A DNA stretch of 62,673 bases, counting the filler, from Rhabdomonas costata (Eukaryota), in the NCBI GenBank assembly GCA_019059605.1. It is 41 parts of 41 records of this genome, joined end to end, with 100 filler letters (N's around TTAATTAATTAA, not from the genome) between each part and the next. Parts side by side here need not be neighbours in the genome. Positions count along the whole stretch, not along the records: positions 42,881 to 44,304 come from JAHMHO010016141.1; 40 more parts are not named here. The stretch is one strand, 5' to 3'. The notes beneath the pieces were generated by a model. That model was given only the letters and a program-made list of their open reading frames with translations, was not told the DNA's origin and searched no databases. Below, piece by piece: positions 1 through 62,673 of the stretch; position 1 is the first letter of the stretch; each line of letters begins with the position of its first letter. Made by a program: the position numbers and the translations under genes.

Positions 1-1904
1 ATAGTTTTAGAATAGCAGATTCTGACAGGCAAACGACCACCGGGGTGCATGTGGGTTCACCCAGACCTCGGCGTTCGTTCGCAAACCACCAGCCGAGCCT
101 CAGACAAAGCGGGCAAGGCTCACCTTTTCCCTTCGGGGTTCCACACTACCCCATTCCTATCCAAAACCGATTCCACCGAAAAGCGACACAGTTCCGTTTC
201 GTTCAGCATCGCTGCGCGGGCCAAGCAAGCTGGGAAATCACAGCCCCTGGGGGTTTCCGCAAGAAGACTTGTCTGCAGTTTTGTGCCTTCAACTTCCAGG
301 AAAATGCGTTGAACAGTGTGGCTGAATCCTCACTCACATCCAACGCAACAGAAATGCAGGACCTTCCACAGTTGGTCACCCTCCTGCCGCGCGTCCCTTG
401 TGCCGTAACGCGACAAGGACGAGAAGCAAAGCCAGGGAACAGCTGAATATCCATTGCACAACTCGTTGCGAAACAAACACATTCATGTAGTGCTGGAGTG
501 GCCAATGAGAAAAAAATAGCCTCTCAGCCTGGGCCGCACAAGGTTCCCAGACACAGTTCTTCACCGGACGACGACACACCTCCAGACCCCCCGCCCCAAC
601 ACATCATCCAACACATCACCTCATCCCCCGAGGAACGGAAACCAAAAACCCGCGCAGGCCTGAAAACCGTGTTCGCGTGGGCCCATTCGAGCAGCACCTG
701 CAACAATTCAATGGCCCCATGCGGTACGGCCGCTCACCCCACAAAAAAAACATGAACGACTAGGAGAAACAAATCCGCACCACACTACCTCTCAAGACAG
801 CACAGTGAATCTCTTGCTGCCCCTGTGTACAGAGGCTTTCTTTTTACTCTCGCCTGCAAAGAACACTGCACGAAAAAAAGGAAGGACAAAGGACGCCACG
901 AAAGAAACCTCACCAACACCAAAAGAACGCGAAGGTCAGACAGCAACTTGCAAGAAAGAAAGCAGGAGCGATCCGTCTCGCACCCCGTGCATTCGCAAGA
1001 GGGAAAAAGAAGGCACTCCTAGGAACCATGCCAGCCGAAGGGGACACCAGACACCTTTTACTGCAACATCTCCGGAAAAGCCTTCTCCTCTTGCACAACC
1101 ACAGCACAGCGACCGGAACTGCTTTTTCTGGTTCTCGAATCTGCTTCTTTCTGACACGCAGATAGAAGGAAGAGATGGCAGGAAAGGAAGGGAAAGGAAA
1201 GAAGAGATGGCATCATCCCTTCATTGCAGGAAATATATACATGCTGCTAATCCTCCACCGCGACAAAACAAGCCATAAGATTGGCCATCTCATACGAAGG
1301 CCATCGATGCAGCAGCAACATGGAAACGCCAGGCGCCTTCACTCCGCCTGCAGTAGGGAGAAGAGACGGAGGAAGGTCACCACCAGCTGCCCAGTTTGCG
1401 TGCGTGCGTGAGTGGCGCGACGGTGCAAATGCNNNNNNNNNNNNNNNNNNNNNNNNNNNNNNNNNNNNNNNNNNNNTTAATTAATTAANNNNNNNNNNNN
1501 NNNNNNNNNNNNNNNNNNNNNNNNNNNNNNNNGTTGGGGGTTACTGAAACACAAGGATCAGTAACCAGGAATTTGCAAAACATTTAAAAACCTTTAGGGT
1601 CAACAGTGACCCATTCTCCCCTTATCCCCTACTTTCTCCCCTTACACCATAAAACGAGGACCCCCCCCTGCTGTGAGATCAGCGTCTTCTGGGCAGAAAA
1701 ATGGATAAGAGCACAAATTCGGCATTTTCGGACCTCGTTCACTTGCGTTCATCTGAAGAGCAACGTTCTTTTTCTCTGAAGAAAACACAGCGCATTAATT
1801 TCAACCACGACCACAGATCCTTTGCTTCTTTCCACTTCAAGTCCAAACACTAAAAGCACGCAATAATAATAAAGACCGCTTCTTTCACATGGCATTTCAC
1901 AGAC

Positions 1905-2940
1905 CAGAGTTAGAAGTCATGAGCATGGTGTTGATCCCAATAAGTTTCCCATTGGTGGTAACTAAAGCGCCTCCAGAGCTCCCGCGGTTGATAGGGGCGT
2001 CGGTTTGGATCAGCGGAGCAGCCAAACTGAGCGTCCTAGCGCCCGCCATGGCCCGGACTCCGGCGAGGGAGCGACCCACGGCAGAGATGATGCCACACGT
2101 GACTGTCGTGGGCAGCCTCATTTGAGAGCCCACTGCAAGCACCACGTCCCCTGTGCAGCACCGCGCCGGGTCACCCATCAGGAGCACAGGGAAGCGCTCT
2201 GCAACGACAGGAGAAAGGACTAAAGGCAACGCTTGAGACATGATTTGTCATCCACCCATCCCATCAACGACTTGGAAGGCAATTGAACAAAGTAAAGAGA
2301 ATAGAGGGGAGCAGGATTCGTTGTGTGGTGAGCGGTTACACGTAAGATTGAGGGAAGGGGTGTGAAGGTGGATTGGAGGAGGTTGGAGTATATGTTGCCA
2401 TGTGGGGAATTCGAGGAGAGCCGTATGTGGGATCGACCTGAAAAAAAGCACTTTACCGGTGAGCACAGCCACTGCGCAAGGTAGAGGATGCTGCGGACCA
2501 GCAAAAGGTACCATTGGAGTGCCACACAACAGCCATGGCAATGGGAAAAGCAATGGGAAAATCAATTGGAAGGAGGGTACGTAACACACCTGTCCCAGAG
2601 TGCACCAAACGCAGCATCGCTAGGTCATTGGCCTCATCCTGCACCAGAATCTGTGAAAAGACGCCACACAAAAAGGGTACTGACAGGGTATGGGCAAGAC
2701 CACGCAAAAAGGCTCATCGCGCGGACATCTCGCGAATTTCTGCTCTCTTTGCCCTCATTCTAAAAGTACCCGCAACCTACCGAACATCTGGGCTCTGTTT
2801 ACCCCAAGTCACAGTGTCCATACAGTCGCTTGTTTTTGCTCGCTTCATGCTTACCCACCTTGCCGCAGCTGACATAGTGACTGGGAGGAAGAGAGAACTT
2901 CAGCTGCACCTGGGCGGGAAAATTCCGGCCGTCCTGCTGG
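1905..2940 (-). CDS. HtrA/DegP-family serine protease, internal exons (about 2940-2910, 2650-2590, 2198-1905)
   Basis: Spliced peptide QDGRNFPAQ|ILVQDEANDLAMLRLVHSGT|ERFPVLLMGD...GDVVLAVGS...TVTCGIISA...IQTDAPINRGSSGGALVTTNGKLIGINT contains the catalytic Asp (DLAML) and Ser (GSSGG) motifs. GT-AG boundaries are phase-compatible. Confidence 0.9.
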
Positions 2941-3064
2941 CGGACGGCCGGAATTTTCCCACCCNNNNNNNNNNNNNNNNNNNNNNNNNNNNNNNNNNNN
3001 NNNNNNNNTTAATTAATTAANNNNNNNNNNNNNNNNNNNNNNNNNNNNNNNNNNNNNNNNNNNN

Positions 3065-3455
3065 GTGTTGTGGTATCGTCAAGGGCAACGTCGGAGATGA
3101 CGACATCATCATGAGGCTTGTGATGAAGGGGAAGCTGATGATGCCTCCCCGCGAGATCTACGCCCGTCGGGTGCTGGCCAGGGACTTCCCTGAGAAAGGG
3201 GCGGTCAGTGTGCTTCTTGCCCCGCACGACCCCGGCACGCCCGTGCCCGCGGGGATGTCCCGGGGAAACGTGCGCATCCTGAACTCTGTGCTGCGGCCCG
3301 CGGACACCCCAGGCCGCACTCTGGACACCACCTTCGCGCAGTTCGACATGGGCATGGTGCCGGGCTTCATCTCCAACATGATGATGGGCCACTTGATGCC
3401 CAGGCTGCCCGCGAAAATCGAGGCCGGGTACCATAAGATCATGAAGCTGAAATAG
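3065..3455 (+). CDS. START/Bet v1-like lipid-binding domain protein, C-terminal part
   Basis: PPREIYARR...VSVLL...PVPAGMSRG...DMGMVPGFISNMMM resembles the START C-terminal pattern (PR-D/E, P..G.VRG, D..G.VP..+.N). Ends at TAG. Confidence 0.65.
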
Positions 3456-4095
3456 AGAGTGGTTGCCTGGCTGCTTCTCGCACCCCCCTTCTGCGCGCAA
3501 CCGCAAGAAACACGCGCACGAACGGGATGAACGACGATGTTCTTTCTCTATGGGCTTGAGCTGCTTGAGCCGCATTTGAGAATCTCCTGCACCTGGTTCT
3601 GCTTTCCATGTGGCATCCTGCGCGTCCGTCTCTCCCGTTTTTTTTACAATAGTCTGGACACTTTTTTCACCAACTCACTCCCCATCACTTGGGACTCCTC
3701 CTCGACGCGAGCAATGCTTGAAACTGTGAGCCGGTTGTACACTGTGAAATTTTCTTGGGTCTTTGTGTTTGGATCACCCTGAATGGTGTCAAAAAGCTCG
3801 CGTGGGGATTCGTAAGTTTATCTGGCACGGCTGATAGCTTTTTGAACTGTTTTATGTTAAAGCAATCCTTCGTAAACCTCTCGGAATTATGCCGTTTGAG
3901 CCATCCACTAGAATTCGACTGCTTTCAAATGGGAGTTCGGTGGGGAGGTGGGCCGCTCACCAAAGTTTTTGCCGTGAGATTCTGTTCCCGATGACGATGT
4001 GCTTTTTTCGCTCAGCCGATTCGCATCTTGTTTGAAAAGTTGTGTGGTGTGAATCTTTTTCCCGGGGTGTCTCGGTTCTCTCTTTGTTTTCAAGA

Positions 4096-4422
4096 ATGTG
4101 GGTGTCCTCCCGGCAGAGGCTCTCGGCCTCCTCCTTGGCGGCCAAACTGTTTGGCTTCGGGCGCTCGTCTCCCAAACCCGCGGCCCCGGAGGTTTCCCCA
4201 GCCACGCTGCCCTCCCCCGAACCCCCGGCGAAGCCTGTGCCTGGGGTGGTGGGCTGGCCTGCGCCGGGCTCCCCGATGACCATCGTTGTGGGGATCTCAG
4301 GGACTGTCACAGGGGACATTGCCATCCGGGCGGCCTTCGAGAGCAGCCTGCCGGGCGACCGAATCGTTGGGGTCTTCGTTCCCCCCAGCCTGCCAGCGCA
4401 GTTCCCCGGCCTGGAAGAGGAG
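4096..4422 (+). CDS. Universal stress protein (USP)-like domain protein with Ser/Arg-rich N-terminal extension, first exon
   Basis: ATG follows a pyrimidine tract and AG. TIVVGISGTVTGDIAIRAAFESSLPGDRIVGVFV resembles the USP beta1-alpha1-beta2 start. Probable donor GAG|GTT near 4422. Confidence 0.6.
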
Positions 4423-5054
4423 GTTCCCTCCCATCTCTCCCGCCCACAAACGCTTTGTCAAGTTTTCTCCCAGTCCGCTGCCGTGCTCGTCGCTGTNNNN
4501 NNNNNNNNNNNNNNNNNNNNNNNNNNNNNNNNNNNNNNNNTTAATTAATTAANNNNNNNNNNNNNNNNNNNNNNNNNNNNNNNNNNNNNNNNNNNNTTTT
4601 GGCCAAACTGCAACTTGTGGTGTTCGAAGGCCCGGGGGCTTCTGTACGCTGTGTGGCCGGTCCTTGGGGCCAGAATCACTGTACGTATTGCAGTCTTTGC
4701 TTCTAAAGAAAAGAAGGCTAAACTCAAAATAAAAAGCCTCCTTAAAAAGGGCAAATAATTCCGCATGTCTCCCTTTTAACCTCAGGGGATAATGTGAGGG
4801 ACAAAAAGTGCGCACATGCCTTAGACCTATCCGTAGACCAATCCCAGTATGACTTTCAGGGGATATCACAGGTGGTATTGTAGTGCAAAGCTTGCCTAAT
4901 TTCGCAAAATTCTTGTCTGTTTTTTTTGGAGCATTTTTTTTATGGTTTTAGTTATGGCTTCACAAGGGAGCAAGGGAAGTTGGTGGAGCAAGAAGGAAGG
5001 ACGGGGAGGACTGTGCCTCAGGGGAAATGATACTTGGGGGGAGGGGTGCCCGTA

Positions 5055-5177
5055 TAATGGGGTATTATAGCCATTATACTATAATGATATTATAGCGTAT
5101 AATGCCATTATACGCCTCGTATAATGATATTATAGTATAATTTCATTATCGTATAATGGCTATAATACCCCATTATA
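5055..5177. repeat. Internal palindrome with perfect 27-bp arms built from TATAATG/CATTATA units; related partial copy at about 5362-5415
   Basis: TATAATGGGGTATTATAGCCATTATAC (about 5055) is the reverse complement of GTATAATGGCTATAATACCCCATTATA (5151-5177). Confidence 0.85.
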
Positions 5178-6181
5178 GGCATTATACACATTATACATTC
5201 GGAGGTAGGAGGCGATGCACGTGCCCCGTGGGATTCCAATAGAAGCTTTTGCATAGAGTTAGGAGGCGTGTACATGTTTTCTGGGGCTTTTCCATGATCC
5301 GCGGCCCCAGATCCTAGGTATTGACCGGAGAAAAAATTTACGTACATTTTTTCGTTCCCCTGTATAATGCCTATAAGGGGGGTATTTTCGCCATTATACT
5401 ATAATATCAGTATACTTTTCGAGTTTGGCGGGTTTAGGAGATTATTCGAGAAACATGGAGGGGGTGTCCACGCCAACGGCGTTTTTTTCCTCTCGCGTTA
5501 GCCTGAGTGCTTCAATGCCTCACAGCCTAAGCCCCACTTCTTTGGCCTACGAGACGACAATGCTGACAGGGAGCTACTGGATTAGCCTGGAGTTCCCCAC
5601 AACCCCGTTCTTCTATCTCGCCATGACGGTGTGTGCACCTCACCGAAGATTTCTCCTTTGTCCTGTGACCTAACCAGCAGAGTTGCAAGTGGGTCTTCCT
5701 TGACCTTCAAGCCACGATGGTGAAAAGAGGACAGGCATGGCTTGACCGAAATGCTCCTGCCCCGTTAGGGATACATGTGGATCAACGGGCATTCGAGCGT
5801 TCGACAAGCACTTTGTGGAATCCCATTCCCCTTTCGTCGTCTCAGTTGCTGACAGATGTTTGATTTCTTTGTGCCCGCTCCTGTGTTACCTTTTGTCTTT
5901 TATTTGTATTGTTTGGCTGCGCGACAGACGGACTCAGTTTTGGGCAGCTACGGGGACTGGTGGCTGGACAAATTTGGGACAGTGGTCTCCCCTGGAAATT
6001 CCTGGTTCACTTCCCTCCCCAACCCCACNNNNNNNNNNNNNNNNNNNNNNNNNNNNNNNNNNNNNNNNNNNNTTAATTAATTAANNNNNNNNNNNNNNNN
6101 NNNNNNNNNNNNNNNNNNNNNNNNNNNNGTGTTGGGCCGTACCAGACCGCCCTCACACCGCAATTCTCTTTCTACTCACAG

Positions 6182-7467
6182 GTGGATCCGCTGTACACCA
6201 CGCCCACGGAGATCACGCGGCCGGAGTCCTTCTGGTGGGACAACGATCTGGTACGGCCCAGCACGCTCACACGGCTCGAGCGCACGTTGGGGGCGGCTTC
6301 TCCTGTTGCTGTCCTTATTCTCACTTTTAAATCATGAGTTTTAGAAGAAGCGCACTTTACAGGAGTCGGTTTTACCTTTGGGGTGACATTTCCAGGTTTG
6401 GTGACTTGGGAATGGCATGGTTTACAGAGCAACAACTCATATCCACCCAGCAGCGCACTGCAAAAGATGAGACAACGACATTTCTTTTGCTGGCGACCGC
6501 AACTTGTAGAGGTTTTAGGTTTTAGCCCTATTCAGAAATCAGAACGACATTTGGAGCCTCAAAAAGCCTGTGATGAAACCTGAATTCGCCGAAAACGGGG
6601 CAAAAAAATCGGCGCTGACATGCAATAATAATGCGTTGAGGTTAGGAAGTAGAAATGTGAACAGCACTGGTTTTCCATATCCACCTTTCCACTTTTCCAG
6701 TGGTTCGACCCCAACTCGGGGGTTCCCCAAACGACCCTCTTCTACCAAGTCCCCTCCACAGACCTGAAGTCCGCCCACCAGCTGAATATCTTCACCAACG
6801 TCTACACCGTCAGCAGCTTCCTCCGCGGCATTCTGGACGGCTCCAAGCAGCGGCTGTTTGTGTTTTTCCGCACCTCTGCAGGGACCCTTATTGGGGCCTC
6901 TCACGGGAAGTTCTTCTCCCACAGGCAGTCACCATCCCCTCTCCCCTTCCCTGCTTTCCCCTGCGAGCAAAGTTCCTTGTCAGCGTAAGTCTACGAATAA
7001 TCACGGAATTGGTGTTGTGTCCATGAATATTTCTTTCACGTCATGGCTGCGGGTGGTGATTGACATGCCACGTCCTAGTTCACGAAGAGCAGGTCCCTAG
7101 GTCCTTGAACCGATGGTCGTGGATTCGGTCTCCTGGGCTCACAACACGCGACCCCAGTCCAATCGTCCTTGTAAGACCTCTCTTCTCTTCTCTTCTCTTC
7201 TCTTCTTCTTTTCCCCTCTGTCGTCTTGTTATGTCGTCTTTCAGTGACATCGACTTCACCACGGTCAATCCCATCACAAACCACCCGCCTGTGTCGGAGT
7301 TCCGGCGGTACACCCCAGTGAACTCCACTGACGCTACTATTCAGGCAACTGGACTGTGGCTACACGCTGAGTACCGCTCGTGGGAGGCGATTCCCGATCC
7401 CTTGGACACCGTGCAGCCTCTGAACGGGGAAATGTACTGGATGAATGCCGCCGCGATCATCACTGAG
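6182..7467 (+). CDS. Extracellular/sensor region of a euglenid-type receptor adenylate/guanylate cyclase (exons 6182-6250, 6701-6924, 7245-7467)
   Basis: Exons join in frame: ...FWWDNDL|WFDPNSGVPQTTLFYQ...RLFVFFRTSAGTLIGASHGKFFSHS|DIDFTTVNPITNHPPVSEFRRYTPVNSTDATIQA. This resembles, from recall, the expanded Euglena receptor-cyclase family. The catalytic domain is not in the contig. Confidence 0.65.
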
Positions 7468-9384
7468 GTCCGCTGCAGACTCACCCAAACAGCACCGACT
7501 ATGTCTTCCCTAACCACCGCCACCACCACTGCCAACCACCCTTCCCAAGACTAAAGACTGNNNNNNNNNNNNNNNNNNNNNNNNNNNNNNNNNNNNNNNN
7601 NNNNTTAATTAATTAANNNNNNNNNNNNNNNNNNNNNNNNNNNNNNNNNNNNNNNNNNNNGTTGGTGCTCTGCCAGATACTCTCTTACCACAGGATCTGG
7701 CAGAGCACCTCAACCCAGCCTTACCTTTGTGAGTTTTCGGCTTCATGTCAGCCCCAGAAGCAGACATTCACTGCATCCAAGTGTAATCTTGAACGTTTCT
7801 TCGTTTCTTATCATTTCCAACTATATCCAGAAGGTCATAAAGCGAAAGCATATCAAATAAACACCTAAAATGGAATCGTGGTACACAACGGAGTTAACGC
7901 CGAATATACTGCATCCATGGTGTTCAGCGGTGGACTCATTTCAAATCATACGACTCATCCCAGAAACAGTAGTGACGGAGCAATGGGAAGTTGCTCCGGT
8001 GAACCAATTGGTTTTCTCACCAAGAACTTTCAGATGTAGCTCCTACCAATGGCCCACATTAGCAGTTGATGGTGGACCGAGAATTCCCGGCGTTTTAAAG
8101 GTTGTTTGATACCACTCCACACGGTGCGAAAACAAATAAACAGTGCCATCACAGATTTTTTGCACTGGAGGTGGAAGAGTTTGTTACTACCAAGCAATAT
8201 TAGCGGGCTGTTTCTAGAGCGAAAATACAATACAAAACTACGGGTTTGCCTCGGAATGAGGTAGATAATGATCACCGACCAATTGAACACCCAACACACC
8301 AAGGATCACGCCGGAGGCTTCCACAGAATACGCATCACCCACACACCATGCACCGAGGATCACACCGAAGTCATCTTGGAATCACGAACCCAGCACCACA
8401 AGAAGCGTAGACAAACCGGCACCACACCACAAGGAACCCCCACACCCAACCCCAAAGCTCTCACTCAGCGGAAACAGAGACAGGATCGCGCCGAAAGCGG
8501 AAGTCAACCAAGGGAACCCACTACACAAATTCTCGCTCGAAGTCAAACCCAACAGCCCAGATTCAGAAATCAACACCATCGTAGTAGTTAGTAACGTAGC
8601 GAAGGAAAACAACAAACAACGGAAACAGGAACACGAACCAGGAGACAGAACCCGAAGACAAACGCCGCAGAACCCAACGCAACAAGAAGGCCAACTCTGA
8701 TACCGCCCATGAAACAAGAATGCACAGATGGATAAGGAGACCCGACAGTCCACGACAGCGACACGGCACTGTTTCGGCCTTCCAGCCTCATCGGGTGAAC
8801 AAGCAACCCCGAATGCAAAGACCAGACCCAAGAACGCGAAGACCTAACCCCGAGACAAAGACGCGAAACGGAGGCCGCCGAGGCCGACACACACGAATAC
8901 CACACTTGAAGACCTGAAGGCACGAACTCAGAACCCAAACACCCCAAAGACCCAAAGACCGAAGACCTCAACTCAGAATTCCGACCCCAACCCCAAAACA
9001 CGAAACCATAAACCCCACCTTCTCAACTATAAAATGGGAAAACCACCCATGACGCAACCCCCAAAACTACCACCCAAACACCTTACTATGTANNNNNNNN
9101 NNNNNNNNNNNNNNNNNNNNNNNNNNNNNNNNNNNNTTAATTAATTAANNNNNNNNNNNNNNNNNNNNNNNNNNNNNNNNNNNNNNNNNNNNGTGTTGGG
9201 TGTGGTTGGTGTGGTTGTTGCGTATCTTTGCGCAAGCGGCGATGAGCTCGTTTTGACGGTTCAGTCTCATCTACTTGGTGCGCCGAGCGCAGTCCCTACT
9301 TTTCAGACGCTCTTGAGGCTGGGCCATTTGTCGCACATTGGGTCATTCGCCACGAATAGAGGGATCACGGAGAGGAAAGGATAC

Positions 9385-10247
9385 CTCGGTAACAAGTGAC
9401 ATCATGTCCAGATCGTAGTTGTACTGCATCGCAGTAACTTGCATGATCGCAGTCAGGAAGGCATTGGGGTTGAAGAACAGGTTGATGAAGACCACCTAAA
9501 GTGGAGAAAAGTGGAGGGTTAAGCCGGGGTAAGCAGAATATTAAGGAAGTGCACTGGTATATTGGCCAAACAACGTCACGGAACACGGCGCAACAAGATC
9601 GACGCGAGCCTGAGAGATGGCCGGGGGGCGGGGCAGCTTACCTTAGGCTGTTGCAGCTCCGTGGCGAAGTCCATCAGCTGACGGTTCCTCTCCTGCAGGT
9701 TCTGGTACCACGATCCCAGCGGGCGAATGGAAAGGTACGCCACGTCAGCAAAGTAATTGGGCACCTTTGAAAGGCCAAGCACGCAAACTACACATGCACA
9801 TAAATTCGACCAACATATCCCTCGAGTCAGGCCGAACGATAAATAGATGGCATTCTCCAGTTCAGCAAACAGTAGGGCCCACCCTTTGACTAGGCAGGCA
9901 GGAGCGGCGGGCTGCGGTCACACGTCCCAACCCCATCTCCTTTGCATGTACAGAAACCCCCGTAGTCTTGAACCGCACCTCGGTTCAGTAGTGCTGTGAA
10001 CGTTTGCGTATAGGTGGAGTACGGGCTAGGGCTAGAGCAGGAGGGTGGTGGGGTGCACCTTGTCGAAGTACATGTCGTCGAAGAGAGACTGCATCGCGGT
10101 GGACATCGACAGCGCACCCTTCAGGCCCAGGTCCAGATCCATCAGGGCCTTTCTCATGCGGTTGACCAGGATGTTCATTCGTTCACACTCTTGGTAGAAC
10201 ACGTGCTGTCCTGGGGTGCGGTCCTCCTCGAGTCTCTCGGCCATTTC
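9385..10247 (-). CDS. Dynein heavy chain, probably axonemal, C-terminal domain exons (10247-10059, 9764-9642, 9495-9385)
   Basis: VFYQECERMNIL...LDLGLKGALSMS...|VPNYFADVAYLSIRPLGSWYQNL...|FFNPNAFLTAIMQ are classic DHC C-terminal motifs. All three exons are phase 0 with GT-AG introns. Confidence 0.95.
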
Positions 10248-12257
10248 CTAAGAAGGGAAGGACGGAAACGAAAATGAGGAGACGGCAAATCGCCAAAAAC
10301 ACTTCCACACTTCCTGGGCAACTCGTAAGCGCAGCGCATGCACTTGTGCACATCACGCAGCCGTGAATGACGGTAACATAACATGAAAAACATGAACAAA
10401 TCCGCACACACGAAGCCCGCATATGAAAGCCGAGTTGAGTTGGGTCACACAAAAACGTCCAGAATCAAGGATCCTCCATACGGAAGAGCGGAATGCGCGT
10501 GCCGACGCTTTCTGTCCCCCTTCCAGACAGCATATATGAACAAGATCTAGAACAAGAAATAACAAAAAACAAAAACAAGAACGAGAATGAGTACACGAAC
10601 TATGGAGTTGCCGCCACCACACCCANNNNNNNNNNNNNNNNNNNNNNNNNNNNNNNNNNNNNNNNNNNNTTAATTAATTAANNNNNNNNNNNNNNNNNNN
10701 NNNNNNNNNNNNNNNNNNNNNNNNNGTTGTTTGTGGTCGAAGGGTAGATCTGATTATTGTGAAAAACAACATAACCCCGCCCCCCCAAAAAAACAAAGAG
10801 AGAATTCACAATAACTGGCATCCACATTAACGAAAAAAGGACATCTGAAATGGGAATTGAGGGTGCAACAGCGCCACCAGAAGATGCGCAGGTTTTCGGT
10901 GCGTAAACTAGCAGAAAAAAGGCCTATCGTTTGCCTGCGTAACGGTAAAATGGCATTTGATATCGCTAGGCAATGTGCACTCACCGAAAGATTCAACAGG
11001 GTCTAAGGAAACCAAGTTCCAATGCGTCACGAACAGTCTCTCTGAGGGAAGGTATTGCCATCCTATGCAACAGCGGAGCAAACCTTCGGTTGAGCCTCAT
11101 CATCCCTCATAAACATAACTATTCGCACCAAACTTGCTGGACACATTTGCGGTGAGCCTACAGAGAGGTCTAAGTCGAAGTAGGCCTCTTTTGTATATAC
11201 AGGCATCCCGAAACCCTGCCGCTGGCCGGTCCTTGGGGTCAGAATTTTCTGACCTTTCACCCTTGGCGGCTCTTTCATATCCCTTTTGTGCCGCTGGAAG
11301 CACATTTGGCACTTTCTGGAGCATGGCGTTGTCCACTTGATGTCAAATTTGGAACCACACCAGATTTCACGACCCTGATGTGCAGAATATTCCCCCAAGC
11401 GAGCAAATCGGAATATTCAGGAGCGTGAGAGAGAAGCGTGAGCGTGAGACCCCTGCCACGTGTTTGCCCCCAGCACAGCCGCAAATATTTGCCCTTGGCT
11501 GGCTTGTGCAGGTGCACCACAGTTCGCATACCTTTTCAATCAGAGTGTCGTAGGCTACCACGGCCTCAGGGACGCTGCACCGCAGAAGGTCCCCAAAATT
11601 TGTGATCCGCACCGTCATCACTACAATCTGCGCAGGAGTCATCACGATAGGCCACACCTTCCACGAACCAGGAAAGGAGTGAAACGGGGGAAACAAAGTG
11701 TGAAAGAACGAACTATGATCCACTGCTACCAAAAAAACCTGTATTATGCTCCAGCCTAAACCCAGAAATTTTGTTACTGGGACAGAACTCAGGTCTAAAC
11801 CTTGCGTCTGTACCGTGTTCCCCATGGTATGCTGTATTGGGGCAATGGCAGCTTCTAAGCCAAAAACAATCTGTGCAACCCCTTCTTTTTGCGATACATC
11901 TTTGTTTCGCAATACTACACTGCTAACTGGCGGTTATGAACCTCCACTCAGAGACATCCACCCGAGACCAGCGGAACACATATAAATATACAGGGCAAAA
12001 CGACCACTCTCTCAGTTTCCGGATGCAGCTAACCTGATCTTACATAGATCGCAAACCCCAGCAAAAACCACACAACGTTAAACAGCGATACAATTTCGCA
12101 AGGAAGACTGCTTGCTAACCATAAAAGAGCAACAAAAACCCCAAACACACCCAGCACNNNNNNNNNNNNNNNNNNNNNNNNNNNNNNNNNNNNNNNNNNN
12201 NTTAATTAATTAANNNNNNNNNNNNNNNNNNNNNNNNNNNNNNNNNNNNNNNNNNNN

Positions 12258-13689
12258 GTGTTGGTTGACAACACGGCACAGACGGCCGCGGCTTAGGGTC
12301 AGTGGACGATCCCGTAGAGTAAAATCCCGTCAAAAGATAGCCTGCGTTACAGCAGCCCCAGGTAAGTACAGAGCAGGTAGGGAGGGCAGGTAAGTACACA
12401 ACGTTCCATCAAAAAGTTACGTCTACACCGGAGGAGCCTCCCCATATGTACTGGCTGCACTGGTGGGATTGCATCGCTCACGTAGGTGTCTGGATTCTGG
12501 CACGCTTCTGTGCCTGTCAAAGACAAGAGCTCAGAAGAGAGCGCACTGGAGCAAGTGTCGTTGAGGACGACCGCGAAGCGGGATCGATCAGAGTACCACG
12601 TGACACTTCAAGTCAGACCTGAGCCAAGCTCGATGGCCCAGGTGGAGCGTCCCGCTGATTTGCACAACAAGGATTCACCACTGTCAGCCGCATACAAATA
12701 GGCATTTAGGCGCTGGTCTGTCGAGAAACCGCTACATATGATAAAAATGAGCAGCTAATGTCGTCCTAATGGCTTGCCACGGCAGAAAGGTACCATTGGC
12801 TACACGCATACAGATGCAGATACACCAGCTGGCTGGCGCACAGTGAAGCAGAGGAGCCACGTCCTCTGCTGCAGCCATCCTTGCGAGGAACTCCGACAGA
12901 GCTTGATCATCTCAGGCCGGATTGGCGCGCGGAACCTCGAATGGCGGTGAAGGTATGCTCGCAGAGCCTTCAGAGTGGTGTGCTGAGTGATGGTCTTAGT
13001 GAGATGCATTAGAGACAGCGCCATGGAGACTCAATCCACAACGGTGAAAAGCTGGTCAAGCGTGTCAGCGTTGTAAACCTCGGTTATTTCCACCATAGAT
13101 AGGGCATTCGAGCTTAATTCCGGGTCGTGGAGAAGTGAAAGAAGCTCCAGCAGGAATTTCTGCTGGATACTCAGAGTGGAAACGGCCAGGCTGGAGTCTT
13201 CCATATAACTCAACCAGCCAGGGAGCGCATTTTTAATCCTAGTGGTGCCTGCTTCCGAAGGCCACGAGAAGCCGGCCACAGCTTTGCTCATCTGAACCGT
13301 GTCCGTGATGCGAGAAACATAGGATTAAGCCGAGCAACACTCGCAATGGTTGAGAGCGAAGTGTTGAGGTGCACCACTCCACGGCCTCCTGTGGAAGACT
13401 GCAAGCGAGGGCTACAACCTTTCCAAGACGTCAGAAAATAAGATGAACGTGTCAGCAGCCTCCTGTGCCTAGAATGGATGTACGGGTACCGAAGACCCGA
13501 CCGCTTTGGTTTCCGACCCTAAGTAACTGACGTGACCCAGAGGCAGTGCCGGCAGGAGTGTGACCAAAGCATCGCGGAAGTTGCTCTCAATGGCTTTAGC
13601 CAAAAAAATCACACTACTGAAGAATGAAGTCGTCACCGACGTGGACAGTCCACAGGGCTGCTTGGACTTGAGGGTAGCCACCCACAACC
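12258..13689 (-). pseudogene. Degenerate intronless protein-coding tract of unknown family
   Basis: Consecutive protein-like minus-strand ORFs (13687-13469, 13291-13031, 13024-12800) are broken by single stops or frameshifts, with no splice signals between them. Confidence 0.35.
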
Positions 13690-14102
13690 NNNNNNNNNNN
13701 NNNNNNNNNNNNNNNNNNNNNNNNNNNNNNNNNTTAATTAATTAANNNNNNNNNNNNNNNNNNNNNNNNNNNNNNNNNNNNNNNNNNNNGTTGTGTTTTT
13801 GGAGGATTATGGATTATGCCCCGCTTTCAGACAAGTGCTGTGGAGGCGGACTACAGGGGAGTGATTTGTGATTCGCCTGGCCCAGATTTGTGGTTGGCAT
13901 TAAGTCTGTCCGCCTCCCCGCCTACGCAAGCCGTTTCAGATTCTGTCACCGCGCTATTGTAGTGGCTCGCAGATGTCGGGAGGTGATTTATTTCGCCTTT
14001 TGTCGGGTTGAAGATGGCTTTCTGTGTTTGTTTTGTGTCCATGCCCGTACCCGCTCCTCAGGTTCAGTGGGGATTTGCGCGGTGGCAAGTTACTCGCGGC
14101 AG

Positions 14103-15221
14103 TTCCGTGATCCCACACCTCTGAACAACAACGCCACGATCCAGATGGTTGTGGTCTCTCCGGATGTCACCCTGAGTCCTCATTGGAATCCGTATCCTGC
14201 GGCGAAGGGAGAAAACATTACGCTCACCTTGATCATTAGCAATGCAGTCGCCGGTACGCGAGTCGGCGCCATTCTGCTTGAGTTGCAGCTGCTGTGCTGT
14301 CTGCCCGCATTCCGGGGTTTGCTCGCTTGTGTGTTTGTGTTTGTGTTTGCGTTCTAGTCATTTTTTTGAGGTGACACGCTGCAGACGGGATTCCAATGGT
14401 TGGACGGGATTCCAACGGTTGTTAGTACTCGGAAACTAACGTGCCTGAACCTAAGCTGAATTCCAGCTAAATTCTTCTTTTTTTCTGCTTGATTTTTACC
14501 AACACTGTTTGGTGATTTGAACCTGCTTGAGCAATCCTGCGAGTTGAAGAGGGCATACCACTTATCAATTTTATCTTGCAACCTTGTATTCTTCCGAGGT
14601 CGGAAATCTGGTCCGCACCGCATCGTTTGTCACGAACGTCTGACACTGTGCATGCAAGTGCAGACGGAGATATTTTTCTTTCCTCGCTTCTGCAGTTCGC
14701 AACGAAACACGTTGTCCTTTGGGCAACAACACCTCCGCCCAGTGCAACGTCGAATCAGATTACTTGGGACCCTTCGAGGAATACGTCACCCTGCAAATTC
14801 TGGTTCCACTCGACTTTGCGAATGACTCACTTCACCTGTCTGCATCTGTGAGCCTTGTCTCCGGAAAAATTGAACAGTACGTGCTAATCCCTATACCGAT
14901 GTCCCCAACTCCAACGCCCACGTCTTTACTTTCGTCGTCACCAACATTATCTACAGCCTTCTCCCCCACCGCAACTCTCACATCCACACCCATTATTACC
15001 CTGACTTCAACTTCCAGCCCGACATTCACTCCTACCCCTAGCCCAACTTCCAGTGTGACCTCGATACCCATTTCCACACCCACATGCACTCCTTCGCGCA
15101 CTTCATCAGCCACACCTTCTTGCCTTCTTGCGCCTTCTTGCGCGCCAAGCTTCACTCCAACGCCTTCACCCACGCCGTCTCCTTCTTGCACGCCCACGAA
15201 CACACCCACGCCCACCAACCC
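14103..15221 (+). CDS. Putative surface glycoprotein: Ig/DUF11-like segment followed by a Thr/Pro/Ser-rich mucin-like stalk (exons about 14103-14253 and 14696 to contig end)
   Basis: [18 protein letters not shown], several NxS/T sequons, and a long TPTPSPT-type low-complexity run from about 14900 to 15221. Confidence 0.6.
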
Positions 15222-16853
15222 NNNNNNNNNNNNNNNNNNNNNNNNNNNNNNNNNNNNNNNNNNNNTTAATTAATTAANNNNNNNNNNNNNNNNNNNNNNN
15301 NNNNNNNNNNNNNNNNNNNNNGTTGTGTGTGTCATTCTTAATCCCTCTCCCTTCCCCTGCCCTTCAACTCAGCACAGTTCAGCGGAAGGGCAGGGGAAGG
15401 GAGAGGGATTAAGAATGACACAATCTTTCCACACATTAAGCCCCCCCCCAAAAAAAAATGGCACTGGACGCGAACTTTGCCACCACAACAAGGTTGAATC
15501 TGGTAACCGGAATAGGCCATGATGACGGAACAATGCAGCAATGCCCTGAGTTCTGTTCGACGGAGAGGGTAGGGGAACTGGAGAAAATGAAGGGGGGAGG
15601 GGGAGGAGAGCTACAGGAATTTTAATGGCGCTTCTCAATCAGAAGTATCACTGCGCCATTTTAAATGAAAGGCCCTGCAGTAATTCATACCGCTGATGTT
15701 TCGCATCAGGGTCTCGGTGTTCAGGTATCGACCGGGTTGGCATTTGGGCTCAAAGTCCGACTTGCACGAGCCCGTTGGGACGGCACTCGATACGTCGGCA
15801 CTAACCTGACGTGACCCCAACCCCGGAGCACGGAGCTCCTCTCCGCCCAGTCGGAGGCTGAGGCGCCCACTATCCCCGTTTTTTTTTCGGGGATTCCACC
15901 AGAGCTGCTCCCAGGACAGCGCCGTATCTGGCGGTTTTCATATGCGAATTTGGCGGCCCGGATGCGGAAGAAGTCGGGTACTGCGCGGGCGAACCTTTGC
16001 AGACTGCCCTCGGAGGCGTGTAATGCAACCATGCAGCGACTACCCCCAAGGAAGGCGCGCCCTGCCCCGCTCGCAACCAGGGAACCTGGGCGTGTACTGT
16101 GCGGGCTCGGGACCGTAATTGACCCAAGGCGGTTCACAACCGCTCGACCCACACAGACTACCCAGAATATCCACCCCTGAGGGCGTGTACTCCTTCAACC
16201 TAACCAGACTTCCCCCAGGTCAGGGCAGGCGTTGGGAGATTGGCCGGCCCAGGGTGGGCCGTTTCCTCCCTCCGCCACATGGAGGCTCCCCTATCCGACT
16301 TCGGATTACGGTGACGACCCGCAACCAGGAGTCGTCACCATGGCCTGATATTTTGTATCAAGAACAAAGGGCTGAACCCCTGCAATTCATCAACTCCGGA
16401 GCAAGCCCCGCGGTTAATATGAGCAACACACGTAACTAGAAACATAGGCATCTAAAAAGCGCTCTATCTCGTGCATCCCCATTGAAGTTGGCAGCTGTGA
16501 AGTCACGCTGGAAGAAGGCGATGATGCGCTGGCCCAGGCCCATATCAACGTCTCCAGTCGCTGGCAGCTCTGCCTTGGCCGGGGCCACCGGATTGAGAAG
16601 AGGAGATAGGATGAGTTGGAGTCGCTCCCAGAAAACGCCACACAGTGATCACTCTAGGCTCAGATTTAACTTGATAGAGAACTAGCCTTTATGCCTTGGA
16701 ACCAAGATGAGGAATCGGGTAAGAATGTAAGGTATGCGAGCTTCCCCACACCCNNNNNNNNNNNNNNNNNNNNNNNNNNNNNNNNNNNNNNNNNNNNTTA
16801 ATTAATTAANNNNNNNNNNNNNNNNNNNNNNNNNNNNNNNNNNNNNNNNNNNN

Positions 16854-17490
16854 GGGTTGTTTGTATCTGATGCCGAAATGTTGTTGGGGTTGAAATTTGG
16901 TTCGTTAACAAAGGCCAAAATCTCTCCTGTGTTGACATCTGCTACAATGGCGCTGGCAGTTTTCGCTCTGGTTGCATTTTTTATTTTTACCATTTCCTCA
17001 CAAACGATGCTCTGCAGGGCAAGATCTATGCTCAGCTCCACCGGTTCATTATTTACCTGACTCTTAATTTGTTCGTCTAATCCCCTTTCGATACCAGCTA
17101 ACCCATTTCCATCTGTGTCTACGTAGCCGGTTATATGCGCCAGTAGACTTCCATGAGGATAAAAGCGCTTATAGTCCCGTACACATTCTATACCCTCTAC
17201 ACCAAGTGCGTTGATCGCATCTTCTTCCGTTGGTGTGATGTTCTTTCGGATCCAGACAAAATTTCTCTGAGACGTAAGTTTTCTTAATACCTGTGAATAG
17301 TTTGTGTCCCTGAGCATCGCCGAGACCATTTTGGCGAGTTTCTTAGGATCATCTACCTTTTTCGGGTGCGCGAACAGACTGGCCGTCGGAATATTCTCGG
17401 CGATCGGGTTTCCATATCTATCGATTATTTCCCTTCTCACTAGGACGTGTGCTGCCGTTTTTTGTTGATTGAGTAGTAGAAACTCTTTAA
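16854..17490 (-). CDS. ftsI: Bacterial penicillin-binding protein 3 fragment (dimerisation domain and start of transpeptidase domain), Rickettsiales-like
   Basis: RREIIDRYG..IA.NIPTASLFAHPK, FVWIRK, KRFYPHGSLLAHITGYVDTDGNGLAGIE, LSIDLALQ, DVNTGEILAFVNEPNFNPN. No introns, and lower GC than the adjoining DNA. Confidence 0.93.
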
Positions 17491-17581
17491 CCTCCCCCCC
17501 CCCTAGAAAATGCTACTGTTCCTTGGTTTTTATCACCCAAAGGCATACGGGTTTGTACGTAGTGTTGTGTGTGCTCTGCAG

Positions 17582-17684
17582 AGCTGAAGGCGGCGCTGGG
17601 AAGCCCCGCGGCGGCCTCCTTCAAGCACGTCAGCCCCGCCGGGGCTGCGGTGGCCAAGGTCCCGCTTAGCGCAGAGGAGCTCAA
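17582..17684 (+). CDS. Host-type GC-rich exon of unknown protein
   Basis: TGCAG acceptor, open frame [43 protein letters not shown] donor. Confidence 0.55.
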
Positions 17685-20408
17685 GGTCCGCCCTCCCGGC
17701 CCCTTCTGGATCGCGCTTCCTCCGCTGGCTTTGTGTGATGGGCCTGTGTTCTTTCTCCTTGCTGTATTTTAGTCAATTGCTGTTTCTGCACACATCACTG
17801 TGTGTTTGTGTGGCACGCAATAGGTGTGCATGGTGGATGACATGGGCCCGCTTTCCCCCATCGCCTCGGCCTATGCTCGGGCCCGGGGTGCGGATCGCAT
17901 GTCCTCTTTCGGGGACTTCATCGTATGCACCCTTTGTGCTGTAGTTTTTCTTGTGTCAAAGAAAGGCGGTGCACGCGGGCTGTGTTTGTAAACGAAACTT
18001 CACTGTATTGCGGAAAGCCCCTTCGGCTATCGTGCCTCTAGCGCACCCACTTTCCCTTTCATGCAAACGACACTGTGGGCACACAAAGCAGTCCTTGCAC
18101 TCTGATGTCCTCTGCGACGGTTGCACTGGGCGTCATAAAAGCAACGTCGAAACCACGGTTAACAAAACATGCTCCCCTCTAAATCTAAACGGTAAAGGAG
18201 CACGCGAACACACGGAGGTGTGATCTAGGAACTCAGCTTGAGAAAGGGAATTGCTTTCACCAACAAACCCAAACACACCCACCACNNNNNNNNNNNNNNN
18301 NNNNNNNNNNNNNNNNNNNNNNNNNNNNNTTAATTAATTAANNNNNNNNNNNNNNNNNNNNNNNNNNNNNNNNNNNNNNNNNNNNGTGGGTGAAACAAGG
18401 AACAATGAAAACAAAACAACTACAGGAAAGCACTTCTCCGTTGTCATTCTTCTTGTTTTCATTGTTCCTTGTTTCACCCGTTCCACTTCTCGGTCTCACC
18501 GTTTCACAAGTCGTGGAAGAAAAGGCAAGACACGGGCGAACCACAGCATATAAGGCCCCCCGCTTGCTGTGGAGGTGCTCGAGGTGACATCATAGGTCTT
18601 CGCAATCTCATTCCCCATCGCTCAAGGAAAGAAAAACTTATAGCGGCGTGAGCCACAGGGTCCGTGGTTTGCAAAGGAAGTCCATAGTCCACAGGGCGAG
18701 CGAGCTTGATCGCATAACACAAACAAAAGAGCACACGATGCAGGAAAACTGCAATAGAAGAGCCTGGATGGACGGTGCAAATGGCGTATAAACACGACCC
18801 ACATAGTCAGATCCTGGCGTGGACCTCATAAATATTGAGGTGGGTCGGACTCATGAGACGAGTTGAAAGGCGCTTTTGGGCATAACACCCGGATTCGGCC
18901 GCTGCTTCAGCAACCATGCAAGGATCTTCTTGCGATTCCTGTAAACCTTTTCATGCATCTTTTTCTTGGAAAAGCGTAATTGGCTGACATAGCGGCGCCC
19001 GACCGTGCCGTGCCAGCGTTGTGCTATTTCCAAACATCTGAATCACGCCTTTCGCCTACCAGCCCACAAACTATCCCGCAGGTAAACACACGACTGCATC
19101 AGATTTTTCCGTGACTTTATTTTGTTTCAAAATTCCATGAAAATGATAGCTTTGCAGGAGTAATAGTAAAAAAACAAGATTGCTCCATTGGGAAGCAAAA
19201 ATACGACTACACAAGATGGAGAAGTTACCGAACAGCGCCATTCTCAGTCAACAACGATTCGCAGACACGTGCTGTGCACGAGTCCACCACTCGCATTGTA
19301 CACGGCAGGGGCATTGTGAAACTGTACAGAAGCCTGACAGGTGAGCAAAGGGCGCATGATCACGTCACACATGGGAAACAGAAACGTCCAGGCATACCAA
19401 CGTAAGAACGAACACAACTTGCCCAATGAACATCAGCACAAAAAAAGGGGGGAGGGGGGCACAGAGGATAAATGGAGATGGATGCGTGAGAAAGGGCTTG
19501 CAAAGTGTGGGTGGGGTGAGTGTGACACACTGAGGTGAAAACATAGGAGTAATGCTGCCAGAGGCAGCGGTGTTCGGAAGGGAGGAGGAGAAAAGGTGAG
19601 AAAGTGGTGGTGGCGACTCTTGGCCTGTGCGACGCACTGAGGTGATATCTCAGGAACACCTGCAGTGGCTTGAACAAGGCCTTCGCGGGAACAAAAAAGG
19701 GAAAGAAGAAGGAGGGAGTTCAAGAACGTTAAATTGTGTCCAGATTTCTTTGCAATGTGCCCCCTTCCAAAAACTGTCAGGACGAACTGACACACACACC
19801 CCAAACACACCCACCACNNNNNNNNNNNNNNNNNNNNNNNNNNNNNNNNNNNNNNNNNNNNTTAATTAATTAANNNNNNNNNNNNNNNNNNNNNNNNNNN
19901 NNNNNNNNNNNNNNNNNGGGTGTGGGGTGAGGCGCGGCGCGAGTTCGGGGAGTTTGGTGTATCAAGACGAGTTGCGGAGCGAAGGTGGTTAAGTCACCTT
20001 CTGAGGAGTTTGAGAAGCGACCGAGAGGGTGTGAAGGAGTAGCAGGTTGAGACCGAGAGTCGTCGACCAAAAGTACATAGGCTTGGGCAGCTGCATGGAG
20101 TGGTTGCGGCCAGGATCTACCCGGCCCTCGGCGAAAGCGAGACCAACCCGGTGGAAAGAAAGTCCCATCACCTAGGTGAATTGAAAGCGCTCGCAAAGCG
20201 AAATCTTGTCGGGAGGGACCACGGAGGCGAGCGGATCGAGTGAGCCACGTGGGGAAGTCGCAAGAGCTACGTAATTGGTCCGAGCCCGCCGTGCCGTCTG
20301 ACAGCAGAGGAAGAGTTAATGAGATCCTCTGCGGAGAAGAGGTACCACGTATCACCACCACACCATAACGGTTGACGGAGCATTCATCGACCGGTTAGGA
20401 CTCATGTG

Positions 20409-21349
20409 AGAAGACAACCGTACTTTTGTTCCAGCTTCCGTAATTGCGGAAATCATTCAAAAGTACCACGATTCCCCTGCAGCTGGACATTGGGTAATTC
20501 AACTGACCGTAGCCATGATCAAACGTCGCTACAACTTTCCACACATCAAGCGAAGCGTCCGCGACTATGTCAAAACATGCCACCAGTGTCAACTGAGTAA
20601 GGCAGAGCACCATCTACCGCGTGGTCTACTGGAAGCTCTAAAGATTACTAAACGAAAATGGCAGTATGTCTCAATGGACTGGACAAACGTGGATGAGTGC
20701 CAACTACAAGGCAACCGAATGGTCTTTGAAGAGATCCTAAAGGTCACAGACAGTGGAACAAAAATGGTTCATTTGATTCCAATCAACAAGCACCACACTG
20801 CAGAGATGACAGCAGACCAGTTTTTGGATGCTGTTGTCAAGTACCATGGGCTACCGCGAAGTTTGGTCTCCGACAGGGATCAGCTTTTTATGCGGACCTT
20901 TTGGAAGACAGTGTGCAGAGCCCTGGACATCAAAATACGAGCTTCAACCTCGTACCATCCACAGACTAACTGGCAAGCTGAACGGACTAATCAGACACTA
21001 AAGCAGGTCCTCAGAATACTGCAGATCCAACGACCTAACGTTCCCTGGATTCATCACATATCGTTTGGCGGAAATGGCCGTCAACAAAGCTTCAATCGCT
21101 AGCACGTAGTTTAGTCCATACTACCTGAACTATGGATTCCACCATGTTCTCTTTGGTGATCTACCAGATGCTGCCTATCCGGAGCAGTTCTACGCTAGAG
21201 ACAGTCAAGGAGTTTGTCAAGCGGTTGAAACAAAATTGGAAAGACATTCAGGCCTCCTTTGAAAAGAACCAAGAAAGCATGGTGGCTGAAGCCAACAGAA
21301 AACGACGGGACTACGAGTTCAGCGTAGGCAATTTGGTACTGGTCAACCA
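20409..21349 (+). mobile_element. Ty3/Gypsy LTR-retrotransposon integrase, degenerate
   Basis: HHCC finger (YHDSPAAGH...CHQCQ), SMDW, YHGLPRSLVSDRD and YHPQTNWQAERTNQTL. Frameshift and stop at about 21065-21110. C-terminal ANRKRRDYEFSVGNLVLV. Confidence 0.95.
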
Positions 21350-22029
21350 NNNNNNNNNNNNNNNNNNNNNNNNNNNNNNNNNNNNNNNNNNNNTTAATTA
21401 ATTAANNNNNNNNNNNNNNNNNNNNNNNNNNNNNNNNNNNNNNNNNNNNTGTGTTTTGTGTACGTGTGCGGTTGCACATGACCTTTTTCCCATTGTTGTC
21501 GTATGGCGGTGAGCAAGTGCACAGGGCGGTGTGCCACAATTGCAAATCTTTCTCTCATGCTTATTCCGGATACCATTCCAAATTTGCCTGTACCTATCAA
21601 ATGACAGGGGACGCATCACCGCTTATTTTTACTCGAAGCCCCATGGGTACATGAGTAAAACAACCAACGATAAGCTGATGCTAGAGTGGCGGGGGGGGGG
21701 ATAGGGAGCCTTACTGGTGTGGGGATAAACTCCTGGAGGGAGAAGGGTACTTACTTGGGACGTTGACAGCTTTCAAGCCCCTGTGTCGCATCTCGACGCA
21801 TGAAGGCAATGAAGGCTTAAAGGGCTCCATTCGGGCCATTTGATTGGACACTATCGCACACGGAGGTTGAAGTTTTGCTTCTTACTTGGCAACTTCCCAT
21901 CCTTGATGGCAGTGTAAGCGCCCAGCAACCTGGAAAAAAAACGGTGGACTCGTTAGCAGGTGGTGGTTTCTGTGTGACTGGCGATGAGATTTGGGATGGC
22001 ATGGGATTAAGGGAGCGAGGCTTCACCAC

Positions 22030-22369
22030 CGGAGGTGGCGATGCTGGGCCGCAGGGTGACATCGTGCTCAACGCTGGACTCTGGCGTAATGGGGTCTGCT
22101 GCGGTGAGCAGGAACAGGGGCTCGTACACCGTGGTCACCTCGGCTTTGCCCCGCACAAGCACCCGGCCCAGCTTGCGGAACACCACCCCTCTCACCCCTT
22201 GCTGCAACGGTTGCCCATCGGCATCGCAGGGCCCACTGGCGTCCTCGCTTCCGCTACAGCTCCAGGGGCCCTCAGGGGGCCCACTGCCCTCCCCCAGGGT
22301 TGGCGAGGAGGGGCTGTTGCATGCACCCAGGTAGGTTGGTTCCGAGACAAGCACCACCGTGCGGAAAAT
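22030..22369 (-). CDS. Class III adenylate/guanylate cyclase catalytic domain, C-terminal exon
   Basis: After a TTCAG acceptor: IFRTVVLVSEPTY ... FRKLGRVLVRGKAEVTTVYEPL, matching the class III ILVSE.TY and R.LG.+.VKGK...VYE motifs. Confidence 0.8.
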
Positions 22370-23189
22370 CTGAAGACCCCGGGGATTCAGATGTATAGCC
22401 CTTCCTTCTCTCTTTCCTATTTTTTTTAATTCTTAAGTGTTATGTTCAGGGAGGGATGCTTAAGGCAAGTTGGTTGATGTGATATGCGGTTAGAAAGATA
22501 TCGCGTTGATCGTTGAGGGTCTGATGGTGATGGTAGGCGACAGGCAACGGTGAGGCCGGCAGGGTAGCGTTTGCACTTTAATGAAGTTGGTGGTTGGCGA
22601 CTGGGGAAGCGATCCAGCAGGGGTCAGGTTCTTCTCCCCAAAACATACAATGAAAACGCCGACCCCAGTGCGAACAGGAGAGGAGAGGCGATTGTTAATA
22701 ACAACCACCAAACTACAGCCCCCCCCCACACGCTCCATTACTCTTAAAAGTGGCGATATTTTTGAAATAACCCCATCCCATTTTGGCGGTTATAATATTT
22801 GCATAGGGTATTTGGGGTTGGGGTGGGGCCAAGACAGGTGGAGAAGGGCCATACGCGAGAAGTGTTGGCACCCATATTGGNNNNNNNNNNNNNNNNNNNN
22901 NNNNNNNNNNNNNNNNNNNNNNNNTTAATTAATTAANNNNNNNNNNNNNNNNNNNNNNNNNNNNNNNNNNNNNNNNNNNNCCCGTTGTGCTGGTGTACCC
23001 ATGTGTAGCAGGCATATAGTGCTTTGTTGGAAGGGATACCAGTAGAATGGTTTAAAAAAATAATCCTGCGATTTTATTGACCGGTTAAATTTTAATTAGC
23101 AACGACGAAGAGAAGCACCAGGCGGCAAATTAAGGTTGCGAGTGCGGGGAGCGGGCCGTGCTCTGGAGGAAGAAGGGCTCCTTGCTGGA

Positions 23190-23243
23190 TCACCCGTGCT
23201 GTTCACCTGTGGGCAAGCCTTTGGAGATCCCGTTGCCCCCGTG

Positions 23244-23285
<42 letters not shown>

Positions 23286-23549
23286 CGGGATCCTCTTCTT
23301 CACCGCGGCGGCCAGGTGGCTCAGCATGACGTCGATCCTCCTCAGACTGCTCTCGGGCACGGCCTTGGGGCTAGCCAGGAGGATTCCCAGCACGCTCTGC
23401 AGCAGAAGCACTGGGGGGCAGGCTCCGTCCTCGGTGAGGATGCCTGCCATCGCCTCCGCGGCGGCTGCCGCGGAGTCCCCGCCGCTGCTGTCGCTGACGT
23501 CGCTGTCAGGCTCTGGACTTGCCAGAGGGGAGGCCACCAGGGTCGACAT
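23190..23549 (-). CDS. Hypothetical protein or first exon with a Gly-Asn repeat
   Basis: GC3-rich ORF from ATG. (GGCAAC)n encodes GNGNGNGNGNGNG at about 23247-23287. Confidence 0.5.
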
Positions 23550-24583
23550 TTTATCGGGGTTGGTCAGGGGAGTTTTGGTTTGGTTTTGTCAATGTGATGT
23601 CAGAGATTTTGTCCGTGAAAACTTTTGGTGTGAGTGCTCGGGTAAAGGTGCGGAATTCATGAGTTTGGTTTCGCAGCAAAGAAATCCTTTCCCATCCAAT
23701 TTTACAAATATTCTATACAAAACTTTAATGGTTACAAAAGAGGTGCTAGCGAGTCGGGTGCAAGTTCGACGTTCGGCAGATGTTCGGGTTGCTGCCACCG
23801 TTTTTATTGTTTTGTGTATGCCAGTGCCACCAATGACCGATTTTTCATAGAAGAAAATGCTGCAACGGGGCTGACAACGAGACCCAAATCAAGAAGACTG
23901 TTTCAGCAGATTCCAAAACCTTTGCCGCAACAAAGGGTTCGAAAGGAAGCAGTTTACGATTAGGGCAAAGCGCCATTAATCGATGCCAGAGGCATTCCCT
24001 GCTAATCTATTCAGGGGATGGAACGCAAAGCAGAAAAGTATCCCTAAAGATGGGGAATGTTTTGCAGAGGCGATTATGAAGCGAGCAGAACTGTGAATTG
24101 TGAACTATGGTCTGATAATGATCGCATCATTTTTTTTGGGGGGGGGGCTGCAAAAGCAGAACCGTGAAACAGTGATATCCCTCCCCTCCCGAAGCTCCCT
24201 CGGTCTCTCCTCTCACTTAACTACTTGACTTCTTTGTTAAGATGTCTGGGCCGCACCTCACTCTGTTATGCAAAAGCTCACTGGCCTTTTCTTCACTGCA
24301 TCGTATTGGCTACCCTGCCTTTGGCCTTTGGACAACCTGCCAGGCTGAACTGGCTGTACACGTTTCCCAGAAAAATGCAAAGAAAAAGCACCCTGCCTGC
24401 CGCTTCTATACNNNNNNNNNNNNNNNNNNNNNNNNNNNNNNNNNNNNNNNNNNNNTTAATTAATTAANNNNNNNNNNNNNNNNNNNNNNNNNNNNNNNNN
24501 NNNNNNNNNNNTCCTGCGCAAGGACTTCGTGTTTTTTTGGGTCGCTCTTTGTGTGCTTTGAGTGTCACTATTTGTGGTGGTGA

Positions 24584-24657
24584 GCAGAAAGCAGAAAGCA
24601 GAAAGCAGAAAGCAGAAAGCAGAAAGCAGAAAGCAGAAAGCAGAAAGCAGAAAGCAG
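24584..24657 (+). repeat. Heptamer tandem repeat (GCAGAAA)n, about 10.5 copies, probably intronic
   Basis: Read directly from the sequence. Confidence 0.97.
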
Positions 24658-24679
24658 ACCCGTACAAAGCTGAAACACT

Positions 24680-25400
24680 CGTCCGGCTCCATAATGTCAA
24701 AACTGCCCGTGTCCTGGAGGAACTCCTGCAGGTGGGCCAAATCCTTAACCTGTTGTTGGTCGCAATCAGTGCCGTGGAAAGTGTTCCCCTCTTCTCTGAA
24801 AAAAACAGTAGTTTCTGAAAGAAAAAAAACTATAAAAAAGATTTAAAAATTAAGTGCTTGCGAAGGAGGAGGGGGGGGGAAAACAGCATCATTTTGCCCA
24901 AACTGAAACTGAAAAACTCCAGATAAGCTCGCTTGAGTCGTCGCACCTCCGACCCTTAATCACTGCGAGCTTGGATGAACCGTGGTGAACATAAGCACAA
25001 GCAAGCAAGCACTTCCTGGGAAGTAATAATCCTGGTAAGTCCTAGAAAATGCCCCTACGCTGGTGTGTATGCATACGATACGTTTTAAACCTTTTCATGA
25101 CACTGAGGCTCATTGCTGAAAATATTTGCACGAAAAAGTTGATCAGCTAAAAGGGAACGAACTCCAACCTCGCGGCTTTTGGTGACTCTTTGGGAGGGGT
25201 GGCCTTTGTCTAGCAACATACCAGCAAGGGATACGCACTCGAGGTTTTGGGTGCGAAGAGCGGCAATGAGGGTCTAGAGCCCTCGTCAGAGTCCTCGTAT
25301 GCAAGAGACGTCGGAGATGCTGGTACTCTGGAGCTTTCGGGGAAACTCTCCTCGGCGATCCCTGGATGCAAAAACAGAGCAGCATCGTCCTTCAGGACAC
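24680..25400 (-). CDS. Probable exons of an unknown gene
   Basis: Acidic, protein-like segments (EEGNTFHGTDCDQQQVKDLAHLQEFLQDTGSFDIMEPDE after a TTTTCAG acceptor; VLKDDAALFLHPGIAEESFPE...). Confidence 0.35.
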
Positions 25401-26041
25401 GACAGCAGAAGTTCATGAAGTTTTTGTGCAACTTTCGCTTTTTTGTCTCATTTAGTGAGCGCGACTGGAGAAGCTTCGTTTGCGCCCAACCTTGCCCTCC
25501 CATCCTCAGAAAGCAGTGCAGGGGTTGCGGCAGCGCCTCAACCGCCCCTCTTTATTTCTCCCGTTTCGTAAAGCGAGAACCAAGCCGACAAACTTGTGGA
25601 AAACGCAAAGGGGGAAATGGTAAATGCACAGATGTAAATGTAAATGCACAGTCGCCCTAATCAACTGCAAGCACGGCTCCATTCCAGAAACACAATCAGC
25701 TCAGAGAAAAATGCCTCAACACTCCCCCCCAAGCTCCACCTTTCCATTCGCGTGATCTTCATCTCAATGAGCTATCTGAATTATCTGCCTACACTCAAAA
25801 CAGCGGATAGGGTGTGAAGGAAGGATGACCGCGGGACAGAAAATAGTTCTAAAGATTTTTTAACGGGTTCTTTTTTTTTAAGAGATCACTATGGGTCGTC
25901 ACACCCCCGGCCCTTAGTCAATGCAAGCTTTTTGTTTAAAACNNNNNNNNNNNNNNNNNNNNNNNNNNNNNNNNNNNNNNNNNNNNTTAATTAATTAANN
26001 NNNNNNNNNNNNNNNNNNNNNNNNNNNNNNNNNNNNNNNNN

Positions 26042-26800
26042 NGGGGTTGTGGGCATCTTATTATCTTCTTTTTTATTAATAATTCTATTTCTTATAGCTA
26101 TATATTTTTTCTTCGATTACGAGATTGTAAACATTGATTGAAATATTAAAGAATAGTTCAATATTTTCTATTTCGTGCATGTCAATACCAAGTTACTGTT
26201 CGTGATTAATTTCTTTTTCATTTTGATTGTAATATTTGTAAATCTTTTGATATTTTAAGTTTTCATTTTCAACATTTGGGCTATAAAATTTAGCTAAACA
26301 TCGCCAAAAACATAATTTATCATCTTCTTTTGTTTGATTATTTAGTGCTGTGTAGATCATTTTTGAATTCAATAGAACATTTGGTAATTGTATCTGTGTG
26401 CCTATAGGATCATGAAGTTGATATATTTTAACAAATATTTGATAAACTCCTAATACCTTTGTTTGGCTATTTGGTCTTGCCTCTGATATTTTGCTATTAA
26501 ATTTTTTAATATCAAATAAGTGTATCTTTTCAATAAGTTTCATTAAATCAAAATAATTTCTTATTAACATTGGTTCGTTTAGTAATGATTTATCATCACA
26601 TCCATGGCCAATACTGTATACAAAATAAATAGAATATCCTCTATCGTCATCGGGCACAATAATTTCTTCAAAAACATAACCAAACGATACATTAATTTTA
26701 AATGCAAATTGTTGGGTGTTGTGTATAATTTTATTAAATTAGATTCAATATCTTCAAACGATCTTATGGTATTGAAAATATAGATGCAATATCTCTATAA
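26042..26800 (-). pseudogene. Polinton/Maverick/PLV-type protein-primed DNA polymerase B N-terminal region, degenerate, in a very AT-rich island
   Basis: QQFAFKINVSFGYVFE, PIGTQIQLPNVLLNSK, DDKLCFWRCLAK and Q*LGIDMHEIENIELFFNISINVYNL resemble pPolB N-terminal motifs. Frameshift at about 26735 and in-frame TAA at 26193. Confidence 0.75.
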
Positions 26801-27116
26801 TGTGTATATATTGTGTGTATATATTATTATATATTAAATATTATATATTATATTAAATATAATATCAAACATTTATTTTTGATAAATCAATTAGAAATTT
26901 TACACATATCATGTTTTATAATTCAAAATCGTACTAGACAAAATATTTTTGTCTGGCACGAGTTTGGCCAAAAGAAGAAAAGTTGTGAACTGCTCTCGCA
27001 GTCGCATCGCAATGCTAAAAAGTAAAAAAAGGGTGCACGAAGAAAATATGCATGCACCTTGAGAGGAAGGAGGAGTTGAGGAAGAGGGGGTGTTTGCTAG
27101 TTCCGGACTTCCCAGA

Positions 27117-27468
27117 TCAGCTACTGCTTGGTCTCTTTCCCTGTTCAGAGGGCGCGTCAGAGGACTCTTCCGGAGACTTCGATTTCTTCGCTTGAGAAGC
27201 AGCAAGGGCAGCAAGTGGTGCTGATAGCACTGCTGCTTGGTAAGCAGCTTCCGGATTCAACGAACTGTCTGGAAACGCGATGGGGACTTGGCGTTCCACA
27301 CCCACACGTTCTGGCGCCCTTGGGACCCTGCCTGAGGTTGAGTTAGGAATCACAGCAACAACTTTTTCAGGACGCTCAATATGTCCACGGCTTTTCACGC
27401 AGCAGGTGAAAAGTAGTTTTTCTAAAGGAAGCTTTAAGCTCCACGACCTCGTCGTGGACACAAACACA
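27117..27468 (-). CDS. Host-like ORF, C-terminal part of an unknown protein
   Basis: Open from the contig end to TGA at 27117, at host-like GC, ending in a low-complexity tail. Confidence 0.45.
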
Positions 27469-27755
27469 NNNNNNNNNNNNNNNNNNNNNNNNNNNNNNNN
27501 NNNNNNNNNNNNTTAATTAATTAANNNNNNNNNNNNNNNNNNNNNNNNNNNNNNNNNNNNNNNNNNNNGGGTGTTGTTACTTCTAACTTCGTCTTTTCAT
27601 GTCTCCCAGGGCCCGATAAAAGCTAACTTTTTTGTTTGCGTTTGTGGCGCTTTTTTTTAAATTAAGCCGTTTATTATGGGCACATTGACCGGTTCTGTCC
27701 TTTTTCACTTCTTGTTTTTGGAATGGAACACTTGTTTGCTCCGCGCTGCGCACAG

Positions 27756-28586
27756 CTGCACAGTGAGCCGATGCAGTGGTGGTTCGGCACCTACGTGCTG
27801 TTCTCTGCTCTATGGCTGTTTACGCTGTACTTCGTCAGCCATGAGCTGCATATAAGCGCGCTGCGAAAGGTACTGACCTACCTTCCGATGTGGCTGCTAA
27901 ACATGCTGTACCTGATGACCCCAATTCTGTCCGCTGGTGCCGTGCACGGCCGCTGTGAGGCTCTGGTGCAGCAGATCAACGATGGGGTGCCCGCGCTGGG
28001 CGGGCTTTTCGCAGACCGGCTGATGGTTAGCCTGTTTCTGCAGTACGCGGAAAAAACCAACCCGGGATTCACTGTGTTTGGGTATGTGTGCCTATGCACG
28101 AAGTCATCAGCGCTGCCTCCTGGATTTGTGAGTGCGCATCTGGCGGGTGGGAATGGTGCATATGCAGAGCTGGAAAAAGTTGGCAGGGTGAACAAAAAAG
28201 TCCCAGTTTTTTTTTTACCACACCAATACGTTATTGTTCTCCGATTTTAAACCGCTGCACTCCGCGCACGTGTAATTTGTTGCTTTCTTTTTCTGGACAT
28301 AGTTGCTGCGCCGTACTAGAGCTGCTCGTGTTCCCCTTAACGCCTTAACGACGATGATGGGTTCGAGAACGTTGTATTTGCAGTCGTGACAGACAGGCCT
28401 TGAACTGTGTGGAAGACTTGAAGGACAATGATGGAGCAGGGTTTGGTCAGTTGCATGCCTAGGCCTTTTCTGCTCACCTCGATTTCTTCGCTTTGCTGAT
28501 TTCTCCGCGACCGTAGGTACGTCGTCACTCGTAACCCGACCTACATCGCCATCGTGTTTGGGGTGTGCGAGGGGATGTTCATGTGA
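27756..28586 (+). CDS. Gustatory/odorant-receptor-like 7TM ion channel (7TMIC/GRL/DUF3537-like), last two exons (27756-28081, 28517-28586)
   Basis: Two hydrophobic helices, then AGAVHGRCEALVQQIN...LFLQYAEKTNPGFTVFG|YVVTRNPTYIAIVFGVCEGMFM*. A phase-2 GT-AG intron restores the GFTVFG(Y/F).+(T/D)R TM7 motif. Confidence 0.65.
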
Positions 28587-29692
28587 AGCGCTTTTGCACG
28601 GTTCACACTTCGCTGTGAGCGTGCTGTACTGATAGTGGGTCATGGGCGATACTCCCCTGTCTGTGTGTGTCTGGCGGGAGTCCCCAACGGCTTCCGTGGT
28701 ATAGGACCGCCTTCCGACATTTTTTGATGTCTGGGTGGCTTTGGAACAAAGTACATTGATTGTCACAGGGATGAGTTGCGATATCTCTGTCTGGCTTATC
28801 AACTCTTGATGTGTACAGCTCACAACGGTTGTCTTCAGTTGCCAGTGCCCGCTGCCACTTAGCGGGCATACGCAACTTCAGACGATGCTATTGTTCGGCC
28901 TTTCAAAGCACCCCATGAGGAACCCCCAGTCGTGCAAAACTATTTGTGACCACCCCACTCTAACCTCGACCTTGCACCCCAAGTTAAGGGGGCTCCATCA
29001 TTNNNNNNNNNNNNNNNNNNNNNNNNNNNNNNNNNNNNNNNNNNNNTTAATTAATTAANNNNNNNNNNNNNNNNNNNNNNNNNNNNNNNNNNNNNNNNNN
29101 NNTTGACAGCTATAAATTAGGGTGGTTGTTAATCGAAGAGCTAAGCCTGCCCAAGCCGTTCCAAGCACTTATGTTCCATTTTGTACGTATGCCGTATCAG
29201 TCGGAGGAAAGTTTTTAGGTCGTCTTTACTTTAAAATGTGTATAAAATTGTCATCAATTCATGCAGCCGCTAAATGGGACCCGCGCTTGGAGGCGTTGCG
29301 CACACGCCTGGGAGCGTTTTTGAATTTTTTTCTATCTTATCTGTATGGCATACGTGCGGTCTATGTGGTCCATGGACCCGCGGAGCAGACGGAGGTTACT
29401 GTTGGGTTTTGTGGTGAACCGGTACCCCGCTGCTGACAGCAGGGTAATGAGATCTCCATGTGATGGCCCAGGCGTTGTGTAGTGGACTTCTCTTGTCATC
29501 TATTTTTCACACTGAAGGGCACATCAGTGCTCGCTGTTTTCTTATTGGAAAATCTGTCAAAGGCAATCAAGGGGCGTCTAAATTAGCACTGGGCGGGATT
29601 TCCATGAGATTTCACGTATCCTTAGGCAACCCTCCAGAAAACTCTAGAGCACTAGTATCGTTTTTTTTCCGTTCAAATGGCTTTTTTCTCAG

Positions 29693-29965
29693 CTTATATG
29701 GGATGCTTCACGGATGCCTCCACGCACGTGATGTCGTACACTGCCTCTGGGGGATCCGTGTATACCCCTCCCAGTTGCGTGAACGTCTGCACCACAGCGG
29801 GGTACTCCTTCGCCGGACTAGCAGGTACCGGGACGTGCTGGTGCGGGAACACCTACAGCTCTCTTGGGCCCGCTCCGTACTGCGCCGACGCTTGCTCGGC
29901 GGACTCCTCACAAGTCTATGGGAGTACATACCTCTGCCTCCGAGTTTTCTCCGTGACCTACCTCG
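29693..29965 (+). CDS. WSC carbohydrate-binding domain encoded by one symmetric phase-1 exon
   Basis: YMGCFTD...TPPSCVNVCTTAGYSFAGL...CWCGN...CADACSAD. The exon is 273 nt with CAG and GT boundaries. Confidence 0.9.
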
Positions 29966-30633
29966 GTATTTGTATGGCGTCGTGTGCGCAGTTCTGCTCC
30001 CAAGTTCTTAGGTAGCAAACGGGCTGCTAGGAGTAAGGAAGGTTTAGAAGGAAGGGAGGTCTGCTGGGGGGTGAAGGGAGATCTTGCAGCCGCATCCCAC
30101 TTGTTGCGGATTTCTGACTTAGCAGTTGAATTAGTCGGCAGCTTCCCAGCATTGTTCTGAATCCCTACGCCGTGATTTGCCTGTGTAACAGCGTTCGACG
30201 CCCCATCCGGAAAAATATGCCGGGCCGACCGTGCTGGCATAACCCCAGCCTTGTTTCTTCGCGTCCACGTGACAGTTTTCCAAATGTGCTGCCCGCACAG
30301 TGGGGGAAGGGTGGTTTCTACCTCCTCCATCCAACACCAGCCCTCTTCTCCCAAATGTGTCGCAGTGCTAATCTCCCCAATGTAATTTTGGTGGCACGGA
30401 GACGCCCCCGCGGGTGGTAATGATAATTGGCTTAAGTGCGCCATTGTACCCACCGGAGGATAATAGTATTTTTCTTGCTTAGGGAGCCATGCACCTGCGA
30501 GGGGGTCCGGGGGTGCATGGCTCCCAAACCAACNNNNNNNNNNNNNNNNNNNNNNNNNNNNNNNNNNNNNNNNNNNNTTAATTAATTAANNNNNNNNNNN
30601 NNNNNNNNNNNNNNNNNNNNNNNNNNNNNNNNN

Positions 30634-31473
30634 GGGTTTTGTGGTCAGCCCCAGGCTGTCATCGTAGCCACGCCGGGCGCCAGGATCCGCGAGAACATGG
30701 TACGCGTCGAGGATGGACTGGAAGTACTGCGTCGCCTGCAAAGCCAAATGGGGAACTGCTATCTCGGAAGACTTGGGGCACTGAGGCATGGGGAAACACA
30801 ATTCTCCATAACAGTGGCAATTTCCCAGAGCTTGGTCCACGACACAGATGCAGAGAAGCGCGTAACAACGCCACGAAAACCTGGGAGTGGGAGAAACGGG
30901 GGTGTTTCCTTCACAAGGCATAGGGAACAGGACACAACAAACTCGGAGGATCACGGAAACCAATAGATACTCGATGATGCGCGGGATATGTTCATGTTCA
31001 TGTTCACCCCACACAAGCACGCGCAAAAGCACTGCCACACAAACCGCATATGGCATTGAACTCCGCGGGACAACGCGCGACCACCGGGATAACTAGGTCT
31101 ACCTTTTTTGGGGCCCTTTCGTCCGCACCAGGCTGAAAAGGCAAGCATTGGGAAGAGAACACCAAAAAAGACCAAAGATGGGAACTATAAAAGGCAAATC
31201 CTGGAAATTGATCACAGAGTTTTGCCACACGCTGCAGGACCCAACCTCAGGGGAGGAATTGCGGTCCGGGTGATAGGTCTTCGCCAAGGAGTGAAAGGCC
31301 CGCTTGATCTCATCCTGGGCAGCGTCCTGCGAGACCTGCAGCAGGTCGTAGTGCGTAAATCTCGTGAAGCGGGAGGAGGCCCACAAACGTTCCCCCGAGC
31401 CCCGCGGGGAAGCGGGGGGTCGCGAGGTCTTAGGCCACCAAAAGGCAGCCCTCCACAGGCAACCGCCAAACAT
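30634..31473 (-). CDS. DnaJ (J-domain) protein with probable organellar targeting peptide (exons 31473-31246, 30735 to contig end)
   Basis: [58 protein letters not shown], with the HPD motif. Confidence 0.95.
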
Positions 31474-31900
31474 TGCAAGGGAAGGAGGAAAAACTCAGAG
31501 CAAAATGTGGGCAGTGCGCGGCGCAAAAAGATACGTGTCAACGACAAACCGAAAAAGAAAAAAAAAGGCAAGAATACACTTAATCATATGAAGGTGGCTC
31601 TGTTGCCACCAAACAACCAATCCGCGATGTCCCGTCCGTATACTTCGCTTCCTCCAAGAAAACCATTTTTCTTTTGACTTAGGGACACGTTTTATAAGCA
31701 GGCAGACGTCCTCCTTTCTTATGCTTCTTCACAAGCACACATTTCTGGCGTCCTCAAACAGAAACTTGGTCCAGTAAATCCGAAGTACACCATTGCATTT
31801 CTCAACAACAACCGAACGCCACCAGCAAGACCCAACATCCTGGGAGAAAACCAGGCATCAAACTTTCATCTAAAATTACATTCGCACTAAAAGTACATCC

Positions 31901-32050
31901 TTATTTGGTGTTTGCGGCTGGAAGTTCATCGACCCACTCACGGTTCACAGCCAGCGCCTTACGGCGCGCAGCAACCACGTCTCCAGGGTTCACCTCGAGC
32001 ACCCGGGAGTACAGTGCCACGGCCTCCTCATACCGTTGTTCCTGGTGCGC
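31901..32050 (-). CDS. Final exon containing a single TPR-like repeat
   Basis: AHQEQRYEEAVALYSRVLEVNPGDVVAARRKALAVNREWVDELPAANTK* after a CAG acceptor. Confidence 0.7.
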   Translation of the reverse strand, partial: AHQEQRYEEAVALYSRVLEVNPGDVVAARRKALAVNREWVDELPAANTK

Positions 32051-32219
32051 CTGTCACCACAAACNNNNNNNNNNNNNNNNNNNNNNNNNNNNNNNNNNNN
32101 NNNNNNNNTTAATTAATTAANNNNNNNNNNNNNNNNNNNNNNNNNNNNNNNNNNNNNNNNNNNNGGTTTGTGTTCCGAACTCCACCAGTCTTCTAAAGAC
32201 GAGAAGTCTAACAAGTCAC

Positions 32220-32319
32220 CTGCGGTGGTGAAGGTCCTGAGGGGCTCGGTGGCTCGCCACAGAGCTGAGCCGCGCGATAAAACGGGGGTGGAGCACGGTA
32301 GAACGACGCGGCGCCACAT
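32220..32319 (-). CDS. First exon encoding a mitochondrial-type presequence
   Basis: MWRRVVLPCSTPVLSRGSALWRATEPLRTFTTA, preceded by a pyrimidine tract and followed by a CAG|GTGACT donor. Confidence 0.5.
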
Positions 32320-33219
32320 CGGTATGACCCAGAACGGAAGAAAAGGAAAAGGAAATGAAAGTGAAAGGAGTGTACAGAGCGAACAGTAACAGAGTCTGGA
32401 GAGCTTCAAACCGAACCAAAACGGTAGAATGTGGTTCCTTCATGGTGAACCTTTACCAGTTATGAGGCTGTGGAAGCCAGATGGAATGGACCTTGCCTGG
32501 TTGCACGATACTTCCCTGCTAAAGTGCACGAGGATGCCGCAAACGGTTATTTGTGAGTCGGTCACTTTAACGGGGAGGAGAGGATGCTTTTAGTATACGG
32601 CCAAAACGAGATCTCCGCCGCAGCCAAGCAATACATCAAACAATAGCGAAATTTGGGCGTCCAACGATGGCGTATGTGCCACACAAGATCGCCCCGGTAA
32701 TACAACCTGTGGTTGGTGTTCAAGTGAGTGCACAGCATTGGTTGCCACCTCCTGGTTATTCGTGGATTGCCCCTACCTCATCCCCCACGCCACTCAACAT
32801 TTTTTTTGGCAGCAGTGATGGAGGGCGATTCTCCTTTTCCGCCACTGTGCGCAAGAGTTGTAATGTTCCACGCATCCCATGGGTTACGGTAAGGGCGCCA
32901 AGGGTTTTGAACTGATTAGTATCCTTGTTTCCTAGTAGCCCCTGAACTGACCGAGTTTCGCAGTAGGGCGAAGTGAGCCAAACTTCGCACGTGGATGCAA
33001 GCTGCACTTCGTCCATGCGAATCCTTGTTCCCTAAATCATTCGGTTTGGTTTTGTCCCATTTCTTTTTCATTATTCAAAAAAATCCTGCCACATACCGGG
33101 ACTCCGGCACATCTCCCCCCACACATCACGACTGCAACAGAACTACTAACTGTAACTCAACGGAGGTTCGCAGGGGTTTCCAGGGAAGCGCTCATTACAG
33201 AGTACACTTCCCCTGCAGA

Positions 33220-33326
33220 TCAGTCTTTAGCTGACCGCTCCTGCTGTCTCTTCTCTTTCTTCAGCTTCTTCTTCGCAGCCAGGAACTTTTTCTTGGAGGA
33301 CTTGGGTCGGGCCTCCTCAACAACAG
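33220..33326 (-). CDS. Lys-rich final exon of an unknown protein
   Basis: VVEEARPKSSKKKFLAAKKKLKKEKRQQERSAKD* after a T-tract and CAG acceptor. Confidence 0.55.
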
Positions 33327-33695
33327 CTGTGCGCAAAAAAAACAAGTTGCGAGTTACATGTGACACAGGTGCTGAGTCCCACGAGACACTTTTCACCATT
33401 CTGCACTATAAGGGCCGTGGCGAGGGGAACTCCACTGCACGCCGCTGCAGGTTTCTCCTCTGATTCTTTTTCTTTGAACTTTTTGCCACGTTCCAACTGC
33501 CGCTAAGAACACCAAACCATCTGATCCACAAAATGAACCCACAAAACATAAATAGTTTCGGATGGCATGCAGAAAGTGAGCGGATTTCCACAAACNNNNN
33601 NNNNNNNNNNNNNNNNNNNNNNNNNNNNNNNNNNNNNNNTTAATTAATTAANNNNNNNNNNNNNNNNNNNNNNNNNNNNNNNNNNNNNNNNNNNN

Positions 33696-34332
33696 GTGTG
33701 GGATCAAGCTCTTGGAAGCAGGTGCCCCCCTTGCCATCGCGGAGAAACCTCCGCCGCAGCGGGCTGATGTGCCCCCCAGGCAGAATGAACAGGCAGCCAT
33801 TCTCCGTGGTGGCGTGCTCCAAGGCAAGCCAGAAACCGACTACGCTCACCGGTTCAGTGAACAGAAAGCTGGCGTCCTGGTGGGACCGGACCTCGCCGCC
33901 GATGTGGGGCTGCTTGAAGATGTACATGGACTGTAAAAGCAAAGGCTTCTGGATGCCTAGATCCTGGGCCATTGCGGGAAGGTTGTGCGCAGTGGAGAAC
34001 TGTCGAAACACGGGATTGAGCTCATGCAGGGCATGCCCGATCTTGTTGTTGGACAGCTTCCTGTCCTGCCGCAGTTTGCCATCTGGGGAAAAGGCATCGG
34101 GCTCGAAGAAGAAGTGAATCTTGTCCCCGGAGGATAAAAGGTAGTCATTCGAGACTCGCTCCTGGTCAACCGTGGTGAAAATGGTGCGCTGATGTGCGGC
34201 AGGATCGAACCCCTGCAGAAGGGCATCCGCTTCCTTCAAGAGCACATCGCATTCCTCTTCAGATGCGAAGTCTGGGATCACCAAGAATCCATCAGTGTGA
34301 TACAGTGAAAGCTGCTCTGATGTCAGCCGCAT
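33696..34332 (-). CDS. PHYHD1: Phytanoyl-CoA dioxygenase domain protein (PHYHD1-like Fe(II)/2OG oxygenase), 3'-truncated
   Basis: DGFLVIPDF, SGDKIHFFFE, NKIGHALH, QSMYIFKQPHIGGEVRSHQDASFL (HxD), GFWLALEHATTENGCL. Confidence 0.93.
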
Positions 34333-35333
34333 TCTGTGGAGCAATGTCCAGCTCAAAAGACACACCACGAGGGAGAGAGGGAGGCAGTCGGAGATGAACG
34401 AGCGGATGGAAGGGATAAGTTCCCAAAAACGAAACAGTGATGTCACTAAATGAAAGCGTTGCCACCAAGACAAAGCGGGAAACAACACAAATTTGCATAC
34501 TTAGCTCCACAGGATTAATCCTCTCCACAAAGGGCAAGAAAGCTGCTCACAGGCGGTTCACAGACACCCTCGTTATGTAAACAAGCCGAGCCGTTCGAAC
34601 CTAAAGGGCCTACGTTGGGAGCAGGTGGGACAACAAGGTCATCCGGGGCCGTTCCAAAGAGAACATGCTTCCCACACGTTTTCCAAGTGGCCAACTCTGT
34701 CAGAGACGCAAAAAATGGTGTTTGTCACCAGTGCACCTGCTTTCGACGCGAATCCCACGTATTCCAATCCCTACAGAGCGATCGGAAAGCGTGAATGTAA
34801 TAGATGTACAATAAACTCAGAGCTCGTACCAAAACAGCATCCACCGCAGGCGTTGCCCTTCTCCCCTTTTTGGGTTAGGGTTACCACTGAAAGTGAGGGA
34901 GCGTGAAGGTGGGCCAGACACCACCACGGCGTTGTACAACTTGCGCCAGGCTTTCTTCCGAGGGCAACGGCAAACCCGACCTACTAACAACCACTGCGGC
35001 GGGTGCTCCGCCGTCATCACCCTTCCGTTGTGCGTAACAGCCACCACTGTCACTGTCGCCAGGAGGCAGGCGTGCAGCCACGGCGACCTGGAGCCCCATC
35101 TCCCCGGCCTCGATCCCACCCCCACCNNNNNNNNNNNNNNNNNNNNNNNNNNNNNNNNNNNNNNNNNNNNTTAATTAATTAANNNNNNNNNNNNNNNNNN
35201 NNNNNNNNNNNNNNNNNNNNNNNNNNTGTTGTCGGGGTCCTGTGACCGATTTTCTTTCCAAGCCGTCCACCTTTCCTTTGCCTTTGTTGTCGCTATCCCA
35301 AAGTGCATCGTGGCATACGTTTAAACGTGAGGG

Positions 35334-36260
35334 ATGGAAACGGAGCCTGTGCTGAACCTGGAATCCTCCTTTGTAAAGTTGCCTTTGGACATATGGAGAG
35401 CATTCGTGCTCCCCTTCCTTGATGCGTGTGAACTTCACAGTCTCCTCCGGTGCAGCCGTTTCTTCAAGATCCTTGTGATCGAGAATTCTGCCTACCCATT
35501 GTACCTCTGTCTTCAATGGGCCTTCCCTGCGTTTCCGGGAGCCCTAGCCAATCTTCGATTGGTCCAAAGCAGGGTGCGGGCCACAGCCCCGAAAATTTTG
35601 GCCCAGCCGCCGCATCCGCAATGTCTAACGGACAGTCAAGAATGGGACGAGAGACCCCTCGGGATTAAACTGTGGGAGTGCCGCCGATCTGGTGCCTTTG
35701 GTGATGAGGAAATTGTCTTCTCCTTAATGCTCTCGAAGAAGCCGTTAAATCCTTTCTTGTGGAGGCTTAGCCCAGCACAGCTGCTGCAGCTCCTCCCTCC
35801 TGCATTGAACAGGCGAGCCTACCTTGTCCCCAGCGAGTTGCAGGTTGCCTTTGAAGCTCAGGTTCTGCCAAAACTGCGGGCATTGCTGGGGTACCCCACA
35901 CAGTGTGAGATTTTAGCTTGGAATAGCTATTTCTATGGTGCGGGGCCGGGCACTTGGAAAGATCATTTGCCCATGTATGGCTCTCGGGAGGACGTCATTG
36001 GTGCCAACGTCTGCCGGTCACGGAGGGGTATGTACATTCCCCCACCGGGTGAGGAAGGGCGTACTCACGAATACTTTGAAACTGAAGATAGCAGTTCTGG
36101 CAATTGTGCAGAGGACTGCAATAGTGGTCAGGGCGAGTTCGCCACGCGTTTCTTGAAGCACATCCGTTCAGGGGCTCTGGACGTCTTCATAAGCATCCAG
36201 GAACTGAGTTTACGGTTTCACTTGCACATTTGCGATGATCAGGGCCAACTTCTTACCTGA
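35334..36260 (+). CDS. Intronless 308-aa protein with an N-terminal F-box-like motif
   Basis: FVKLPLDIWRAFVLPFLDACELHSLLRCSRFFK. Complete from ATG to stop. Confidence 0.7.
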   Translation: METEPVLNLESSFVKLPLDIWRAFVLPFLDACELHSLLRCSRFFKILVIENSAYPLYLCLQWAFPAFPGALANLRLVQSRVRATAPKILAQPPHPQCLTDSQEWDERPLGIKLWECRRSGAFGDEEIVFSLMLSKKPLNPFLWRLSPAQLLQLLPPALNRRAYLVPSELQVAFEAQVLPKLRALLGYPTQCEILAWNSYFYGAGPGTWKDHLPMYGSREDVIGANVCRSRRGMYIPPPGEEGRTHEYFETEDSSSGNCAEDCNSGQGEFATRFLKHIRSGALDVFISIQELSLRFHLHICDDQGQLLT

Positions 36261-37429
36261 GAAGAATTGCTTCCAGACGTACGTATGCAGATTCCTCCGC
36301 TTCTCCCCCAATGAGCTGCCATGCACTGCTGTGTTACAAAGGGTCGAGTTCATTGTCTTTGTGGCCCACCTTCCGGACCTGCGCAAGCAAATGAACAAAT
36401 GAACCACTGCCTTTTCACTCCAGTGTTCGGTGTTTTCAAAGTTGATTTGACGTTTCTCGTTTTCGTACGGGACGCTCTGCGCTGTAGCAGCGCAAAGCGT
36501 CCATGAGTTTGTTAAACTGTGTTCATTGCCATAGAATGGGGAATTGCATGCAAACGGTGTCCGGAATTTTATTGTAACTTCGGAATTTTCGATTTTCGGT
36601 TTTATTTTGGATACGGGATTTTTTTCATGAAATATGGACTTGCAGAACATTGAAAAANNNNNNNNNNNNNNNNNNNNNNNNNNNNNNNNNNNNNNNNNNN
36701 NTTAATTAATTAANNNNNNNNNNNNNNNNNNNNNNNNNNNNNNNNNNNNNNNNNNNNGGGTGGGGTGCGTGCGCGAGACAGTGGTGCAGATGGGTCTGCA
36801 ACTCTGAGGGGGCTCCAGCCCTGCTGCAGCTGAGGAGCGGGCCGCGGAAGGAGGATGCAGGTTTCTTTTCGCCGCCGAAGGTGCTCACGGTGGAGACTGC
36901 CTGTGTGTATCTGCGAACCCCATGGGCGTTGGGCTTCCTTACGAGGCCGACTGTGCTTCATCGTTTGAACTTTGACTGTTTCGCTGGTGGTTTGCGTTTG
37001 GTGCACGCCGCAGACGTACGTGTGCAGTGCGGGTTGATGGTCAAAATGTTTTGTCTTGACGGTGGGTTGCAGGGGCAGTGATTTCGTTCATTGCCGGTAA
37101 CATCTTGAATGAAAATTGTCCTGGAGGGGCAAGGCGACACGATGTTCCAATCTGTATGACTTCTATCGTTGTTGAGCCAATGCCGCCATCCAGTCGAAGG
37201 TATCTTTGATGTTGGGGCGTGAAACATGCTTCGATGTCCTTGGCAAATGCAACCGAGTGATTTGAGCTGATTGATGGGCACCTGAAAAAACGTCTCGGAC
37301 GATTTTTCAGGGCGGATCTAGCTCTCAGGTGTGCCCTGAGATTCCACCTCTTCCACTCCCCTCTCATCTTCCCCAAACACCTTCAGCTCTTCCTGTATGT
37401 CTCCCTGTGTGCTGCCGAAGTGAGAGAGA

Positions 37430-38188
37430 ATGATGGCCGTTTCGCAGCTCCTCGCTGTGCTGGCGCTTGGGGTCGCCCTGGTGGTGCTAGGCTGCGTGCT
37501 GCTGCTCAGCAGCAACCCCTCCCCCGATGACTCCGCAGCCCGCCTTGCGGTGATTCCGCCAAGACCCCATCGTCGTCACCCTTCCCATCGCCCCTCTCCG
37601 CCAGTGCTGCGCTCTCCCATCGTCCCTATGCCGAATTCAGAGCAGCCTCATGAGGAGATTTTCTCACCCGTTCTGGTGGACGAGACTCCCACGGATCCTG
37701 CGGAAGACTTCGACGAGCCTTTGGTAAGCCCAGAAGTTCCCTTTGTAGCTGAGGAGAACATTCCAGCGAAGGCTCAATCTCCTGCACAACGCCACGGAAA
37801 GGGGGCCGGGCACGGCCAGCCTGCTTTGCAAAGCTCTGAGGATGCTGGTCGTGCTCCCAAGGTGGAGGTGGACCCTTCCCATGCGACGGTGAGGCCTTCT
37901 CTGCCCCTTGATGGAAAGCGAACAGATCACTCCAGATCATCCTCGCGGGGCCCTGAAGAGACGTCCTTGCCTTCCTCGCAGCCGAAGAGCAAGCGGGAAG
38001 AGAAGAGGCCTGAGGACCGGAAGGGCTCAGCGCACCGCGCTCAGCCCAGCCCCGTGAAGTCGCCCCCCTCCCCTGGACACCGCGCTAAGGTCATTAGCGG
38101 CGGCAAGGACTTCACCGGCACTGTCATCGTCGCTAAGCGCCGACCCACCATCCACGACGGGCGGTGCAGCCACCTCGTCCCAACCAAC
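37430..38188 (+). CDS. Type II membrane protein N-terminus (signal anchor and long Pro/Ser-rich stem)
   Basis: Hydrophobic LLAVLALGVALVVLGCVLLL followed by a disordered stem. Open to the contig end. Confidence 0.65.
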
Positions 38189-38288
38189 NNNNNNNNNNNN
38201 NNNNNNNNNNNNNNNNNNNNNNNNNNNNNNNNTTAATTAATTAANNNNNNNNNNNNNNNNNNNNNNNNNNNNNNNNNNNNNNNNNNNN

Positions 38289-39649
38289 GGTGGGTTGTTC
38301 TGAAGCAGCTGCGTTTGACGTCCAGGCCTGGTCTAAAGGCTGCGAGTCTGGTGGATGCAGCTGGGAGCGTTCTCGTGTCCGACCTGTTAAATTCCGCCAA
38401 CGACAATGGACGAATGCTAACTGATGGGGATTCCGTGTCAGTCATAACCGAACGGATACCAGTCGAAGGTGCTCGATTGCACGTTGTGGGGACCATTGAT
38501 GAAGGCAGCACGGTTTCCTCTGGGGCTATTCCAACAGCTTTTGTCCAAATGGAAATTCCCGAGAGTTCCCAGGGGAGTCTGGCACGACTTTGTGCTCTTC
38601 GTGAAATTAATCGTTTGCTGTCACAAAGGAAAACCGACGCTGCGGTGGAAAAAAGCATCGCATGCGGGGTTATCTGCCGAGCTACGTGCTTCCTGATCGA
38701 AGGAGTTGAATCTACCACAGTGCGTTATCCTATGAAGCGCGTTCCCCACCCACCTCAGTGCTCAGCAACATCTTTCGCTGGTGCTAACCTCTGCCATGAG
38801 CAGATCGCAGAATTTCGGGAGGCTTTTTCTTTGTTCGACAGGGACGCGGACGGGACAATTGCCACCCATGAACTGGTAACCGTACTCCGGGCTCTGGGGC
38901 AGAACCCCACTGCTGCAGAGGTGCAGGATATGGTGAACGAGGTGGACCAGGATGGGAGTGGTACCATTGACTTTCCTGAGTTTCTTTCACTGATGTCATG
39001 CAGGATGTGCGACACAGACACTGAGCAGGAGTTAGGTGAAGCCTTTCGTGTCTTTGACAGGGATGGCAATGGTTTCATATCAGTCACGGAGCTTCGCCAC
39101 GCATTAACCAACTTGGGCGAGATGCTTCCTGACGACGCTATTGAAGAAATGCTCCGCGAGGTTGAGGTCGATGGCTGTGGTCTCGTCAATTACGAAGAAT
39201 TTGTTAAGATGATGATGTCAATGGACACCCCAGCTACTGCGCCGGTAACTGGCATTCCATCCCTGGCGCCACCTGTGGCGAGCACATCGCGGCAAGCTCC
39301 AGCATCTGTTACCGTCCATGACTTGCTCCTCCTGCAGTCGTTTGAAGGATCTTGGAGTTTACGCGAGGTTCTTCGAGCTTGTGGAGGATTGAGCTCAACG
39401 TTCACCCCTGATACGGTGGCTTGGAACGCCCTGCTCCCTGTTGGACTTGAGCGTGACGTCGGGGACACTCTATTGGTGACTTTGCTGGCACTGTTGGTGC
39501 TCCGCACTAGGTTCGTCTCAGAGCAATTAGCTTGGCAACTCATGGCTGAGAAAGGTATGCGATGGATTTCGGAAAGCGTCCCGCAGTTTTCCACGGTAGC
39601 CTCAGTTCGCTTGGACGCGGCCTTCACGGCTGCCTTCAGCGGTTCTTAA
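38289..39649 (+). CDS. VWA5/PARP4-like (VIT-vWA family) C-terminal region with an embedded calmodulin, 5'-truncated and intronless
   Basis: [13 protein letters not shown]...[18 protein letters not shown] precedes, and [13 protein letters not shown]...[12 protein letters not shown]...[12 protein letters not shown] follows, a four-EF-hand calmodulin at 38789-39220. Confidence 0.85.
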
Positions 39650-40034
39650 AAGGTTGTCAATGTTGGCAGAACCAAAGCTTAAATTTGTGCTTTTTCTTTT
39701 GGGTGTGTACAAACCCAACNNNNNNNNNNNNNNNNNNNNNNNNNNNNNNNNNNNNNNNNNNNNTTAATTAATTAANNNNNNNNNNNNNNNNNNNNNNNNN
39801 NNNNNNNNNNNNNNNNNNNGGTTTGTGTGTGTGTGTGTGTGTCTTTGTAGCTCTAACTCTCGGGCTGGGTTCTTCTATGAAGAACACAGGAACCACTTTT
39901 GCAGGTTCCCAGTTGTTCCCTCGGGCAGGGCTCACTCTCTCGGGCCAACGGGCATAGACATGCATAGTTGTAGGAGGGTTGCTGGTGACCGAATGAGAGA
40001 TATCTGCCATCCCATTCAACTCACAGAAGCGTAC

Positions 40035-40956
40035 CGCAGGCCAGTGGAGACCGTGCCGGCACCCCCGTGGTGACACACGGCGCTGCACAGCGGAAACAGC
40101 CAATCATGGGGCACTGGTTCCTTCAGCAGGAAGATGTTGGGGTTGCTCTGCATTCCCCGGCCAAGCTTGGCCCAGCCCTGTGAAGTGGGATGAAATCCTT
40201 ACTGGATGATTGTGTTCACACACACGATGAAGAGCTGGTAGGCGGGGCGTCGGCTCCAGCGACGAGGAGGCGACAAATTTGTACCCCCACGGCAGATTAA
40301 GTCACAGTGGAAGAAGGAGGAAGAGGGGGCTCCCAGCCAACTTTCTAAGCAAAAAAGATCAGACATGCCTCGTCTGCAAAGTTAGGAACCCATTGAAAAA
40401 AGAACCCAGCGCAATGAGTGCGCCCCCACTGTAGCGAGGGTTACTTTGTTTTATTAAAATGGATCGACAATAAGAGGTCTAAACAGAGGCAGGAGCAGGG
40501 TCTTTTTGTATGTACAGCACGCCTCACGAAATGCGGGGTGGCCGGCCCTTAGGAGTCAAGGTTTCCTGACCTTAGTCGGTTGTGGTGTCCCTTAGGTCCC
40601 CTTACAGGGGTCTAAAAATGGATCCAGCAGCGATGAGAAAGATGCGCAGTAGAAGGAGTTCGAGACCTCGTGAATAATGGCCCGCTTGCCGCTCTTCAGC
40701 ACGCCCTCAACCACTGTTTCTGAGAGCGACTTCGGGTCGTCCACCACAATTGACCCAAAGCCTATGTAGAACGGCGGGGACCCGCTCTCCAGAAACTGCA
40801 CCAACCGGGGCACCCGAATCTCTGGGTCGAAGTCCTGCTTCTCCTCCAGGGGCCAGAACCCCACCACGTCAATGTGGGGGCCCCAGTCCGAGGGCTTGGG
40901 CATCAGGCACTCGGAGATGCAGTAGGTCTGCGGGATCAGAGCCCGGTTGATAATAC
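40035..40956 (-). CDS. Sterol 3-beta-glucosyltransferase (UGT80/Atg26-like GT1), exons 40956-40667 and 40177-40035
   Basis: PKPSDWGPHIDVVGFW, PPFYIGFGSIVVDDP, GW..LG, VPHDWLFPLCSAVCHHGGAGT. Confidence 0.95.
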
Positions 40957-41368
40957 CTGCGCCGGGAAAGCCAAAGAGACTTCCAGGAAGGATACGAATA
41001 AAGAGAGCAAAGAACTTCACCCTTTAAGCCAGCGACATTGCCCCGCCAAAAGTCCCCCCGTGTGAGCACCAAGGCTGCGCGCGTCTAGACTAATGACTAT
41101 GAAGTTTCAATTCTTCTCCGTTTCCTTCCCGCTTTCCCTTCTCCTCCGTCTTTTTCTTTCGCACAAAAGGAAGTATCCATGGCATGCACGCACGGGGTGC
41201 AAACCTAGCAGCGGCACACAGCAAAGGGTTGAATGCACACAACAACAACNNNNNNNNNNNNNNNNNNNNNNNNNNNNNNNNNNNNNNNNNNNNTTAATTA
41301 ATTAANNNNNNNNNNNNNNNNNNNNNNNNNNNNNNNNNNNNNNNNNNNNGTGGTGGTGTCCTTTGACG

Positions 41369-42680
41369 CGGTTCAGACCCTGAACCTCGTCAAAGGACAC
41401 CAGCGGGACCATCACCACGTGCTGCCATACAACAGCTACCATTGCGCGGTAGACAACAGGGGTGCAGTGGGCAAACCGCCGTTTCGACTGAAGAGAAGCC
41501 CATAGCTTGTTCCAACCAGCTCGAGAGGGGACCTCGGGCGTACCCTGTGGCTCCATCATAAAGTTTCGACCACAGAGGAGAAACCACGGCTGCGGAGGTG
41601 AGCTGGAGAGGGTGCTTTTCTGTTTGATGGTAAAATGAGCAGAGGGGCGGGATGATATGGAAGGCAGGCGGAAAGGCCACAACTTGAGTCTTCTGCGAGC
41701 AAACAGCTTCTTCAATGAATCTATGGTCTGCTGTTCCCAGGCACTATTCAAAGAACAGGGTGGGCAGGAGGTTACCTGGTACCGAAGAGTAAGAAATGTA
41801 TCACAGTGCAGCTCGAACCAGGCATGACAACACAGAGCAATAAGTCTCTGCGGGTTGCGGTCAATCTGATCCGGCGTCATACACGTTCTTCGATGTAGGT
41901 CGATACAGGTCGAAGAAAGCGCAATTGCAAAAAACGCGGGAGGGAAGTTGCCCATCGTTCTAGCAGTGGAAGAGTTCCTCCAAAACAGAGTGTGCAGCAC
42001 GTTCCCAGCAGCTACGAGGAAACCCTGCAACTTTACACTGCTTTTTGATTTGAGTGAGCAGCGACTGTTGAACGACATGCAGTGAAAGAAACACACGCAT
42101 TTGAAATGGACGCGAGTTCAAATGGGTGGCCAAAGCTTTGCAGAACGGGAGGAAATGCCACTCTCGCGTCACCACGTGGCCACGTATTCGAGGATGCCCA
42201 TGAAGTGAGCTGCAGGAACACAGTCCAAGACCTTCCACCGGAACCTGCGGGGGTACCAACACTGAAGGCGCCACATAGATGAAGTGCACCGTCAGATTAC
42301 AGCAATACAAGGCGTTTGGAGCGACGAAGGTAGTTGTTTGACCACAGACGTGAAAATGCGTTGCGTAACCTTAAGCAGCAGGACAAGGAAAAGTGATCCT
42401 AGGAGAGGAGCGCAGAGAAAAGAGTGACGCGATGCAACTTGGCAGCGGTTGTCCGGTCTCCAAGCCCTCGAACCGTGACAATAAGGGATGCCCAATGCCA
42501 TGATGAGAGTCGGGGGTGAGCTTGGCGAAGCACACGCGAAGCAACGGTCATGGCATCATCCGACCACCACGACGAAAGCAAATGGGAAAGAATGGGGCTC
42601 GGCGATTCCTCAGAAACATACTGTTCGTTGAAGGTCGGCGCCAAGCGTCGAATGAAAAATCGTTCGGCGCGGTTCAGACC
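41369..42680 (-). mobile_element. Two partial tandem copies of a degenerate GIY-YIG endonuclease-encoding repeat (about 41369-41600 and 42310-42680)
   Basis: Composite peptide AVVSPLWSKLYDGATG...VYRAMVAVVWQHVVMVPL...GLNRAERFFIRRLAPTFN. Homologous to 61440-61904. Confidence 0.65.
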
Positions 42681-42880
42681 ACAGGGTGGGGTGGGGGTCT
42701 GGCTTTGCCCCCCCCCCCCCAAGCAACTTATCATGGTTTTTTGCTCCTTTTTTTACAAACCCAGGGCATGCCCAAACAAANNNNNNNNNNNNNNNNNNNN
42801 NNNNNNNNNNNNNNNNNNNNNNNNTTAATTAATTAANNNNNNNNNNNNNNNNNNNNNNNNNNNNNNNNNNNNNNNNNNNN

Positions 42881-44304
42881 AAGAAGAACATTGCTAACCT
42901 GCAAACGAAAGCATTGCACTCCAACAACAGGAAACCACAAAGTACCACAAACCACAAACCACAAGTGGAGGGTGGAGAGGTACGAAAAAAAAGAAGGTAA
43001 GGCACGAATCAAAGCACTGCGGAAGAGCTGAGCGTAATAGTGCCAAGTGCACACAAAGACGCTCAACAATTCAATAAGCAACCAGCAGCATCGCCATGTA
43101 GTCCGCGCTGAGCCCGCGCAGCACTCCGACCCACTCAACGTGAGGCAGGCCGGTCAGCGGGAGCAGAACCCGCCGGGTGAGCCCAGAGGCTCCAGCTGAT
43201 TTCTGAACAGGAAAAGGGGGGTCGCGAAGATTGTAATTACAGGAAGCAAACCGAGAAAAACAAAATACCCATAGCTGCTTCTTCCAGTGAACGCAAGCGC
43301 AAACAACCAAAATCCCCTCCTCCCACAGTTAATGACCCCACTCCTACCACACCATTCACACCGCAAAGCTCACGTTCAACCACACCTCATCTCATTGAAG
43401 TGCTCTGTTTCTCTTTGCCCGCCACTCGCACGCTCACAACAAGGCCTTCTTCTCCGGGCTCAGTGCTCAAAGCCACCCCTCGACCGAACTCCCTGACCCC
43501 CAAAGAAGAAACCAAGGCGGGTTGAGACAAAGGAGTGAAGGAAGCACTGCAGCGTTTTCCAATCCGCGAAAATCGAATCAAAATCCTCCTTTAAACGGCA
43601 GAGATGCCGAGATTCCTTATATCTTCCTTTTTTCGGGTGTCCAGGCCCACTTTCGGGACACACCACTGAGACAAAGTACGTGTACGACTCCCAGGCCGCG
43701 GCGAAGCCCCGGCGGTAAACACTGTCCTCCCCATGGACAAACTGCCAGCACCAGAACCTGAACTTCGGGTGGGCCTTGTGCTGAGGCAGCTGCATGTACA
43801 GGTAGCAAACCAGCTCGCACAGACCCTGGAGAAGGGGATAGAACAACCCTTGCAACACAACGGCATAATTTTCAACAAATCCACGCTGGTGTCCTGGTGA
43901 CAGAAAAGAACAAGTATTGCACTCTTACAAAGTCTGTAGGAGAGTGTGCGAGCTTCGAAGCAAGATGAACTCGATCCCCAATTTGAAATTGTGCAAAATC
44001 CGCACCTCCTCAACTATCACACCCATGTTCAGCACGTCGAAGCCCGTAAGGAAGAGGTAGGCATGGGTGAGCTCGTGGGCCTGTCGGGCGACCCAAGAAA
44101 GCTCGAGGGGCACCTCTCAAACTTTCATGCCAAGAATTGTTTGAAACGGCTGCTTCCTAAAAACGTGTCACTTGGAGAAGAAGAACATTGCTAACCTGCA
44201 AACGAAAGCATTGCACTCCAACAACAGGAAACCACAAAGTACCACAAACCACAAACCACAAACCACAAGTGGAGGGTGGAGAGGTACGAAAAAAAAGAAG
44301 GTAA
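42881..44304. repeat. Contig-spanning direct repeat with period 1,297 bp (42881-43000 repeated at 44178-44304)
   Basis: The two ends are identical except for one extra ACCACAA unit in the second copy. Confidence 0.95.
43083..44080 (-). CDS. DA1-like (DUF3633) zinc metallopeptidase domain in four circularly permuted exons (44080-44006, 43825-43680, 43492-43438, 43202-43083)
   Basis: VGVLRGLSADYMAMLL|AHELTHAYL...VEE|GLCELVCYLYM...DSVYRRGF matches DA1 AHEMMHAWL, EEG+C and S.VYG.GF. Confidence 0.85.
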
Positions 44305-44448
44305 NNNNNNNNNNNNNNNNNNNNNNNNNNNNNNNNNNNNNNNNNNNNTTAATTAATTAANNNNNNNNNNNNNNNNNNNNNNNNNNNNNNNNNNNNNNNN
44401 NNNNTTGTTGGGGGGTGTTGAGCTACAACACGAGGGTTAGCATCCACT

Positions 44449-45805
44449 TCAATTCGAGCTACACGGTGGATCAGTGAGTGAGTCAGTTGGTGGTACAGCT
44501 TCTGCAGTGGAGCAGCCGCCTGGTATCACCGACGAAGCCGATGCATCCGCGGAGCAGCCCCCAGAAGCCCTAGCTCCGGATTCACCAGCGGTCGCCTCGG
44601 AAGAGGGGGAGGTTGGATCCTTAGAAGCGGAGGAGGAGGCAGAAGGCGAGGGTTTCTGCTGCTGGCGTTCCTGCGTGGCGGCCTGCTCGGCCGCCTTGCG
44701 CTGCTTTTTCCATTCCTTCTTCGCGAGCTGCTGCCGCTCCAGCAAAGCCTTCAGGTCACTGCAGTCCCCAGGAGGAGGCGCCTTTGCGGGTTTTGTTGCT
44801 TTTGCAAATGTATTACTGCCGTTGCTATTTGTGTGGTTGCGTTCACACGTTTCACCTCTTTGAAAAAAAAAATGTAAACGTGCAACATGGGACAACTTGC
44901 GCAGTTGCGGTCGGTTTCTATCTCTCGCTTTAGAGAGGGAATTTTAAAATGGACAAATTGACAAGGCAACCGCCTCTAAACGGGCACCCGATCGTGGTTG
45001 CAGTCATCAAGGAGACTGTTTGCCGCCAAAACCCCAAAACTCTCAAACAGCAGGGCAGGCCTATTCACTACACTTCACCAACATCCCAACCGTGCTCGCT
45101 TTTTGTCCCCTCTTCCGTCCCTGTTTCATGCTGTCTGAAAGAGGTCAGCTTCGACAGGACCAGTGGGCTTTAGCTGCAATATGAAGTTTGAGTGCAAAGC
45201 CAGTTGGGATGGACGTCATCATGTATAGCAGTAGCAATCAGGAAAACAAGATAACAGGGAAGAGGTAACATTATAAGAGTGGTGGAGTGGACAGGCTAAT
45301 ATGACTTCATGGATCGACACGCGCCGTGTCGCACTGAGACCCCTGCAGAACCCAGATGCTCTCTGATGGGACTCCTGCATCTCGCTGAAATCCTCTATGA
45401 GACACAGAAACTTGAGCAATGTCTCAGAGAACTTCTCCCATGCTTCTCCAAGGCTCCCTCCTCTCCCACAAAGCTGGGAAGATGCCTTTCCAAATTGCCG
45501 GAGAGCCAGTGTCGACTGGGGGCATTATCCCATATTACTTCGCATTTTCTTTGGCCGTTTCTCTGGACGTACACTTAATACCAATGGATGTGACGGAGCA
45601 GCATGCATGCCTCCATCCGTCGCTTCACGGGCTCTCTCTTGGGCCTTCCGCGGCCCCGCGTGATCCCCGCTGCGGCGATGTCCCCGCCGAGGATGCCTGA
45701 GGCTTCCTTTTGAAGGGCCCGGATGTCCTCCAGCTTGGCCACATCAGACTGCCGGCAGATGGTTTGCCATCCCCCACCGTCAGGCATGGACGCTTTGTTT
45801 GACAC
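44449..45805 (-). CDS. Probable exons of an unknown protein with an AT-hook-like RGRGRPKR and a coiled/Ser-rich segment
   Basis: GC3-rich protein-like ORFs at about 45805-45615 and 44790-44449. Confidence 0.4.
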
Positions 45806-47890
45806 ACAGCAGAAAAGTGAGAAGAACCCCCAACANNNNNNNNNNNNNNNNNNNNNNNNNNNNNNNNNNNNNNNNNNNNTTAATTAATTAANNNNNNNNN
45901 NNNNNNNNNNNNNNNNNNNNNNNNNNNNNNNNNNNTTGTGGGGGTCTTCCCCTCTATGCAAGCAACCTATCCTTCTTTGCATACCTTTCATCCACAGGCA
46001 AAAAAGCAACAGTATCTCTGCACGTCGCAGTCAAAACCACAACCCGCCTTCATATGAAGAAAAAAGCCTGCCCAAAAAGACCATTGTCTGGACACTTCAT
46101 TGGCCCCATTAGCCCAGGCCACTGCCACACAAAGTGGACGCGAAAGAGGGGAGGTGCGAAAACCAGGAGGGACTTCCTGATCGGGCACAACGCCGGGGCA
46201 GAGCACAGGAGTAGTCGAAATGTCCACCACTGCGGGGCGGGGGTGCAACAACCAACAACTGAAACAGAATGAAAAACTAGTGCTGGCACACCGGCGTTCT
46301 TTCTCTTAACAAAACCTCAGCCCAATTTAAAGACTAAGCTGCCGAGGATAGCGCTTAAGGGTCCCGAAACGAAACGAAACGAAACGATTTCACGTCGCCA
46401 CAAGCCACAAGGTCGAACATGCGAAATTCTCCTCGGAATTCAAATCACCGTTTTTACGGGGTTGAAAGGGGGGCATTTTACGGGGAAAATACACCAAAAA
46501 GAGATCAAAACAACACCATTAACTGCTCAAAACGGCGAACAAACACGTTTTTCGGCACCCCCGACCTCAAAAACAAAAAGTTGGGTAGATTTCCAGGAGC
46601 CCCATTTTAGACCCACATCAGCGGACTCCATTGAAGGCCAAAAGTCGGTCTTTTGAGGGTCAAAACGGTGGAATCAAAGCTCCAAAGGCTGTTTCACGTG
46701 CTCGCGGACCTTGGGCGGGGGATCTTTTCCGGCTTGGACTCGAAGTGTATACAAAACCGCTAAGTCGACAGAAGGGACCTGACCGCCACTGGCATAATTT
46801 TTTCCAGAGCTACCACCTAGCCTTCGAGTCGTCGGCAAGAACGACTTCTATGTATAGCCCACCACTGGAATCACTGCCTACCCCTAGATCCCTGCCGCTC
46901 TGCCATCATGGCGAGGGAGAACAAGAAAGCAGTGCAACGGGGGCAAACCCGTGTAGTTCGCCGGGGGCAGCGTTGTGGGGATGGACCCGGCATTGCTGAG
47001 GTTGCGAGACTTCCGGTGGCCCCTCACTCGGCTCAGGTACCTGCGGCAGAGCTCATGCTGTTCCTCTTGCCGTTCAAACTCCTCCACCTCAACCGCTCGC
47101 TCATCCGCCTAACAGAGTGAGCACTTGTGTTAGTACAATTAAAAAGAACCCACCGCGCGGTCATTCATCAGCTTGCAGTAATTCTGCCCTTCTAAGTCAG
47201 TGATGTAAGCTCTGAAATTTCTTCTTTTTGCTTTGCGGTTTTAGTGAGAAGGGATGTGACAATGAAGAGATTTGCCATCGAAGCAGTGGAGAACTTCCCA
47301 TGTGCTCACGGAGAGCAACATTGTGTTAAAAACACACTGCTACATAACAACGGTACCGCATTAAACNNNNNNNNNNNNNNNNNNNNNNNNNNNNNNNNNN
47401 NNNNNNNNNNTTAATTAATTAANNNNNNNNNNNNNNNNNNNNNNNNNNNNNNNNNNNNNNNNNNNNTTGTGGTGGTGATCAAACAAGGAAAAGGTGAAGG
47501 AAGACTATGAAAAGATTGTGATTGCAATGTGCTGTGACAGGAAATTCAGTAAGGGGAAATGGAACAGCAATCCCAACTGCTTCCACGCGCAACTGTCTTG
47601 AGTTCATGCTGGAGTGACACAATTCAAAATGGGACAGACAGGCAGAAAAAGCAGTTAGTTATGCTCGCCAGTTCCTCGGGCAGTTGATTGCCAGCTTGCA
47701 AAAAGCCGCTCGGGGAAAATAGTGCCAGGTGCCAACCGCAGTGCAGTGATATCGAAATAACGTTTCCTGAACGAACCCACACGAAGGGAGAAGAGATTGT
47801 AAGAGGATAAATAAACGGACGGGCAGGGCAGCGAAGTGCAGCACCCGCAAACATTGCGCTCCCAAAAGAATACTCTTCTCACAAGCTTGT

Positions 47891-48490
47891 TTACTGCACT
47901 TCCCTGACCAAAGTCTGAAACCCTGGGTAGGCAGCCGCCATAAACTCCACAATTGCCTGTGCCAACACCCCGGCAAACGCCTCCACAGCCTCCGGGGTGG
48001 TCCGCGCCATGAACATGGTTTCCACCTGCACTGTGGAGACCGCAGGGTTGGCCCCGGCATAGTGCTGCGCCGTAAAGGCGCCCCAGAAGTAACGGCAGGG
48101 CTTGGTGCTATGAGTGAACTGAGGCTTCCCGTCCTCTGCGACGAAGCACTCATGTGGACCCTCGCACAAGCACGGGTGAGGAGTGGAGGGGCTGGGAACG
48201 CAGGGGTGCCCCAGACGCTCGAGAAAGTAGCCCAAGCTGTGACGGCCTCGCACCAGCTCGTGAAGAGGAAGCTCCGGCCGGATCTGGCAGAGGTTGCGGA
48301 GGGTGCACGCCGGAGTGAAGCGGTCGAGCTCGGAGTCGGGGCACCGCAGGTCGGGGTTCTTGAGACCGTAGCCTAGCTCGGTGCAAGCCCGGTGGCTCTG
48401 GCCGTGGATGTCGAAGAGGTGGGCGTATGAGAACTGCGCCACCGAGGCCTGAAGGCTCGCGGTGACGTTGTCGTGGTACTGCTGCCAAAC
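47891..48490 (-). CDS. N-formylglutamate amidohydrolase-like (Zn-exopeptidase fold) protein, final exon
   Basis: VWQQYH...LFDIHGQSH...ELGYGL...LVRGRHSLG..L...G..CVPSP...YFWGAFT...VQVET. The 600-nt exon follows a TAG acceptor. Confidence 0.7.
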   Translation of the reverse strand, partial: VWQQYHDNVTASLQASVAQFSYAHLFDIHGQSHRACTELGYGLKNPDLRCPDSELDRFTPACTLRNLCQIRPELPLHELVRGRHSLGYFLERLGHPCVPSPSTPHPCLCEGPHECFVAEDGKPQFTHSTKPCRYFWGAFTAQHYAGANPAVSTVQVETMFMARTTPEAVEAFAGVLAQAIVEFMAAAYPGFQTLVREVQ

Positions 48491-51400
48491 CTAAGATTGG
48501 ATGTACAGGAGGATCGGACGAGTCCTCGATGACTCGAGCGCAGTGGACAATGCATCCTCTCCTCACTTGGATTCCATACGAGAGCCATCATTTCCCCCAA
48601 AATACGATACCCTTGAAAGCAAAGGCGAGGCCAACAACCAGTCCTCGACTCAGAATTATTAGTGAGTGTTGACGTTGACTGCGCCATCTGCGCCAGCAAT
48701 CAAATTCTTAGCATACATATAACGGCACACAGGAAGGCGGAAGACCCGGACAGACTCAGAGTAGATGCGAAGGAAAGACAACTCCATTGCTCGGCTCTTT
48801 GTAAAGTGGAGACCACCACTGGAGGAACGCCAACATGCTCTGCGGATTTGCACGATTGAGAGCGACCTCGTTCGCTCACCTGATGAACAACACCCCCNNN
48901 NNNNNNNNNNNNNNNNNNNNNNNNNNNNNNNNNNNNNNNNNTTAATTAATTAANNNNNNNNNNNNNNNNNNNNNNNNNNNNNNNNNNNNNNNNNNNNGGG
49001 GTGGGTGGCACACAACCTGCACGACTCCTTTCAGAGGCTGCAGCAATCGCAGACACCCCGGGGCAATGCTACATGGTTGTACGGTGTGTCTGTTGTGGAG
49101 GAGGGGCTTAGCCTCTTTCACTGTGTTAACCGTTAGGACTTCGATTGGGATGATTTGTTTTGGAGCGGAAGCCAGCCCTCGGCGCGGTCGGAGCGGACGG
49201 AGGAGTCATGCAGTGACCTTTGGTGTTTAAACGCAAACTTGAGCGTTTAACACCATTAAACACCATATTTTTTTTGCTTTTCAGAAATGTTATTTTCCAG
49301 CACGGAGAGCACGCGGGTGGGTAAAATTTCGTGTACCCACTTCCCACTTGATTTACTGCCCCCCAGAGGCCGTTTTGGTGTAAGCCAAATGATTCTAGTT
49401 TAAGGGTAAAGATTTTCGGGGGAAGGCCCTAATACCCCGGCAGCGGTTCTCCACGACCTCCCTCGCCTCCCTCTCTCCGTGGCTCGCTCGCGTCACTTCG
49501 TCGCAGACGCTCCTCTCAGCTTGACAGCATTATGGGAATATTACGTTTCTGTGCCGTCGGCAAAAAAAACCTGCAGGCGATCCTCTGAGAGAGAGATGCT
49601 CCCCTCTTCCCTTCCCTGATCCTGTCTTCCTGTCTTCAGCTTGTCTGGCTGCTAACCTGCAGCCACGAGGTCCTCGTTACACTTTCGACCAAAGGGTGAA
49701 CAGCTTCGGCGTGAAGCTCAACCCCAACTGACGCCGCTGTGTTGCCCGAGGGGCTCCCCCCCCTCCGTCCAGGGCTTGTGGCTAGCAATGCAGACACACA
49801 GCCTTCATTGACATGAGACATTCAAGGGAGGCCTATGAGATGAAGCTCTCCCTCGCGCGTTAATGCACCTAGGAGCAAGACCACCCGGGACCGGTTTCTT
49901 GCCCAAACAACGCGAAGCGAAAGGTGTGGGGAGGGGGTAGCTAAGCACCCGACCAGTGAGGCTTTTACTCATTGACCCCAATTAGGTGGTGCTCTCGGAG
50001 CTGCTGGCCCCGGGCATAGGCAACCCGCCCGGCATTCCTGAAAAACCAAGCCCGTTTCCTGTCTCCCACGCCTCCCTTGTGTCTAGACCATCCCATCGAA
50101 GACTTTTGCAGCGCTTTTGTGCTTTGTTGTGTAATTTGGTGCGCTTTTTTTGTCGACAGGGCCGGTGTTGCCCTGTAAATTGTATTCATTCTGTATCCTC
50201 AAGACATAATACTCCGTGGGGCACAGCCTCCCCTCCTGTTCTCCGCCGCACTTGCTACGATTTGGTGTGAGTATTCGTGCCGCGCACGTACTTACCTTCC
50301 GCTGTGCGCCATTTGTTCAGTAACACTCCTCCCCCCCACTTGCACCTAAACAGCACAGAACGCCTAAACCTACCCACCTGAACACATCCGCGCCCTTCCT
50401 TCAGCTCCCTTCGTGTGCTGAGAGCACTNNNNNNNNNNNNNNNNNNNNNNNNNNNNNNNNNNNNNNNNNNNNTTAATTAATTAANNNNNNNNNNNNNNNN
50501 NNNNNNNNNNNNNNNNNNNNNNNNNNNNCAGGGGGGGGGGGAGGTTAAAGGCGGATGGAGATGCATGTCCCCAGGAATTTCCCAAATACACAGGTGATTT
50601 ACGTTTTTCTATTGGGGGGCAGTATGTTGGGGTGGGGGGGCGCAAAATGTGGTTGCGCCCTGATTTTCTCTCCGTCGTCCAATTTGAACTTCTGCATCAA
50701 CTAGTGATGCAACTCAGCTTGAACAGAGGACCTGTTTTTTTTTAACCGCCCCACCCCCCCTCTACTACACTACCGCCTGTCCAGTCGGTCGAGGGGCCTG
50801 GGGGCTTCGCGGAGGGATGCCTCTGGGCTTCTCTTCCGTCACTGCTGTGTGCTCCATTGATAGAGGCCGCAGCCTTCTCTTCTATGGAAGAGCACACCGA
50901 CACCCCCCCATTCGCCGATCCCCTCCCGCTGATGCGGACCGGGGTTCCCCATCTCTGCCTTTGGATTCTTTTGGGTTTAGGGTGTTCGTCCTTCCTTTCA
51001 CTGAGCCATCCGAATTTTCCGGACGCTCAGTGCGCTGCTCCCCCCGTCCTGCGGTCGTGGTGTGGTGCCCTGAACACACCCCTGACTGCGAGCATTCTCT
51101 GTGGTTTGAGGAAGTTTTGGAAGAAGAAAAAGGAGCTGCGTTCTGTTGACTATCGTTGGACTACTTTTTGTTGTTGTCCCTTTCACTTTTCGGCTTCTGT
51201 CTTGTGATCGCTAGGGTTGGTTGGTTGGGCGCGAATCTGCGATTTTGGGCGATGCACATGAGTGGAGAATAAAACGAGTCATTGCTGCAAAGCAGATGGA
51301 TACTGAGTGTAAGCGGATGTCTTGGAGAAGTAGGTTGTCGTACACCGCGCGGGTAACGTCAGGATTTTCCAGGCAACAGACTATCCCATGAAAAGGGGGA

Positions 51401-51638
51401 ATGCGCTCGGATGTGGTGATGCGGACTTTACAGCGATGCGGTCTCCTGCTCTCCTCTAAAGTCACGGAGCATCGCATGTTTTCCTCCGTGCCAATGCGGT
51501 TGCTCGGGACCTGTTGGTTTCTTTTTCGCGCGTCCACCCATCCCAAGTACGCCCTTTTCCTCTCGTCAAAGATTCCTCAGTGGCGGGTTCCCCTCCGAGT
51601 GTGTGTGATTCCGCCTCACAAGCCACACGACGGACTAC

Positions 51639-51959
51639 ATGACCACCGTTTGCCCCTCCGTTGCCCCCTCTGCTCCGTTCAGCGCCATGGCCGGCCTTCC
51701 CGTGCCTTCATGCGACTGTCTGCTTCCTGGACGAGTGGACCCGAAGGGTTGTATGGGCTGTGGGGTGGCCTCTCTGCGAGAGGCGGAGCGAGCTCTGCCT
51801 CCGAGACCCATGTACCTCGGCAGCGAGGGCGGGGACTACTCCAGGTGCCGAGCGGTGCTAGCGCATTGGGTGGCAGAGGTTGCGGTGGCGGCGGGCCTGG
51901 CCATCCCTGAGGAGGCGTGGGGTGGGGCCGTCTCCGGGGTGGCGTGGCACGCCGTGGAG
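51639..51959 (+). CDS. Divergent cyclin, N-terminal cyclin box, 3'-truncated
   Basis: LREAERALPPRPMYL...CRAVLAHWVAEVAVAAGL resembles the L+E.E...P...Y+ and RAILVDWLVEV cyclin-box start. Confidence 0.6.
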
Positions 51960-52165
51960 NNNNNNNNNNNNNNNNNNNNNNNNNNNNNNNNNNNNNNNNN
52001 NNNTTAATTAATTAANNNNNNNNNNNNNNNNNNNNNNNNNNNNNNNNNNNNNNNNNNNNAAGCAAGTAAATGAAAAAAAATTAGCAGGAGATGCGGAAAC
52101 GGAAAAGAAATGGAATGTTGGGAAAGGCAAAAGGAACTGAATGCCTGCGAGGGGTGTAGACAGAC

Positions 52166-52426
52166 CTGGTTCTGCTGTAGCTGACTCAACCCATCGGAGT
52201 TATTGGTGGAGGAAAAGCTCAGGCCGTACTGGGGGTAGGCCTGCTCGAAGTGCTGCTTCCACTTCCATGCAATACCCACCCCCGCCAGCTCCGACCCCGC
52301 GCCTCGCAGGGCCACTGATGGAGTGGTCGACGCATAGGCGCACAGGGGTACAGAACTCACCCAGGCCAGCACTGCACAGGCAGCCAAGAGAAGCCGGGAC
52401 AGGGTGCACGGCACCGCGGCTTCCAT
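52166..52426 (-). CDS. Signal peptide plus PstS-like (PBP2) ligand-binding domain start, first exon
   Basis: Hydrophobic leader, then LRGAGSELA...W...FEQAYPQYGLSFSSTNNSDGLSQL, similar to PstS L.GAGST...W...Y...P...I.Y...GSG.G..Q. CAG|GT donor. Confidence 0.65.
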
Positions 52427-55121
52427 TCGGAGTCCCACGACAAGGTCCATCAACGTACATACAAGGAATTAAAGCAGAAAGGAAAAGCAATACAGATAAA
52501 GTAAGCTAGTTCTTTCTGAGCAGACGGTGGTGTGGGCACTGTTCCCGGCAACATTGATATGCGGTGAACATACCCGGTACAAATCGTCGGATATGTAAAT
52601 AAGAACAGCAACAGATGCTTCAATACAAGTCTTCAACTCGCTTCCCTCGAACCCGCAATTAATCCCGGAACCCGATCCCCCAAACCTGCATTTTCGTCGA
52701 CATGAGTCGACTTTCGAAAAAAGAAAACTCACAAGAAAACGACCTGAACCATTTCTGACATCATCACATTTTCCAGTCTGACGCCGATGGGCACCTGCTT
52801 ACTCAGTCTTCGCACTTTCAGTTTGGCTCTCGCTCGAGGACCAATAACGGTCAACGGTGGCAACACTGAAAGTCGCCGTTCCCGGAGCACAAGATCATTG
52901 CAAATGCTATGCATGGAACATGTACGCGCGCGTGGGGGGGAAAAAGTGGCAACCTATATATGCCCGAGGAAACGACAGGAGCACCAACTCGCATTGCAGA
53001 GATGGTTCCACAGCAGGAGGGTGTGGATGTTTGAGGGGATTGCCTGCCTCTTGCAGGGAGCGCCACAGACTTCCTTCCAAAAAACGGAGGCACGAGCAAA
53101 CATACACACAGACACAAAACTTTCCTCGGGCCAAAAAACGTTGCGAGTATCAGACAGGGGGGTGGACGCGCCCCTTATCTGCGTGCACATCGCTCACGGC
53201 AGGCCCATCGCACAGCCCATCCCATGCCAAAAGCGCTTTATGTACAAAAAACGTGTCTCCCATATCAAAGCGGGGGAAGCGCAGGATGGAAAGTTGAGTC
53301 ATTCAGTTCAGAGCGGTACCCCTCTGCAGTGGTTGGGTCACCCTGGCCGTCGATGCGGATGGGGAGTCATGGTTACCTCAACTGCCGGGAGCAGTCGGTA
53401 GATGGGAAGCATCTCCCCATTCATCAAGCGCCAAAAACGAAGACTCACACAAACAGAGGGCACAGGAGCCAAAGGGACAAAAAAACAAAANNNNNNNNNN
53501 NNNNNNNNNNNNNNNNNNNNNNNNNNNNNNNNNNTTAATTAATTAANNNNNNNNNNNNNNNNNNNNNNNNNNNNNNNNNNNNNNNNNNNNTTGTTGGTTG
53601 TGAGCAGGAACATTTGCTGAGCACACCACATCGCACTCCATCATTATCATGAGAGCCGAAAATGCAATCAGCTCCCTTCAACGTAGTTTGCACCAATTTG
53701 GCTATATGTCAGAGACATTGTTTGATGAAGGTTGTGAGCAGGAACATTTGCTGAGCACACCACAATCACTGCATGTTTTCTATACTCTTATTCACAATGT
53801 TTACACTCTCTTGCGTCATCTTCAGTCTTTCTCCATTCTTTTCTTCATTTAGTGTAAAGTATTACCTTTTACGCGGATCCTCGAACTCTGTGCACTGCTG
53901 CTGTGATCTGCTTGATTCCGAGTCCTCATTACTTCGTTAAAAAAATAAAATTACTTCTCAAACTCGCTGAGCCCTAATTTGCTGAAGGCGAAATCTCTGG
54001 TGAAGCAAGAACAAATCCTCACATACGGCAATGCTGCCGTGGTCACGTTTTGTAATGTCCGTGAAATCCACACAAGAAAAGCATGGTGCTGCATAGAAAG
54101 AAAATAGGACACATTGAGCACTGTTATGGACAATATTTACAACAAAGCACGATTCTCACAAAAATCCGACTTTGGGGGCCTCATTTCCCTTGGCAGCAGG
54201 CACGTTCTTACGGCAAAAACTGAATGAAAAGTTTCAACAAGGAATAGTCGAACTTGTCGAGACCATTGAATATGGTTCTGCTCTCAACTGCACTCAGCAG
54301 AAAAAAGTCAGGAAGATGTTTCACAAGCGGGGGGAACACGCAAACCGTGGTACTTGGGGAACATATATCGCCTGCAGCGCAGGGAGGTCAGCCGCCGCGG
54401 TCGGTCCCTGGAGAGTTAAAGAAGCAAAAGAATTACAAAGGTGAAACAAGTTACGCTCTTTCTTTCCGGTCCCCGCCTTCCCCTAGATCTTTTTCTTTGT
54501 GTCCAATCCTATATAAACACATGCATAGACATAGGCACTGTCAAGAGGTATCCAAACCAAATGTTTGCTTCGCTAACTTTGTTTCGCACACGCAAAGTCA
54601 AATCTCTTAACTTGATCAGTGACCCTCGTCAGGGTAGAGCGCAGTGCGCCCTGGCAGAGAAGAATCGCTTCGGTGGGGTGGGGTGGGTACACAAAATTAG
54701 GGTAATGAAAGAGGTGTACTGCGGAGGGACGGAGTATGTGCGAAACTTCAGTTTCTCTCCAAACCTGAGCATGACTTGTGCTAAGTTCTTCGTTTCGAGT
54801 GGGAACAGCACACTTTCTCCGCCGAGTAACTCTGTGGAAGGAGAGCAACCAAAATGAACCAGACAGGAAAAGTCATCGGTATCCTCCATTTTTAGCAAAA
54901 AGAAAGAAAGAAAGAAAGAAAGCAACAAGCACATATCCACCAATAAAGCAAAAACCCAAACCACAGCTCATAAGAAAAAAACATACGTCTCAGGTTTGGC
55001 TTTGCAACTCTCGTCGTGATANNNNNNNNNNNNNNNNNNNNNNNNNNNNNNNNNNNNNNNNNNNNTTAATTAATTAANNNNNNNNNNNNNNNNNNNNNNN
55101 NNNNNNNNNNNNNNNNNNNNN

Positions 55122-56005
55122 GGTTGGGGTGAGAACTGCGAACTGAGGGCAGACGTGGGCACTCCATCGCAATTGCTCAGCTGATTGTGGAAGGCTGATC
55201 CGGCCGCCAAGTCGCTCCTGGAGACCTCTTCGAGGCAGCGCTCATGAAGACATCTCGATGCAGCGGATAATGTGCGGAAAAGATCTTTAAGATGAAGCAA
55301 TCCGACGCAGCTCGCATGGTCGGCTTCCACGGATCGCCAACGTAAATCTAATGCTGGCTCAGACGATGCAGCGTGGGGCTCGGCCGAGGGTGGAAAGTGA
55401 CGCGAATCCCCGGCAAGGCTAATTTCATCACAGATTTGTTCCGAAACAGAGCACGTAAACTCATGAAGACCAGACGTGTACATAGCAATCAACTTTTCCA
55501 GGACATCGGTTCCATGTTGCAAAGATATCAAGGATCCCAAGAGAACGTCTTGTCCCCTCACTTTAGAAGCTTCCTGAATCAAGCCGATAACCCTGGTGCT
55601 TTCACACAGGAGATGCTCCAAGTCGGCAACACAGGCACAATCTGTTTTTGAACGCCATGCAAATGCGGGAGCACAGGGTGCAATGCATCTTGACGTTGCC
55701 GCCCTAGAGTTTCCAAACGTAACCCCCGAAGGGATGGTTGCATCGCAGGCCCACGAGCAACGCATTCTCTCCAAATGTGGTTCCCCCATCAGTTTTGACG
55801 CGGGGTCGTCGGCAGGACAGGCCGCAAGCATGCCGGTCAGTTCACGCCCAATGGAATCGGTTCGCAAAGAGTGGGCTTCATCCTGCGACAAAAATTGGGC
55901 CGCGAAGGGCGGGAGCAGGAAACAGTTTTTTCGTATGGAGTTCTCCGGGACTTTTGGAAGGCCACCCAACTCAAATTGGGGAAAGAGGCAAAGTGCAGTA
56001 AACAA
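55122..56005 (-). CDS. Long exon of an unknown, probably helical protein; another probable exon at about 56280-56415
   Basis: Open frame of about 290 codons reaching the contig end. Confidence 0.55.
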
Positions 56006-56759
56006 ACAAAGGAATGATCAAGGGCGGGGAGATGCTCGGACTTCCTGCAGAGCTCGTGCATAGCTGCTTGCCTCCACTTTTTGTTCCGTGTGAGCAAAAG
56101 ACGGTTCGAAAGAGTGGGAAAGAGTATAGAATGATGTCCATCCTCGCCTCGCATTTACATTTAAAAACCTCAAACTGACTGTATGGCTGCAAACATGAGC
56201 CGCGGAAAAATCGTTGCAATATGCGCAAGGAAGCCAAAGACAAACCGGAATTTCGGTTTGGGCCACAACTGGCCTGGCAGGTGGAGGCAGAATTGATTTC
56301 AACTGCAGATTCAACTTTAACCCTTCGCATTGCTCCTCAAGAAGCTGCCTTTGCCTGGAAATGGCAATTAGCGCAGCTTCCTGGCGCCGACATAGCTGAG
56401 CAAGTTCAGACGCTCTGAAGAACAAAACGAAAGAAACACATGAATTTGGCGAATACATTATGAAGTGATCCTCAGAAAGCAAAGGGCGAAGAAGAAGCAG
56501 GCCATATTCAATGGGCACGTTGCCTGGGTCATTCTTGCATCCACCCACACCCNNNNNNNNNNNNNNNNNNNNNNNNNNNNNNNNNNNNNNNNNNNNTTAA
56601 TTAATTAANNNNNNNNNNNNNNNNNNNNNNNNNNNNNNNNNNNNNNNNNNNNTGTGGTTGGTAACACTATTGAGTGCCGTTTATAGTAGCTAAAAGCGCA
56701 AAAAAAAAGGGGGGGGGGGTAAAGGGTGAGGGCATTTTTTGTAACGGTCCAACGGAAAA

Positions 56760-57405
56760 TGCATGGATCATAGCACGTTGCAGGAACTCCGCCAGCACGA
56801 AGGAGATCCGCCCCACTACGCCGCTGACTACCACTTCGTCTACCGAGACGGGCTTCACCCTCTGGACGAACCCCCGGCGACCCGGTCCCGTCGCGGCGAG
56901 CGGGCATTCATTCGAAGGGTGGTGAACCCCGGCAAGAACATCACACTCACGCTGGCCATGTCCCCGACGCTCGGTAAGGTGGGTCAACGTTTTCCCCCGG
57001 GGCCATGAACGGGCTGCACTTCTGGTTCAGTGCTATGTCCTCACTCTTGTGCAGGCGTTTCCGAAGAAGGTCCTCCTCATCCTGGACAACCTGCCAGCCC
57101 ACCGCCGCTAAATCCTCGAGGAGCTGTTGCCCCACGGCCTACGCCCTACAGCCCCATGCTAGACCCTTGCGAGGAGGCGTTCAACGCCTTGAAACAGCGA
57201 ACAGCGGGTGAAGATGGGGCTTTCCGAAAGAATCGAGGATCTTGTGGCCGCGGACTACCTTACATGGGGTCAGAAAACCGCCAAGCGCCGTCCTGCTCAG
57301 CGTTATCGTGCCCTCTCTGGACACCATCACTCCGGCCAAGGCCTTCGCTTGGTGGAATCACTCGTTAAACTTCTTTCCTAAGTGCCTTGCCATGGAGGAT
57401 CTCTG
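56760..57405 (+). mobile_element. IS630/Tc1-mariner DDE transposase pseudogene
   Basis: Frameshifted pieces HFVY / ETGFTLWT / RSRRGERA...GKNITLTLAMS / LLILDNLPAH / PYSPMLDPCEEAFNALK. Confidence 0.9.
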
Positions 57406-58543
57406 AGGATCCACGAACCCAATGTTGTTTTTTAACACCAGAAATAAGTTAAGAAAGTTCACTATTGAATGTCCGCAGTCCACTATTGTAGTATTGGAGC
57501 TTTTCGCTCCACTGCGTTACGCTCCTAATGTACGACGTCAGTATCGGTGGAGGGAGGGTCGCTCGAATAACAAGCAAAAATAAAAGATATCATTGTCACT
57601 TTGCTATCACTCCTTCCAGCGGGATGAGAGGATACCACCCGAACATGAGGTTGATGTCACGAACGCAGGGAACCCTGCGTAATAGCATCGTTCACCAAGG
57701 AGCTTTGGAGCTCCTGGTCTTCTCGGCTTTTTGTTTCGGGCGCTTCCTGTGGTTGGTGTGCAGCTCTTGGAGTTGTTCTGACTGGTGTAACTGTGGTGCT
57801 CCTGGAAAGACCACACCCACTGACTCCAACTACACATTGAGACGCACACCTATAGAGTTACCAACACAGATCCACAATCCCACACGCAACCCAACATGGT
57901 GAGACCGAAACCTGAAACACGCACCAACACAACCAACTACGCAAGAATGCATCCACAAAAACCATGCGCTAATCATGAGACACATGCCTATTTCTTGTCC
58001 TGGGTTTGTTTTGAACGTTCCCGTGTCAGCGAAAGGTTGCCCCGACTGATATCAGCGAGTAACCTTTCGCTGACACAAAAACCNNNNNNNNNNNNNNNNN
58101 NNNNNNNNNNNNNNNNNNNNNNNNNNNTTAATTAATTAANNNNNNNNNNNNNNNNNNNNNNNNNNNNNNNNNNNNNNNNNNNNTGTTTTGTGTTGATTCT
58201 TCGCATATTTAGATGATTGCATGAACATGGTAGGCTGTATCTTATTTAACCGTCCTCCCGCTTAGCACCGGAGCTCGCGAAGCGGGAGGACGGTTAAATA
58301 AGATACAGCCTACCATGTTCATGCAATCATCTAAATATGCGAAGAATCAACACAATGGACCACGGATCGCGGAACAAAACCGAAAAAGACGGAAACCGAA
58401 AAACACAACTGCCTATAAGAAGCCTGAGTCGGCAAGTGCGAAAGAGAGATGCGGAGTGGGGAGGGGTAATTTGGAGGTATTTAACGAGCATGGCACGGCC
58501 TAGCAATGAGCGTTGGCAAGGGGGTGCCAAGGCCACGCCAAAC

Positions 58544-58728
58544 CTCCTCCTCGTCGGGCTCCTCGTCCTCCTCATCGCTCTCCTCCTCCGCAGCGGCCTT
58601 GGGGTCATAGTCATCCTCATCGTCATCGTCGTCATCCTCGTCGTCATCACTGCGGCGCCGCCGCTTCTGACGCTTGGCGGGCTGCCTTGCAGGAGGGGCG
58701 GGACGGCCTTTCTTCAGGGCTTGCCTCT
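58544..58728 (-). CDS. Exon with a basic NLS-like stretch and an Asp/Glu-rich tract
   Basis: RQALKKGRPAPPARQPAKRQKRRRRSDDDEDDDDDDEDDYDPKAAAEEESDEEDEEPDEEE between TAG and GT. Confidence 0.65.
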
Positions 58729-60086
58729 AGGAGGAAAAGGTGAGCATTGAGTTGCAAAGGGCAGGTGTGGACAAAGCGAATTTTCGAGCATTAGTTTGAG
58801 CCGCTTGCGGCCAGGCTCTACGTGAATCCTTGGCCTCTTAACGAGACGGTTCCGAAACAAAGGAGTGATCATAAAGAACTGGGCAGTTAGTTCGCCACTG
58901 CAAACGCTGCTCCATAAGATACACCCACCTGCCTTATCTTATCCTTATTGGGAGGCCTGAGGCCGGCGGAGGATCCTGGCCTGTATGGTGAGGCAGCACC
59001 CCACGTCTGCCAACAGTGCTATAGGACTATCCGTGCGAGCACCCAGGCTGCGCGTGTCGCAGGTTAGGAGCTGTTTTTCTTTCGTGTCGCTCCGCTTCAC
59101 GGGTGTGTTTCCTTTTCCGACTTTTCATCACATAACATAAACAAACGCGAACGAACAAACACACCTCTCTAAGTCAAAGAAGAAAATCGCGTGATGAAGA
59201 CCCAAAGAATAGAAAGAAGGGGGCAACAAGAAACAAGGACCGGGAAAAACACCACTCGCAAAGCAAAGGTGCTGCATAGGCCTCTAAACAAACAAAGCCA
59301 AAGAAGAAAATTGGGAATGCAGGAGAAAGATGAACCCGAACATGGCCCCTGCAATGACGTCCGTGTTGCTCGTGAAAGTTGGCCCCAGGCACTGCCCCTT
59401 CTCCGCAGGGTCTTGGTGGACATGTGGCAACTGGTGGTAACTGCAGCTTATCGTCACAACTTACTCCTCCGCAGAATTCTAAGGCTAGAAACAACCCGAA
59501 ACTGAGAATTTAGTATGTCGCTTTTGGAACAGAAGTCTTTGCTCAAGCACTCGTGCAGTCAAACTCCCGTGACCACCACCACAACCCACCACCACCTTTC
59601 CCGTATGCTCTCTNNNNNNNNNNNNNNNNNNNNNNNNNNNNNNNNNNNNNNNNNNNNTTAATTAATTAANNNNNNNNNNNNNNNNNNNNNNNNNNNNNNN
59701 NNNNNNNNNNNNNGTGGGTGTGGTCACTATGATCGCGTCTGCTGAAGCTCAATGAGCTTCAATGAGCTTCAGCAGACGCGATCATAATGACCACAATCGC
59801 CACCGACACGTGTCTCATTTAAGTAATCACTGTGGAGGCAAAACCCTTGCTTGTTCTGAAAATGAACCGTACGTGAGTAAAAGCGAGCCCGCCAGCGAAG
59901 AAGACCTCCGCTTTCGAATGAGCGGGTTTCCAACTCATGTCAAAGATGCTGAGCAGCAACTTGGGGAAGCAGTTTGGAACTGCAGCCTGGAGCCCAGTTT
60001 AGGAAGACCACTTATCTGCTCAGGGGGACAACGGTTCAGAGCATAATCCAAATCAGCCGCGTCCACTCCGTCTCTCGGGTACCGAA

Positions 60087-60767
60087 TCAACGGAGATGGA
60101 TCCACTCCACGGCACCGCCGCCACAGTCCGCTATCCGGATACCCCAAAGAAGGACAGCGCGCTCCGTCGAAGGACCACTGCGACCCTGCCGTGAGGGTGG
60201 GGGACTTTCGGTGTCCTCCCGTGGTAAGGGCAGTGGAGGGGAGACCTCCAGGCCGAGCTCCCGACCGGCGATACTAAGAGCACTGAACTCACCCTCTTCG
60301 GTGAAAGAGTCGGGGAAAACACTGGCAGCAAAGTAGGCGGCACGGCGCACGGCAGGATACGTTGGCCGAGAGTTTTCCAGCAATAACCTGCAGCCGGGTA
60401 TGATAAGGTCACCTTCCTCATGAAAAAACAATGTCGGTGTGCCAGGAAACCTCTAGCTTGTGTCTTGTCCCTAACTGCGCTTTTGAAGACACACAAATTT
60501 CCTTAAGGGGTTTCGAAATAAGGAAAAAAAAACTAACACCAATCAGCAACAGCCGTAACCGTTATCACGTACTTACCACGTATTACACTAGATTACAAAA
60601 CCACCAGCACAAACGTGCTCGCCCATCCCTTGCCTTTCCTATTGCGCGCGAGCGCATGAGGTAATTACAGGGTACTTGATTGTGCGAAGAATCGGCCGCA
60701 GGAGGTGGGTCATGTACAAGGTATCCGACGCCACGATGTAGTCCACGGTTTCTGAGGCTTGGGCAAT
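60087..60767 (-). CDS. Seven-beta-strand methyltransferase family 16 (METTL21/EEF1AKMT-like), last exons (60767-60676, 60387-60087)
   Basis: VDYIVASDTLYMTHLLRPILRTIK|LLL matches the D.I+.SD.+Y motif. Phase-2 GT-AG intron. Confidence 0.7.
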
Positions 60768-61439
60768 CTGAGCACCCCCCCCCCAAAAAAAAATCCACCA
60801 ACATATTTCCTATCGACACGTGAAAGGTGTCTCTCTGTAACAAGAATCTACCAAATCAGCCAAATATTCAACAGCATGCAAAATGAAGAGTTCCGGTAGG
60901 GCGCAGGTGGACACATGCGGATAGATCCGATCTGGTGATTTTCGGAGAAGTGGGGCGTGTCGCTGACCTTTTCGAACCCCATGGCAAAGGTCATGGTGCC
61001 CGAAAAACGTACCCACGAAGGTTCAATCCCAAAATCGCCCTTTCATCGGACCAGAGGTACGATTAGAATTACAACAGCACAGCCTCGCAAACTGAGCGAA
61101 TTAGTTCCAGTGTGCCCCCCCCCATCCCTGCCGACCCAAACAANNNNNNNNNNNNNNNNNNNNNNNNNNNNNNNNNNNNNNNNNNNNTTAATTAATTAAN
61201 NNNNNNNNNNNNNNNNNNNNNNNNNNNNNNNNNNNNNNNNNNNGAAAGTCTACCTAACCCCAGAACCTGTCCTGTGGTGAACCTGGCAGTATGCAGTAAG
61301 AATTTTTATTGAGTAAGAGGAGGTTATTGTGAATGACCCAGACGAGGAGGGGCCAGTTAAATTTCTAGGTGCTGGGGGCACTTCAAGATGGTGAAGTGCA
61401 GGCATTAGACTTGTTCTTCAAACGCTGACCATCGTACAC

Positions 61440-61904
61440 GTGGACCAAGAAGTGTGCCAAGCTCTGGGATTCTCGTCAGTCGAAACGGGGGTTTGCACAC
61501 TGCGCCCCTGTTGTCTAATGTGCAATGGCAGCAGTTGGGTGGCAGCACGTGGTGATGGTCCCGCTGGGGTCCGCTGGGGTCTGAACCGCGCCGAACGATT
61601 TTCCATTCGACGCTTGGCGCCGACCTTCAACGTACAGTATGTTTTGTGGTTTCGCCGGGGCCCATCCCTTCCCATTTGCTTTCGTCGTGGTGGTCGGATG
61701 ATGCCATGACCGTTGCTTCGCGTGTGCTTCCAACAGCTGCTCGATTTTGCCCGTCACTCTTTCCTCTGCGCTCCTCTCCTAGGATCCCTTTTTTCCTTGA
61801 CCAGTGCCCTGCTTAAGCGTATTACGCATTTTCACGTCCGTGGTCAAACAGCTACCCCACCTCCAACCACTCATTTCCACAACCCAGGCGTTTGGAGCGA
61901 CGAA
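61440..61904 (+). mobile_element. Dispersed copy of the GIY-YIG repeat, degenerate
   Basis: Clear nucleotide similarity to the reverse complement of both 41369-41510 and 42330-42680, which are contiguous here. Confidence 0.8.
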
Positions 61905-62673
61905 TCGGGTCAATACCTTTCTCATTACCCTCCCCAGCAGTTCACTAGTCTCAGTCTTAATCTCTCACATAAATTAGAAAATGCACTCAGAGTGGTAGGT
62001 GGGTGGGAATGGGAAGTTATCATCCTGTTGTGCCGGTCAATATTGAGACAGTTTTTACAAAGAAAACTAAGAGATTACAATTTGTAATTTTTCAAGTATT
62101 TTGCAGGCCAAAAATCCGGTTTTGGAGAAAGCCCATTTGATTCTGCAAAAAGCCGTACGAAGGAAACAAGTCAAGACGGCAGAAAAGTGCTTTTCGACTC
62201 AATTTTTGGTCTTATAAGCAATACCACAATATCATTCGACTGCCCTTGTTGTAGGTTGTTGCACTTGGCCAGCTTGTTTAGAGTTTAATTTTTGTGACAA
62301 TCTTACGTATGTGAGCAGAACCATTCCTAAAAGCCTTATCAACATCTCGAAACCTTTTTTCAACTCATCAATTTCAAACTGGGAAAGTTCAAATTGAGAA
62401 GTATGATCAGAACGGAATTGGCTCCTCAGTTATTCTTTCCCAACAAACTCCGTAATATATGTATACAACCCCAGACAAAAGCAGGATTCCCAAATTTCGT
62501 TTTTATTGTGCACCACTCTACCACAGGCAGCTCCTGAGCCTCTGAGGGGGGGGCACCCATCAGAAAACCTGAAAAAGAACCAAGTGTAGTTCTTGTGCGT
62601 GTGTGCATGCGTGGCCCCGCAAAGCGCAAGGAGGGAAAACGTGTCAGAAAACGCGTGTTTCCCTGCGCCCAAA

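Follow-up and report, generated by a model that had tools for sequence, protein, structure and literature searches.

In nearly all cases calmodulin exists as a free protein whose sequence hardly varies, and the cellular roles of VWA5A/PARP4-type proteins are poorly understood. One contig of the Rhabdomonas costata assembly GCA_019059605.1 combines the two subjects, and raises the question of what kind of gene would carry calmodulin in frame between two non-calmodulin blocks and of what the calmodulin would do there. The stretch of DNA that we analysed, referred to as the window, is 62,673 bases long.

The contig and its reading frame

The window consists of 41 contigs of 1424–1434 nt each, separated by runs of N and a stop-codon linker. 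The contig of interest and its reading frame are laid out as follows.

38289..39719, no strand: contig of interest, 1431 nt, with N/stop linkers on both sides, a G/T-rich 5′ end and a C/A-rich 3′ end
38291..39649, plus strand: reading frame, 452 codons and TAA, 5′-open, upstream part of the gene missing
39650..39719, plus strand: post-stop stretch, 70 nt, terminating in a C/A-rich primer-like stretch, without poly(A)

Restricted composition of this kind was found at many contig ends. At least 9 of the first 10 bases were G or T in 28 of the 41 contigs and at least 9 of the last 10 were C or A in 22, where the expected chance of such a two-letter end is 0.011 per end. One C/A 11-mer formed the terminus of three contigs. 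We take these ends to resemble the two-letter primers supplied in commercial kits for amplifying whole genomes or whole transcriptomes; given the primer-like ends, the contig may be cDNA or amplified DNA. Because the contig is 1431 nt long with ends of this type, the absence of introns is uninterpretable and was given no weight. The contigs are also mixed in content, with a penicillin-binding-protein (PBP, bacterial) fragment, a retroelement integrase and a PhyH dioxygenase on one contig each. Thus, adjoining contigs are uninformative on gene context. An Rfam scan of the whole window gave 0 matches, as did searches for the dinoflagellate and the Euglena spliced-leader motifs with up to 3 mismatches allowed.

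The frame begins at position 38291, the first base of the contig being 38289, and is 5′-open because the contig ends there; the TAA stop codon occupies 39647–39649. With the base composition of the contig, the chance of 452 stop-free codons is 2.3e-9, and that of the 165 codons upstream of calmodulin (the N flank) is 7e-4. The 452-residue protein was absent from the protein collection in an exact look-up, and a search with it for homologues of near equal length returned mostly tandem calmodulins. The AlphaFold model of the protein had an overall pLDDT of 62.8 and a pTM of 0.37, and was confident for calmodulin and for residues 340–450.

A diverged calmodulin module within the frame

The central part of the frame encodes the calmodulin module, followed by a linker.

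38786..39220, plus strand: calmodulin module, residues 166–310, contiguous, approximately canonical residues 3–148, without a start Met
38837..38872, plus strand: EF-hand 1 loop, residues 183–194, canonical, with a modelled strand at residues 189–191
38945..38980, plus strand: EF-hand 2 loop, residues 219–230, canonical
39056..39091, plus strand: EF-hand 3 loop, residues 256–267, canonical
39164..39199, plus strand: EF-hand 4 loop, residues 292–303, degenerate, with Glu at position 1 and Cys at position 5
39221..39307, plus strand: linker rich in Pro, Ala, Ser and Thr, residues 311–339, pLDDT below 50

Residues 166–310 matched solved calmodulins with E values of 8.5e-66 to 1e-63, the alignment spanning canonical residues 4–148, and a Pfam search with all 452 residues returned EF-hand families only, over approximately the same residues and including four EF-hand_1 stretches. 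All canonical ligand positions are kept in the loops of EF-hands 1–3 and not in that of EF-hand 4, so that the module does not have four canonical loops. Alignment to canonical calmodulins showed that Lys115 is replaced by Met278, Met36 by Leu199 and Met109 by Leu272. Since the module begins without a Met codon, it could not be translated alone from that point. What the contig carries is thus not a free-standing, near-invariant calmodulin; the module forms part of a frame of 452 codons and has 66–72% identity to six canonical types of calmodulin. The first-pass annotation had described one open reading frame with calmodulin in frame between two non-calmodulin blocks, and reading of the frame, the Pfam search and the PDB matches confirmed this. 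Its description of the sequence (canonical EF-hands 1–3, degenerate EF-hand 4, the Lys-to-Met change and the Met-to-Leu changes) was right in all details that could be checked.

The C-terminal domain is related to the MINT domain of PARP4

The linker leads into a C-terminal domain that ends the protein.

39308..39646, plus strand: helical C-terminal domain, residues 340–452, related to the PARP4 MINT domain and the C terminus of VWA5A-type proteins

When used alone as a query against 1.84 billion representatives, this C flank identified 42 proteins at E<=1e-3, of which the best scored 5.6e-8. The matches in those 42 relatives lie at the C-terminal end. The invariant residues of the domain are Q349, G353, W355, T397, L404 and K421. 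Two full-length matches, P0059 and P0064, contain both VIT and vWA; P0059 matched the PARP4 VIT-vWA region at 6.9e-29 and also matched inter-alpha-inhibitor heavy chains. The C flank alone gave nothing below E 0.67 against the PDB. A profile built from 20 C-domain sequences matched only two PDB sequences at E<=10: PARP4 residues 1569–1642 (6.2e-5) and residues 732–824 of 9e5c_4s (5.7e-4), an 842-residue Trypanosoma brucei "VWFA domain-containing protein" of the 96-nm axonemal repeat. A Pfam search with the 20 C domains returned no family for the domain itself. In PMC12280208, PARP4 residues 1562–1724 are described as the MINT domain, which docks PARP4 on the major vault protein. The fold of modelled residues 324–448 matched residues 708–842 of 9e5c_4t over 117 aligned positions (Z 9.9, rmsd 4.7). 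A Z score of 9.9 is modest for a helical domain, yet it agrees with the independent profile match to the same entry. From these data we conclude that the C flank belongs with the docking (MINT) domain found at the C terminus of PARP4 and of VIT-vWA proteins, to which it is related.

Calmodulin-fused relatives

Among long proteins (792–2260 aa), 34 matched at E<=1e-3, and VIT, vWA and EF-hand occurred together in 16 of them; by Pfam, all four full-length members tested contained the three. These relatives came from marine metatranscriptomes, run assemblies, EukProt and one genome annotation. P0006, P0017, P0023, P0186, P0022 and P0031 are examples of fused forms, of which P0022 is labelled Namystynia karyoxenos, a diplonemid, and P0031 is from Cladocopium goreaui. 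Calmodulin fusions related to that of the window therefore occur in dinoflagellates and in a diplonemid. The fused relatives have the same order as the window, in which the calmodulin module is followed by a P/A-rich linker and the C domain. Their database names are uninformative: a few read "calmodulin" or "Ca2+-binding EF-hand superfamily protein", and in no case does the name indicate a fusion.

In tblastn searches of the window, P0105 gave an E value of 1.5e-78 and P0186 one of 7.8e-61. P0186 has a contiguous arrangement of tail, calmodulin, linker and C domain like that of the window, its N terminus is also cut, and it is 47% identical to the window from calmodulin to the C domain (E 2e-62). 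P0105, P0107 and P0108 consist of calmodulin and the C domain only, a form that could in principle be an assembly chimera created through common calmodulin words. A metagenome scan for upstream content with P0036, the closest C-domain relative, gave no confirmed match.

The first-pass annotation knew of no description of this architecture. Searches of open-access full text turned up no account of VIT-vWA proteins fused to calmodulin, nor of inserted domains that divide a calmodulin. With VIT, vWA and EF-hands in 16 of the 34 long matches, the architecture is to some extent already common in sequence databases, which the annotation had named, for InterPro, as a ground for refutation.

Calmodulin is split in most full-length relatives

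The position of calmodulin in the relatives was mapped with canonical calmodulin and by aligning 15 members that are complete or nearly so. VIT-vWA interrupts calmodulin within EF loop 1 or 2 in 14 of these, the first piece being N-terminal; the fifteenth, P0009, has a cut N terminus. The order is calmodulin residues 1 to approximately 21 (or 1–56), VIT-vWA and its tail, calmodulin from approximately residue 24 (or approximately 60) to 134 or 149, and then the C domain. In 10 of the 15 members, calmodulin residues 135–149 stand at the very end of the protein, after the C domain, the break being in EF loop 4. Conservation along the alignment is among the highest in the terminal pieces, for example from M1 to L19, and the region of EF-hands 2 and 3 is 76–94% identical to canonical calmodulin. 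Because no words are shared at these joins, the split form is not explicable by a chimera through common words. The window module, by comparison, is one contiguous stretch covering canonical residues 5–148 and is not split within the part that the contig carries, the contig being cut upstream.

The model of P0023 had a pLDDT of 72.1. Its last calmodulin piece, residues 984–996, was modelled as a short strand and a helix (pLDDT approximately 67), like the second half of an EF-hand, and its N-terminal helix had a pLDDT of approximately 55. This model suggests that the split pieces of calmodulin may reassemble. In a fold search with the 997-residue model, vWA matches filled the list, masking any match to a reassembled calmodulin. 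On a tentative view, EF-hand closure on Ca2+ in the split members might be linked mechanically to where the inserted VIT-vWA and docking domain lie.

A proposed Ca2+-sensing scaffold

VWA5A/PARP4-type proteins have a low-complexity linker at the position of the window's calmodulin. The explanation that we favor, with somewhat better than even confidence, is that the contig holds the 3′ part of a genuine gene, one encoding a VWA5A/PARP4-type (VIT-vWA) scaffold in which a diverged calmodulin replaces this linker and would act as a Ca2+ sensor. The missing upstream part of the gene would encode VIT and vWA. EF-hands 1–3 would still bind Ca2+, and binding by EF-hand 4 would be weakened. Opening of the module on Ca2+, or closure of the module around a helix of the same chain, would then alter the placement or binding of the vWA head and the docking domain. 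The resulting protein would have a built-in Ca2+ sensor, by analogy with the calmodulin-like domains that are fused to kinases. A basic amphipathic helix is modelled at residues 96–113 of the tail upstream of calmodulin, and this helix is a candidate cis target of the module. The spacing between the module and the C domain is 29 residues. A complex prediction with the module (166–312) and the C domain (336–452) gave a score of 0.27, the mark being 0.34, a value that weighs neither for nor against contact.

The module could instead be a permanent structural part of the protein, bound in cis at any Ca2+ concentration in the manner of a light chain and providing stiffness or an interface without sensing. 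The degenerate EF-hand 4, the replacement of Lys115, Met36 and Met109 and the alteration of 25 of 107 otherwise invariant positions (see below) would all fit such a role, as would the relatives, in which EF loops 1, 2 or 4 are broken by large domains at what should be a cost to Ca2+ binding there. However, EF-hands 1–3 of the window module keep all canonical ligand positions, and the region of EF-hands 2 and 3 in the relatives remains 76–94% identical to canonical calmodulin, which makes a purely structural part unlikely.

The N flank is a candidate post-vWA tail

If the contig is the 3′ part of a scaffold gene of this kind, the block upstream of calmodulin would be the region that follows vWA in the relatives.

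38291..38785, plus strand: N flank, residues 1–165, probable post-vWA tail from the last vWA helix, weak evidence

Direct homology searches did not identify this block. The N flank had no match in Pfam, and neither VIT (PF08487) nor vWA (PF13768/PF00092) was found by Pfam in the 452 residues, the frame being cut at the contig start. None of 40 tblastn HSPs for related pieces fell on the other contigs of the window, outside 38289–39719. Three tail HMMs scored 1.3, 2.1 and -0.6 bits on the N flank, which did no better than shuffled sequences and ranked 18 of 201, 12 of 201 and 82 of 1001 among them. Nothing significant was obtained with phmmer against 196 stored proteins or by pairwise local alignment against 31 tails (best z 3.1), a word-index search of long proteins found none at E<=10, and 0 of 275 pattern matches from a metagenome scan were confirmed. 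In the protein atlas, VWA_3 was the only Pfam family among the matches listed (two of five and two of four rows, with scores of 0.81–0.82), and these matches are leads only.

A permutation test was carried out in which pairwise scores between the N flank and the tails of 11 fused relatives were summed; P0025 and P0028 were left out as their start motif was not found. The N flank scored with z values of 3.55–3.88, and 4, 1, 0 and 0 of 500 shuffles scored as high. Control values were 0.17–0.25 for reversed tails, 0.23–0.35 for the reversed query, -0.17 to 0.95 for VIT segments and 0.85 to 1.94 for vWA segments. The length of the N flank is 165 aa, compared with 166–188 aa from the vWA-closing helix to calmodulin in the relatives, and it is with this helix that its first residues align. 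The AF2 confidence of the N flank was below 50; the predicted order of three strands followed by a long helix near offset 95 is common to the window and P0023 models. Taken at the level of sequence, the N flank is likely a strongly diverged post-vWA tail. The first-pass annotation had assigned both flanks to VWA5A/PARP4-type proteins. For the C flank the profile, the fold and the 42 relatives bear this out, whereas for the N flank as a post-vWA tail the indications are weak, consisting of the z values of 3.55–3.88 with no HMM support.

Codon use in the N flank differs somewhat from that in the rest of the frame, with a GC3 of 0.47 compared with 0.59 and 0.56, and a GAA:GAG ratio for Glu of 8:1 compared with 9:15 (Fisher p 0.017). 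This deviation (p 0.017), together with the primer-like contig ends, the mixing of organisms in the assembly and the lack of a significant homologue of the N flank, would be expected if the N junction were an artefact of primer-based amplification or of assembly, in which unrelated coding sequence became attached to a transcript for calmodulin and the C domain. Yet the two parts are on the same strand and in the same frame with no stop codon between them, and calmodulin starts with no trace of a start codon or 5′ UTR. Moreover, the N flank is tail-like in length (165 vs 166–188 aa) and in its colinear likeness, and the same join occurs independently in P0186. We therefore consider an artefactual junction quite improbable, and retain the reading in which the contig is the 3′ part of one scaffold gene.

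The module is not a fresh copy of calmodulin

The origin of the module was examined by comparing canonical residues 32–134 with dinoflagellate, two kinetoplastid, plant, vertebrate and oomycete types of calmodulin. The window module was 71.8% identical to the dinoflagellate type, 69.9% and 68.0% to the kinetoplastid types, and 66–69% to the plant, vertebrate and oomycete types. It was also the most diverged module of the set, with 72% identity to dinoflagellate-type calmodulin compared with 79–94% for the relatives. Its motifs are mixed: VDQDGSG is of the kinetoplastid type, as is the ..MMMS end, and FLSLM, DTDTE.EL and FDRDGNG are of the dinoflagellate type. The first-pass annotation had taken HEQIAEF, VDQDGSG and DTDTE as Euglena or euglenozoan signatures. 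An assignment to euglenids from the calmodulin motifs was rejected, as the mixed dinoflagellate/kinetoplastid signature does not decide it.

Of 107 columns that are invariant in six canonical calmodulins, 25 are changed in the window module and 25 in P0186. The two share 12 changed columns where 5.8 were expected (p 0.0017), with the same residue in only 2. To judge from the sequences, the shared changed columns fit modules that have been freed from the general constraint on calmodulin and have a dedicated role in cis.

A quick C-domain tree was built from 61 rows and 142 columns, the truncated P0031 being left out. The window was placed on a long branch among fragments without visible calmodulin, outside the calmodulin-fused groups. 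A single clade of all 21 fused rows was neither rejected (AU p 0.26) nor demonstrated, and both one old fusion and repeated capture are possible. Judged by its divergence, the fusion is either old or fast-evolving and the module is no fresh copy of canonical calmodulin.

These results bear on the first-pass proposal that the host's own calmodulin had been retro-inserted as a special event, which is not supported in view of the recurring domain order, the 16 of 34 matches, the 66–72% identity and the 25 of 107 changes. In its sharper form, a recent, lineage-specific retro-insertion of a host calmodulin cDNA into the VIT-vWA linker, independent of the other fusions, would account for a module that spans nearly the whole coding sequence (approximately residues 3–148) without start or stop, for the separation, in the quick tree, of the window's C domain from the fused forms of other proteins, and for the VDQDGSG motif and ..MMMS end that it has in common with kinetoplastid-type calmodulin. 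However, with 66–72% identity to every canonical calmodulin and 25 changes at invariant positions the copy is not recent, a single clade of fused C domains is not rejected, P0186 shares the architecture and the lineage signature is mixed; we give such an event little credence.

Least credible of all is a dead retrocopy or pseudogene fragment that is still open by chance, because a calmodulin module more diverged than any other in the set, the degenerate EF-hand 4 and 1.36 kb without introns, if the contig is genomic, have to be set against 452 stop-free codons (p 2.3e-9), the retention of all of Q349, G353, W355, T397, L404 and K421, and intact EF-hands 1–3.

Relation to known systems

The favored reading, a scaffold with calmodulin in its chain, can be compared with several characterized proteins. 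Calmodulin-like domains are fused in cis to enzymes in CDPK and CCaMK. The window protein resembles these in that one chain would hold both a four-EF-hand module and its presumed target, so that sensing of Ca2+ would not depend on free calmodulin; the parallel is one of logic only. Unlike CDPK, it has no kinase and no identified autoinhibitory junction helix, and its host is of the scaffold or adhesion type. The EF lobe of Toxoplasma CDPK3 (3hzt_A) was among the fold matches of the window model (Z 6.6).

PARP4 and VWA5A-type proteins have a related C-terminal helical domain, the window's match lying inside the MINT domain (1562–1724) as delimited in PMC12280208. PARP4 also has BRCT and catalytic domains. 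The window contig is without VIT or vWA, and docking on the vault is described for the MINT domain of PARP4. If our reading is right, calmodulin has been hard-wired into a scaffold whose C-terminal domain, in PARP4, docks on a giant particle. The relatives in which the Ca2+ loops of calmodulin are interrupted would provide a natural example, and a rare one, of domains nested within a sensor.

Full-length comparisons were made with P0023. Against inter-alpha-inhibitor heavy chain 1 (6fpy_A), an ITIH protein with a VIT-vWA-tail arrangement, this fused relative gave a Z score of 22.7 with 506 aligned residues and an rmsd of 6.8. The closest solved full-length scaffold was the T. brucei axonemal vWA protein (9e5c, chains 4s/4t), of which residues 19–842 matched residues 71–947 of the P0023 model (Z 20.1, 597 aligned, rmsd 6.9). 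Unlike the window protein, the vWA protein of 9e5c has no calmodulin in its chain. Literature searches on the axoneme structure and on VWA3-type axonemal proteins yielded no usable account of this vWA chain.

Since the closest scaffold is axonemal and its entry also includes calmodulin, the fusions may record a flagellar calmodulin-vWA pair; by the analogy of a Rosetta stone, this would be a pair that tunes flagellar beating. More broadly, the window may belong to an undescribed protist family in which calmodulin and the PARP4/VWA5A scaffold work as one machine, a natural domain-insertion switch, a view that we advance tentatively and hold to be rather less than probable. From the fusion one would expect calmodulin to be physically linked to VWA5A/PARP4-type proteins, and the trypanosome axoneme structure is a place to look for such a link. 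The calmodulin chain of that entry, 9e5c_4x, was among the best matches to the window's module.

Arrangement of calmodulin in related proteins

In the alignment of fused relatives (A3), calmodulin was found in two or three colinear pieces in the database proteins P0006, P0008, P0010, P0014, P0016, P0017, P0021–P0023 and P0025–P0029. The VIT-vWA portion of these split relatives was inserted at EF loop 1 or 2 and the helical C-terminal domain (C domain) at EF loop 4, and the terminal calmodulin pieces were highly conserved. The C domain directly followed calmodulin, without VIT-vWA, in four short proteins or fragments (P0105, P0107, P0108 and P0060), which may be real proteins or else assembly chimeras formed via the shared calmodulin sequence.

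A full calmodulin was also embedded in a second fusion, represented by P0110 and P0137, that differs from the VIT-vWA fusion. These two proteins have a C-terminal block in common, other than the C domain, in which they are 52% identical across 71 residues (E 2e-15), and the calmodulin of P0137 was of the kinetoplastid type (92%).

The structure of the T. brucei 96-nm axonemal repeat (PDB 9e5c) contains a vWA protein (chains 4s/4t) that matches the calmodulin-fused VIT-vWA family from end to end. Calmodulin is a separate chain in the same entry (4x), and this chain was among the best matches to the diverged calmodulin module of the window.

Contig ends and other coding content of the window

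The window is composed of 41 contigs of about 1431 nt each, separated by N/stop linkers. Most of the contigs start with G/T-only sequence and close with C/A-only sequence (ends at 12142, 18270 and 19802, for example), and the same C/A 11-mer was present at the closing end of 3 of the 41. Because of these restricted end compositions and the repeated 11-mer, the contigs appear to derive from primer-amplified DNA or cDNA; the end letters may be the primers of an amplification kit.

The window contained the following additional coding features.

16856-17512, minus strand: penicillin-binding-protein dimerisation domain (E 1.7e-14) and start of the transpeptidase domain
20410-21099, plus strand: retroelement integrase (Integrase_H2C2, 4.5e-18; rve, 3.4e-7, score below the Pfam cut-off)
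33697-34500, minus strand: Phytanoyl-CoA dioxygenase (PhyH) domain (E 6.4e-33)

Since the penicillin-binding-protein frame looks bacterial, the assembly represents mixed organisms. The strand opposite the N flank, which precedes the calmodulin module, was also open for 163 codons (38233-38724, minus strand), some of which consist of linker N.

Follow-up and report, generated by a model that had tools for sequence, protein, structure and literature searches.

A self-closing contig of Rhabdomonas costata carries exons of a divergent DA1-type peptidase and may represent a collapsed tandem duplication

Introduction

Plant DA1 and DAR proteins are ubiquitin-activated peptidases (Pfam PF12315, DA1-like), and the LIM+DA1 architecture is usually discussed for plants. 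At the sequence level, the DA1 motif is given by Dong et al. (2017, PMC5322733) as HEMMHX15EE. Complete LIM+DA1 proteins of 357–440 residues turned out, in the search for relatives reported here, to be common in bacterial metagenome bins (Magnetococcales, Anaerolineae and Acidobacteriota are among the source names), where each is a single continuous chain that combines LIM domains with one complete peptidase domain and a C-terminus of the ...RFP type. On the side of sequence assembly, a tandem repeat at least as long as its period plus k is described as appearing in a de Bruijn graph as an elementary cycle (PMC4582210), and tandem repeats are described as giving high-coverage cycles that are hard to separate from circular replicons in an assembly graph (plasmidSPAdes preprint, 10.1101/048942).

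Here we describe a contig of Rhabdomonas costata that has likenesses to, and differences from, each of these systems. As in plant DA1 and DAR proteins, its predicted peptide has the zinc site of clan MA (HELTH, 17 residues, EE, then GLC), with the flanking GL...LAHE and Y..GF blocks conserved; unlike them, it has a spacer that is two residues longer (17 versus the 15 of the published motif), it corresponds only to about positions 55–193 of the 213 in the Pfam profile (our estimate), and no UIM, LIM or LIM-like region was found on the contig (42881–44304). By BLASTP, the spliced peptide matches best the bacterial LIM+DA1 proteins from metagenome-assembled genomes (MAGs), at 41–43% identity over ~90 residues; core motifs and spacing are the same, whereas the copy on the contig is partial and split by GT-AG introns. 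As in de Bruijn "whirls", the contig ends repeat by about a k-mer length and the unit is longer than k, but this unit, unlike anonymous satellite DNA, belongs to a protein-coding gene and has intact exons.

Materials and methods

The window, by which we mean the whole stretch of DNA analysed, is 62,673 bases long and consists of 41 contigs of 1424–1434 bp each (~1430), with spacers (N/TTAATTAATTAA) between them; all coordinates are positions in the window. The contig of interest (42881–44304, 1424 bp) is exactly one of the 41.

To gather the family, PF12315 was searched for in 401 genomes sampled from a single phylum, that of a Rickettsiales-like entry; three of the 401 matched, each with a frame of the LIM+DA1 type. 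These three LIM+DA1 proteins seeded two protein searches that yielded 91 DA1-like proteins, mostly from bacterial metagenome bins, with a few from green algae, protist transcriptomes and a plant. A local family model of 199 positions was built from the 91 DA1-like domains. For putative exon W, which was scored against shuffles, the shuffle P does not depend on the background frequencies used.

Results and discussion

Geometrically, the two ends of the contig are a direct repeat, as the earlier note on this DNA had recognised. The first copy measures 120 nt (42881–43000) and has three ACCACAA units at 42944–42964, the second measures 127 nt (44178–44304) and has four at 44241–44268, and the two are identical save for that one extra 7-nt unit. 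Measured start to start, the copies lie 1297 apart ahead of the microsatellite and 1304 apart beyond it, the contig spans 1.09 periods, and, on the minus strand, the first copy falls within the intron that leads from exon X to exon Y (see below). All contigs of the window were checked for a terminal repeat of this kind, and it was found in this one of the 41. The contigs are listed by descending size, with five of them (those starting at 9193, 26043, 27569, 39820 and 42881) off-order by 1–7 nt, which suggests that the contigs were edited (polished) after sorting. The contig of interest sits between neighbours of 1431 bp, i.e. it is exactly 7 nt short, and 1431 − 127 gives 1304, the longer of the two periods. 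From the extra ACCACAA unit, the earlier note had argued for at least two distinct copies; the unit does hint that reads with three and with four units both exist, but the step to two copies within a single molecule does not follow from it, as polishing offers a second explanation. The difference suggests that both versions were among the reads, as could be the case with different copies, with alleles or with a mixed population.

On the minus strand, four segments that each follow CAG and precede GT add up to 396 nt (55 + 120 + 75 + 146) in a frame that stays open around the circle, just as the earlier note had described. Exon X (43083–43202; acceptor TTCAG, donor GTTGCT) supplies 40 codons (KSAGASGLTRR...YMAMLL; GC3 0.78), exon Y (44006–44080) supplies 25 codons (AHELTH...VIVEE; GC3 0.80) in which lie the HExxH zinc site and the beginning of the EE pair, and exon Z (43680–43825) supplies 48 codons plus 2 nt (GLCELV...YRRGFAAAWESY; GC3 0.85). 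Between Y and Z lies a GT..AG intron of 180 nt (43826–44005) with one in-frame TAA inside; the X-to-Y intron begins with 202 nt at 42881–43082 and continues at 44177–44081, for a length of 299 or 306 nt around the loop; and the Z-to-X interval (43203–43679, 477 nt) contains the fourth segment, putative exon W (43438–43492, 1 nt plus 18 codons). Compositionally, the pooled GC3 of X, Y and Z is 0.81, and the T-rich spacers have 45–50% GC. Since X, Y and Z are GC3-rich, are bounded by AG and GT and, when joined, score high on the family model, they are real exons of the catalytic core of a DA1-type peptidase. Of the four exons that had been proposed, these three stand on their GC3, splice bounds and family score, whereas W has neither significant homology nor a comparable GC3. 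With their intact frame, catalytic residues and high GC3, X, Y and Z leave the unit without visible decay, and such intactness points to either a recent event or constraint.

The DA1-like nature of the coding pieces, which had been proposed before, is supported by the Pfam match of exon Y, the ESM Atlas neighbours of exon Z, the family-model score and BLASTP. Taken alone, exon Y matches PF12315 with E = 0.0015 over profile positions 98–118 of 213 (18.4 bits, under the 25-bit gathering cut-off), and exons X and Z alone had no Pfam match; a read-through from Y across the intron into Z, with the intron stop written as residue X, scored 14.6 bits on Pfam and added nothing. In the ESM Atlas, ranks 2 and 3 for exon Z were DA1-like clusters (score 0.88), which we take as a lead only, and exon X had no usable match. 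On the local 91-sequence model, the separate reading frames scored 18.7 bits (Y), 22.5 bits (Z) and about zero (X), and the spliced peptide scored 75 bits per unit (75.7 bits for joined X-Y-Z). By BLASTP, the spliced peptide is 34–43% identical to family members, in an alignment that extends as far back as SGLTR, the motif at the start of X, and in a MAFFT alignment X, Y and Z fall in consecutive columns of the family, without a break at either ...YMAMLL/AHELTH... (X to Y) or ...VEE/GLCE... (Y to Z). Because the family-model score, the BLASTP alignment and the MAFFT columns all run through them, the X-to-Y and Y-to-Z joins are real. The exon order on the contig is circularly permuted relative to the family: the alignment passes straight through the X-to-Y join, so X comes before Y, an order that a linear contig cannot provide and that calls for a second unit or a circle. 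The earlier note was thus right that X must precede Y and that only a path across the contig ends allows this.

At the level of motifs, HELTH in exon Y aligns to the HExxH of the family, and the Glu pair followed by G-[IL]-C is present as EEGLC across the Y-to-Z junction; the HELTH-X17-EE spacing, at 17 versus 15 residues, is seen as a two-residue insertion in the model alignment. Functionally, membership of the peptide in the DA1-like family is supported by motif and profile, and its peptidase activity and ubiquitin activation are putative. In a quick tree that kept all 92 rows, the window sequence forms the longest end branch (2.0) and lies within an unresolved polytomy. The contig appears to carry a new, divergent, intron-split member of the DA1-type peptidase family.

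In extent, X-Y-Z match model positions ~59–171 of 199, with X at ~59–100 (the strand and loop ahead of the active-site helix) and Z at ~124–169, and they leave out ~58 N-terminal and 16–28 C-terminal positions. Model positions 1–58 and 172–199 had no match in the other reading frames of the unit on either strand, and a tblastn search with the 91 family proteins for DA1-like or LIM-type sequence in the 41 contigs matched only the X/Y/Z region of this contig. The peptidase domain on the contig is incomplete. None of the 91 relatives has more than one DA1-like domain; the seven with two rows in the search show consecutive pieces of a single domain.

Wider searches with single exons were made with the Y and Z frames. 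A word-indexed search with the Y reading frame gave 11 candidates, none at E <= 0.01, and a scan of prokaryote genomes with the same frame gave 408 pattern matches, none of which was confirmed. Likewise, none of the 148 pattern matches from a metagenome scan with Z was confirmed, and the one phmmer match of the Z frame among 1.84 billion representatives, a bacterial repeat protein of 2336 residues, was rejected as spurious (it shares a PRFRFWHWY-type motif only). Our literature search found nothing that couples "DA1-like" with "dinoflagellate". A plastid minicircle and a bacterium were both rejected as sources of the contig: the breaks in the conserved domain coincide exactly with spacers that are bounded by GT..AG and contain stops.

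Elsewhere in the window, the contigs are of mixed character. The contig at 38289–39719 carries calmodulin-like EF-hand pairs (EF-hand_7, 111 bits) in an uninterrupted plus-strand frame of 452 residues (38291–39646) with long non-EF-hand flanks on either side, another contig carries a PhyH dioxygenase, and the contig at 19918–21349 carries a retroelement integrase (20410–21099, plus strand; Integrase_H2C2 at 65.5 bits, and an rve core at 30.9 bits, slightly below its cut-off). On the minus strand of the contig at 16854–18285, the frame 16856–17512 encodes a fragment of a penicillin-binding-protein (PBP) dimerisation domain (PF03717, 55 bits) that is ~50–51% identical to two Rickettsiales MAGs, which points to DNA of a Rickettsiales-like associate or endosymbiont mixed into the eukaryote assembly. 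With its mix of EF-hand, PhyH, integrase and bacterial-type PBP contigs, the assembly is therefore a very fragmented eukaryote draft with some admixed bacterial DNA. The contig at 26043–27468 has 33% GC against ~50% elsewhere and may be organellar, viral or other-organism DNA; its open frame of 181 residues (26196–26738, minus strand) had no Pfam match. Across the whole window, an Rfam scan gave no matches, and a 21-nt dinoflagellate spliced-leader motif (up to three mismatches allowed) was not found.

The earlier note had gone further and read the four segments as an endless in-frame peptidase. This claim depends on W and, as frame closure is expected by chance, it is not established. Putative exon W, a GC-rich island (~0.60) between a CAG acceptor and a GTGAGC donor, has no verified homology, and its similarity to the family was not significant in either of its possible positions (before X or after Z). 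As the N-terminal part of the domain, W gave gapless scores of −2.6 to −14 bits, and as the C-terminal part it gave −4.8 bits versus −9.9 ± 4.4 for shuffles (P = 0.13), so neither placement was retained; when W was appended after Z, the model score rose by ~2 bits. The best register sets its ...STEPGEEGLV against ...LPPEVEEGLC of the family (register 111, 6.2 bits; short-BLAST E >= 0.84), a similarity that is not significant, though W might be a decayed remnant of a Y/Z junction. Its GC3 is 9/18 (0.50), which differs from the X/Y/Z rate with P = 0.0025; other genes in the window have a GC3 of 0.54–0.69, and this range, together with the GC-rich island, makes some exon in the W region plausible.

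As for the frame, its closure says little, because 49 AG..GT segments within the 477-nt Z-to-X interval restore it without a stop, and shuffled versions of the interval hold 37 such segments on average, with at least one in 500 of 500 shuffles. Were all four exons real, one in three random duplication joints would still close the frame. The lack of a stop around the loop is owed to the splice sites chosen: reading on past the Z donor meets a stop at 43462–43460, and reading on past the W donor meets a TGA at 43389–43387, 16 codons on. A tail that ran past W to this TGA would resemble the short tails that follow ...RFP in the bacterial LIM+DA1 proteins. Most likely, then, the open circular frame is incidental and would serve no function as a loop frame.

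The earlier note correctly named a tandem block and a small circle as the two options for a self-closing contig; on a slight balance of probability we favour a head-to-tail duplication, or array, that collapsed in assembly and whose unit is a ~1.3-kb segment from inside a DA1-type peptidase gene. On this reading, the nuclear DNA of an intron-bearing eukaryote would contain two or more head-to-tail copies of the segment, an internal piece of a DA1-type gene (clan MA, HExxH...EE). Exons X, Y, Z and possibly W would belong to it, and the LIM region, domain positions 1 to ~58 and a verified C-terminus would be missing from it. The assembler would have merged the copies into one loop, and it is because of this collapse that the exon order would look permuted; the duplication joint itself would lie somewhere in the Z-to-X interval (43203–43679). 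From the 127-nt end and the 7-nt shortfall relative to the 1431-nt neighbours, we infer that the contig was a closed cycle of a de Bruijn graph with k=127, written out with a 127-nt overlap, and that polishing later took one ACCACAA (7 nt) from one end. The absence of attached flanks argues that the isolated cycle is a better fit to a circle or a many-copy array than to a two-copy duplication. Two further points weigh against the favoured reading: X, Y and Z show no visible decay, and the W region, with its good splice signals, does close the frame, an outcome whose likelihood is roughly threefold higher for an in-frame repeat under selection than for a random joint.

Nearest to the collapsed duplication stands an extrachromosomal DNA circle of ~1.3 kb that left the DA1-like locus, or a tandem array of it, by excision and was sequenced together with the chromosomes, which we consider unlikely. 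Extrachromosomal circular DNA arises from repeated chromosomal segments, its size range and absence of replication function would fit the contig, and such a circle would be over-represented if the DNA was amplified by rolling-circle-prone methods. The unit shows no signs of replication or maintenance and holds only nuclear-type exons and introns, which tells against a circle, and the source of such a circle would usually be tandem repeats, so that the array remains compatible with it; yet the closed cycle of the contig stands alone, without attached flanks, its 3- versus 4-unit microsatellite could reflect a mixed circle population, and circles and tandem repeats are described as looking alike in assembly graphs (10.1101/048942). 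An artefact of assembly or library is quite improbable. Here the gene would be a single-copy (W)-X-Y-Z gene, and a chimeric read or amplicon would have joined the sequence downstream of Z to that upstream of X, to close a false cycle in a region of low coverage. This would require that the true flanks of a single-copy locus were lost while one chimeric path was kept; moreover, the pattern occurs in one of the 41 contigs and is not systematic in the assembly, and the ends, with their unequal microsatellites, suggest that more than one version was among the reads. What speaks for an artefact is the extreme fragmentation of the assembly into contigs of ~1.43 kb, the presence of foreign DNA (the PBP-like contig, ~51% identical to Rickettsiales MAGs) and the lack of an independent copy of the locus in the collections searched.

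The most far-reaching reading, in which units of a four-exon block array are spliced Z-W-X in frame to give a protein of repeated 132-residue DA1-like catalytic modules, strikes us as very unlikely. The open circular frame with canonical CAG and GT sites, the position of W in a GC-rich island and the retention of HExxH, the EE pair and high GC3 in X-Y-Z are all consistent with it. Against these stand the GC3 of 0.50 and non-significant homology of W, the 49 alternative frame-closing segments with their counterparts in every shuffle, and the absence of a start codon from the unit; in addition, each module would be short of ~58 N-terminal and 16–28 C-terminal model positions, and repeated domains occur in 0 of 91 relatives. 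The poly-peptidase of the earlier note thus finds no support, given that closure is expected by chance, that each unit holds a partial domain and that multi-domain relatives were not found among the 91.

Conclusions

Above all, the contig serves as a warning. Permuted exons on a short-read contig that closes on itself are the expected look of a collapsed duplication, and chance readily yields an open frame around such a loop. Beyond this, the search for relatives revealed many bacterial LIM+DA1 proteins in metagenome bins, and the contig itself documents what appears to be a divergent, intron-split DA1-type peptidase in a eukaryote. If units were indeed spliced to one another, the locus would encode a multi-module DA1-type peptidase, the first of its kind, and would cleanly illustrate how exon-block amplification can create a new protein architecture.
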